From Escherichia coli (GTDB taxonomy: Bacteria; Pseudomonadota; Gammaproteobacteria; Enterobacterales; Enterobacteriaceae): 64,000 bases of DNA. Numbering within the stretch: the first letter of the stretch is position 1; each line of letters opens with the position of its first letter. The DNA is taken from assembly GCF_041886205.1 (NCBI RefSeq), contig NZ_CP169029.1. One strand, 5' to 3'. The notes beneath the pieces were generated by a model, which saw only the letters and a list, made by a program, of their open reading frames with translations, did not search any database and was not told where the DNA came from. Shown piece by piece: positions 1 through 64,000 of the stretch. The position numbers and the translations under genes are program-made.

Positions 1-2215
1 CGTTGTGGATACCGCGTTTTTGGGCATCAAGCGGGTTGATCCACATTTCCTGACGGCAAGCCGCTTTCAGCACATCAACGTTGCCGTAAGTTGAGTGAAC
101 GCGAGATTTATAGTGGAAACCTGTAAGCTGCAGCGGATACTGTTTGTTCAGCGGATCCTGATAACTTTCAAAGCCCGGCGTGTAGATCGGCAGTGGATCG
201 ATCACATCGCCTTCTGGCAATTCCCAGGTAGCGGCAATGTCAGCCAGCGCCTGCGAATAAATCTCAATTTTGCCCGATGGCGTAGTCAGTGGGTTTGCCT
301 GCGGATCTTCACGGAAGGCTTTATAAGCAACGTGATGCCCTTGTGGGTCGCGCTTTTTAAAGATCCCCTGCTTGCGGAACTCTTCAAACGTTGGCAGTTC
401 AGGAATCGCTTCCCGCGACTGGGCATACAGATGCCGCATCCACTCTTCCTGGGTACGGCCTTCAGTAAACTGTTGCTCAACGCCAAGACGTTTTGCCAGT
501 TCGCTGGTCATTTCATAGATGGTCTTACATTCAAAGCGCGGTTTAATCACCTGATCGTTGAAAATCACGTAAGACATATTCCCGCAGGATGCATCCAGTG
601 CAAAGTCCATCTGTTCGGAAGCGGTGCAGTCAGGCAGCAGGATGTCAGCATATTTCGCCGATGAGGTCATGTGGCAGTCGATAACCACAATCAGCTCGCA
701 CTTCTTATCATCCTGAAGGATTTCATGGGTACGGTTGATTTCAGAATGCTGGTTAATCAGGCAGTTACCGGCATAGTTCCAGATCATTTTGATCGGCACA
801 TCCAGCTTATCTTTCCCGCGCACACCATCACGTAGCGCCGTCATTTCCGGGCCACGTTCAATGGCATCGGTCCACATAAACATAGAAATGCTGGTCTGGA
901 TCGGGTTTTCGAGGGTCGGCATACGGACAAACGGCAGGCTATAGGAACCTTCACGCGCGCCGGTGTTACCGCCGTTAATGCCGACGTTACCGGTCAGAAT
1001 CGCCAGCATCGAGATAGCGCGAGTCGCGATTTCGCCGTTGGCGTGACGCTGCGGGCCCCATCCCTGGCTGATAAACGCCGGTTTGGTACTGCCGATTTCC
1101 CGTGCCAGTTGAATGATTTTCTCTGCCGGGATACCGGTGATTTGCGAGGCCCATTGCGGCGTTTTAGCAACGCCATCTGGCCCGTCACCCAGAATATAGG
1201 CTTTATAGTGACCGTTTTTCGGCGCGCTAGCGGGCAGGGTTTTCTCATCGTAGCCAACGCAATATTTATCGAGGAATGCCTGATCCACCAGGTTTTCAGT
1301 GATCATGACGTACGCCAGACCGTTAACCAGTGCGGCATCTGTTCCTGGACGAATAGGGATCCACTCATCTTCGCGCCCGGCACCGGTGTCGGTATAGCGC
1401 GGATCGATGATGATCATGCGAGCATTAGATTTCTGACGCGCCTGTTCAAGATAGTAAGTCACCCCACCGCCACTCATTCGCGTTTCGCCAGGGTTATTAC
1501 CAAACAGCACTACCAGCTTACTGTTTTCGATATCCGACGGGCTGTTGCCATCTGCCCAGCCGCCGTAGGTATAGTTCAGACCTTCCGCAATTTGCGCGGA
1601 AGAGTAGTCACCGTAATGGTTCAGATAGCCGCCGCAGCAGTTCATCAGCCGCGCGACCAGGGTATTTCCCGGCGGCCAGGAGCGGGTCATGGTGCCACCC
1701 AGCGTACCGGTGCCATAGTTCAGATAGATGGATTCGTTGCCGTACTCTTTGATCAGGCGCTGCATATTGGTCGCGATGATGTCGTAGGCTTCTTCCCAGC
1801 TAATGCGCTCGAATTTGCCTTCACCGCGCGCCCCGACTCGTTTCATCGGATATTTCAGGCGGTCCGGATTGTAGACACGGCGACGCATGGAACGCCCACG
1901 CAGGCAGGCGCGAACCTGGTGCAGGCCGTCGTAATTGTCATCGCCGGTATTGTCCGTTTCGACATATTTGATTTCACCGTCCACGACGTGCATACGTAGC
2001 GGGCAGCGACTACCACAGTTAACTGTACAGGCGCTCCAGATAACCTTTTCGTCTGATTTTGTTGGAATGGCGCTATCGACAGCGTGCGCAATCCGACTAA
2101 AAGGTAATGTTAATGCGCTGCTGGCCATTGCCAGGCCGCCGATCGCTGTCGTTTTTACCAAACCACGGCGACTCACCTCAGCAGCCAATACCGCATCAGG
2201 GATTTTCGTTTTCAT
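1..2215 (-). CDS. dmsA: DMSO reductase catalytic subunit A, N-terminal ~738 codons; 3' end lies beyond window start
   Basis: Minus-strand ATG at 2213-2215 translates MKTKIPDAVLAAEVSRRGLVKTTAIGG (twin-arginine Tat leader). The frame stays open to position 1 (...VLKAACRQEMWINPLDAQKRGIHN). It is missing from the ORF track only because no stop lies in the window; + strand ORFs 95..664 and 1043..1999 are antisense shadows. Confidence 0.93.
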   Translation of the reverse strand, partial: MKTKIPDAVLAAEVSRRGLVKTTAIGGLAMASSALTLPFSRIAHAVDSAIPTKSDEKVIWSACTVNCGSRCPLRMHVVDGEIKYVETDNTGDDNYDGLHQVRACLRGRSMRRRVYNPDRLKYPMKRVGARGEGKFERISWEEAYDIIATNMQRLIKEYGNESIYLNYGTGTLGGTMTRSWPPGNTLVARLMNCCGGYLNHYGDYSSAQIAEGLNYTYGGWADGNSPSDIENSKLVVLFGNNPGETRMSGGGVTYYLEQARQKSNARMIIIDPRYTDTGAGREDEWIPIRPGTDAALVNGLAYVMITENLVDQAFLDKYCVGYDEKTLPASAPKNGHYKAYILGDGPDGVAKTPQWASQITGIPAEKIIQLAREIGSTKPAFISQGWGPQRHANGEIATRAISMLAILTGNVGINGGNTGAREGSYSLPFVRMPTLENPIQTSISMFMWTDAIERGPEMTALRDGVRGKDKLDVPIKMIWNYAGNCLINQHSEINRTHEILQDDKKCELIVVIDCHMTSSAKYADILLPDCTASEQMDFALDASCGNMSYVIFNDQVIKPRFECKTIYEMTSELAKRLGVEQQFTEGRTQEEWMRHLYAQSREAIPELPTFEEFRKQGIFKKRDPQGHHVAYKAFREDPQANPLTTPSGKIEIYSQALADIAATWELPEGDVIDPLPIYTPGFESYQDPLNKQYPLQLTGFHYKSRVHSTYGNVDVLKAACRQEMWINPLDAQKRGIHN

Positions 2216-2385
2216 AATGGCTCACTCAAGCTTGCTCACGATTGATTCCAGTAACAAACCGTATTGTGTAATTATTTCTATAGCAGCTCGCTATATAGGT
2301 TTGTATACATCGAATAATTTGAAAATCAAAGAGATAGGTAGATTTTCACTCGAAAGTAGTATTACGTGTAAGTGAGGAGTAATTA

Positions 2386-2399
2386 TTGTTCGGTATCAA
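2386..2399 (-). promoter_or_regulatory. FNR-type site upstream of dmsA (TTGATaccgAACAA on minus strand)
   Basis: Plus strand reads ttgttcggtatcaa. The reverse complement matches TTGAT-N4-ATCAA at 9/10 positions, ~175 bp upstream of the dmsA ATG. dmsABC is a classic FNR-activated operon. Confidence 0.6.
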
Positions 2400-2405
2400 A
2401 GGGAG

Positions 2406-2433
2406 ACAAAAAAAGCGCCCGCAGGCGCTTTTT
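2406..2433 (-). terminator. Rho-independent terminator after serS
   Basis: GCGCC-cgca-GGCGC hairpin flanked by an A-run and a T-run (aaaaaaagcgcccgcaggcgcttttt), 20 bp downstream of the serS stop. The symmetric flanks could also insulate dmsA upstream transcription. Confidence 0.8.
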
Positions 2434-2453
2434 AGATTCAGAAAAATTGGGTA

Positions 2454-3767
<1,314 letters not shown>

Positions 3768-3836
3768 TTAAATGGGAGATGTGGCCACAGCCTGCGACCA
3801 CAGGGATACAGTAACAACATTACCGCAACGATAACA

Positions 3837-5180
3837 TTAACGGTAGCGTTTTATGGGGCTATTTTGATCCTGTTCAGCCAGCCAGGCGAGCTTTTCGCCA
3901 ATCTTGCCTTCAAGGCCCCTGTTTGTCGGGAAATAATAGCGTGTTTGTGCTATTTCCGGCGGGAAGTAAACCTCACCGGCAGCATAAGCGTTTGCTTCAT
4001 CATGAGCGTAACGATATTCCTGCCCATAGCCCATTTCCTTCATTAATTTCGTCGGCGCATTACGCAAATGAACCGGTACGTCATAATCCGGGCGTTCGCG
4101 AGCATCGGCCAGCGCGGCTTTAAACGCAGTGTAGACAGCATTGCTTTTTGGCGCGCAGGCCAGGTAAACAATCGCCTGAGCAATGGCGCGTTCACCTTCC
4201 GCCGGGCCAACGCGAGTAAAGCAATCCCAGGCCGCAATTGCCACCTGCATCGCTCGTGGATCAGCGTTACCCACATCTTCAGACGCTATCGCCAAACAGC
4301 GACGCGCGACATATAACGGATCGCCACCAGCGGTAATAATTCGCGCATACCAGTACAGCGCCGCATCGGGTGCGCTACCACGTACCGACTTATGCAGTGC
4401 GGAAATGAGATCGTAAAAGCGATCGCCTTTGTTATCAAAGCGGGCGCTACGTTCACCGGCGATTTCGGTCAGTAATTCAGGCTTCAGGACCCGCTTACCG
4501 CGATCATCGACTTCGGCCATATCCGCCATCATTTCCAGCGTATTTAACGCCCGCCGCGCGTCGCCATTCACCAGTTCTGCAATGGCACGTCGTGTTTCAT
4601 CTGGCAGAACAATATCCTGACCACCATAGCCACGGGTTTTGTCTTCCATCGCCTGAGTTAGTACTTGCTCAATATCCTCTGTACTCAGGGATTTCAACAG
4701 ATAAACACGGGCACGGGAAAGCAGTGCCGAATTAAGCTCAAACGACGGGTTTTCAGTGGTTGCGCCAATAAAAGTGATGGTGCCGTCTTCAATATGTGGC
4801 AGAAATGCATCCTGCTGGCTTTTGTTGAATCGGTGCACTTCGTCAACAAAAAGAATAGTGCGGCGACCTGCATTGCGGTTTTGCCGGGCGCGCTCGATCG
4901 CCTCGCGAATCTCTTTCACGCCAGAGGTGACGGCAGAAATACGTTCCACATCAGCGTTCGCATAGCGGGCAATCACTTCAGCGAGGGTTGTTTTGCCGGT
5001 ACCCGGCGGCCCCCAGAGGATCATAGAATGTAAATGCCCGGCTTCGATAGCGCGCGGCAACGGCTTCCCCGCAGCCAGCAAATGTTGCTGGCCGATATAC
5101 TGTGCTAAATTTTCTGGCCGCATACGCGCGGCCAGAGGTTGAAAAGTATTATCCGAAAAATCGAGCGACAGATTGCTCAC
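3837..5180 (-). CDS. rarA: Replication-associated recombination protein A (AAA+ ATPase, MgsA/YcaJ)
   Basis: 447-aa ORF with Walker [10 protein letters not shown] and a conserved C-terminal MgsA domain; synteny lolA-rarA-serS. Confidence 0.95.
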
Positions 5181-5190
5181 TCAGGTGCCT

Positions 5191-5802
5191 CTACTTACGT
5201 TGATCATCTACCGTGACGCCTTGCGGCGGGGTGAAGGTAAATTTCGCTGCATCCACAGCCCCATTTTGCTGGGATTTCAGTTGATAACTGCTGCGCTGAT
5301 CGTCCTGCTCCACCGCGCTAAACTGATGGATTGTGCCATCACGTCCCACGTTAATGGTGAACTGCTTCAGATTGCCATTGCTGGCTTTCGGCGTCAGGAC
5401 AAAGTCATCGCCATTCTGTTTGATATTGTACTGCTGCCAGTCGCTGGACTGGTTGCGGGCAATCAGCATAAACGGCGTATTACCGGTGGCATCTTTCAGC
5501 CAGGTTGCCGTAGCTTGCTCAACGAACGGGTTATAGAACCACAGTGTTTTACCGTCAGAAACCAGAATGCTTTCATCAGGTTGTGTCATATGCCAGTTGA
5601 ATAAGTTTGGACGTTTCACCCACAGATCGCCCTGACCTTCCTGCACCGCCGCGCCGCTACCGTCAGTCACTTTTTGTGTGAAGCTGGCGTGGAAGCTGCT
5701 GACTTTATCCAGGCGGCTTTTCAGATCGCTTGCGGCATCAGCCCAAACGCTGCTTGCTACTAAGCTTGAGAGTAATGCACAGGTGATGGCAATTTTTTTC
5801 AT
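5191..5802 (-). CDS. lolA: Periplasmic lipoprotein chaperone LolA
   Basis: ORF track gives 5191..5805 (MMKKIAI...). The second ATG at 5802 has better spacing to the GAGGA Shine-Dalgarno and gives the known [21 protein letters not shown] signal peptide. Confidence 0.93.
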
Positions 5803-5913
5803 CATTATTCCTCAAATTACGTCACTCCCGATCGGGAGTTCCCTCTACTCTCTATTCCAGGCTAATAATCAGCTTGAGGAAAGAAGAAAATACTGAATTT
5901 TCAGTTGATAGAG

Positions 5914-5947
5914 TGCCGGATGCGACGCTACCGCGCCTTATCCGGCA
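5914..5947. repeat. REP (repetitive extragenic palindrome) element
   Basis: tgccggatgcgacgctaccgcgccttatccggca is a typical REP/PU imperfect palindrome, in the lolA-ftsK intergenic region. Confidence 0.85.
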
Positions 5948-5956
5948 ATGCATTAA

Positions 5957-8900
5957 TTAGTCAAACGGCGGTGGGGCCAGCACTTCACGATTACCGTTGT
6001 GCCCCTGTTCGCTGACAATCCCCTGCGCTTCCATCTGTTCGATAATACGCGCTGCACGGTTATAACCAATGCGGAACTGACGCTGTACGCCTGAAATTGA
6101 CGCTTTGCGTTTTTCAGTGACAAACTGCACCGCCTGATCGAACAACGGATCCAGTTCTTCAGCGCCATCGAAACCGCCCGCGCCACCTTCGCTTTCGCTG
6201 TCGGAGGTGATGCCATCAATATACTGTGGGCGACCACGCGCTTTCCAGTCCTGCACTACGGCATGAACTTCCTGATCGCGAACAAAAGCACCATGGACAC
6301 GTACCGGTAACGTGGAGTTCGGCCCAGAGTAGAGCATATCCCCCATACCCAGCAGTGATTCCGCACCAGCCTGATCAAGAATGGTACGTGAGTCAATCTT
6401 ACTGGATACGGTAAAGGCGATACGGGTCGGAATATTCGCTTTAATCAGACCAGTAATAACATCAACCGATGGACGCTGAGTTGCCAGTACGAGGTGGATA
6501 CCCGCGGCACGGGCTTTTTGCGCCAGACGTGCTATCAGCTCTTCCACTTTTTTACCTACCGTCATCATCAGGTCGGCAAATTCGTCCACCAACACCACAA
6601 TGTATGGTTCTTTTTTCAGCACCGGATGCTGGGCGTCCATACTGTCACCCGGCTTCCAGTACGGGTCTGGAATCGGACGCATCATGCGATCGGCTTCAGC
6701 AATTTTTTCGTTATAACCCGCCAGATTACGCACACCCAGCGCAGACATCAGTTTATACCGACGCTCCATCTCGTTAACACACCAGCGCAGCGCGTTGGCG
6801 GCATCTTTCATATCAGTAACGACTTCCGTTAACAGGTGCGGAATGCCTTCATACACCGAAAGCTCCAGCATTTTCGGGTCGATCATGATGAAACGCACAT
6901 CTTCTGGCTGTGCTTTATAAAGCATGCTCAGGATCATCGCGTTCACACCGACAGATTTACCGGAACCGGTAGTCCCCGCAACCAACAAGTGCGGCATTTT
7001 CGCCAGATCGGCAACCACCGGCTCACCGGCGATATCTTTACCCAGCACCACGGTTAATGGCGACGGATTATCGCGGAATTTGGCGTTATCCAAAACTTCG
7101 CGCAGATAAACGGTTTGTCGTTTTTTATTTGGTAACTCCAGACCTACATAGGGTTTGCCAGGAATAACTTCAACGACACGCACCGCCACCGTCGAAAGTG
7201 AACGGGCAAGGTCCCGTGACAAGTTAGAAATGCGCGCCGCTTTTACGCCAGGAGCCAGGTTAAGTTCAAAGCGAGTGATAACCGGCCCCGGAGAGTAATT
7301 GACGACATCGGCTTTAATACGGAAATCAGCCAGACGCGCTTCCACCAGACGAGCCATTTGTTCAAGCGCAAAGGTATCTACCGGCTCCACTTCGCTCGGC
7401 GGCGGTGTCAGCAAATCCAGAGAAGGCAGCGGCGTCGTCGGTTTATGCAACGGACGGCTGTCGCCATTACGCATCAACAGCGGATGAAGCAGGGTATCCT
7501 GCTGCTGCGGTGCAACCGGTTGTTGCGGCTGCTGATACTGCTGCTGCGGCGCAACTGGTTGTTGCGGCTGCTGATATTGCGGCTGTGGCGCAACCGGTTG
7601 TTGCGGCTGCTGATATTGTGGCTGCGGCGCAACCTGCTGTTGTGGCTGCTGATACTGCGGCTGCTGATATTGCTGCTGTGGCGCAACCGGCTGTTGTGGC
7701 TGCTGATACTGCTGCTGCGGTGCAACCGGTTGTTGCGGCTGCTGTACAGGTTCAACAATTGGCGTAAACAACGGTTCGTGTGGACCATCATCCAGCAACG
7801 CTTTCATTGGCGAAAATTCAAAATCATCCAGCGAGAACGGATTCGCCCCAGCCGGTTGTTCGCCGGAATAACGTTGTTGTTGAGTTTGCGCAAACTGACG
7901 AGCCAGTTCAGCCTCTGCCGCAGCATCTGCATCTTCTGCGTTTACGGGCACATCATGTTGATACTGTTCGCCATAGCGTTGCTGCTGTGTCTGGGCGAAC
8001 TGACGTGCCAGTTCATCCTGCTGCATCGCATCGATTTCATCATCGTTGTACTGATCGCCAGAATCGTACTGATTGCGCTGGGCTTCACGGGCTTTTTCTT
8101 CCGCCGCACGCTGTGAGGGCAGCTTAATACCGTAAGACGCCAGTTCACGACGAGTTGGCACGCGGATACGTTTCGGTCGTGGCAACTGCGGGCCAATCCC
8201 CTCTTTGACCTGCGGACGCGGTCCACCGCTATTTGCCAGACTGAAGACTGGCGCGGCAACGGTTGCGGCAGCCCCCGTCGCCAGTGTCGCTTTTTTCACG
8301 CCAGATGCCAGCGGAGAAACAGCGGCAGCGGTTTCTACTGGAGGTACTGCTGCAACAGAAGGTGCTTTCAGCGAAGATTTGATCGGTTCTGGTTCTTTAA
8401 CCGGTTCTGGAATCGGTTGATACCAGGCCGCAAGTTGTTCACGTTCACGGGCACGCTTCTCTTCCACTTCTTCAAAGTAGTAAAGCGGAGGACGCGCGGG
8501 TTTTGTCTCTTCTACAACGGGTTCAGGTTCCACAACAGGCTGCTGTTCAACAGGTTGCGGCTGTTGGTACAACGGTTCCTGAGCGGCTGGCTGCTGATAA
8601 GTTTGCTCAGTCTGGTATGTAGACTGTGGAGCAAAAGTGGATTGCTGCTCTTCGGCTTGCCAGGCGTTACCTGCCACCGGTTGTTCTGGCGCGGGGGCGT
8701 AATACGGTTGCTGAACAGGTTGTTCCGCCGCAGGAGCGTAGTAAGGTTGTTGCACAGGTTGTTCAGCTGCAGGCGCATAATACGGCTGCTGTGGCTGTAC
8801 AGGTTGTTGCAGCGGCTCATTATATTGCACTGCAGGCTGCGCATATTGTGGCTGCTGTGGGTAACCTTCCGGTGCAGGAGCAATAACCGGCTCTCCCGTT

Positions 8901-10000
8901 TGTGGACCCGGTACAGGCTGCCAGGCTACTGTAGGTTGCGAAGGTGGAACATCAACAGAGGCAACAGGCGGCGTATGAGTCACAGGTTCAACCGGCGCAG
9001 CCCAGCCTTGTGTCGCCGTGGTAGCAGCAGCTGCTACAGCGACAGGTTCGGTAATTGGCGCACCGTTTAATAATGGATCGTATTCGTCATATTCTGGCTG
9101 CGTTGCACGATTGCCCGAAAATAGGACGTCGTCCGGGTCGGCAGCCACACCGCGTGCAGTGTAGGTAATCTCTTCGTCATCATCCATCCGCTTACCGGAG
9201 AACAACGCAGCGTCTGTTTGCCGCCCCATCGGATTAATGAATTTTTCCGCCAACCGTTTACGACGCGCTAGCGCGCCGCGAAGAATACGGGCACGGCGTG
9301 ATTCATGCTGTTTGCCGTGGTTTTCATCTTCATACTCTTCGTCATCTTCATATTCATCTTCATCGACCCAGGTATCATCGCGACGGGTACGATTACTGGC
9401 GAAGGTGAGAATGTTTAAAATCCAGCCGCCGAGTTTTTCAGCAATGGTCACCCATGACCAACCGGTGAACAGCGTCAGGCCCGCAGCCCAAACGCAGAGC
9501 AGCGCAATAGTTCCCCCGCTACTGTGTAGCAGTGGTTGTAGCGTAGTACTTAGTAAGCTGCCAATGACGCCACCGGAGGCAAAATACCAGATATCGTCAG
9601 CGTTGATTGCCGCCAGACCACAGGAGGTAAGGATGAGCGCCAAAACGCCAATGATGCGTAGCGAAACGGCAAAATAATCAATGTATTCGTCGCTGGACTG
9701 ATGACGCCAGGCAAACCAACAACCGCCGACAATAATGACGGGAATGGTGTAAGCCATCACGCCAAAAATAAAGAACAGCGTATCTGCCAACCACGCACCG
9801 GGCATCCCACCTAAATTATGGATAGGTTCATGCCAGGCCGTTTGCGACCAGCTGGGGTCCGAAGGGTTAAAGCTTAGTAAGGCAGCCATCAACCAGACGG
9901 CAAACAGGACAATAAGGATCAGCAACGCCTCCAGAAGGCGGCGGCCGCTACTTAACTTTGTCAATGTGACTTCTTTGTCTTCAGTGTATTCCTGGCTCAA
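5957..10000 (-). CDS. ftsK: DNA translocase FtsK (1347-aa allele)
   Basis: N-terminal membrane domain ([31 protein letters not shown]), a very long Pro/Gln-rich linker, a C-terminal motor with Walker A GTTGSGKS, and a gamma domain ([27 protein letters not shown]). Confidence 0.97.
7498..7746 (-). repeat. Tandem 39-bp coding repeats (about 6.4 copies) in the ftsK linker
   Basis: Units by eye: 7498-7536, 7537-7575, 7576-7614, 7615-7653, a 15-bp partial unit 7654-7668, then 7669-7707 and 7708-7746. They encode reiterated (Y)[10 protein letters not shown](P/Q)Q. Confidence 0.85.
8686..8802 (-). repeat. Three tandem 39-bp coding repeats in the ftsK linker
   Basis: Units 8686-8724, 8725-8763 and 8764-8802 encode PYYAPA(A/P)EQPVQQ three times. 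Confidence 0.8.
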
Positions 10001-10134
10001 GAAAGGCTCTCCAGGTTACAGGCTTTTCCTGCCCGATGCTAAAACGGACAACAGTACCAGGTTACCCCAGTACTGTTGCTGTATGGATTAACAGGAGTGT
10101 AATCAAAATACGCCGATTTTGCACCTGTTCCGTG

Positions 10135-10629
10135 TTAGCGCGTCTTTATAACCAGACGATTACTCTGCTTGACTTCTTCCATAACAACGTATGTCCGTGT
10201 GTCATTGACGCCAGGCAGACGCAGCAGGGTTTCCCCCAGCAACTTACGGTAAGCTGACATATCCGGCACGCGTGTTTTCAACAGGTAGTCGAAATCACCA
10301 GATACTAAATGACACTCCTGAATTTCTTCAAGTTTTTGTACAGCGGTATTGAATTGTTCAAACACATCCGGTGCGCCACGATTCAGAGTAATCTCAACGA
10401 ATACCAGAAGTGATGCATCCAGATAATGGGGGTTCAGCAGCGCAGTATAGCCCTGAATAAACCCTTGTCTTTCCAGCCGACGCACACGCTCAAGGCACGG
10501 CGTTGGGGAAAGTCCCACACGTTTAGAAAGCTCGACGTTAGAAATACGCCCATCCTTTTGCAACTCATTAAGAATGTTACGATCGATACGGTCGAGATCT
10601 TTGCCAGGGCGCTTCTTGCTATCTACCAT
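10135..10629 (-). CDS. lrp: Leucine-responsive regulatory protein
   Basis: The ORF-track ORF (182 aa) carries an 18-codon upstream extension. The known Lrp N-terminus MVDSKKRPGKDLDRIDRNILNELQKDGR starts at 10629 and gives 164 aa. Confidence 0.96.
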   Translation of the reverse strand: MVDSKKRPGKDLDRIDRNILNELQKDGRISNVELSKRVGLSPTPCLERVRRLERQGFIQGYTALLNPHYLDASLLVFVEITLNRGAPDVFEQFNTAVQKLEEIQECHLVSGDFDYLLKTRVPDMSAYRKLLGETLLRLPGVNDTRTYVVMEEVKQSNRLVIKTR

Positions 10630-11056
10630 TATTATTGTCTCTCTGTATTCCTTCCCTACTCCTGTCTGACCCTGAAACATCACTGTTCAGAGTCGCTACC
10701 CGTCACGATAGACCGAAATCATGAAGATTCACGGCGCGCAATGCCTGGGTCTACGGTGAGAAGACCGTTGCCTTGTGGCAGCTATCGACATCACGAATGG
10801 CGTCTGTCCACACCATACGTAGATTTCACTAGCACGGTAAACATGGTATTTACATGCATGGTTATGCGCATATAAGAATACTGTTTTTTTTCTTCCTCGA
10901 ATGTTTTCGCAAAACACCAGGGGATTGTCAAAGCAAAACATCGATTTTTAGTACAACATGCCAGATATTCATTAACAGGGGCGTTTATTCATCATTTAAT
11001 CGGCTTATAAAGCGTGAAATTTAAGTAGCAGAGGTGATAATGACGGGAGAATTTGA

Positions 11057-12139
<1,083 letters not shown>

Positions 12140-12166
12140 TTTTACAAATCAGTAACAAAAGTAAAG

Positions 12167-12206
12167 AAGGCGACACCATGCGACTATGGGTCGCCTTTAT
12201 TTTTTC
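12167..12206 (+). terminator. Rho-independent terminator after trxB
   Basis: aaggcgac ... gtcgcctt stem followed by tattttttcc. Confidence 0.7.
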
Positions 12207-12261
12207 CCCGTTGTAACATTGCTCTGCAAATAATTCTGATAACTCACCTGCTAAGCGTGCA

Positions 12262-14028
12262 ATGAATAAATCCCGTCAAAAAGAGTTAACCCGCTGGTTA
12301 AAACAGCAAAGCGTCATCTCCCAACGTTGGCTGAATATTTCTCGTCTGCTGGGCTTTGTGAGCGGCATATTGATCATTGCCCAGGCCTGGTTCATGGCGC
12401 GAATTCTGCAACATATGATTATGGAGAATATTCCCCGTGAAGCCCTGCTGCTTCCCTTTACGTTACTGGTTCTGACCTTTGTACTGCGCGCATGGGTGGT
12501 CTGGTTACGCGAACGGGTGGGTTATCACGCCGGGCAGCATATCCGCTTTGCCATCCGCCGTCAGGTTCTCGACCGTCTGCAACAGGCAGGGCCAGCGTGG
12601 ATTCAGGGTAAACCTGCGGGGAGCTGGGCGACGTTGGTACTCGAGCAAATTGACGATATGCATGATTACTATGCACGCTACCTGCCGCAAATGGCGCTGG
12701 CAGTGTCGGTGCCGTTGCTGATTGTGGTGGCGATCTTCCCCTCTAACTGGGCTGCGGCGCTCATTCTGCTGGGTACAGCACCGTTAATTCCGTTGTTTAT
12801 GGCGCTGGTTGGAATGGGGGCTGCCGATGCTAACCGACGTAACTTTCTCGCTCTTGCTCGCTTAAGTGGGCATTTCCTCGATCGCCTGCGCGGCATGGAA
12901 ACACTGCGTATTTTTGGTCGTGGTGAAGCTGAAATTGAAAGTATTCGTTCTGCTTCGGAAGATTTCCGCCAACGGACAATGGAAGTGCTACGGCTGGCGT
13001 TTTTATCCTCCGGCATTCTCGAATTTTTTACCTCGCTGTCAATTGCTCTGGTGGCGGTCTACTTTGGTTTTTCCTATCTCGGCGAGCTGGATTTTGGTCA
13101 CTACGATACTGGCGTGACGCTGGCTGCGGGTTTTCTGGCCCTGATCCTTGCGCCAGAGTTTTTCCAGCCATTACGCGATCTCGGTACGTTTTATCATGCT
13201 AAAGCCCAGGCTGTTGGCGCAGCTGACAGTCTGAAAACGTTTATGGAAACCCCGCTCGCCCATCCGCAGCGCGGTGAGGCGGAATTAGCATTGACCGATC
13301 CGCTGACCATTGAGGCCGAGGATCTGTTTATCACGTCGCCGGAAGGTAAAACGCTGGCCGGACCGCTGAACTTTACTTTGCCAGCAGGCCAACGTGCAGT
13401 GTTGGTTGGTCGCAGCGGTTCAGGTAAAAGCTCACTGCTGAACGCGCTTTCTGGTTTTCTCTCATATCAGGGATCATTACGAATCAACGGGATAGAATTA
13501 CGCGATTTATCACCAGAATCATGGCGTAAACATCTCTCATGGGTTGGGCAAAATCCACAATTACCGGCAGCAACATTACGGGATAACGTACTACTGGCGC
13601 GACCTGATGCCAGCGAACAAGAATTACAAGCAGCGCTGGATAACGCCTGGGTCAGCGAGTTTCTACCGCTCCTGCCACAAGGCGTTGATACGCCTGTTGG
13701 CGACCAGGCTGCCCGCCTTTCCGTGGGGCAGGCGCAGCGCGTGGCGGTGGCCCGTGCGTTACTAAATCCCTGTTCGCTATTACTGTTGGATGAACCCGCT
13801 GCCAGCCTTGATGCTCACAGTGAACAGCGCGTAATGGAGGCGCTGAATGCCGCCTCTCTGCGCCAGACAACGTTAATGGTCACCCACCAGTTAGAAGATC
13901 TTGCTGACTGGGATGTCATTTGGGTTATGCAGGATGGCCGGATTATTGAGCAAGGACCTTACGCGGAATTAAGTGTGGCTGGTGGCCCATTCGCCACATT
14001 ACTGGCCCATCGTCAGGAGGAGATTTAA
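12262..14028 (+). CDS. cydD: Glutathione/cysteine ABC exporter subunit CydD
   Basis: 588-aa ABC half-transporter (TMD plus NBD with GRSGSGKSS and LSVGQAQR). It abuts cydC. Confidence 0.95.
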   Translation: MNKSRQKELTRWLKQQSVISQRWLNISRLLGFVSGILIIAQAWFMARILQHMIMENIPREALLLPFTLLVLTFVLRAWVVWLRERVGYHAGQHIRFAIRRQVLDRLQQAGPAWIQGKPAGSWATLVLEQIDDMHDYYARYLPQMALAVSVPLLIVVAIFPSNWAAALILLGTAPLIPLFMALVGMGAADANRRNFLALARLSGHFLDRLRGMETLRIFGRGEAEIESIRSASEDFRQRTMEVLRLAFLSSGILEFFTSLSIALVAVYFGFSYLGELDFGHYDTGVTLAAGFLALILAPEFFQPLRDLGTFYHAKAQAVGAADSLKTFMETPLAHPQRGEAELALTDPLTIEAEDLFITSPEGKTLAGPLNFTLPAGQRAVLVGRSGSGKSSLLNALSGFLSYQGSLRINGIELRDLSPESWRKHLSWVGQNPQLPAATLRDNVLLARPDASEQELQAALDNAWVSEFLPLLPQGVDTPVGDQAARLSVGQAQRVAVARALLNPCSLLLLDEPAASLDAHSEQRVMEALNAASLRQTTLMVTHQLEDLADWDVIWVMQDGRIIEQGPYAELSVAGGPFATLLAHRQEEI

Positions 14029-15750
14029 ATGCGCGCTTTGCTACCCTATCTGGCACTGTATAAACGTCATAAATGGATGTTAAGTCTTGGTATTGTGCTG
14101 GCAATTGTGACGCTGCTCGCCAGTATCGGTCTGTTGACACTTTCCGGCTGGTTCCTCTCTGCCTCAGCGGTTGCGGGGGTTGCCGGACTGTACAGCTTCA
14201 ACTATATGCTACCCGCTGCGGGCGTGCGTGGTGCAGCAATCACCCGTACTGCCGGGCGTTATTTTGAACGTCTGGTAAGTCACGACGCGACTTTCCGCGT
14301 GTTGCAGCATCTGCGCATTTACACCTTCAGCAAATTGTTGCCCCTCTCCCCTGCCGGACTGGCGCGCTATCGTCAGGGCGAATTGCTCAATCGCGTGGTG
14401 GCGGATGTTGATACGCTCGATCATCTTTACCTGCGCGTTATCTCGCCGCTGGTGGGCGCTTTTGTGGTGATTATGGTGGTGACAATCGGGTTAAGTTTCC
14501 TTGATTTCACCCTCGCCTTTACGCTGGGCGTCATTATGTTACTGACGCTTTTCCTGATGCCACCGCTGTTTTATCGTGCGGGAAAAAGCACCGGGCAAAA
14601 TCTGACTCATCTTCGCGGACAGTATCGCCAACAACTGACGGCCTGGCTGCAAGGGCAAGCTGAGCTGACCATTTTTGGTGCCAGCGATCGTTATCGCACG
14701 CAACTAGAGAATACAGAAATTCAATGGCTGGAAGCGCAACGCCGTCAATCTGAACTGACCGCATTGTCGCAAGCGATAATGCTGCTCATTGGCGCGTTAG
14801 CGGTGATCCTGATGCTGTGGATGGCGTCTGGCGGCGTTGGCGGCAATGCTCAACCCGGCGCGTTAATTGCCCTGTTTGTCTTCTGCGCGTTAGCCTCGTT
14901 TGAAGCACTGGCACCAGTAACGGGTGCATTTCAGCATCTGGGGCAAGTCATTGCCTCTGCCGTTCGGATCACTGATTTAACGGATCAAAAACCGGAGGTC
15001 ACCTTCCCTGATACCCAAACTCGTGTTGCCGATCGCGTTTCGCTGACATTACGGGATGTTCAGTTCACTTATCCGGAGCAATCCCAACAGGCACTTAAAG
15101 GGATTTCTCTTCAGGTAAACGCCGGGGAACATATTGCGATTCTCGGGCGAACCGGATGCGGCAAATCAACACTGTTACAACTGCTGACCCGCGCTTGGGA
15201 CCCGCAACAGGGCGAGATTTTGCTTAACGATAGTCCCATAGCCAGCCTGAATGAAGCGGCTCTACGACAGACCATCAGCGTTGTTCCTCAGCGAGTGCAT
15301 CTGTTTAGCGCCACGCTGCGTGATAATCTGTTACTCGCCTCGCCTGGCAGTAGTGATGAGGCTCTGGCGGAGATCTTACGTCGCGTTGGTCTGGAGAAGC
15401 TGCTCGAGGATGCAGGTCTCAACAGTTGGTTAGGTGAAGGCGGACGCCAGCTCTCCGGTGGTGAACTGCGCCGTCTGGCTATCGCTCGTGCGCTGTTACA
15501 TGATGCGCCACTGGTGTTGCTGGATGAACCTACCGAAGGCTTAGATGCCACAACCGAAAGCCAGATCCTTGAATTGCTTGCAGAAATGATGCGTGAGAAA
15601 ACGGTGTTAATGGTCACCCATCGACTTCGCGGACTCTCTCGTTTCCAACAAATAATAGTGATGGACAACGGGCAAATTATTGAGCAAGGTACTCACGCAG
15701 AGCTGCTTGCCAGACAGGGGCGTTATTACCAGTTCAAGCAGGGTTTGTAA
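14029..15750 (+). CDS. cydC: Glutathione/cysteine ABC exporter subunit CydC
   Basis: 573-aa ABC half-transporter (GRTGCGKST, LSGGELRR). Its start immediately follows the cydD stop. Confidence 0.95.
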   Translation: MRALLPYLALYKRHKWMLSLGIVLAIVTLLASIGLLTLSGWFLSASAVAGVAGLYSFNYMLPAAGVRGAAITRTAGRYFERLVSHDATFRVLQHLRIYTFSKLLPLSPAGLARYRQGELLNRVVADVDTLDHLYLRVISPLVGAFVVIMVVTIGLSFLDFTLAFTLGVIMLLTLFLMPPLFYRAGKSTGQNLTHLRGQYRQQLTAWLQGQAELTIFGASDRYRTQLENTEIQWLEAQRRQSELTALSQAIMLLIGALAVILMLWMASGGVGGNAQPGALIALFVFCALASFEALAPVTGAFQHLGQVIASAVRITDLTDQKPEVTFPDTQTRVADRVSLTLRDVQFTYPEQSQQALKGISLQVNAGEHIAILGRTGCGKSTLLQLLTRAWDPQQGEILLNDSPIASLNEAALRQTISVVPQRVHLFSATLRDNLLLASPGSSDEALAEILRRVGLEKLLEDAGLNSWLGEGGRQLSGGELRRLAIARALLHDAPLVLLDEPTEGLDATTESQILELLAEMMREKTVLMVTHRLRGLSRFQQIIVMDNGQIIEQGTHAELLARQGRYYQFKQGL

Positions 15751-15791
15751 GCTATTATTGAACGATCCGACTTGCGTGGAGTTTTGCGGTC

Positions 15792-16496
15792 ATGCGCCTG
15801 GTTCAGCTTTCTCGCCATTCAATAGCCTTCCCTTCCCCGGAAGGCGCATTACGTGAGCCTAACGGCCTGCTGGCACTGGGGGGCGATCTTAGCCCTGCGC
15901 GCCTGTTAATGGCTTACCAGCGTGGTATTTTTCCGTGGTTTTCTCCAGGCGACCCCATCCTCTGGTGGTCGCCCGATCCTCGCGCGGTGCTTTGGCCTGA
16001 ATCACTGCATATCAGCCGTAGTATGAAGCGATTTCATAAACGCTCGCCCTATCGTGTCACGATGAATTACGCTTTTGGTCAGGTCATTGAAGGCTGTGCC
16101 AGCGATCGCGAAGAAGGAACCTGGATCACGCGTGGCGTGGTCGAAGCCTACCATCGCCTTCACGAACTCGGTCATGCCCACTCCATTGAAGTCTGGCGTG
16201 AAGATGAGCTTGTCGGCGGTATGTACGGCGTGGCCCAGGGAACGCTATTTTGTGGCGAGTCCATGTTCAGCCGGATGGAAAATGCGTCTAAAACGGCGCT
16301 TCTGGTATTCTGTGAGGAATTTATCGGTCATGGCGGTAAGCTTATCGACTGCCAGGTCCTTAACGATCACACAGCGTCGCTTGGTGCCTGCGAAATTCCC
16401 CGCCGGGATTACCTTAATTATCTCAATCAAATGCGCCTCGGACGATTGCCGAATAATTTCTGGGTACCACGATGCTTGTTTTCACCACAAGAATGA
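15792..16496 (+). CDS. aat: Leucyl/phenylalanyl-tRNA-protein transferase
   Basis: 234-aa ORF starting [34 protein letters not shown]; synteny cydC-aat-infA. Confidence 0.95.
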
Positions 16497-16777
16497 ATGT
16501 TTTCGGCACATTTCTCCCCAGAGTGTTATAATTGCGGTCGCAGAGTTGGTTACGCTCATTACCCCGCTGCCGATAAGGAATTTTTCGCGTCAGGTAACGC
16601 CCATCGTTTATCTCACCGCTCCCTTATACGTTGCGCTTTTGGTGCGGCTTAGCCGTGTGTTTTCGGAGTAATGTGCCGAACCTGTTTGTTGCGATTTAGC
16701 GCGCAAATCTTTACTTATTTACAGAACTTCGGCATTATCTTGCCGGTTCAAATTACGGTAGTGATACCCCAGAGGAT

Positions 16778-16999
<222 letters not shown>

Positions 17000-17180
17000 T
17001 TGTTTTACCGCCTGATGGGCGAAGAGAAAGAACGAGTAAAAGGTCGGTTTAGCCGGCCTTTTTATTTTGTGATATGTATGAAGTACTTTGGAAGTATAAG
17101 TCCATAACTTGTCTCGATGTAGATATACTGCACAAGTTGTTTACAGTATGAGCAAACAATAATTATCATTAAAATTCTTC

Positions 17181-17209
17181 TTGACCGTTTTACTCCAACT
17201 CCCTATAGT
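17181..17209 (+). promoter_or_regulatory. Sigma-70 promoter of serW (TTGACC-17 bp-TATAGT with GC-rich discriminator)
   Basis: TTGACC at 17181-17186, a 17-bp spacer, TATAGT at 17204-17209, then the gcgccccg discriminator typical of stringently controlled tRNA promoters. It lies ~44 bp upstream of the mature tRNA 5' end. Confidence 0.7.
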
Positions 17210-17252
17210 AGCGCCCCGTTGCCACCCATGAGGTTTGGCAGCAAAACAATTT

Positions 17253-17340
17253 GGTGAGGTGTCCGAGTGGCTGAAGGAGCACGCCTGGAAAGTGTGTATA
17301 CGGCAACGTATCCGGGGTTCGAATCCCCGCCTCACCGCCA
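17253..17340 (+). tRNA. serW: tRNA-Ser (anticodon GGA), long variable arm, encoded CCA
   Basis: ggtgaggtgtccgagtggctgaaggagcacgcctGGAaagtgtg...ggttcgaatccccgcctcaccgcca. The acceptor stem pairs (ggtgagg/cctcacc), the T-loop GGTTCGAATCC is present, and the anticodon loop is ctGGAaa. Confidence 0.95.
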
Positions 17341-17351
17341 TATTTAAAGAA

Positions 17352-17381
17352 GAGCTCGTACGAAAGTACGAGCTTTTTTTT
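17352..17381 (+). terminator. Rho-independent terminator after serW
   Basis: gagctcgtac-gaaa-gtacgagct hairpin followed by ttttttttc. Confidence 0.85.
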
Positions 17382-17383
17382 CG

Positions 17384-17531
17384 CATTTTATCTGCCTGTA
17401 CGGCAGTGAACATGGTGGGCGGGTGGAGTATGTTACCAGTGAATTTCTAAGCTGCCTGTACGGCAGTGAACGCCAACTTTCACAGCCTTTGCAAGATTGT
17501 TCCTTTCTAAGCTGCCTGTACGGCAGTGAAC
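17384..17531 (-). CRISPR. Orphan type I-F CRISPR mini-array: 3 repeats (28 bp), 2 spacers (32 bp each)
   Basis: Minus-strand repeat GTTCACTGCCGTACAGGCAGCTTAGAAA is perfect at 17504-17531 and 17444-17471. The copy at 17384-17411 keeps the first 20 nt and diverges in the last 8, as a terminal repeat does. Spacers are 17472-17503 and 17412-17443. No cas genes occur anywhere in the window. Confidence 0.9.
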
Positions 17532-17682
17532 TCAAATACTACACGTTTAGCCCGTTGTTAATAAAGCAAAACCATCTCATTTTCCTGCTGTCACCCTTTT
17601 TTATCCTTACCTTCCAGCAGCACTAATTATCAACAACTTACCTTCACCTCCAAAAATAGGGTTTTCACCGTTCCACCCCATA

Positions 17683-17720
17683 AATAAAAAGTCCGCAACC
17701 TCTTTCGAGATTACGGACTT
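17683..17720 (-). terminator. Rho-independent terminator after clpA
   Basis: On the minus strand: aagtccg...cggactt hairpin followed by tttatttat, ~25 bp downstream of the clpA stop. Confidence 0.7.
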
Positions 17721-17743
17721 GACCAACCTACCTAACAATCAGA

Positions 17744-20020
17744 TTAATGCGCTGCTTCCGCCTTGTGCTTTTGTGCACTCTGGAATCCGTAAGTCAGCTC
17801 ATTTTTCTCTTTATCCAGCGCGACGGTGACCTGACCGCCGTCCACCAGCGAACCAAACAGCAGTTCGTTGGCGAGCGGTTTTTTCAGGTTGTCCTGGATG
17901 ACACGCGCCATCGGACGTGCGCCCATTGCCCGGTCGTAACCTTTCTCGGCCAGCCAGTTACGCGCTTCCTGGCTCACTTCCAGAGAAACACCTTTCTGAT
18001 CCAGCTGAACCTGCAACTCGACGATGAATTTATCCACCACCTGATGAATCACGTCGGTTGACAAATGATCAAACCAGATAATGTTGTCGAGACGGTTACG
18101 GAATTCCGGTGTAAAGATCTTCTTGATCTCTTCCATCGCATCGGTGCTGTTATCCTGGTGGATAAGACCAATGGATTTGCGCTCAGTTTCCCGTACCCCG
18201 GCGTTGGTGGTCATCACCAGCACCACGTTACGGAAGTCCGCTTTGCGTCCGTTGTTATCGGTCAGCGTACCGTTGTCCATCACCTGCAACAGAATATTGA
18301 ACACGTCCGGATGCGCTTTCTCGATTTCGTCCAGCAGCAGCACCGCATGTGGATGCTTGATTACCGCATCGGTCAGCAAACCGCCCTGATCAAAACCAAC
18401 GTATCCCGGAGGCGCACCAATCAGACGGCTGACGGTATGGCGTTCCATATACTCGGACATATCAAAGCGCAGAAGCTCAATGCCCAACGCTTTCGAAAGC
18501 TGTACCGTCACCTCTGTTTTCCCGACCCCGGTAGGACCGGCAAACAGGAACGAACCGACCGGTTTATGTTCGTGACCTAAACCTGCACGCGCCATCTTAA
18601 TGGCTTCAGTCAGCGCCTCAATGGCTTTATCCTGACCGAAGACCAGCATTTTCAGGCGATCGCCGAGGTTTTTCAGGGTATCGCGGTCACTCTGAGAAAC
18701 ACTCTTCTCTGGAATGCGTGCAATACGGGCCACCACGGACTCAATATCCGCCACATTTACGGTTTTCTTGCGTTTGCTTACCGGCATCAGGCGTGCGCGA
18801 GCGCCCGCTTCGTCGATAACATCAATCGCTTTATCCGGCAGATGACGATCGTTAATGTATTTCACCGCCAGCTCTACCGCCGCACGCACCGCTTTTGCGG
18901 TATAACGCACGTCGTGGTGCGCTTCATACTTCGGTTTCAGGCCATTGATGATTTGAACAGTTTCTTCGATCGACGGTTCAGTAATATCAATTTTCTGGAA
19001 GCGACGCGCCAGAGCACGGTCTTTCTCGAAAATGTTGCTGAACTCCTGATAGGTTGTCGAACCAATTACGCGAATTTTACCGCTGGAGAGCAACGGTTTG
19101 ATCAGGTTAGCCGCATCGACCTGACCACCAGACGCTGCACCCGCACCGATAATGGTGTGGATCTCATCAATAAACAGGATGCTGTTAGTGTCCTGCTCCA
19201 GCTGCTTGAGCAACGCTTTAAAACGTTTTTCAAAGTCGCCGCGATATTTTGTGCCCGCTAACAGAGAACCGATATCGAGAGAATAAATCGTACAGTCAGC
19301 CATCACTTCCGGCACATCACCCTGAACAATTCGCCAGGCAAGACCTTCTGCAATCGCGGTTTTACCGACACCAGACTCCCCCACCAGCAGCGGGTTGTTT
19401 TTACGGCGACGGCAGAGAACCTGAATAGCACGCTCCAGCTCTTTCTCACGACCAATCAGTGGGTCGATTCCGCCCACACGCGCAAGCTGGTTCAGGTTCG
19501 TCGTGAAATTCTCCATACGTTCCTCCCCACCAGCTTGTTCTTCGCTGTTTGGCTGGCTGCCAGGATCAGAAGACTGTGTCGGCTCGTCTTTACGCGTGCC
19601 ATGAGAGATAAAGTTCACCACATCGAGACGGCTGACTTCATGTTTACGCAACAGATATGCCGCCTGCGACTCCTGTTCGCTAAAGATAGCGACCAGAACG
19701 TTTGCACCGGTAACCTCATTGCGACCGGAGGACTGGACATGGAAGACCGCACGTTGCAGTACACGCTGAAAACTCAGCGTCGGCTGTGTATCGCGCTCCT
19801 CTTCACTGGCAGGCAGAACGGGTGTGGTTTGTTCAATAAAGGCTTCCAGTTCCTGACGGAGCGCAACCAAATCCACAGAACACGCTTCCAGCGCCTCCCG
19901 GGCAGATGGGTTACTGAGCAGCGCCAGTAACAAGTGCTCGACGGTCATAAACTCATGACGGTGCTCGCGCGCTCTGGCGAAAGCCATATTTAAACTGAGT
20001 TCCAGTTCTTGATTGAGCAT
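17744..20020 (-). CDS. clpA: ATP-dependent Clp protease ATPase/unfoldase subunit ClpA
   Basis: The known N-terminus [24 protein letters not shown] starts at 20020 (758 aa); the ORF track adds 5 upstream codons. Two AAA+ modules are present ([16 protein letters not shown]). Confidence 0.97.
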
Positions 20021-20050
20021 AGGCACCTCCCCCAATTTTTATGCCTGCAT

Positions 20051-20371
20051 TCAGGCTTTTTCTAGCGTACACAGCAATGGATGCTCATTCTCCCTCGCGT
20101 ACTTGTTCACCATCGCCACTTTGGTTTCTGCAACCTCGGCGGTAAAGACTCCGCAAATGGCCTTCCCCTGGTAGTGAACAGCGAGCATCAATTGCGTTGC
20201 ACGTTCTACATCATAAGAAAAGAATTTTTGTAACACGTCAATAACAAACTCCATCGGAGTGTAATCATCATTGACTAATATCACTTTATACATAGATGGC
20301 GGTTTTAGCGCGTCGCGAACTTTTTCTTCCGCCAGTTGATCAAAGTCCAGCCAGTCGTTCGTTTTACCCAT
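20051..20371 (-). CDS. clpS: ClpA adaptor / N-degron recognin ClpS
   Basis: 106 aa starting [43 protein letters not shown], directly upstream of clpA. Confidence 0.96.
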
Positions 20372-20693
20372 TGTCAGTTATCATCTTCGGTTACGGTTAT
20401 CGGCAGAACGCCCTGCCGCTGACAAGAGCTTATTTGCCTGACCAATCTACTCCATATGATAGATAACTATCATCTATCGTTGGCATCAGCGACATCTGTC
20501 ACATTCCTGTCAATAGCGTTAACTGCTTCAAATTTTTGATTCATACCTGCCCCCTGGCCCCTGTCAAATGCTTGACGGCTCGCCCTAATTCTCTAAATTG
20601 TATTTCTAGAGTTGGCGAGGTTTTGAACAGCCCCCTCTCTGACCCCGGTTTATTCCATCTTACTTGTATAAGATTTGCGAAGGATGTCGAAGC

Positions 20694-20918
20694 ATGGAAA
20701 AGGGTACTGTTAAGTGGTTCAACAATGCCAAAGGGTTTGGTTTCATCTGCCCTGAAGGCGGCGGCGAAGATATTTTCGCTCATTATTCCACCATTCAGAT
20801 GGATGGTTACAGAACGCTAAAAGCTGGACAATCGGTTCAGTTTGATGTCCACCAGGGGCCAAAAGGCAATCACGCCAGTGTTATTGTGCCCGTCGAAGTA
20901 GAAGCGGCAGTCGCATAG
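20694..20918 (+). CDS. cspD: Stationary-phase cold-shock-domain protein CspD
   Basis: The known N-terminus MEKGTVKWFNNAKGFGFICPEGGGEDIFAHYS starts at the ATG at 20694 (74 aa). The ORF-track start at 20664 is an extension. Confidence 0.95.
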   Translation: MEKGTVKWFNNAKGFGFICPEGGGEDIFAHYSTIQMDGYRTLKAGQSVQFDVHQGPKGNHASVIVPVEVEAAVA

Positions 20919-20950
20919 CTCTTCTGTCTCATTGTGTACATCCTAAAGGC

Positions 20951-20980
20951 AAAATGCCAGCCCGATCGGCTGGCATTTTT
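20951..20980. terminator. Bidirectional hairpin terminator between convergent cspD and macB
   Basis: aaaatgccagcc-cgatc-ggctggcatttt: a 9-bp stem flanked by an A-run and a T-run, so it suits termination from both directions. Confidence 0.8.
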
Positions 20981-20990
20981 ATCTCAAAAA

Positions 20991-22937
20991 TTACTCTCGT
21001 GCCAGAGCATCTACTGGATCCAGTCGTGCCGCATTTCGTGCGGGTAACCAGCCAAATAAAATCCCGGTGACCGTCGAGCAGAGAAACGCCAGCAGCAGCG
21101 CCAACGGTGAAAAACCAATCTCCCAGCCGGGTAAGAAAAGCTGTAAGGTGAAAGCAATTAACAGTGACAGTGTTATTCCCAACGCGCCACCGACCAGACA
21201 AACCAGTACGGCTTCGATCAGGAACTGTTGCAAAACATCGCTTGCTCGCGCACCTACAGCCATGCGAATGCCAATTTCCCGCGTCCGCTCGGTCACTGAC
21301 ACCAGCATAATATTCATTACACCAATACCGCCCACCACCAGCGAAATCACCGCCACCAGCGTCAGAAACAGTTGTAAAGTACGTGTGGTCTTTTCAACAG
21401 TTTTCAAGACGCCGTCCATGTTCCAGGTAAAGAAATCCTTCTTACCGTGGCGCAGTGAAAGTAAACGCGTGAGTTGCTGTTCCGCCTCGGCGCTGTCAAA
21501 TCCTTCTTTTACCCTGACAGTAATGGAGTTAAGCCACGACTGGCCCATAACTCGCCCGGACATCGTGCTGTAAGGTAGCCAGACACGCAGCACTTTACTG
21601 CTACCAAACATCGACTGTTTTTCTTCCGCCACACCAATGACTCTGGCGGGCATATTGCCGACCAGAATCACCTCGCCAACCACATCGGCTTTATGGGGGA
21701 AAAGCTGGCGGCGAGTATTACTGTCGAGAACCACGACCTGCGCACGACCGTTCAGCTGTTCCTGATTAAAGGTGTTTCCTTCACTGAAGGTCATGCCATA
21801 GACATTAAAATAATCGCCGCTCACGCCATTGGCACTGGCAGCAACATCAACATTGTTATAACGCAGGCGCAGGTTTTGCGAGACGGCAGGTGTGGCTGAA
21901 GCGACCCACGGTTGTTTTTGGATGGCGATTAAGTCGTCGTACTTCAGCGCCTGCTGATATTGCGGATCGTCATCGCCAAAATCTTTCCCGGGATAGACAT
22001 CAATAGTATTCGTACCAATAGAACGAATATCCGCCAGCACCATTTGTTTGGCGGCGTCGCCCACCACGACAATGGAAACCACCGACGCAATACCGATTAT
22101 AATCCCCAGCATGGTCAGTAAAGTACGCATTTTATTCGCTGCCAGCGCCCGCCATGCCATCGTCAGCGCCTCGTTAAAACCGCTGACAAACTGCCGCCAG
22201 CCAGACACCGTGTTGACAACAAGCTCTGTCCCGCCAGCAACATTCACTTTTTCAATGGCGGGAGGATTGCGCACAATTTCGCCGTCGCGAATTTCGATCA
22301 CCCGCTCGGCCTGAGCAGCAACCTGCGGATCGTGGGTGACGATAATCACCGTATGCCCGCGATCGCGCAGCTGATGCAGGATCGCCATCACCTCTTCGCC
22401 AGAATGGCTGTCCAGTGCGCCGGTTGGTTCATCGGCAAGAATTACCTGACCGCCGTTCATCAATGCCCGCGCGATGCTGACGCGCTGTTGCTGACCACCC
22501 GAAAGCTGTGCCGGATAATACTCTGTACGGTCTTCCAGCCCCAGTCGTTGCAGTAACTCCTGGGCGCGAAGCAGCCGCTGTTTCCGCTCAAGACCGGCAT
22601 AGACGGCGGGTACTTCAACGTTCTGCTCGGCGGTTAAATGCGAAAGCAAATGGTAACGCTGGAAAATAAAGCCGAAATGCTCGCGGCGCAGTTGCGCCAG
22701 CGCATCGGCGTCCAGTGTGGCAACATCCTGACCGGCGACGCGATAGGTGCCGCTGGTGGCCTTATCCAGACAGCCGAGAATATTCATCAGGGTCGATTTA
22801 CCGGAACCCGAAGCGCCAACAATCGCTACCATCTCACCGGCATAAATATCGAGGCTGATGCCCTTCAGCACCTCAACCTGCTCATCACCGGCAGGATAGC
22901 TGCGACGAATATCCTTTAATTCGAGCAAAGGCGTCAT
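20991..22937 (-). CDS. macB: Macrolide/peptide ABC exporter MacB (N-terminal NBD plus FtsX-type permease)
   Basis: 648 aa with GASGSGKST Walker A and a C-terminal four-TM MacB/FtsX domain. It overlaps the macA stop by 4 bp. Confidence 0.96.
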
Positions 22938-24049
22938 TGTGCAGCTCCTGGTTTGGCCTCACCAATCACCACTTCATCGCCCGCTTCCAGCCCTTTGACA
23001 ATCTCAACATCGGTATCGTTACGTGCGCCAATCGTCACTTCACGCTCGCGTGTTTCACCATTACGTAACAATTTGACTTTATAACGATTATCGCCAACCG
23101 GATCGCCTAACGCCGACAGAGGGATCGTCAGCACATTTTTCACATCGGTGAGCTGAATATGCACTTGCGCAGTCATATCCAGCCGCAGCAAACCATTGGG
23201 GTTGGGGACTTCAAAACGGGCGTAATAGAAAATAGCGTCGTTAACCTTTTCCGGCGTCGGTAGTACATCCTTGATTTGCCCCTCGTAGCGCGTCAGTGGA
23301 TCGCCAAGTACCGTAAACCAGGCTTTTTGCCCTGGCTTCAGGTGGATTACATCCGCTTCAGAAACCTGCGCTTTTACCAGCATGGTGCTCATATCTGCCA
23401 GCGTCAGAATGTTCGGTGCTTGTTGTGCGGCAATCACCGTCTGGCCTTGCAGAGTGGTGATTTGCGTGACTTCCCCGGCTATCGGGGCAACGATGCGAGT
23501 GTAATCGAGATTGGTTTTAGCCGTATCGAGAGAAGCCTGATTGCGCTTGATTTGCGCGTCAATGGTGCCAATTTGCGCCTGTTTCACAGCCATCTCCGTC
23601 GCGGCGGTGTCGAGATCCTGCTGTGAAACCGCCTGCGTTTGTGCCAGACGTTGCTGACGGGAATACGTCACCCGCGCCAGTTTCAGCTCCGCTTCCGCCT
23701 GCTGCCGCTGCGCGCGTAGCTCCATCAGCGTTGCTTCGACCTCCTTGATCTGGTTTTCAGCCTGTTCAGGATCAATGACCCCTAAAAGCTGGTCTTTTTT
23801 TACTTTATCGCCAATCGCCACCGACAGCGTTTTCAACTGACCGCTGACCTGCGCGCCCACGTCAACCTTACGCAGCGCGTCCAGCTTTCCGGTCGCCAGC
23901 ACGCTTTGCTGTAAATCACCGGGGCGCACAATCAGTGTCTGATAAGTCGGCACGGGTGCGTTAAGAATTCTCCATAACGTAATCAGTCCGGCGATGACTA
24001 TCACCAGCGCAATAACGTAACGCTTCTTCACGGTTTTCCGCTTTTTCAT
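22934..24049 (-). CDS. macA: Membrane fusion protein MacA
   Basis: The known start [26 protein letters not shown] is at 24049 (371 aa); the ORF track adds 9 codons. HlyD-family coiled-coil hairpin. Confidence 0.94.
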
Positions 24050-24163
24050 AAATATTCTGAATACTCCATATGCCAATCCGGGTCATTAACTTCAACGAAA
24101 TATCAACAAACCCCTAAAATTTACGTTAGTAATCACACTATTGATGTTTGGTTAAGATACGCA

Positions 24164-25156
24164 ATGGTGAAATCGACGTCATGTATAACCATTGATTTCA
24201 TGAATATGTCGCAGCTAACTGAACGGACCTTTACGCCATCTGAATCTCTCAGCAGCCTGTCACTTTTTCTTAGTCTGGCACGTGGACAGTGTCGGCCGGG
24301 TAAATTCTGGCATCGCCGTAGTTTTCGCCAGAAATTTTTGCTGCGCTCGTTGATTATGCCGCGTTTAAGCGTTGAGTGGATGAACGAACTTTCCCACTGG
24401 CCTAATCTCAATGTATTGTTAACGCGCCAGCCGCGACTGCCTGTGCGTCTGCATCGCCCTTACCTTGCGGCGAATCTTAGCCGTAAGCAATTGCTGGAGG
24501 CGTTACGTTACCATTATGCGTTACTCCGCGGATGTATGTCGGCGGAAGAATTCAGCTTATATTTGAATACCCCCGGGCTGCAACTGGCGAAGCTGGAAGG
24601 CAAAAACGGCGAGCAGTTCACGCTTGAGCTGACCATGATGATCTCAATGGATAAAGAAGGTGACAGCACAATCTTGTTCCGCAACAGCGAAGGTATTCCT
24701 CTGGCAGAGATCACGTTTACCCTGTGTGAATATCAGGGGAAAAGAACGATGTTTATTGGCGGACTGCAAGGCGCAAAATGGGAAATTCCACATCAGGAAA
24801 TCCAGAATGCGACGAAAGCCTGCCACGGGCTATTTCCCAAACGCCTCGTGATGGAAGCGGCCTGTCTGTTTGCCCAACGTTTGCAGGTAGAGCAGATTAT
24901 TGCCGTCAGCAATGAAACGCATATTTACCGCAGCCTGCGTTATCGCGATAAAGAAGGCAAGATCCACGCTGATTACAACGCTTTCTGGGAATCGGTTGGC
25001 GGCGTATGTGATGCTGAACGCCATTACCGCCTTCCAGCACAGATAGCACGAAAAGAGATTGCCGAAATCGCCAGTAAAAAACGGGCTGAATACCGTCGGC
25101 GCTATGAGATGCTCGACGCTATTCAGCCACAAATGGCCACGATGTTTCGCGGTTAA
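24164..25156 (+). CDS. ybjX: VirK/YbjX family (DUF535) protein
   Basis: 330-aa ORF in the syntenic position between macA and ybjD. The sequence matches my memory of YbjX. The start codon is not independently verified. Confidence 0.85.
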   Translation: MVKSTSCITIDFMNMSQLTERTFTPSESLSSLSLFLSLARGQCRPGKFWHRRSFRQKFLLRSLIMPRLSVEWMNELSHWPNLNVLLTRQPRLPVRLHRPYLAANLSRKQLLEALRYHYALLRGCMSAEEFSLYLNTPGLQLAKLEGKNGEQFTLELTMMISMDKEGDSTILFRNSEGIPLAEITFTLCEYQGKRTMFIGGLQGAKWEIPHQEIQNATKACHGLFPKRLVMEAACLFAQRLQVEQIIAVSNETHIYRSLRYRDKEGKIHADYNAFWESVGGVCDAERHYRLPAQIARKEIAEIASKKRAEYRRRYEMLDAIQPQMATMFRG

Positions 25157-26811
25157 TCCGCGCGACCGCGCGCCAGCCACAGCACGCGTGAGAACATTTT
25201 TTTCAGCAGCGTCGGTACGGAGTCCACACCACGACGTCCTGCCTCCATTGCCACTTCAATGGCAAGATCGGGTTTGGAAGAGCGATGGATCGCTTTCGAG
25301 ATAATTTTGCGTAGATTCATCGGTACATTTTCCGGGATTTGCGCCACGCGGTGGAACACATCGGAAAATCCCTGGCGATACATAAAATGTTCCATATCCA
25401 GCGCCGGTAACGCCGTTAAATGTTCTCGTTCGGCTTCCCGATCGTTATTCAACAGGCTGCGTACCGTAGCGGCATATTTCTTCCCTGCTTCATCGCCATC
25501 GACCAGTACATGCCATTCAATCCCGATTCGGCGGGCAAATTTAACCAGTGGCTTTAGCCCGGACTGGGCAAACTCAATGACCTTGATCCCTTCGGCATCA
25601 AAATGATGTCCGCACTGACGCGCCAGTTCATTGATAACCCAGGTTTCCGTTTCCCCTTCCACCAGCAACCAGCAGCGTGCAAACAGCGATGACGGACGGT
25701 TAAAACGAATGTGAAAGGATATGCGTCGGCTATCTTCGGTACTCAAGCCACTCGGCCCCAGACGCCAGGCGGCAACGCGCGAGGACTCACGTACCAGTCG
25801 GCAAACATGCTCTACCGGCGTTAACGAAAGCAACTCACCCGAGTTGGTGGTGGCAATGCGCTGCAATGGCAGAAGATTCAACAGATGCCAGGCAACTGAA
25901 AGCATAATGGGGTGTAAACGGGTTTCTGGATCTTCGATCAGCAACAATGGACGGGCGTCTTTATCCAGTCGCAATGTGCCTTTTGCCTGCAACAAAGTAG
26001 CAAACAGGCCGAGCAAAATAACCCGATACGAGCGCCCACCAGGTCGGTCAATCATCCGGTTGATGATATCCAGATAGCGCCAGCTTCGTTGCTCATTGCT
26101 GGCTCGCCGCCGCATTAAACGATATCGCGCCTGTCCGGCCCCCTGCTCAGAGAAATAATGCTCAAGCAGCTGTACCATTGCGGAAAGTCCCTGACGAATC
26201 TGCCCATCAGAGAGATTTTGCGGATGTGAGGATAACTCACGGGCGAGGAAATCGAGCTGGCGCGCGGTGACTTCCACATTAGGGACATTTGGCACCGTGC
26301 CGTTACGAATACGGCGCATAAAACGGGCATCACGCAAGCGCAGCACCGGCATTAAACGCACCAGATGGCGTGCCTGATCGTTAATATCCTCGACATCAAT
26401 CGGATGTCCGTCTTTATCGAGAAAACTGCGCAGTGTCATCACGCTGCCGTCTTCCGCACTCTCCCCTTCCAGACGATAAAAAATACGGTGATAGCCATCG
26501 GTGCATGGCGTCCAGCACGCTTCCAGCGGCCGATAACGGCGAACCCGATGTCGGCCTGGCAGCGATTCGCGGAAGGTCAAAATAATATGCAGATGATGTT
26601 CTCGCCCGTTGATATCTCCCGGCGGGAACCAGAAATCGTCGCGCTCAAAATGGTAGAGATCTGATTCTGGCGATAGCAGCAGGGTTAAGGCGTCCAGCAA
26701 GCTGGATTTACCCCACGCGTTCTCCCCAATCAGGACGTTGTTTTGTTCCAGCATCAACGACAAACGGTTGATACCGCGAAAACCCACAATTTCAACGCGC
26801 TCAAGAATCAT
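25153..26811 (-). CDS. ybjD: OLD-family ATP-dependent nuclease (N-terminal ABC-like ATPase plus C-terminal Toprim)
   Basis: 552 aa. Walker A GENAWGKSS lies near the N-terminus. A C-terminal Toprim signature is present (LLVEGETE ... VLVDGDEAG). Its stop overlaps the ybjX stop within TTAA. Confidence 0.9.
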   Translation of the reverse strand: MILERVEIVGFRGINRLSLMLEQNNVLIGENAWGKSSLLDALTLLLSPESDLYHFERDDFWFPPGDINGREHHLHIILTFRESLPGRHRVRRYRPLEACWTPCTDGYHRIFYRLEGESAEDGSVMTLRSFLDKDGHPIDVEDINDQARHLVRLMPVLRLRDARFMRRIRNGTVPNVPNVEVTARQLDFLARELSSHPQNLSDGQIRQGLSAMVQLLEHYFSEQGAGQARYRLMRRRASNEQRSWRYLDIINRMIDRPGGRSYRVILLGLFATLLQAKGTLRLDKDARPLLLIEDPETRLHPIMLSVAWHLLNLLPLQRIATTNSGELLSLTPVEHVCRLVRESSRVAAWRLGPSGLSTEDSRRISFHIRFNRPSSLFARCWLLVEGETETWVINELARQCGHHFDAEGIKVIEFAQSGLKPLVKFARRIGIEWHVLVDGDEAGKKYAATVRSLLNNDREAEREHLTALPALDMEHFMYRQGFSDVFHRVAQIPENVPMNLRKIISKAIHRSSKPDLAIEVAMEAGRRGVDSVPTLLKKMFSRVLWLARGRAD

Positions 26812-27236
26812 ATCCCCTCCAGAAATATGTGACTTATCCTTTACGCTGGCAGTATAACGGGAAAGGCCTTGCTAATACGTGATGACATCACATTTAAGCA
26901 TGGCAAATGTCTGAAAAATGAGCGAATAATCGCGTTATACTCCCTCTTGCTGATAAGTCTGCAAAAACAACAAAATCAAATAATTAGCATGATAAATTAT
27001 TTTTTATTACGCCTAAAGGATTAAATCTTTTGCGTGCACTACACTGTCAATCAGACAAATGACTATATGGGGCAACCCGCTGTTGCCCTAAATCAAATTT
27101 ACTGGATTTATTTATCTGGTGAATGACTCGCCTTCGTTTTTAAAATAGCCGCGCATTATTTCCGTCGTCACTTTTTTACGACGACCCTATAAAACGACCA
27201 TATTTTTCACAGGGTCAATTTTTAATTGAGGTGGAT

Positions 27237-27932
27237 ATGTTCAGAAAATTAGCAGCTGAATGTTTTGGTACTTTCTGGCTTGTTTTTGGTGGCTGTGGTA
27301 GTGCTGTACTGGCCGCAGGCTTCCCGGAATTAGGCATTGGTTTTGCCGGCGTGGCGTTGGCGTTCGGTCTGACCGTTCTGACGATGGCCTTTGCTGTTGG
27401 TCATATTTCTGGTGGTCATTTTAACCCGGCGGTCACTATTGGTTTATGGGCTGGCGGACGTTTTCCGGCAAAAGAAGTCGTTGGCTACGTAATTGCCCAG
27501 GTTGTCGGCGGTATTGTTGCAGCGGCGCTGCTGTATTTAATTGCCAGTGGTAAAACGGGTTTTGACGCGGCAGCCAGCGGTTTTGCTTCTAACGGTTATG
27601 GCGAGCATTCACCAGGCGGTTATTCCATGCTTTCCGCGCTGGTAGTTGAACTGGTATTGAGTGCAGGTTTCCTGTTGGTGATCCACGGCGCAACCGACAA
27701 ATTCGCGCCGGCAGGTTTTGCGCCGATCGCTATTGGTCTGGCCTTAACCCTGATTCACTTAATTAGTATTCCGGTGACTAACACTTCTGTTAACCCGGCG
27801 CGCAGCACCGCGGTTGCTATCTTCCAGGGCGGCTGGGCATTAGAACAACTGTGGTTCTTCTGGGTGGTGCCAATTGTCGGCGGCATTATCGGTGGTCTGA
27901 TTTACCGGACCCTGCTGGAAAAGCGTGATTAA
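27237..27932 (+). CDS. aqpZ: Aquaporin Z
   Basis: The known start [21 protein letters not shown] is at the ATG at 27237 (231 aa). Two NPA motifs are present (HFNPAV, SVNPAR). Confidence 0.96.
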
Positions 27933-27941
27933 TTAACGCAG

Positions 27942-27971
27942 AAGGCCTGGCGTAATGTCAGGCCTTTTTTT
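27942..27971 (+). terminator. Rho-independent terminator after aqpZ
   Basis: aaggcctg-gcgtaatgt-caggcctt hairpin followed by tttttttaag. Confidence 0.85.
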
Positions 27972-28039
27972 AAGATGTTGTTATATGTTGATTCATCATC
28001 TTGTTGCGCTCCTTTCATGAGCTAAGCCACATATTGCCA

Positions 28040-28262
28040 CTGGCGCAAGGAGCGCGCAGGGGGCGGCCAATCGCCGCCGCCCCCTGCACCCCCGGGCTCT
28101 GGCGAACAAAATCGCCGCTGCGCGGTGCCCTCGACTTATCCCTTACGGCTACCGGGTCGGGCGCGAGGTAACATCCCTGTAAAACGCGCCCTCAGCCCAC
28201 ATCCATGTGGGCTGCCCCGGCCTTCAGGGAACGCCTCGGCGATTTTGACGCCACCAACATCG
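28040..28262. other. GC-rich (~70% by eye) highly structured non-coding element between aqpZ and lysO
   Basis: Perfect hairpins cagggggcgg/ccgccccctg (28057-28086) and cagcccacat/atgtgggctg (28193-28214). The pair ggcgcg/cgcgcc lies at 28160-28190. A long-range inverted repeat joins 28101-28117 with 28237-28252. No ORF of 60 aa or more occurs on either strand. It does not resemble REP or ERIC. Confidence 0.5.
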
Positions 28263-28426
28263 GTGCAGTTTGTAATTAAAGCGCAAGAATATCTTTAAAT
28301 GAAAACGAATACTCTACTGCTCCTTATGCATAACATTTCCTTTTAATTGCAACTTTACTCGTCCTTCCGCTTTCAGTAGTGTGTCATCGCGCATTTCGAC
28401 TTCATCTTTGCAAGGACTGGGTTTTC

Positions 28427-29326
28427 ATGTTTTCTGGGCTGTTAATCATTCTGGTTCCCCTGATTGTGGGTTACCTTATTCCGCTTCGCCAACAAGCTGC
28501 GTTAAAAGTTATTAATCAGCTATTAAGCTGGATGGTTTACCTTATTCTCTTTTTTATGGGTATCAGTCTGGCGTTTCTCGATAACCTCGCCAGTAACCTG
28601 TTGGCGATTCTGCATTATTCTGCCGTCAGTATTACCGTTATTTTACTGTGTAATATTGCCGCCCTGATGTGGCTCGAGCGAGGCCTGCCGTGGCGCAACC
28701 ACCATCAGCAAGAAAAACTCCCGTCGCGTATTGCGATGGCGCTGGAGTCGCTAAAACTGTGCGGCTTAGTAGTGATTGGTTTTGCCATTGGTCTGAGTGG
28801 ACTGGCTTTCTTACAACACGCGACCGAAGCCAGTGAATACACGTTAATTTTGCTACTTTTCCTCGTTGGTATTCAGTTGCGCAATAATGGCATGACCTTA
28901 AAGCAGATTGTCCTTAATCGCCGGGGAATGATTGTCGCCGTGGTGGTGGTTGTCAGTTCATTAATTGGTGGTTTAATTAACGCCTTTATTCTTGATCTCC
29001 CCATCAATACCGCGCTGGCAATGGCCTCCGGTTTCGGCTGGTATTCTCTTTCCGGTATTTTATTGACCGAATCTTTTGGTCCGGTAATCGGGAGCGCGGC
29101 GTTTTTTAATGATCTGGCCCGTGAACTGATTGCTATTATGTTGATCCCTGGGCTGATTCGCCGCAGCCGCTCTACTGCACTGGGCTTATGCGGTGCCACA
29201 TCAATGGATTTCACCCTGCCCGTTCTTCAACGTACTGGCGGGCTGGATATGGTCCCGGCGGCAATTGTTCACGGTTTTATTCTTAGCCTGTTAGTGCCGA
29301 TCCTCATCGCCTTTTTCTCTGCGTAA
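28427..29326 (+). CDS. lysO: Lysine exporter LysO (YbjE)
   Basis: The known start MFSGLLIILVPLIVGYLIPLRQQ is at 28427 (299 aa). The ORF-track start at 28379 is an extension. Polytopic membrane protein. Confidence 0.92.
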   Translation: MFSGLLIILVPLIVGYLIPLRQQAALKVINQLLSWMVYLILFFMGISLAFLDNLASNLLAILHYSAVSITVILLCNIAALMWLERGLPWRNHHQQEKLPSRIAMALESLKLCGLVVIGFAIGLSGLAFLQHATEASEYTLILLLFLVGIQLRNNGMTLKQIVLNRRGMIVAVVVVVSSLIGGLINAFILDLPINTALAMASGFGWYSLSGILLTESFGPVIGSAAFFNDLARELIAIMLIPGLIRRSRSTALGLCGATSMDFTLPVLQRTGGLDMVPAAIVHGFILSLLVPILIAFFSA

Positions 29327-29359
29327 TACCTCTCTGGCGGTAGATCCCTGCCGCCAAAA

Positions 29360-29373
29360 TTGCGCTAAATCAA
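29360..29373 (+). promoter_or_regulatory. FNR-type site upstream of hcp (TTGCGctaaATCAA)
   Basis: Matches TTGAT-N4-ATCAA at 8/10 positions with a perfect right half, ~100 bp upstream of the hcp ATG. hcp-hcr is anaerobically induced via FNR. Confidence 0.55.
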
Positions 29374-29432
29374 TCTCCCTTAAAGTTGCATGAAAAATCC
29401 CTTTTATCCCCGCGTTAAGCGTCTTAACCTTA

Positions 29433-29455
29433 AACATGTATATTAAATATAACTT
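29433..29455 (+). promoter_or_regulatory. NsrR-like operator (11-1-11 inverted repeat) in the hcp promoter
   Basis: aacatgtatat-t-aaatataactt compared with consensus AAGATGCATTT-N-AAATGCATCTT gives 8/11 in each half. hcp is a known NsrR target. Confidence 0.5.
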
Positions 29456-29469
29456 TAAAAGGTGTGATC

Positions 29470-31122
29470 ATGTTTTGTGTGCAATGTGAACAAACTATCC
29501 GTACTCCGGCAGGAAACGGCTGCTCATACGCGCAGGGGATGTGTGGTAAAACGGCGGAAACTTCTGACCTTCAGGATTTACTCATCGCGGCGCTGCAAGG
29601 GCTTTCTGCCTGGGCGGTAAAAGCGCGTGAATACGGCATCATCAACCACGATGTTGACAGCTTCGCGCCACGTGCCTTTTTCTCAACCCTGACCAACGTT
29701 AACTTCGATTCTCCGCGTATTGTCGGCTACGCTCGTGAAGCGATTGCCTTGCGCGAGGCGCTGAAAGCACAATGCCTGGCTGTAGATGCCAACGCGCGCG
29801 TCGATAACCCGATGGCTGACCTGCAACTGGTGAGCGATGATCTCGGCGAGCTGCAACGTCAGGCAGCAGAATTTACCCCTAACAAAGATAAAGCGGCGAT
29901 TGGCGAAAACATTCTCGGCCTGCGTCTGCTGTGCCTGTATGGCCTGAAAGGTGCGGCGGCCTATATGGAACACGCGCATGTTCTCGGTCAATACGACAAC
30001 GATATTTATGCCCAGTACCATAAAATCATGGCGTGGCTGGGGACCTGGCCTGCCGATATGAACGCGCTTCTTGAGTGTTCAATGGAAATCGGCCAGATGA
30101 ACTTCAAAGTGATGAGCATTCTGGATGCAGGCGAAACCGGTAAATACGGTCACCCGACGCCAACCCAGGTCAACGTCAAAGCGACGGCGGGTAAATGCAT
30201 TCTGATTTCCGGTCACGATCTCAAAGATCTCTACAACCTGCTGGAACAGACCGAAGGCACAGGCGTTAATGTCTACACCCACGGCGAAATGCTGCCTGCG
30301 CATGGCTACCCGGAGCTGCGTAAATTCAAGCATCTGGTCGGTAACTACGGCAGCGGCTGGCAGAATCAGCAAGTAGAGTTCGCTCGTTTCCCTGGCCCCA
30401 TCGTGATGACCTCGAACTGCATCATCGACCCAACCGTAGGCGCTTATGACGATCGTATCTGGACCCGCAGCATCGTTGGCTGGCCTGGCGTGCGTCATCT
30501 GGATGGCGAAGATTTCTCTGCGGTCATCGCCCAGGCGCAACAAATGGCGGGCTTCCCGTACAGCGAAATTCCTCACCTGATCACCGTGGGCTTTGGTCGC
30601 CAGACGCTGCTTGGTGCAGCCGATACGCTGATTGATCTGGTTAGCCGTGAAAAACTGCGTCATATCTTCCTGCTTGGTGGCTGTGACGGCGCACGCGGCG
30701 AGCGCCACTACTTCACCGATTTCGCCACCAGCGTGCCGGATGACTGCCTGATCCTGACCCTCGCCTGTGGTAAATATCGCTTTAACAAACTTGAGTTTGG
30801 CGATATCGAAGGTCTGCCGCGTCTGGTAGATGCAGGTCAATGTAACGATGCTTACTCAGCAATTATTCTGGCTGTCACTCTGGCAGAGAAACTGGGCTGT
30901 GGTGTGAACGATCTGCCGCTGTCGCTGGTGCTCTCCTGGTTTGAACAGAAAGCGATTGTCATTCTGCTGACGCTGCTTTCTCTGGGCGTGAAAAATATCG
31001 TCACCGGCCCGACTGCACCTGGTTTCCTGACACCAGACCTGCTGGCGGTGCTGAACGAGAAATTCGGCCTGCGTTCTATCACCACTGTTGAAGAAGACAT
31101 GAAGCAACTGTTGAGCGCGTAA
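29470..31122 (+). CDS. hcp: Hybrid-cluster protein (NO/hydroxylamine reductase)
   Basis: The known start [20 protein letters not shown] (N-terminal Cys cluster) is at 29470, giving 550 aa. Confidence 0.96.
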
Positions 31123-31133
31123 GGAGTTTGTCG

Positions 31134-32102
31134 ATGACGATGCCAACGAATCAATGCCCGTGGCGGATGCAGGTTCATCACATTACGCAAGAAACGCCGG
31201 ATGTGTGGACGATTTCCCTGATTTGCCACGATCACTACCCATATCGCGCCGGGCAATATGCACTGGTCAGCGTGCGAAACTCAGCGGAAACGCTGCGTGC
31301 TTACACCATTTCCTCCACGCCAGGCGTGAGTGAATATATCACCCTGACCGTGCGGCGGATTGATGACGGTGTCGGCTCCCAGTGGCTGACGCGCGATGTA
31401 AAACGCGGTGATTATCTCTGGCTTTCGGACGCGATGGGGGAATTTACCTGCGACGATAAAGCAGAAGATAAATTCCTGTTGCTGGCGGCAGGCTGCGGCG
31501 TCACGCCGATTATGTCGATGCGTCGCTGGCTTGCGAAGAACCGTCCACAGGCCGATGTGCGGGTGATCTACAACGTGCGTACGCCGCAGGATGTTATTTT
31601 CGCCGATGAGTGGCGTAACTATCCGGTAACGCTGGTGGCAGAAAATAACGTTACCGAAGGCTTTATCGCTGGTCGTCTCACTCGCGAACTGCTGGCAGGT
31701 GTACCTGACTTAGCTTCACGTACCGTGATGACCTGCGGCCCGGCTCCGTATATGGATTGGGTAGAGCAGGAAGTGAAAGCGCTCGGCGTGACGCGTTTCT
31801 TTAAAGAGAAATTCTTCACCCCAGTAGCAGAAGCGGCGACCAGCGGTCTGAAATTCACCAAACTGCAACCGGCACGAGAATTTTACGCCCCGGTTGGCAC
31901 CACGCTACTGGAGGCGCTGGAAAGCAATAACGTTCCGGTTGTCGCTGCCTGCCGTGCGGGTGTTTGCGGCTGCTGTAAGACAAAAGTGGTTTCCGGTGAA
32001 TATACGGTGAGCAGCACAATGACGCTGACCGACGCCGAAATCGCTGAAGGTTACGTACTGGCCTGCTCCTGCCATCCGCAGGGGGATTTGGTTCTCGCAT
32101 AA
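31134..32102 (+). CDS. hcr: NADH oxidoreductase for Hcp (FNR-like FAD/NAD module plus 2Fe-2S ferredoxin domain)
   Basis: The known start MTMPTNQCPWRMQVHHITQETPDVW is at 31134 (322 aa). The C-terminus has CRAGVCGCCKTKV. Confidence 0.95.
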   Translation: MTMPTNQCPWRMQVHHITQETPDVWTISLICHDHYPYRAGQYALVSVRNSAETLRAYTISSTPGVSEYITLTVRRIDDGVGSQWLTRDVKRGDYLWLSDAMGEFTCDDKAEDKFLLLAAGCGVTPIMSMRRWLAKNRPQADVRVIYNVRTPQDVIFADEWRNYPVTLVAENNVTEGFIAGRLTRELLAGVPDLASRTVMTCGPAPYMDWVEQEVKALGVTRFFKEKFFTPVAEAATSGLKFTKLQPAREFYAPVGTTLLEALESNNVPVVAACRAGVCGCCKTKVVSGEYTVSSTMTLTDAEIAEGYVLACSCHPQGDLVLA

Positions 32103-32111
32103 TCGCCTTAT

Positions 32112-32143
32112 GCCCGATGATATTCCTTTCATCGGGCTATTTA
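32112..32143 (+). terminator. Probable terminator after hcr
   Basis: gcccgatga-tattcctt-tcatcgggc hairpin followed by tattt (weak T-tract). Confidence 0.55.
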
Positions 32144-32234
32144 ACCGTTAGTGCCTCCTTTCTCTCCCATCCCTTCCCCTTCCGTCAGATGAACTAAACT
32201 TGTTACCGTTATCACATTCAGGAGATGGAGAACC

Positions 32235-33953
32235 ATGAAACAAACGGTTGCAGCTTATATCGCCAAAACACTCGAATCGGCAGGCGTGAAACGCATCTGG
32301 GGAGTCACAGGCGACTCTCTGAACGGTCTTAGTGACAGTCTTAATCGCATGGGCACCATCGAGTGGATGTCCACCCGCCATGAAGAAGTGGCGGCGTTTG
32401 CCGCTGGCGCTGAAGCACAACTTTCAGGAGAACTGGCGGTCTGTGCCGGATCGTGCGGCCCCGGCAACCTGCACTTAATCAACGGCCTATTCGATTGCCA
32501 CCGCAATAACGTTCCGGTAATGGCGATTGCCGCTCATATTCCCTCCAGCGAAATTGGCAGCGGCTATTTCCAGGAAACCCACCCACAAGAGCTATTCCGC
32601 GAATGTAGTCACTATTGCGAGCTGGTTTCCAGCCCGGAGCAGATCCCACAAGTGCTGGCAATTGCTATGCGCAAAGCAGTGCTTAACCGTGGCGTTTCCG
32701 TTGTTGTGTTACCGGGTGACGTGGCGTTAAAACCTGCGCCAGAAGGAGCAACTACCCACTGGTATCATGCGCCACAGCCAGTTGTGACGCCGGAAGAAGA
32801 AGAGTTACGCAAACTGGCGCAACTGCTGCGTTATTCCAGCAATATCGCCCTGATGTGTGGCAGCGGCTGCGCGGGGGCGCATAAAGAGTTAGTTGAGTTT
32901 GCCGGGAAAATTAAAGCACCTATTGTTCATGCCCTGCGCGGTAAAGAACATGTCGAATACGATAATCCGTATGATGTTGGAATGACCGGGTTAATCGGCT
33001 TCTCGTCAGGTTTTCACACTATGATGAATGCCGATACGTTAGTGCTGCTCGGCACGCAATTTCCCTACCGCGCCTTCTACCCGACCGATGCCAAAATCAT
33101 TCAGATTGATATCAACCCAGCCAGCATCGGCGCTCACAGCAAGGTGGATATGGCACTGGTCGGCGATATCAAGTCGACTCTGCGTGCATTGCTTCCATTG
33201 GTGGAAGAAAAAGCCGATCGCAAGTTTCTGGATAAAGCGCTGGAAGATTACCGCGACGCCCGCAAAGGGCTGGACGATTTAGCTAAACCGAGCGAGAAAG
33301 CCATTCACCCGCAATATCTGGCGCAGCAAATTAGTCATTTTGCCGCCGATGACGCTATTTTCACCTGTGACGTTGGTACGCCAACGGTGTGGGCGGCACG
33401 TTATCTAAAAATGAACGGCAAGCGTCGCCTGTTAGGTTCGTTTAACCACGGTTCGATGGCTAACGCCATGCCGCAGGCGCTGGGTGCGCAGGCGACAGAG
33501 CCAGAACGTCAGGTGGTCGCCATGTGCGGCGATGGCGGTTTTAGCATGTTGATGGGCGATTTCCTCTCAGTAGTGCAGATGAAACTGCCAGTGAAAATTG
33601 TCGTCTTTAACAACAGCGTGCTGGGCTTTGTGGCGATGGAGATGAAAGCTGGTGGCTATTTGACTGACGGCACCGAACTACACGACACAAACTTTGCCCG
33701 CATTGCCGAAGCGTGCGGCATTACGGGTATCCGTGTAGAAAAAGCGTCTGAAGTTGATGAAGCCCTGCAACGCGCCTTCTCCATCGACGGTCCGGTGCTG
33801 GTGGATGTGGTGGTCGCCAAAGAAGAGTTAGCCATTCCACCGCAGATCAAACTCGAACAGGCCAAAGGATTTAGCTTGTATATGTTGCGCGCAATCATCA
33901 GCGGACGCGGCGATGAAGTGATCGAACTGGCGAAAACGAACTGGCTAAGGTAA
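32235..33953 (+). CDS. poxB: Pyruvate:ubiquinone oxidoreductase (pyruvate oxidase)
   Basis: 572 aa starting [36 protein letters not shown], with a ThDP motif [12 protein letters not shown]...NN. Confidence 0.97.
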
Positions 33954-33989
33954 AAAGGGTGGCATTTCCCGTCATAATAAGGACATGCC

Positions 33990-34991
33990 ATGATTGATTT
34001 ACGCAGTGATACCGTTACCCGACCGAGCCGCGCCATGCTCGAAGCAATGATGGCCGCCCCGGTTGGGGACGACGTTTACGGAGACGACCCTACCGTTAAT
34101 GCTCTGCAGGACTACGCCGCAGAGCTTTCCGGTAAAGAAGCCGCCATTTTTCTGCCGACCGGCACTCAGGCCAACCTGGTCGCTCTGCTCAGTCACTGCG
34201 AACGTGGCGAAGAGTATATTGTCGGTCAGGCCGCGCATAACTATCTGTTTGAAGCCGGTGGCGCAGCGGTGCTGGGCAGTATTCAGCCGCAACCCATCGA
34301 CGCGGCTGCCGACGGCACGCTACCGCTGGATAAAGTGGCGATGAAAATCAAACCCGACGATATCCATTTCGCCCGCACCAAATTACTCAGTCTGGAAAAC
34401 ACCCACAACGGCAAAGTGCTGCCGCGTGAATACCTGAAAGAAGCATGGGAATTTACCCGCGAGCGCAATCTGGCGCTGCATGTTGACGGTGCGCGCATCT
34501 TTAATGCCGTGGTGGCTTACGGCTGCGAACTGAAAGAGATCACGCAATATTGTGATTCGTTCACCATTTGCCTGTCGAAAGGTCTTGGGACGCCAGTCGG
34601 TTCATTACTCGTCGGTAATCGTGATTACATTAAACGTGCCATCCGCTGGCGGAAAATGGCCGGTGGCGGGATGCGTCAGTCCGGGATTCTGGCTGCCGCC
34701 GGGATGTATGCCCTGAAAAATAACGTCGCACGGTTGCAGGAAGATCACGACAACGCCGCCTGGATGGCGGAGCAACTGCGTGAAGCAGGCGCGGATGTGA
34801 TGCGTCAGGACACTAATATGCTGTTTGTTCGCGTCGGGGAAGAAAATGCTGCCGCGTTAGGCGAATACATGAAAGCGAGAAACGTGCTGATTAACGCCTC
34901 GCCGATTGTCCGCCTGGTGACGCATCTTGACGTCTCGCGCGAACAACTGGCGGAAGTCGCCGCCCACTGGCGCGCATTCCTGGCGCGTTAA
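33990..34991 (+). CDS. ltaE: Low-specificity L-threonine aldolase
   Basis: 333 aa starting [37 protein letters not shown]; PLP fold-type I. Confidence 0.96.
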
Positions 34992-35001
34992 GGAGAGAGA
35001 C

Positions 35002-36432
35002 GTGCCGCAACGCATTTTAGTTCTCGGTGCCAGTGGCTACATTGGTCAGCATCTGGTGCGCACACTCAGCCAGCAAGGGCATCAGATCCTGGCGGCGGCA
35101 CGTCATGTCGACAGGCTTGCAAAGCTGCAACTGGCAAACGTCAGTTGCCATAAAGTCGATCTCAGCTGGCCGGATAACCTTCCGGCCCTGTTGCAGGATA
35201 TCGATACCGTCTATTTTCTGGTGCACAGCATGGGCGAAGGCGGCGATTTTATCGCTCAGGAGCGCCAGGTGGCTCTCAACGTCCGCGATGCGCTACGTGA
35301 AGTACCAGTTAAGCAATTAATCTTTCTCAGTTCGTTGCAGGCCCCGCCACATGAGCAGTCGGATCATCTGCGTGCTCGTCAGGCTACGGCGGACATTCTT
35401 CGTGAAGCGAATGTACCTGTGACCGAACTTCGGGCCGGAATTATCGTTGGCGCAGGTTCAGCGGCGTTCGAAGTCATGCGCGATATGGTCTACAACCTGC
35501 CAGTGTTAACGCCGCCACGCTGGGTACGTTCACGCACCACGCCCATCGCGCTGGAAAACTTGCTGCACTATCTGGTGGCGTTGTTAGATCATCCGGCCAG
35601 CGAACACCGCATCTTCGAAGCCGCCGGACCAGAGGTGCTCAGTTATCAGCAACAGTTTGAACATTTTATGGCGGTGAGCGGTAAGCGCCGCTGGTTGATC
35701 CCCATCCCCCTCCCCACCCGCTGGATTTCGGTATGGTTTCTCAATGTGATTACTTCCGTACCGCCCACCACCGCCAGGGCGTTGATTCAGGGGCTGAAAC
35801 ACGATCTGCTGGCGGATGATACCGCGCTACGTGCACTCATCCCACAACGGCTGATCGCTTTCGATGACGCGGTACGTAGCACGTTGAAAGAGGAGGAAAA
35901 ACTGGTCAACTCCAGCGACTGGGGCTACGACGCTCAGGCCTTTGCCCGCTGGCGACCGGAGTACGGTTATTTTGCCAAACAGGCGGGGTTTACCGTTAAA
36001 ACGTCCGCCAGCCTTGCTGCTTTATGGCAGGTAGTGAACCAAATCGGCGGTAAAGAGCGTTATTTCTTTGGCAATATTTTGTGGCAGACACGGGCGTTGA
36101 TGGACCGCGCGATCGGTCATAAGCTGGCGAAAGGCCGCCCGGAGCGCGAATATTTACAGACTGGCGATGCGGTAGATAGCTGGAAAGTGATTGTCGTTGA
36201 ACCGGAAAAACAACTTACGTTGTTATTTGGCATGAAAGCGCCGGGGCTGGGACGACTGTGTTTTAGCCTGGAAGATAAAGGCGACTATCGTACTATCGAT
36301 GTCCGCGCTTTCTGGCATCCGCACGGTATGCCGGGGCTGTTTTACTGGTTATTGATGATCCCCGCGCATCTGTTTATTTTTCGCGGAATGGCAAAACAAA
36401 TCGCCAGACTGGCAGAACAAAGCACAGATTAA
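35002..36432 (+). CDS. ybjT: NAD(P)-binding SDR-like protein fused to a C-terminal DUF2867 membrane-associated domain
   Basis: A GTG at 35002 is preceded by [13 protein letters not shown] gives the known [19 protein letters not shown]-terminus (476 aa). The ORF-track start at 34927 overlaps ltaE. Confidence 0.9.
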
Positions 36433-36530
36433 TCGACAAAACCTGCGTTATTCTTTCATGTTTCCCATTGCATCATGGGGGAAATCACGGAAGAATGCGC
36501 ACGTTATTTTCTCAACAACAGTGGATTGAT

Positions 36531-45928: not shown

Positions 45929-47410
45929 CTACACTAACCCCAGGCGCTGAAACTGCTCTGGCGGCGCATCATTGTCTTTCATCAACTGAATCAGCAACGC
46001 GATCATCCGGGCCTCGATCGCATCATCATGAATCGGATGCAGCTGCTGCGGATCGTTTTGCAGATCAAACAGCAAATGACCAAACTGATTCAGCCCCTTA
46101 TATTTCTCCTGTGCCGGGATGCGTAGCACCTTTAACCCTTTGGTGAAACGAAACGGTGGAGCCAGCGATAAAGCCCGCATCTCATCCACCGGATAGCGGC
46201 TGTTCATTTTGCAAGCCATTAAGGTGTAGTTAGCAATATCATCCTCACGCCCCGGCAGCGCGGCACGCATATACACATAACGCCCATCGGTTACGTTGAC
46301 ATGACCACTGAAGACACCAAATATAACCGCACTGCGTACCGGTTCATCGTGGCTGACCGTTTTCGCCAGCGGTTGCCCCTGCACATCGGGCGGCACCGGC
46401 TGCTGAAAAAAGTCATACAACGTAGGTGCCCAGTCGATCATCTGCACCAGCGCCTGACGCCGTTCGCCTTTTACACCGCTGCGCGGATCCCATATAAACA
46501 GCGGGTTATTCGCCACTTCGTTGTAATAAGGCATCTGGTTTTTCGCCCACCAGCCATGCTCACCAAGTAAAAAACCGTGGTCGGTGCCAACAATCAGCAT
46601 GGTGTCTCGCCACAGATCGTGCTCATCCATCAGGTCGAGAATGCGCCCCAGGTTACGATCGCACATCGATACCAGCGAGCGATATCGGCAGCGGATATGC
46701 TCCACGGCCTCGTCGCTTTCCTGAACCCTGCCACGTGGCCAGTCATAATACGGCCCGCTCCAGTCATCCTCATATAACGAAAGGTACTCTTCCGTTGTGT
46801 AAAACGGCTCGTGCGGATCAAACGTTTCGACCTGCAATAACCAGTTATCTTGCGCGTGGTTTTTGTGGATAAATGCACAACCCGCGTCAAAGACTTTGGT
46901 TTGGGGAAAATCCGCTTCCTGCTGAATATATTCCCGGTTGGCCCAGTCATGACGCCACAGGCCAGAAACACCGCCGCCGGTCTGCTTTTGCGGCTCCCGT
47001 AGCACCTCGGGAATAGGCGGTTGCGCAACGCTCGCCTGCCAGTGATCGCCTTCCTGGCCGCGCACAATCTCCCATGAACTGTAGCGATTATGGTAATTTC
47101 CGCCACCATCTTCCCAGTAATGCAAATGATCGCTTATCAGGTGGGTATAGATCCCCGCCTTTGTAAGCAGCTCCGGCATGGAGTCGTCAAACGGTTCTAA
47201 CGGCCCCCACTCCCGGTGCAGAAAATTGCATCGCCCGGTATGCAGCTCCCGTCGGGCGGGCATGCAGGGCATACTCCCGACGTAGCTGTTTTCAAAGGTG
47301 GCGGCATGTGCCGCCAGGCGTTGGAAGTTCTCTGCTTTTGTCAATAAGTCGCCATACGGGGGTAAATATCTTTTGTTCAGGCTATCGAACAGGAGAATAA
47401 TGGCTTTCAT
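45929..47410 (-). CDS. Cytoplasmic (leaderless) Cys-type sulfatase-family hydrolase
   Basis: 493 aa with no signal peptide. The C-x-P-x-R formylglycine motif CMPAR is at residues 49-53 (nt 47252-47266). The downstream signature is LIVGTDHGFLLGEHGWWAKNQ. It lies 12 bp after the EIIB stop, so it is the last gene of an operon. Confidence 0.85.
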   Translation of the reverse strand: MKAIILLFDSLNKRYLPPYGDLLTKAENFQRLAAHAATFENSYVGSMPCMPARRELHTGRCNFLHREWGPLEPFDDSMPELLTKAGIYTHLISDHLHYWEDGGGNYHNRYSSWEIVRGQEGDHWQASVAQPPIPEVLREPQKQTGGGVSGLWRHDWANREYIQQEADFPQTKVFDAGCAFIHKNHAQDNWLLQVETFDPHEPFYTTEEYLSLYEDDWSGPYYDWPRGRVQESDEAVEHIRCRYRSLVSMCDRNLGRILDLMDEHDLWRDTMLIVGTDHGFLLGEHGWWAKNQMPYYNEVANNPLFIWDPRSGVKGERRQALVQMIDWAPTLYDFFQQPVPPDVQGQPLAKTVSHDEPVRSAVIFGVFSGHVNVTDGRYVYMRAALPGREDDIANYTLMACKMNSRYPVDEMRALSLAPPFRFTKGLKVLRIPAQEKYKGLNQFGHLLFDLQNDPQQLHPIHDDAIEARMIALLIQLMKDNDAPPEQFQRLGLV

Positions 47411-47422
47411 TGCTCATCCCTT

Positions 47423-47743
47423 TTATTTGTTTATCAGATAAGGGAAATGCTGTTGGACGACTTCATAAATCTGTGCACCAATCGTTTCACCATCCATAAT
47501 ATTTTCAATCGGGATCAGATATTGCCCGTGTTTCGGGTCCAGACTGACTACGTCGAGTAATTTTTTGGAAATAGCAAAAATATCTGCCCAGTCGGTAAAT
47601 CCTCCCACCTCACCTGCGGCAGTATGTTCCATTTCAACTTTGAACTCATATTTCGTCAGTGCTTTTTTAACGACCGTTTGTAACATCACGCTACTACCGA
47701 CACCATAACCACAGACAAACAGAATATTAATTGTATCTTTCAT
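47423..47743 (-). CDS. PTS EIIB component, ascorbate/lactose-type (PTS_IIB fold)
   Basis: 106 aa. MKDTINILFVCGYGVGSSVML contains the phospho-Cys loop CGxGxGSS seen in UlaB/SgaB-like IIB proteins. Confidence 0.85.
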   Translation of the reverse strand: MKDTINILFVCGYGVGSSVMLQTVVKKALTKYEFKVEMEHTAAGEVGGFTDWADIFAISKKLLDVVSLDPKHGQYLIPIENIMDGETIGAQIYEVVQQHFPYLINK

Positions 47744-47764
47744 TTTTACATCCTTAATAGTGAA

Positions 47765-49108
47765 TTATCCCGCGTAAGGACCAAGGTGGAATGTTGCAGC
47801 GATAAATTTCAGAACTTCACAAATAGCAGGCCATACAGTTGCCCAGTCAAATATTCCTGTCCAGCCGACGCCATTTTCAGCAAGCCCGGTTAACGGAATA
47901 GCCCACACCGTACCGAAGGTCTGAATAATACCCAGCAAGAAGGTACAGATAATTACGGAGCGGTATCCGCCCATGCGGTTTGCTAAAACGCCAATCGGGC
48001 CGCCTGAGAAAAATAACGGTACAAAGCCTGGCAATACCATAATGGGGCTGTGGATCAGTAATAAGATACCCATCGAGAAAATGGTGCCAAAAGTACAGAA
48101 GACAAAACCTAACGTTGCGGCTTTGGGTGAAAAAGGCAACAGCGCGGCGACATCGACGGCGGGAATGGCATTAGGAATAAAGCGATCCTGCCAGCCTTTA
48201 AAAGAACCGTTAATTTCACCGACCATCATGCGCACGCCCTGCAACAGAATGACCATGTACATGGAGAACTGTAAGCCCAGGTTGATAATATAGATGTACC
48301 AGGGTTTACCTTTTGCCATCATCTGAACGTTATCGATGCCCGTGGAGAGCAGGAACCCGCCAACAAACAGCGTCATCACAATGGCGATAGCCGTCACGTT
48401 GTGGTTAAAAATCGCCAGCCAGCCGGGGAGTTTCAGGTTTTCAGCATCGTGCTTTTCCGGGTCGCCAAATTTATGCGCGAATTTGGAGAAAAACCACAAA
48501 CCCAACATCTGGTTATGGGCAATGGTAAAACCGGCATCTTTGGTCACTTTGGCAATGGGTTTAGCAATGAGCGTGGTGGAAAAAGCCCAGAATATACCCG
48601 TTAATACCCCGGCGATAATAATCGATGTAGTCCAGCTAAATCCTAACCAAAAAACGATTAACCATAATACTGCCTGAGAATGTGACACACCGGTATTACC
48701 GGTCAGGAATATTCCTTTGGCACCGGTATAGCGACCAAACAGCACCAGTAAGAGGTTGGTAAAAAACGCCAGAACAAATACATAACCTACGTAACCAAAA
48801 TTATCCCCCAACGCAATTTGCGTTGCGGCTTTCATGGCGTAGGAATCCATTAAATAACCGTGAACGCCATAGGCTTTACTTACCGCTTCTGCCACCGGTT
48901 TAAAGGTTGCGGAAAACTGAAAACCACCAAATAGCACCATCATTAATCCCACCATGGCACTGACCATACCGGTGATTATTTTGATGGGCGATTTTTTATC
49001 GAGGGCATAACCAATGCCCACCAGCAAACCAATTAATATTGCGGGTTCGGTTAAAAACGTTTGAATAACATCTATGAATTTGGCAAACATCGTCGGAACG
49101 CCCTCCAT
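47765..49108 (-). CDS. PTS EIIC component, L-ascorbate (UlaA/SgaT) family permease
   Basis: 447-aa polytopic membrane protein with UlaA-like sequence character. The start is ambiguous: the ATG at 49108 lacks a Shine-Dalgarno, while the ATG at 49090 lies ~11 nt after GGAGGG. Confidence 0.8.
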   Translation of the reverse strand: MEGVPTMFAKFIDVIQTFLTEPAILIGLLVGIGYALDKKSPIKIITGMVSAMVGLMMVLFGGFQFSATFKPVAEAVSKAYGVHGYLMDSYAMKAATQIALGDNFGYVGYVFVLAFFTNLLLVLFGRYTGAKGIFLTGNTGVSHSQAVLWLIVFWLGFSWTTSIIIAGVLTGIFWAFSTTLIAKPIAKVTKDAGFTIAHNQMLGLWFFSKFAHKFGDPEKHDAENLKLPGWLAIFNHNVTAIAIVMTLFVGGFLLSTGIDNVQMMAKGKPWYIYIINLGLQFSMYMVILLQGVRMMVGEINGSFKGWQDRFIPNAIPAVDVAALLPFSPKAATLGFVFCTFGTIFSMGILLLIHSPIMVLPGFVPLFFSGGPIGVLANRMGGYRSVIICTFLLGIIQTFGTVWAIPLTGLAENGVGWTGIFDWATVWPAICEVLKFIAATFHLGPYAG

Positions 49109-49263
49109 AAGCGTACATTTCCGTTGTCAATGCATGAACCTTCTGCTGACGTTAATAATGCTTCAGGTATTTTTTATTTTTCGCTAAGCGATGCCTCTGC
49201 TAGTATTCGGTAAACGCACTGTAGTAATCAAAACAGTTCATTTAAAGATCTTATTTGATTATT

Positions 49264-49279
49264 TGTGATTTGATTTGCA
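49264..49279. promoter_or_regulatory. Weak CRP-like site upstream of the PTS-sulfatase operon
   Basis: TGTGAtttgatTTGCA compared with TGTGA-N6-TCACA has a perfect left half and 3/5 in the right half. It lies ~160-175 bp upstream of the EIIC start. Confidence 0.3.
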
Positions 49280-49294
49280 AAAATAGCGCAATAT

Positions 49295-49340
49295 ATAACC
49301 GTGATCGATCGGTTAATATTAATCGATCGATCACGGTTAT
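49295..49340. promoter_or_regulatory. 46-bp palindrome (17-bp perfect arms, 12-nt AT spacer): candidate operator or rlmC 3' hairpin
   Basis: ataaccgtgatcgatcg-gttaatattaat-cgatcgatcacggttat. It lies between the rlmC stop (49389) and the EIIC start (49108). Confidence 0.6.
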
Positions 49341-49388
49341 TATTTGGAATGGATGTATGCCGAAGTGATATTGATTTGAGTGATGTAT

Positions 49389-50516
49389 TTACATTTTTAC
49401 CAGCAGCGTCAGCACTTCATAGTGCGCGGTGTGCGGGAACATATCAAAAAGCTGTACCCGTTCAATACGAAACCCAGGCAGTTCGCGGATATCTTTCGCC
49501 ATAGTTTGGGCGTTACAGCTGGAGTAGATAATAAAACGCGGTGCCATCGTTGAGAGATAATCACACAGCGGTTTACCAATGCCGCGGCGCGGCGGGTTAA
49601 CCAGCACCAGCTCCGGCACCTCCCCCTGAGCGGTGGCAAACTGAGTGGAGTCCAGCGCCTGAAATTGCAAACGCGTTAAGCCCAGTTCAGCGGCTGACTG
49701 CTTTGCACAGGCAATGGCCTCTGGCGCAATTTCGATCCCGGTTAACTGCATGTCAGGCGTCGCGCAGTGTAAACCAAAGCCCCCCACACCGCAGAACAGA
49801 TCCCACATATGTTTAACCGGCAGCTGTCGTACCCAGTCGCGCGCGGTGGCGTACAACTGGCTGGCGACAGCCGGATTAGTCTGGAAGAAACTTTGCGGAC
49901 GGATCCACAGCGGTACGTCATTAAAACGCTCCGCCAGCGACTGTTGTTCGGTCAGGTAGATCTCCGTCTCCCCTTCCATAATCGCCATATGTACCGGCTG
50001 AATATTGACGGTAATAACTTTCAGCTGCGGTAGTTGTTCCTGTAACCACGGCAATGCCTTACGCAGTTGTGCCAGTTTGGTTTCAGAACGCAGTACAAAG
50101 CGCAGCATCATGCCGCCATCGCTCTGGCTTTCAGTCAGCAGAATGTATTTCAGTTCGCCACGCTTACGCGCCACGTTGTAGGGCGTTAACCCCGCTCGGG
50201 CGATAAACGGTTTTAGCGCCGCAAAAACGGGCGCAAATGAGGCAGGATAAAGCGGGCAGTCACAAAGGTCTTCTGGTGTGCCGTCGCGATGCAGCATACC
50301 GAGCAGTGGTTTTTCAACGCTACCACTCACCACCATTTTGGCTTTATTACGAAACCCTTGTTCCGGGCCTGACACCGGCGCGCACCATTCCTCAACCGGA
50401 AAGTCGGCGAGCAGATTTTTAAGATCGGCGGTTTTAGCGGAGAGTTGCTCTGGAATCGGCTGCGTTATCCACTGACAGGAACGACAGCGACCCGCGTCGT
50501 AAAGTGCGCACTGCAT
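49389..50516 (-). CDS. rlmC: 23S rRNA m5U747 methyltransferase
   Basis: 375 aa starting [33 protein letters not shown] (Fe-S Cys cluster), with a C-terminal SAM-MTase. Confidence 0.95.
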
Positions 50517-50556
50517 ACATTGACCTTCACATCATCAGGGGCGACGATTATACACA

Positions 50557-51045
50557 TTATTGCAACTGGAAGAACCGCCGACTGGTCGAGGGAACGAACA
50601 GTAGCATCAGGATGAGCATATCCGGCAATTTCTGCAGCATCAGGCTATGGAAGATTTCACGTTTTGATTCACCGGGAATGCTGAACAGCTCCGGATAACC
50701 ATACCCCAGCGAAGCCGCCCACAAGTAACTTGCGGCCGTGATTTGTGTCAGCAGATACAGCCAGCGCGCCCAGCGACGCCCTTTCACCAGTGAAAACGCA
50801 CACCAGATCTCAATGAAAACCAGCACCAGACTGCTTAAAAAGACCAGCGTTAAACTCCAGGTTTGTACGCTGCGATGAATGAACTCGCCAATACCGCGCA
50901 CGCCCAGCGTATTGAAAATCATCAGCACGTCGAGGCCACGGATCATAATAATGGCGAGCGCCGCCACCTGCACCAGCGCAGGTACATTCAGGCGAGCATG
51001 AGATGAAGATGTTTTCTTAAAAAATCCCAACGTTTCGTCTTCCAT
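50557..51045 (-). CDS. ybjO: Inner membrane protein YbjO
   Basis: 162 aa with four predicted TM helices, in the syntenic position between potI and rlmC. Confidence 0.88.
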   Translation of the reverse strand: MEDETLGFFKKTSSSHARLNVPALVQVAALAIIMIRGLDVLMIFNTLGVRGIGEFIHRSVQTWSLTLVFLSSLVLVFIEIWCAFSLVKGRRWARWLYLLTQITAASYLWAASLGYGYPELFSIPGESKREIFHSLMLQKLPDMLILMLLFVPSTSRRFFQLQ

Positions 51046-51104
51046 GAAAACAATGCCGCGACATGCGCGGCATTATGTAGCCAGGTTGGCAAATTTTAGT
51101 GTCT

Positions 51105-51950
51105 TCAGCCACGTCTTGCACGCTGGATATCGCGTATCCGCTGCTTTTCTGCGCGCGCCATCAGATACCAGGCGATAAATCCGACAATTCCGACCGCGCC
51201 GAGGATTAACGTCGCCAGGGCGTTAATTTCCGGATTCACCCCCATCCGCACGCTGGAGAAGACCAGCATCGGTAACGTGGTGGCTCCCGGCCCGGAAACA
51301 AAGCTGGCGATCACCAGATCATCAAGCGACAAAGTAAAAGCAAGCAGCCAGCCAGAAATGATCGCGGGCATGATCATCGGTAGCGTAATGACGAAAAACA
51401 CTTTCAGCGGCGTCGCACCGAGATCCATCGCCGCTTCTTCTATCGAGCGATCCAGTTCCCGCAGACGCGAAGAAATAACGACCGCCACATAAGCCGTACA
51501 GAAAGTGACATGCGCCAGCCAGATGGTGAGCATACCGCGGTCCGCAGGCCAGCCGATGGCGTGTGCAAGCGCGACAAACAGTAGCAGCAACGACAGCCCA
51601 GTGATCACATCCGGCATCACCAGCGGCGCGGTGATCATAAAGGCAAAGCCATTTGATCCGCGAAACCTGCCAAAGCGCACCAGCACCACCGCCGCGATAG
51701 TACCGAGGACAGCCGCCGCCGTCGCCGCACAGGCGGCAATCGTCAGGCTTAAACCCACCGCGCTCATCATCGCGTCATCACGCAATAATTCGCCGTACCA
51801 GCGCGTTGACCAGCCCGCCCATACCGTCACCAGCTTCGAGCTGTTAAACGAATAGATAACCAGCATCAACATTGGCGCATAGAGAAAGGTGAAGCCCAGC
51901 AGCAAAATCACAATCCGCCAGGGCGAACGAACTACCGGTAAATTATTCAT
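51105..51950 (-). CDS. potI: Putrescine ABC transporter permease PotI
   Basis: The known start MNNLPVVRSPWRIVILLLGFTFLYAPM is at 51950 (281 aa). It overlaps the potH stop by 4 bp. Confidence 0.95.
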   Translation of the reverse strand: MNNLPVVRSPWRIVILLLGFTFLYAPMLMLVIYSFNSSKLVTVWAGWSTRWYGELLRDDAMMSAVGLSLTIAACAATAAAVLGTIAAVVLVRFGRFRGSNGFAFMITAPLVMPDVITGLSLLLLFVALAHAIGWPADRGMLTIWLAHVTFCTAYVAVVISSRLRELDRSIEEAAMDLGATPLKVFFVITLPMIMPAIISGWLLAFTLSLDDLVIASFVSGPGATTLPMLVFSSVRMGVNPEINALATLILGAVGIVGFIAWYLMARAEKQRIRDIQRARRG

Positions 51951-52900
51951 CCGTGTTCTCCCACGCTTTTTTGCTGGTGTTTGTGAAACCACATTATCGG
52001 CACAATTAGCAGCAGCAACATGATGATCGCTACCGCCGAGGCCACCGGCCAGTCGCGGTTGTTAAAGAACTCCTGCCATAGCACGCGCCCGATCATGATG
52101 CTGTCCGGGCCACCGAGCAGTTCCGGGATCACAAACTCGCCCACAGCCGGGATAAACACCAGCATCGATCCGGCAATAATCCCACCTTTAGTCAGCGGCA
52201 CGATCACAGTAAAGAACGTTTTCAGCGGTCGTGCACCGAGATCCAGCGCTGCTTCCACCAGCGAATAATCAATACGAATCAACGCGGTATAAATCGGCAG
52301 TACCATAAACGGCACGTAAGCGTAAACAATGCCGATATAAACGGCCAGATTGGTATGCAGAATGGTCAGCGGTTGATCGATAACCCCCAGCCACAGCAGA
52401 AAATTATTCAGCACACCGTTGTTTTTTAATATTCCCATCCAGGCATAAACGCGGATCAGAAACGAGGTCCACGACGGCAGGATCACCAGTAGTAATAAAA
52501 TATTACGGGTCGAAGGCTTACTGTGCGCCACCGCCCACGCCAGCGGATAGCCGATCAGTAAACAGCAAAATGTCGAAATCGCCGCCACCTGTAACGACTG
52601 GAGATAAGCATCGAAATAGAGCGGATCGTCGGTCAGTTGCAGGAAATTACCGAAATTAAGGGTGATGGACAGTTGCCCGTCAGCCCACTCCATCAGTTCG
52701 GTATAAGGTGGAATAGCGCGCGCCATCTCCGCCAGGCTTATTTTAAAGACAATCAGAAATGGCAATAGAAACAGCAGGATTAGCCAGATATACGGCAACG
52801 CAATGACCAGTTTGCGCCCATGCTTCATTTGCAACTGCGACAACCACAGCTTAAATCCGCCCGGCGGTCTCGACTGGGCAGCAGGTTCAAGTGTACTCAT
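51947..52900 (-). CDS. potH: Putrescine ABC transporter permease PotH
   Basis: 317 aa starting MSTLEPAAQSRPPGGFKLWLSQLQMKHGRKLVIALPYIW. Confidence 0.95.
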   Translation of the reverse strand: MSTLEPAAQSRPPGGFKLWLSQLQMKHGRKLVIALPYIWLILLFLLPFLIVFKISLAEMARAIPPYTELMEWADGQLSITLNFGNFLQLTDDPLYFDAYLQSLQVAAISTFCCLLIGYPLAWAVAHSKPSTRNILLLLVILPSWTSFLIRVYAWMGILKNNGVLNNFLLWLGVIDQPLTILHTNLAVYIGIVYAYVPFMVLPIYTALIRIDYSLVEAALDLGARPLKTFFTVIVPLTKGGIIAGSMLVFIPAVGEFVIPELLGGPDSIMIGRVLWQEFFNNRDWPVASAVAIIMLLLLIVPIMWFHKHQQKSVGEHG

Positions 52901-52909
52901 CTTTGCTCC

Positions 52910-54043
52910 TTAAACCGTCAGCACCACACAGCTGTCCACTTCCCAGCACAAACGTACTTCGTCGCCCCAGGTCGGTAACCCTTTACGATGACGATGGGCG
53001 TTTTGTAGCTGGGCGCTGATCATCTGCCCACTTTTCAGACGAACGTGATACACCGAAAGATCGCCGAGATAGGCAATGTGTATCACCTCCCCCACCGCGA
53101 AGTTACAACCATTGGCGGGCGGCTCTTCGCAAAGCATGATTTTTTCCGGACGCAGCGCTACGTGTACCGGCACGTTATCGACTACTGAAGCATCCGCATC
53201 GACTTTCAGTGGATGCACCAGCCCCGGCGAATAAAGCACCAGACCATCTTCCTGACGCTCTTTGAGTACACCTTCAAAGACATTAACCGAACCGATAAAT
53301 TCAGCGCTATAGCGGGTGGTCGGATGCTCGTAGATCTCTTCTGGTTCGCCAATCTGGACAAATTTCCCACGATTCATAATGGCGATGCGCCCCGCCATGG
53401 TCATCGCCTCTTCCTGATCGTGGGTGACCATCACACAAGTCACACCGACGCGCTCCAGAATATCCACCACTTCAAGCTGCATCCGGTCACGCAGCTTTTT
53501 ATCCAGCGCGCCCATCGGCTCGTCGAGCAGTAATAGTTTCGGGCGCTTCGCAAGGCTTCGGGCCAGGGCCACACGTTGTCGCTGACCACCGGAAAGCTGA
53601 TGCGGTTTGCGTTTGGCGAACTCCTGCATATGCACCAGACCGAGCATCTCATTGACCCGGCTGGCAATTTCCGCTTTCGGTAGTTTGTCCTGTTTCAGGC
53701 CAAAAGCGATGTTCTGTTCCACGGTCATATGCGGAAACAGCGCGTAAGACTGAAACATCATATTGATGGGGCGCAGGTAAGGCGGAACCTGTGACAAATC
53801 GACGCCATCAAGCATTATCTGTCCGGCAGAAGGTTGTTCAAAACCTGCCAGCATACGCAGCAGCGTGGACTTGCCACAGCCGGATGCGCCCAGCAGCGCG
53901 AATATTTCGCCTTTATAGATGGTCAGGCTGACATCATCCACCGCATGTTGACCATCGTAGGATTTAGTCAGATTACGGATTTCTAAAAGCGGCGTCAGCG
54001 CCTTACGGGTTTTCGCCTGCGGGCGAGGGATAGCGTCATTCAC
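52910..54043 (-). CDS. potG: Putrescine ABC transporter ATPase PotG
   Basis: A GTG start at 54043 gives the known (M)NDAIPRPQAKTRKALTPLLEIRNLTKSYDG, 377 aa. Walker A is GASGCGKST. Confidence 0.94.
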   Translation of the reverse strand: MNDAIPRPQAKTRKALTPLLEIRNLTKSYDGQHAVDDVSLTIYKGEIFALLGASGCGKSTLLRMLAGFEQPSAGQIMLDGVDLSQVPPYLRPINMMFQSYALFPHMTVEQNIAFGLKQDKLPKAEIASRVNEMLGLVHMQEFAKRKPHQLSGGQRQRVALARSLAKRPKLLLLDEPMGALDKKLRDRMQLEVVDILERVGVTCVMVTHDQEEAMTMAGRIAIMNRGKFVQIGEPEEIYEHPTTRYSAEFIGSVNVFEGVLKERQEDGLVLYSPGLVHPLKVDADASVVDNVPVHVALRPEKIMLCEEPPANGCNFAVGEVIHIAYLGDLSVYHVRLKSGQMISAQLQNAHRHRKGLPTWGDEVRLCWEVDSCVVLTV

Positions 54044-54137
54044 GGCTGCTCTCCGGCATTGAATGTGTGCAAGCGCACCATGATGGTGCGAATTGCCGGC
54101 GGGTGTGGTGCACCCGTCCAGCATCTACGACTGCGGA

Positions 54138-55250
54138 TTATTTTCCGCTCTTCACTTTGGTCCACGCGCGGGTGCGCACACGGTCGATTTTCGGGTCCTG
54201 CACTTTCAGAGTGAACATCTTCGCACGGACATCCGCAGGCGGATAAATACCCGGGTTATCACGAACTTCCGCACTCACCAGCGGCGTGGCTGCTTTATTG
54301 GCGTTAGCATAGAACACATGGTCAGAGATATGTGCCACCACATCCGGACGCAGCAGGTAATTCAGGAACTGATAGGCTTCGTCTTTATTTTTGGCATCGG
54401 CAGGCATGGCGAATACATCAAAGAACGCCATCGCCCCTTCTTTTGGAATCGAGAACGAGACATTCACGCCATTCTTCGCTTCCTTCGCGCGGTTTGACGC
54501 CTGCCAGACATCACCTGCCCAACCGATAGCGACGCAAATATCGCCGTTTGCCAGGTCGTTAATGTATTGAGATGAATGGAAATAACGAATGTTCGGGCGC
54601 AGCTTTAACAGCAGATCGGTTGCCGGTCCGGTGTAATCATCTGCTTTAGTGCTGTTGGGATCTTTGCCGAGATAATTCAGCACGGTAGCAAAAACTTCTT
54701 CTGGCGCATCGAGGAAAGATACACCGCAGCTTTTCAGTTTTTCCAGATTTTCAGGCTTGAGGATCAAGTCCCAGCTATCGACGGGCGCGTTTTCGCCCAG
54801 CACCGCTTTGACTTTATCGACGTTATAGCCAATCCCGGTCGTCGCCCACATATAGGGCATAGCAAATTTATTGTCGGGATCGTGTTTGGCGACCAACTTC
54901 AGCAGTTCCGGGTCGAGATTCTTCCACTCCGGCAATTTGCTTTTATCCAGCGGCTGGAAAACTCCCGCTGTCAGCTGGCGTTCAAGAAAGCTTGCTGACG
55001 GCACCACCAGGTCAAAGCCGGTGCTCCCGGCCATTAATTTGCCTTCCAGTACTTCGTTAGAGTCGAAAACATCGTAGACGACTTTAATACCGGTTTCTTT
55101 TTCAAAATTGGCCACCGTGTCCGGGGCGATATAATCAGACCAGTTATAAATGTGGAGTGTTTTTTGTTCAGCCGCGAGCGTGCCGACAGAGACGGCCATC
55201 AGAGCACCCGCAACCAGACCCGATAGCCATTTTTTATTTAAGGCGGTCAT
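54138..55250 (-). CDS. potF: Putrescine periplasmic binding protein PotF
   Basis: The known start MTALNKKWLSGLVAGALMAVSVGTLA is at 55250 (370 aa). The ORF-track start at 55400 is a 50-codon extension. Confidence 0.96.
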   Translation of the reverse strand: MTALNKKWLSGLVAGALMAVSVGTLAAEQKTLHIYNWSDYIAPDTVANFEKETGIKVVYDVFDSNEVLEGKLMAGSTGFDLVVPSASFLERQLTAGVFQPLDKSKLPEWKNLDPELLKLVAKHDPDNKFAMPYMWATTGIGYNVDKVKAVLGENAPVDSWDLILKPENLEKLKSCGVSFLDAPEEVFATVLNYLGKDPNSTKADDYTGPATDLLLKLRPNIRYFHSSQYINDLANGDICVAIGWAGDVWQASNRAKEAKNGVNVSFSIPKEGAMAFFDVFAMPADAKNKDEAYQFLNYLLRPDVVAHISDHVFYANANKAATPLVSAEVRDNPGIYPPADVRAKMFTLKVQDPKIDRVRTRAWTKVKSGK

Positions 55251-55600
55251 ATCTCTTTCCTTCTGAAAGTTCGTTAACAAACGAACAAAAGTTGTCACAC
55301 TGAAAGATATGCAATAAACGTGCATATTTTTTATCGGCGCGGTGTAAGAAAAGAGAACTCTCTCCCGGCCAGCACTGCTCGCTATATAAAAGCATCGCAA
55401 GAATAACTTTAGCCAGGGTTTGAGACTATAGCTCGGATTAAAAAACGGTATTTAACAAATTTTTATGCGTATTTGCTCTATGTGATAAAGCCAAATCGAC
55501 ACAAGAGAAGTGAAATAATCTTTAAGAAAAGGTTAAAAACAGCAGATAATTTTGCAGCGCGCAGTCACTGCGGCAGCGACTGCGTGCTCGAAAGGAGTTA

Positions 55601-64000: not shown

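Follow-up and report, generated by a model that had tools for sequence, protein, structure and literature searches.

The short repeat array between serW and clpA in the stretch of Escherichia coli DNA analysed here (the window, 64 kb in all; array at positions 17384–17531, minus strand) is the known orphan type I-F CRISPR array that most strains of this species carry, called CRISPR3 by Touchon and Rocha and CRISPR4.1-2 by the Mojica group. Both of its spacers are directed against genes of I-F CRISPR-Cas systems themselves, cas1f and cas3f, and we consider it very probable that the resident array acts as an anti-cas device against an incoming I-F operon. This anti-cas content, and the fact that array and function have been published, were overlooked in the initial annotation of this DNA; the locus, its spacers and the anti-cas role were described between 2010 and 2016, and nothing here is new in kind. 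Our own evidence is the anatomy of the array, its homologous leader, the absence of cas genes from the window, the PAM-flanked protospacers in cas1f and cas3f, the failure to find other targets and the frequency of the locus among genomes, while constitutive expression and interference with plasmids carrying cas-F genes are taken from the literature. That the array of this particular strain behaves as the published orphan arrays do is inferred by analogy with them.

The array is built of two exact 28-nt I-F repeats, a degenerate terminal copy and two spacers (Table 1). An exact pattern search finds the repeat GTTCACTGCCGTACAGGCAGCTTAGAAA exactly twice in the 64-kb window, both times on the minus strand (R2 and R1), and 0 of 100 shuffled sequences contain a match to it. 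Repeat finding places the third copy in register with the other two, at start-to-start spacings of 60 and 60 nt; on the minus strand it reads GTTCACTGCCGTACAGGCAGATAAAATG, with nucleotides 1–20 identical to the consensus and the final 8 degenerate. The spacers S1 and S2, each 32 nt long, are unrelated to one another. Both perfect repeats match the Rfam family RF01317 (CRISPR-DR4) on the minus strand over the full 28/28 positions of the model, and R3 falls short of the gathering score of that family, which is 35. This family corresponds to Kunin repeat cluster 4 and to the type I-F repeat. The repeats are also identical to those that flank cas1f-cas3f-csy1-csy2-csy3-cas6f in E. coli MS20655 and ETEC-2264, and elsewhere the same repeat builds arrays of 8 to 30 units beside I-F cas genes. 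The repeat search and the Rfam matches thus bear out the initial annotation in its description of the array (two perfect minus-strand repeats, a 3′-degenerate copy and two 32-bp spacers), and the Rfam score and the identity with the MS20655 and ETEC-2264 repeats do the same for its assignment to the I-F family.

Table 1. Coordinates of the array, its flanking features and the open reading frames of the artJ–rlmC segment within the window.
Feature	Position	Strand	Basis or remark
serW, tRNA-Ser(GGA)	17253–17340	+	between infA and the array
serW terminator hairpin	17346–17381	+	terminator scan; hairpin and T-run end at 17381
Terminal repeat R3, GTTCACTGCCGTACAGGCAG followed by ATAAAATG	17384–17411	-	Rfam 29.7 bits, under gathering score
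Spacer S2, TTCACTGGTAACATACTCCACCCGCCCACCAT	17412–17443	-	32 nt; anti-cas1f
Repeat R2, internal	17444–17471	-	exact consensus; Rfam CRISPR-DR4 50.1 bits
Spacer S1, GGAACAATCTTGCAAAGGCTGTGAAAGTTGGC	17472–17503	-	32 nt; anti-cas3f; not in K-12
Repeat R1, leader-proximal	17504–17531	-	exact consensus GTTCACTGCCGTACAGGCAGCTTAGAAA; Rfam CRISPR-DR4 50.1 bits
Array leader	17532–17688	-	between clpA terminator and first repeat; homology to leader of cas-positive strains
clpA intrinsic terminator	17689–17720	-	terminator scan; hairpin and T-run
clpA	17744–20035	-	separated from the leader by its terminator
Sulfatase ORF	45929–47410	-	in artJ–rlmC segment
PTS IIB component ORF	47423–47743	-	in artJ–rlmC segment
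PTS EIIC-GAT permease ORF	47765–49108	-	in artJ–rlmC segment

The repeat is predicted to form the hairpin CUGCC-GUACA-GGCAG, with a 5-bp stem and a 5-nt loop, at .....(((((.....)))))........ of its 28 nucleotides. For R3 the same hairpin is predicted as for the perfect repeats (-8.6 kcal/mol), and nothing is altered in the 20 nt from which the Cas6f hairpin and the 3′ end of the crRNA derive; degeneracy is limited to the last 8 nt, the would-be 5′ handle of a next spacer that is absent here. The ATAAAATG tail of the terminal repeat recurs in CFT073, K-12 and Shigella flexneri: CFT073 shares the tail ...GGCAGATAAAATG, and K-12 and S. flexneri carry one further C-to-T change (plus strand). A conserved modified terminal repeat in CRISPR3 was pointed out by Touchon and Rocha in 2010 (PMC2886076). 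As to where the tail came from, CGCATTTTAT does not occur in the MS20655 sequence downstream of serW, and no simple deletion junction could be reconstructed. A scan of genome contigs with the exact orphan terminal-repeat pattern returned 0 loci, the K-12-type substitution in that stretch being one that escapes an exact pattern. Folding the whole array as a single RNA gave nothing significant (z = -1.2). In type I-F terms, then, the locus has the 28-nt family repeat with its hairpin, regular and unique spacers of about 32 nt and the CC PAM, and has no adjacent operon of cas1f, cas2-3f, csy1-3 and cas6f. Because that operon is missing there is no complete CRISPR-Cas system here, which leaves membership in the repeat family unaffected.

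The window as a whole is E. coli chromosome, in the order dmsA-serS-rarA-lolA-ftsK-lrp-trxB-cydDC-aat-infA-serW-array-clpA-clpS-cspD-macBA and onward, and is colinear with strain XJ5.2, with 99.97% identity over window positions 1–27239. On one side the array comes within 2 nt of the serW terminator (17382–17383), essentially the 3 bp given in the initial annotation. Read on the minus strand, the serW palindrome (17374–17353, then CTTCTTT) is also terminator-like by score and could end the transcript of the array. On the other side, the intrinsic terminator of clpA separates clpA transcription from the array and its leader, which are read from the same strand. The interval from the first repeat to the clpA stop (17532–17743), which contains the leader, has a G+C content of 40%, against 51% for the window. 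Over 184 nt, the sequence that precedes the first repeat shows homology to the leader that cas-positive strains have at their clpA-proximal array; leader and first repeat align with the cas-positive arrays, and the approximately 100 nt adjoining the repeat are nearly invariant. This homology supports a leader on the clpA side, as first annotated. A strict sigma-70 scan detected no promoter in the leader. With a relaxed scan the candidates are weak: one -10-like hexamer, GATAAT, ends at 17626 and another, TAGTAT, at 17536. Both are also kept in the cas-positive leaders, and their promoter activity is putative.

In the cas-positive strains MS20655 and ETEC-2264 the region reads infA, array, serW, cas6f-csy3-csy2-csy1-cas3f-cas1f, array, clpA. 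The clpA–infA interval is therefore the seat of the I-F operon in cas-positive strains, as the initial annotation had stated, and the array studied here is the counterpart of their clpA-proximal array. The window shows no trace of the second array, which in those strains lies between infA and serW; in the nomenclature of Touchon the array here is CRISPR3, and CRISPR4 (serW–infA) is missing. Some other E. coli genomes have a longer serW–clpA interval with one or two features annotated in RefSeq as "RtT sRNA".

The 64-kb window contains no cas ORF, either in the serW–clpA interval or elsewhere, and its gene order matches that of XJ5.2, where the annotation likewise has no cas gene. Beyond the 64 kb, orphan status was judged through XJ5.2 alone as a proxy genome: a chimeric query of clpA interior plus csy3, run at megablast sensitivity, finds a single place in its chromosome, accounted for by the clpA part, and so no csy3. 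The absence of the cas operon at this locus, claimed earlier, is upheld by the window and by the XJ5.2 chromosome. Elsewhere in the genome collection about 243 extra places match csy3. I-F cas genes occur in approximately 4.5% of complete E. coli genomes, and in every cas-positive genome that we inspected the operon lies between serW and clpA, where the window has none.

The E. coli I-F PAM is GG on the complementary strand, that is, CC 5′ on the spacer-sense strand (Almendros 2012, PMC3506596). In MS20655 (locus L003), S2 matches cas1f at 31/32 positions, with a mismatch at position 4 and a CC PAM, and S1 matches cas3f at 29/32, with mismatches at 10, 13 and 19 and TC where CC is expected. 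In ETEC-2264 (L004), the corresponding values are 30/32 for S2 (mismatches 4 and 10, PAM CC) and 31/32 for S1 (mismatch at 19, PAM CC). Among the sequences examined the best match to both spacers is the I-F operon of Escherichia ruysiae, which adjoins a 30-repeat array: S2 fits its cas1f at 32/32 (L007, 1912–1943) and S1 its cas3f at 31/32, with a mismatch at 10 (L007, 346–377), each with a CC PAM. The variant of S2 found here, unlike that of K-12, thus fits an existing cas1f allele perfectly; a scan of genome contigs with the 22-nt core of S2 returned 5 loci, the E. ruysiae cas1f protospacer among them. In E. coli genomes, S1 and S2 match only arrays and I-F cas genes and no other target, and when the two were concatenated and searched against 72,556 plasmid and 50,697 phage records there was no match at E<=1.

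Within E. coli no cas-F allele is matched perfectly by S1 or by S2, and all 520 perfect matches of S1 are arrays. The two allele groups of the species are covered unequally, S1 matching the ETEC-2264 type well and the B2 type poorly. The commonest allele is of the MS20655/UTI89 type, found in about 200 genomes, and its S1 protospacer reads G1A2C3 on the complementary strand. Under the rule of Almendros 2012 (PMC3506596) this PAM should be non-interfering, and S1, which also has three mismatches there, should be ineffective against this common B2-type allele. The S2 mismatch at position 4, present with both the MS20655 and the ETEC-2264 alleles, lies inside the usual type I seed, and against the B2-type operon S2 is predicted mainly to prime. 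Protospacer and PAM together show 1–4 mismatches in 34 nt, and the gene-wide divergence is 4–8% for cas1f and 6–13% for cas3f. As the mismatch density is at or below this divergence, we reject the idea that the cas-F alleles are escape variants shaped by the arrays.

A role for this locus against CRISPR itself was proposed by Touchon and Rocha in 2010 (PMC2886076), who defined CRISPR3 as lying from clpS to tRNA-Ser and found that its spacers 1 and 2 match Cas1 and Cas3 of the Ypest subtype. The results of Almendros et al. 2016 (Nat Microbiol 1:16081), which we take from two reviews by the same group (PMC8616872, PMC5972030), are that native orphan arrays are expressed constitutively, prime the acquisition of spacers and interfere with plasmids that bear a complete I-F cas set. 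The mechanism that we propose for the present array follows from these reports and from its anatomy. The array would be transcribed on the minus strand, from the conserved leader toward serW, and the transcript would be inert alone in a cell without Cas6f and Csy proteins. Were an I-F cas operon to enter, its Cas6f would be expected to cut the pre-crRNA after each repeat hairpin. Cas6f (Csy4) cleaves after the hairpin, at repeat position 20. Cleavage would release two canonical crRNAs of 60 nt, in each of which a 32-nt spacer stands between the 8-nt CUUAGAAA handle and a 20-nt hairpin. R1 would provide the CUUAGAAA 5′ handle of the S1 crRNA; R2 would close that crRNA with a 3′ hairpin and supply S2 with its 5′ handle. 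The degenerate R3 would still give the hairpin that the S2 crRNA needs, and its degenerate 8 nt would be needed by no crRNA. Loaded with these crRNAs, the incoming Csy complex would be led by S2 to cas1f and by S1 to cas3f of the incoming operon, in each case to a CC-flanked protospacer, so that the incoming Cas2-3 would degrade the DNA that encodes it. Where the match is partial, the outcome would instead be primed spacer uptake, which would strengthen the attack. The net outcome would be that a functional I-F system is unable to establish itself in the cell.

We surveyed the frequency of the array in 5,426 complete E. coli genomes. S1 with its repeat flanks is present in 520/5,426, in an array context each time, and S2 in array context in 1,981/5,426, of which 544 carry exactly the variant seen here. 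The S2-repeat-S1 junction occurs in 387/5,426 genomes; at least one match to the junction query, mostly the repeat alone, is found in 5,158/5,426. The cas3f protospacer of S1 is present in 241 genomes, at 31/32 in 40 of them and at 29/32 in the other 201, and the cas1f protospacer of S2, at 31/32, in 195. S1 arrays and cas3f protospacers together account for 762 places in 761 genomes, so that at most one genome holds both, against approximately 23 expected if the two were independent, an exclusion that is confounded by phylogeny and by the shared descent of the locus. For S2 arrays (1,981) and cas1f protospacers (195), the number of genomes with two places is likewise at most three. These three, and the single genome with two S1 places, could be rare cases of an array together with an I-F operon, or could carry duplications.

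Spacer content differs among the strains that share the array, which is also found in O157:H7, K-12, CFT073 and Nissle 1917. The alignment with K-12 BW25113 has a single clean gap of 60 bp on the K-12 side, which corresponds to one repeat plus S1. The earlier estimate, made from MG1655 coordinates for aqpZ and lrp, that this interval is 60 bp longer than in K-12 was therefore correct, as was the suggestion that the strain holds one spacer more. K-12 retains S2, altered by one substitution at spacer position 6; the spacer starts TTCACTGG... here and TTCACAGG... in K-12. The arrays of K-12 and O157 have S2 only, and that of CFT073 (L012, 395–482) has S1 alone with the same degenerate terminal repeat. 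In S. flexneri SFBU1023 (L008, 7124–7270), the K-12 variant of S2 is accompanied by a different, leader-proximal spacer of 31 nt, which matches cas3f with a CC PAM, given a 1-nt deletion in a G-run. The S1/S2 content (S2 only, S1 only, or both) therefore sorts lineages and could serve strain typing. At the S1 and S2 array matches the RefSeq annotation is "none" in most genomes; three-repeat arrays of this kind often go unannotated in RefSeq, and "orphan I-F anti-cas arrays" is an apt label for them.

The arrangement of the two targets allows a tentative history of the array. The S1 protospacer lies 1.5 kb from that of S2, toward the PAM of the latter and on the strand against which the S2 crRNA is directed. 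This geometry fits the strand rule of I-F priming (PMC4678832), if "upstream" there means the PAM side, and suggests that S1 was acquired by priming from S2. The second spacer of S. flexneri, acquired independently, has the same geometry relative to the S2 protospacer. S1 and S2 may accordingly be the fossil of one episode of primed adaptation against an E. ruysiae-like I-F operon, with S2 as the primer and S1 captured on the leader side, a possibility to which we give less than even chances. If it were true, the two-spacer array would be ancestral, and the arrays of K-12 and CFT073 would have arisen by loss of one repeat-spacer unit.

Three other readings of the locus have to be weighed against the anti-cas device. 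A locus so tiny, with three units that adjoin a terminator and that automated annotation mostly leaves unmarked, might hold no CRISPR at all, its repeats being chance palindromes, REP-like elements or part of the serW terminator. However, exact 28-nt repeats at an exact 60-nt spacing that shuffling never reproduced, scores above the CRISPR-DR4 gathering threshold, identity with the repeats of 8- to 30-unit arrays beside I-F cas genes, and protospacers in cas genes with the correct PAM leave this reading practically no credence; the repeat, Rfam and protospacer tests already refute it. Slightly less far-fetched, and still very improbable, is that the array is no orphan and is served by an I-F or compatible cas operon outside the window, as part of ordinary adaptive immunity. 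Our view is limited to 64 kb of the genome, and some complete E. coli genomes do have I-F cas genes, yet in all those inspected the operon sits in the very interval that is empty here, and the near-identical XJ5.2 chromosome is without csy3. Such an operon would moreover be self-destructive, with S1 and S2 hitting its own cas3f and cas1f, and at most one genome pairs an S1 array with the cas3f protospacer. Ordinary immunity also fits poorly with spacers that match no phage or plasmid.

More serious, and in our judgement still unlikely, is the reading of the array as a neutral remnant, functionless and kept by inertia, of an ancestral I-F locus that lost its cas genes by deletion. Cas genes are indeed missing from the window, only two spacers are left and the leader has no strict promoter consensus. 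The deletion of the cas genes is said to have been suggested by Diez-Villasenor in 2010 as possibly following the acquisition of self-targeting spacers. The existence of single-spacer derivatives (S2 only in K-12, S1 only in CFT073) implies that repeat-spacer units are being lost, and nothing points to a continuing arms race, since mismatches are no denser in the protospacers than across the cas genes as a whole. On the other hand, inertia does not readily account for perfect repeats and a conserved leader in thousands of genomes across phylogroups, nor for the fact that each retained spacer examined targets cas-F and nothing else. Spacers are otherwise often deleted, yet those of CRISPR3 persist (Touchon and Rocha, PMC2886076), and native orphan arrays have interfered in experiments, as reviewed (PMC8616872, PMC5972030). 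We therefore favor the anti-cas device.

Some further features of the window deserve mention apart from the array. A segment of approximately 3.5 kb between artJ and rlmC (45886–49395) is missing from the otherwise colinear XJ5.2 chromosome; its three ORFs (Table 1) have no match in PADLOC, and from their predicted products the segment looks like a small accessory cassette for sugar-sulfate utilisation. Between ybjQ and ybjP, a 600-aa ORF (38902–40704, minus strand) has weak pentapeptide-repeat matches, and its XJ5.2 counterpart is annotated as "pentapeptide repeat-containing protein"; we know of no such ORF in the K-12 gene order. XJ5.2 carries two IS1 insertions, one upstream of aqpZ (L010, 27241–28008) and one inside ybjI (L011, 10540–11307). 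Both are absent from the window (at about 27239 and 63008), which is thus from a close relative of XJ5.2 and a different strain. Two small RNAs reach the Rfam gathering level, STnc130 at 2306–2440 (plus strand, 140 bits) and RybB at 60980–61058 (plus strand, 104 bits), both ordinary enterobacterial sRNAs.

Among known systems, the closest to the present array is the orphan CRISPR4.1-2 (Diez-Villasenor 2010; Almendros 2014 and 2016), or CRISPR3 (Touchon and Rocha 2010), itself. CRISPR4.1-2 is the name given to the single array of strains that lack cas genes (Almendros 2014, PMC3903273), and the two share the locus between clpA/clpS and tRNA-Ser, the 28-nt repeat, the degenerate terminal repeat, the leader and the lack of I-F cas genes at that locus, with spacers 1 and 2 of Touchon corresponding to the spacers here. 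Locus and leader side, spacers that are all directed against I-F cas genes and a conserved terminal repeat thus place it among the orphan anti-cas arrays. Within that group it has the two-spacer form, with both S1 and S2, as against the S2-only arrays of K-12 and O157 and the S1-only array of CFT073. The CRISPR4.1 array (CRISPR3 of Touchon) of the cas-positive strains LF82, UTI89, ED1a, MS20655 and ETEC-2264 has the same repeat, leader, clpA-side position and orientation, but it contains at least 8 spacers and adjoins cas1f, and in MS20655 the last 8 nt of its terminal repeat are TATTCACA instead of ATAAAATG. The spacers of cas-positive arrays are directed mostly against plasmids and not against cas genes (PMC2886076, PMC5972030). 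Mini-arrays and solitary repeat units of phages and other mobile elements (PMC8616872) are also tiny, have no cas genes and need Cas proteins in trans. In contrast to these, the array described here is chromosomal, would take its Cas proteins from the invader rather than from the host, and has the cas operon of that invader as its target. It exemplifies CRISPR against CRISPR-Cas, in which chromosomally encoded guide RNAs would direct an incoming I-F system against the genes that encode it.

Follow-up and report, generated by a model that had tools for sequence, protein, structure and literature searches.

What does a two-spacer CRISPR array remember when it stands in an Escherichia coli chromosome without cas genes, and could that memory still be put to use? 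We examined one such array in a 64,000-nt stretch of contig NZ_CP169029.1, referred to here as the window, for which a preliminary description had located two 32-nt spacers and asked whether they target type I-F cas genes. Both the array and its two spacers were found exactly where, and with exactly the sequence, that description had given, and the spacers' GC content (53% and 47%, against 51% for the whole window) is, as had also been remarked, ordinary for E. coli. In the type I-F array, a 28-nt repeat recurs three times with a period of 60 nt (60 and 60); read on the minus strand, the array consists of two perfect repeats, one degenerate terminal repeat and two 32-nt spacers (Table 1).

Table 1 Coordinates of the orphan I-F array, its parts and its immediate neighbours in the window.
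Feature	Position	Strand	Description
clpA (context)	17744..20035	-	ORF list and annotation of near-identical genomes; same strand as the array, upstream
Terminator-like hairpin after clpA	17720..17689		strong; terminator scan
Leader, between clpA stop codon and first repeat	17532..17743	-	AT-rich, 40% GC
Type I-F CRISPR array	17384-17531	-	three repeats, two spacers
Repeat 1, leader-proximal	17504..17531	-	perfect I-F consensus GTTCACTGCCGTACAGGCAGCTTAGAAA; CRISPR-DR4 50.1 bits
Anti-cas3f spacer (newer; 'spacer 2' of the preliminary description)	17472..17503	-	GGAACAATCTTGCAAAGGCTGTGAAAGTTGGC; leader-proximal
Repeat 2	17444..17471	-	perfect I-F consensus GTTCACTGCCGTACAGGCAGCTTAGAAA; CRISPR-DR4 50.1 bits
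Anti-cas1f spacer (older; 'spacer 1' of the preliminary description)	17412..17443	-	TTCACTGGTAACATACTCCACCCGCCCACCAT; leader-distal
Terminal repeat, degenerate	17384..17411	-	GTTCACTGCCGTACAGGCAGATAAAATG; CRISPR-DR4 29.7 bits, under the gathering score
Terminator-like hairpin after serW	17346-17381	+	terminator scan
Same hairpin, opposite strand	17374..17353	-	weak terminator
tRNA-Ser(GGA), serW (context)	17253..17340	+	ARAGORN, Rfam tRNA; near-identical genome annotates tRNA-Ser

The assignment to type I-F rests on the 28-nt repeat with its Cas6f hairpin, the 32-nt spacers, the 60-nt period, and an AT-rich leader at one end with a degenerate repeat at the other. All three repeats were matched on the minus strand by the Rfam CRISPR-DR4 model (gathering score 35), and GTTCACTGCCGTACAGGCAGCTTAGAAA is the same sequence as most repeats of the cas-linked arrays in an I-F-positive strain (L001). 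The terminal repeat divides into GTTCACTGCCGTACAGGCAG, the first 20 nt, in which the Cas6f hairpin and cleavage site are intact, and the last 8 nt, which have degenerated to ATAAAATG; the intact hairpin would supply the 3' handle of the older (cas1f) crRNA. Since the leader lies on the clpA side and the degenerate repeat at the leader-distal end, the spacer at 17503..17472 is the newer of the two and that at 17443..17412 the older. Folded as a single RNA, the whole array gave z = -1.2.

The array is situated between clpA and serW, with infA and aat further to the left, and the kilobase around it was matched in 5,425 of 5,426 complete E. coli genomes, most closely in strain XJ5.2 (99.9%). I-F-positive E. 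coli carry at the same locus, in this order, clpA, an array, cas1f, cas3f, csy1, csy2, csy3, cas6f, tRNA-Ser, another array and infA. When the window was compared with such a strain, positions 18000..17444 aligned at 92.9% identity to L001 5889-6445, which covers the 3' end of clpA, the leader and the first repeats of the clpA-side array, while the serW and infA flanks aligned to the same strain at 97.6% and 99.8%. Relative to that I-F-positive locus, the rest of the clpA-side array, the six cas genes and the infA-side array are gone from the window. A tblastn search for I-F Cas proteins found none in the 64-kb window, and the array, having no adjacent I-F cas genes, is therefore an orphan: it occupies the clpA–serW/infA site in a window free of I-F cas genes, as expected of an anti-cas orphan CRISPR4 array, and is the orphan I-F array named CRISPR3 by Touchon and Rocha and CRISPR4.1-2, in locus CRISPR-III, by the Mojica laboratory.

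An origin of the array by recombination between the two cas-flanking arrays was considered and rejected, as in I-F-positive strains serW sits between cas6f and the infA-side array; serW is kept here, and it is to the clpA-side array and leader that the orphan array aligns. In strain 503829 (L004 1-346), an IS100-family element (istB) lies next to serW, where the infA-side array would be, and resembles the IS100 insertion reported for strain B7A (Almendros 2014). As regards transcription, a simple consensus scan of the leader found no sigma-70 consensus promoter, and read-through from clpA was discarded as the source of the array transcript because of the strong terminator-like hairpin that follows this gene. 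The hairpin after serW lies only 2 nt from the degenerate terminal repeat and, scoring as a weak terminator on the minus strand too, could end the array transcript.

To trace the spacers, we searched each of them against the 5,426 complete E. coli genomes (28 Gb). The newer spacer occurred intact (32/32) in 520 genomes, always at unannotated array positions, and inside cas3f at 31/32 in 40 genomes and at 29/32 in 201. A 501-bp cas3f probe was found in exactly 241 of the 5,426 genomes, with the same division into 40 and 201, and this agreement between spacer and probe counts indicates that every cas3f-positive genome has the protospacer. The older spacer matched 2,578 genomes, mostly in copies of the array, including its K-12 variant; its matches to cas1f were 31/32 or 30/32 in E. 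coli alleles and 32/32 in E. ruysiae. The anti-cas3f spacer corresponds to the sense strand of cas3f and the anti-cas1f spacer to the antisense strand of cas1f. The sequences that match the spacers best are thus I-F cas genes of related strains, and what the preliminary description had posed as a question can be answered in the affirmative for both, with 30–32 of 32 positions matching in cas1f and 29–31 of 32 in cas3f.

It is extremely improbable that these are ordinary phage or plasmid spacers whose likeness to cas genes is coincidental. The cas1f and cas3f matches (29–32 of 32) have BLAST E-values of 6e-6 to 3e-3 against 28 Gb, the protospacer recurs in every cas3f-positive genome, and matches with at most one mismatch are expected by chance at no more than 3e-7 (3e-7 over the 28-Gb collection, 9e-14 within one cas operon). 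With both spacers concatenated, a blastn search of 50,697 phage and 72,556 plasmid records returned only partial matches with E-values of at least 1, the best of which covered 33–48% of the query. None of these is significant, so that matches solely to phages or plasmids, which the preliminary description had said would tell against a cas origin, were not what the search produced. A scan of IMG/VR with the cas3f spacer pattern found nothing, and one with the cas1f spacer pattern found two contigs, namely a chromosomal clpA–cas1f–cas3f fragment and another orphan array; both are E. coli chromosomal sequence and were rejected as phage sources. Although filed as viral, UViG_2547132270_000003 (L073 1-4910) aligns to E. 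coli clpA, the array and cas1f–cas3f, at 92–96% to L001.

Nor is it in any way probable that the two 32-nt segments are leftovers of cas genes deleted in situ rather than acquired spacers, even though the cas operon of I-F-positive strains sits at this very locus. Both are exactly 32 nt in length and bounded by perfect repeats; with respect to the operon, the cas1f segment runs antisense and the cas3f segment sense. Their arrangement in the array is unlike a deletion scar, and the CC acquisition motif precedes each source site. Both spacers originate from I-F cas1f and cas3f, at PAM-flanked sites, and were taken up by I-F adaptation from Escherichia copies of these genes beside CC PAMs.

On the spacer-identical strand, the I-F PAM is a CC that directly precedes the protospacer, equivalent to 5'-protospacer-GG-3' in the Mojica notation. 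Every cas1f protospacer examined has it, as have the cas3f protospacers of the group-A, E. ruysiae, E. whittamii and E1V33 alleles; the GG/CC motif that the preliminary description had proposed to look for is therefore present at all protospacers examined except that of B2-type cas3f, where TC takes its place. In the group-A allele (non-B2; ATCC 43896, 503829; 40 genomes), cas1f mismatches its spacer at positions 4 and 10 and cas3f at position 19, both beside CC; in the B2-type allele (IHE3034, FDAARGOS_1284; 201 genomes), cas1f has a mismatch at position 4, with CC, and cas3f has mismatches at positions 10, 13 and 19, with TC. Other Escherichia were included as species representatives, all with CC at both genes: the E. 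ruysiae allele has no mismatch in cas1f (32/32) and one, at position 10, in cas3f (31/32), the E. whittamii allele has one in cas1f (position 28) and three in cas3f, and the allele of Escherichia sp. E1V33 has three and two, respectively. The E. ruysiae protospacers (L058 3118-3149 and 4684-4715) are closer to the spacers than any E. coli allele examined. All mismatches fall at third codon positions and are synonymous, leaving the encoded peptides identical; the sole exception is the change in the PAM of B2 cas3f, which replaces Pro by Ser.

Every E. coli cas1f allele examined differs from the older spacer at position 4. This position lies inside the I-F seed, which is said to have been placed by Wiedenheft in 2011 at positions 1-5, 7 and 8. 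Mismatches in the I-F seed weaken interference while still supporting primed adaptation (PMC4678832), and the TC flank of B2-type cas3f is the motif written 'GAC' by Almendros (2012), where it gave little interference. On this basis we predict direct interference with group-A operons via the cas3f spacer, and with E. ruysiae-type operons via both spacers. Against B2-type operons, only weak interference, or priming alone, is predicted, because of the seed mismatch in cas1f, the lost cas3f PAM and the three cas3f mismatches.

The seed mismatch in E. coli cas1f, the PAM loss and three mismatches of B2-type cas3f, and E. ruysiae-type alleles that are still fully targetable would together imply an arms race, with a barrier that works against certain alleles only and from which present-day I-F operons of E. 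coli may have escaped. Judging from the sequences, we consider this rather unlikely. When the two protospacers were compared with all 34-nt windows of cas1f–cas3f across five Escherichia alleles, no excess divergence was found at either, and the mismatches therefore resemble ordinary synonymous changes that have accumulated since the spacers were acquired from an old Escherichia I-F allele, rather than escape; neutral synonymous drift is the simpler reading. In the annotation of the I-F-positive B2 genomes, csy2 is interrupted by an internal stop and clpA by a frameshift in IHE3034, and csy1 by an internal stop in FDAARGOS_1284. Effector genes are thus broken in some I-F-positive B2 genomes, indicating that the I-F system is decaying in some of its carriers.

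Of the 5,426 complete E. coli genomes, 520 have the cas3f spacer in an array and 241 have cas3f itself; the two never occur together, a mutual exclusion that is confounded by phylogeny and by the fact that spacer and cas genes occupy one locus. Arrays of about 2,300 of the 5,426 genomes (after subtraction of the 241 cas-positive ones) have kept the cas1f spacer or a close variant. Strain STEC299 (NZ_CP022279.1) is, among the matches listed, the only genome with two places matched by the cas3f probe. The annotation of one place as 'HD domain-containing protein' points to a cas3f that is split or rearranged; STEC299 is probably also the single genome with two spacer-match places.

The orphan array exists in several forms. 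K-12 and O157:H7 hold the cas1f spacer only, and the K-12 copy of it carries T6A; the cas1f spacer of the window is the O157-type variant, not the T6A variant of K-12. STEC276 has three spacers, with a 4-nt deletion in its cas1f spacer. In the terminal repeat, K-12 MG1655 and STEC276 share a G-to-A change in the hairpin stem (CAGACAG; alignment columns 418-445), whereas the window and O157:H7 keep CAGGCAG. The stem change and the 4-nt deletion point to decay in certain lineages.

Two further spacers, from other orphan arrays, match cas3f beside CC PAMs and support the view of these arrays as directed against cas genes. The third, leader-proximal spacer of STEC276 (L007 281-313), AACCTACCGTCTTGGCTAGCGGTTGCAGCGAAC, targets cas3f with a CC PAM and 1–2 mismatches. 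Its protospacer (L001 8951..8919) and the one matched by the window's cas3f spacer are on different strands, at a distance of about 50 bp. According to one published account, the acquisition of successive spacers from nearby sites on both strands is a product of primed I-F adaptation (PMC4117759), and the extra spacer of STEC276, judged by position and strand, looks like such a primed acquisition. The leader-proximal spacer of UViG_2534682060_000012 (L074 3903-3934), TCGACGGGGTGCGGTAAAACCTTTGCGAACGC, matches group-A cas3f at 32/32 with a CC PAM (L001 9590-9621). This contig is filed as viral, yet is E. coli chromosomal sequence, with the leader, the array and the serW terminator.

The array is an already-known feature, described in 2010 and tested experimentally in 2016 in other strains. 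The published analyses that the preliminary description had referred to, of cas-less CRISPR4 arrays whose anti-cas spacers act as a barrier, do exist: Touchon and Rocha (2010) put forward the barrier hypothesis and reported that 'spacers 1 and 2' of the orphan array target Cas1 and Cas3 (PMC2886076). As reviews relate the experiments of Almendros et al. (2016), orphan arrays are constitutively expressed, a plasmid bringing in I-F cas genes is destroyed by its own Cas proteins together with the resident crRNAs, and primed acquisition follows the destruction of the plasmid (PMC8616872, PMC5972030).

Taken as a whole, these observations are best explained by a remnant anti-cas array that blocks incoming I-F cas genes, a reading that we hold to be very probable. 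In its favour, the array is structurally intact and has a conserved leader; against it speak the position-4 seed mismatch of every E. coli cas1f allele examined, the TC flank and three mismatches of B2-type cas3f, the outcome of the simple scan, which found no sigma-70 consensus in the leader, the terminator of clpA, and the decay seen in some lineages. In the absence of Cas proteins the array would be inactive, and the mechanism is modelled on published work with other strains. When an I-F cas operon enters the cell, incoming Cas6f would cut the resident pre-crRNA, the incoming Csy complex would load the anti-cas1 and anti-cas3 crRNAs, incoming Cas2/3 would degrade the incoming cas DNA, and primed spacer uptake would strengthen the attack. 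That the array is a functional memory and not debris, as the preliminary description had suggested in case the cas matches were real, would follow by analogy with the published experiments in other strains.

The array might instead be a fossil of autoimmunity, in which ancestral spacers against the cell's own cas genes selected for cas deletion (Diez-Villasenor 2010) and were then kept by inertia, with no present function. Such a history would fit spacers that match Escherichia I-F alleles of the same locus, and a spacer order and protospacer proximity that look like a priming cascade; it would also fit the decay seen in some lineages and the seed or PAM mismatches of extant E. coli alleles. 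Against it stand the two perfect full repeats of the window, the intact Cas6f hairpin in its terminal repeat, the retention of the cas1f spacer or a close variant in about 2,300 of 5,426 genomes, and the argument of Touchon and Rocha that spacers otherwise disappear rapidly (PMC2886076). Native orphan arrays are, moreover, described in the reviews as interfering with I-F cas plasmids (PMC8616872, PMC5972030). We therefore regard a functionless fossil as unlikely, noting that the two theories are not mutually exclusive (Vercoe 2013), and retain a blocking anti-cas array as the preferred reading.

It has already been published that a cas-less array can serve as a working genetic memory, turning incoming CRISPR-Cas on its own genes, and that anti-cas arrays help explain the absence of I-F systems from most E. 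coli (bioinformatics in 2010, experiments in 2016). The present analysis adds a census of 5,426 genomes, a map of PAMs and mismatches for each cas allele, the perfect cas1f protospacer of E. ruysiae, and a predicted leakiness of the two-spacer allele towards B2-type I-F genes.

Compared with the orphan anti-cas arrays reported from E. coli (Touchon and Rocha 2010; Diez-Villasenor 2010; Almendros 2014, 2016), the array of the window shows no difference in kind: locus, repeat, leader and degenerate terminal repeat are the same, cas genes are absent, and the spacers are directed against cas1f and cas3f. With the cas-linked I-F arrays of E. coli (CRISPR4.1 and 4.2 of LF82, ED1a and ATCC 43896) it shares the 28-nt repeat, the 32-nt spacers, a homologous leader and the CC (GG) PAM. 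According to the literature, however, those arrays flank the cas operon, contain roughly 6 to 22 spacers and mostly target plasmids, whereas the array studied here has its targets in the very cas genes that it lacks. Self-targeting by the I-F system of Pectobacterium atrosepticum (Vercoe 2013) is related in that a crRNA whose match lies in the cell's own DNA has a toxic effect and selects for loss of the target by deletion; there, a complete system meets a chromosomal target, while here the effector genes are absent and incoming effector genes would be the target. Viruses and mobile elements have cas-less mini-arrays and solitary repeat units that likewise work only in trans, with Cas proteins encoded elsewhere. 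Those are carried on mobile DNA and turn the Cas proteins of the host on competitors, whereas the array of the window belongs to the chromosome and would turn an invader's Cas proteins on the invader itself.
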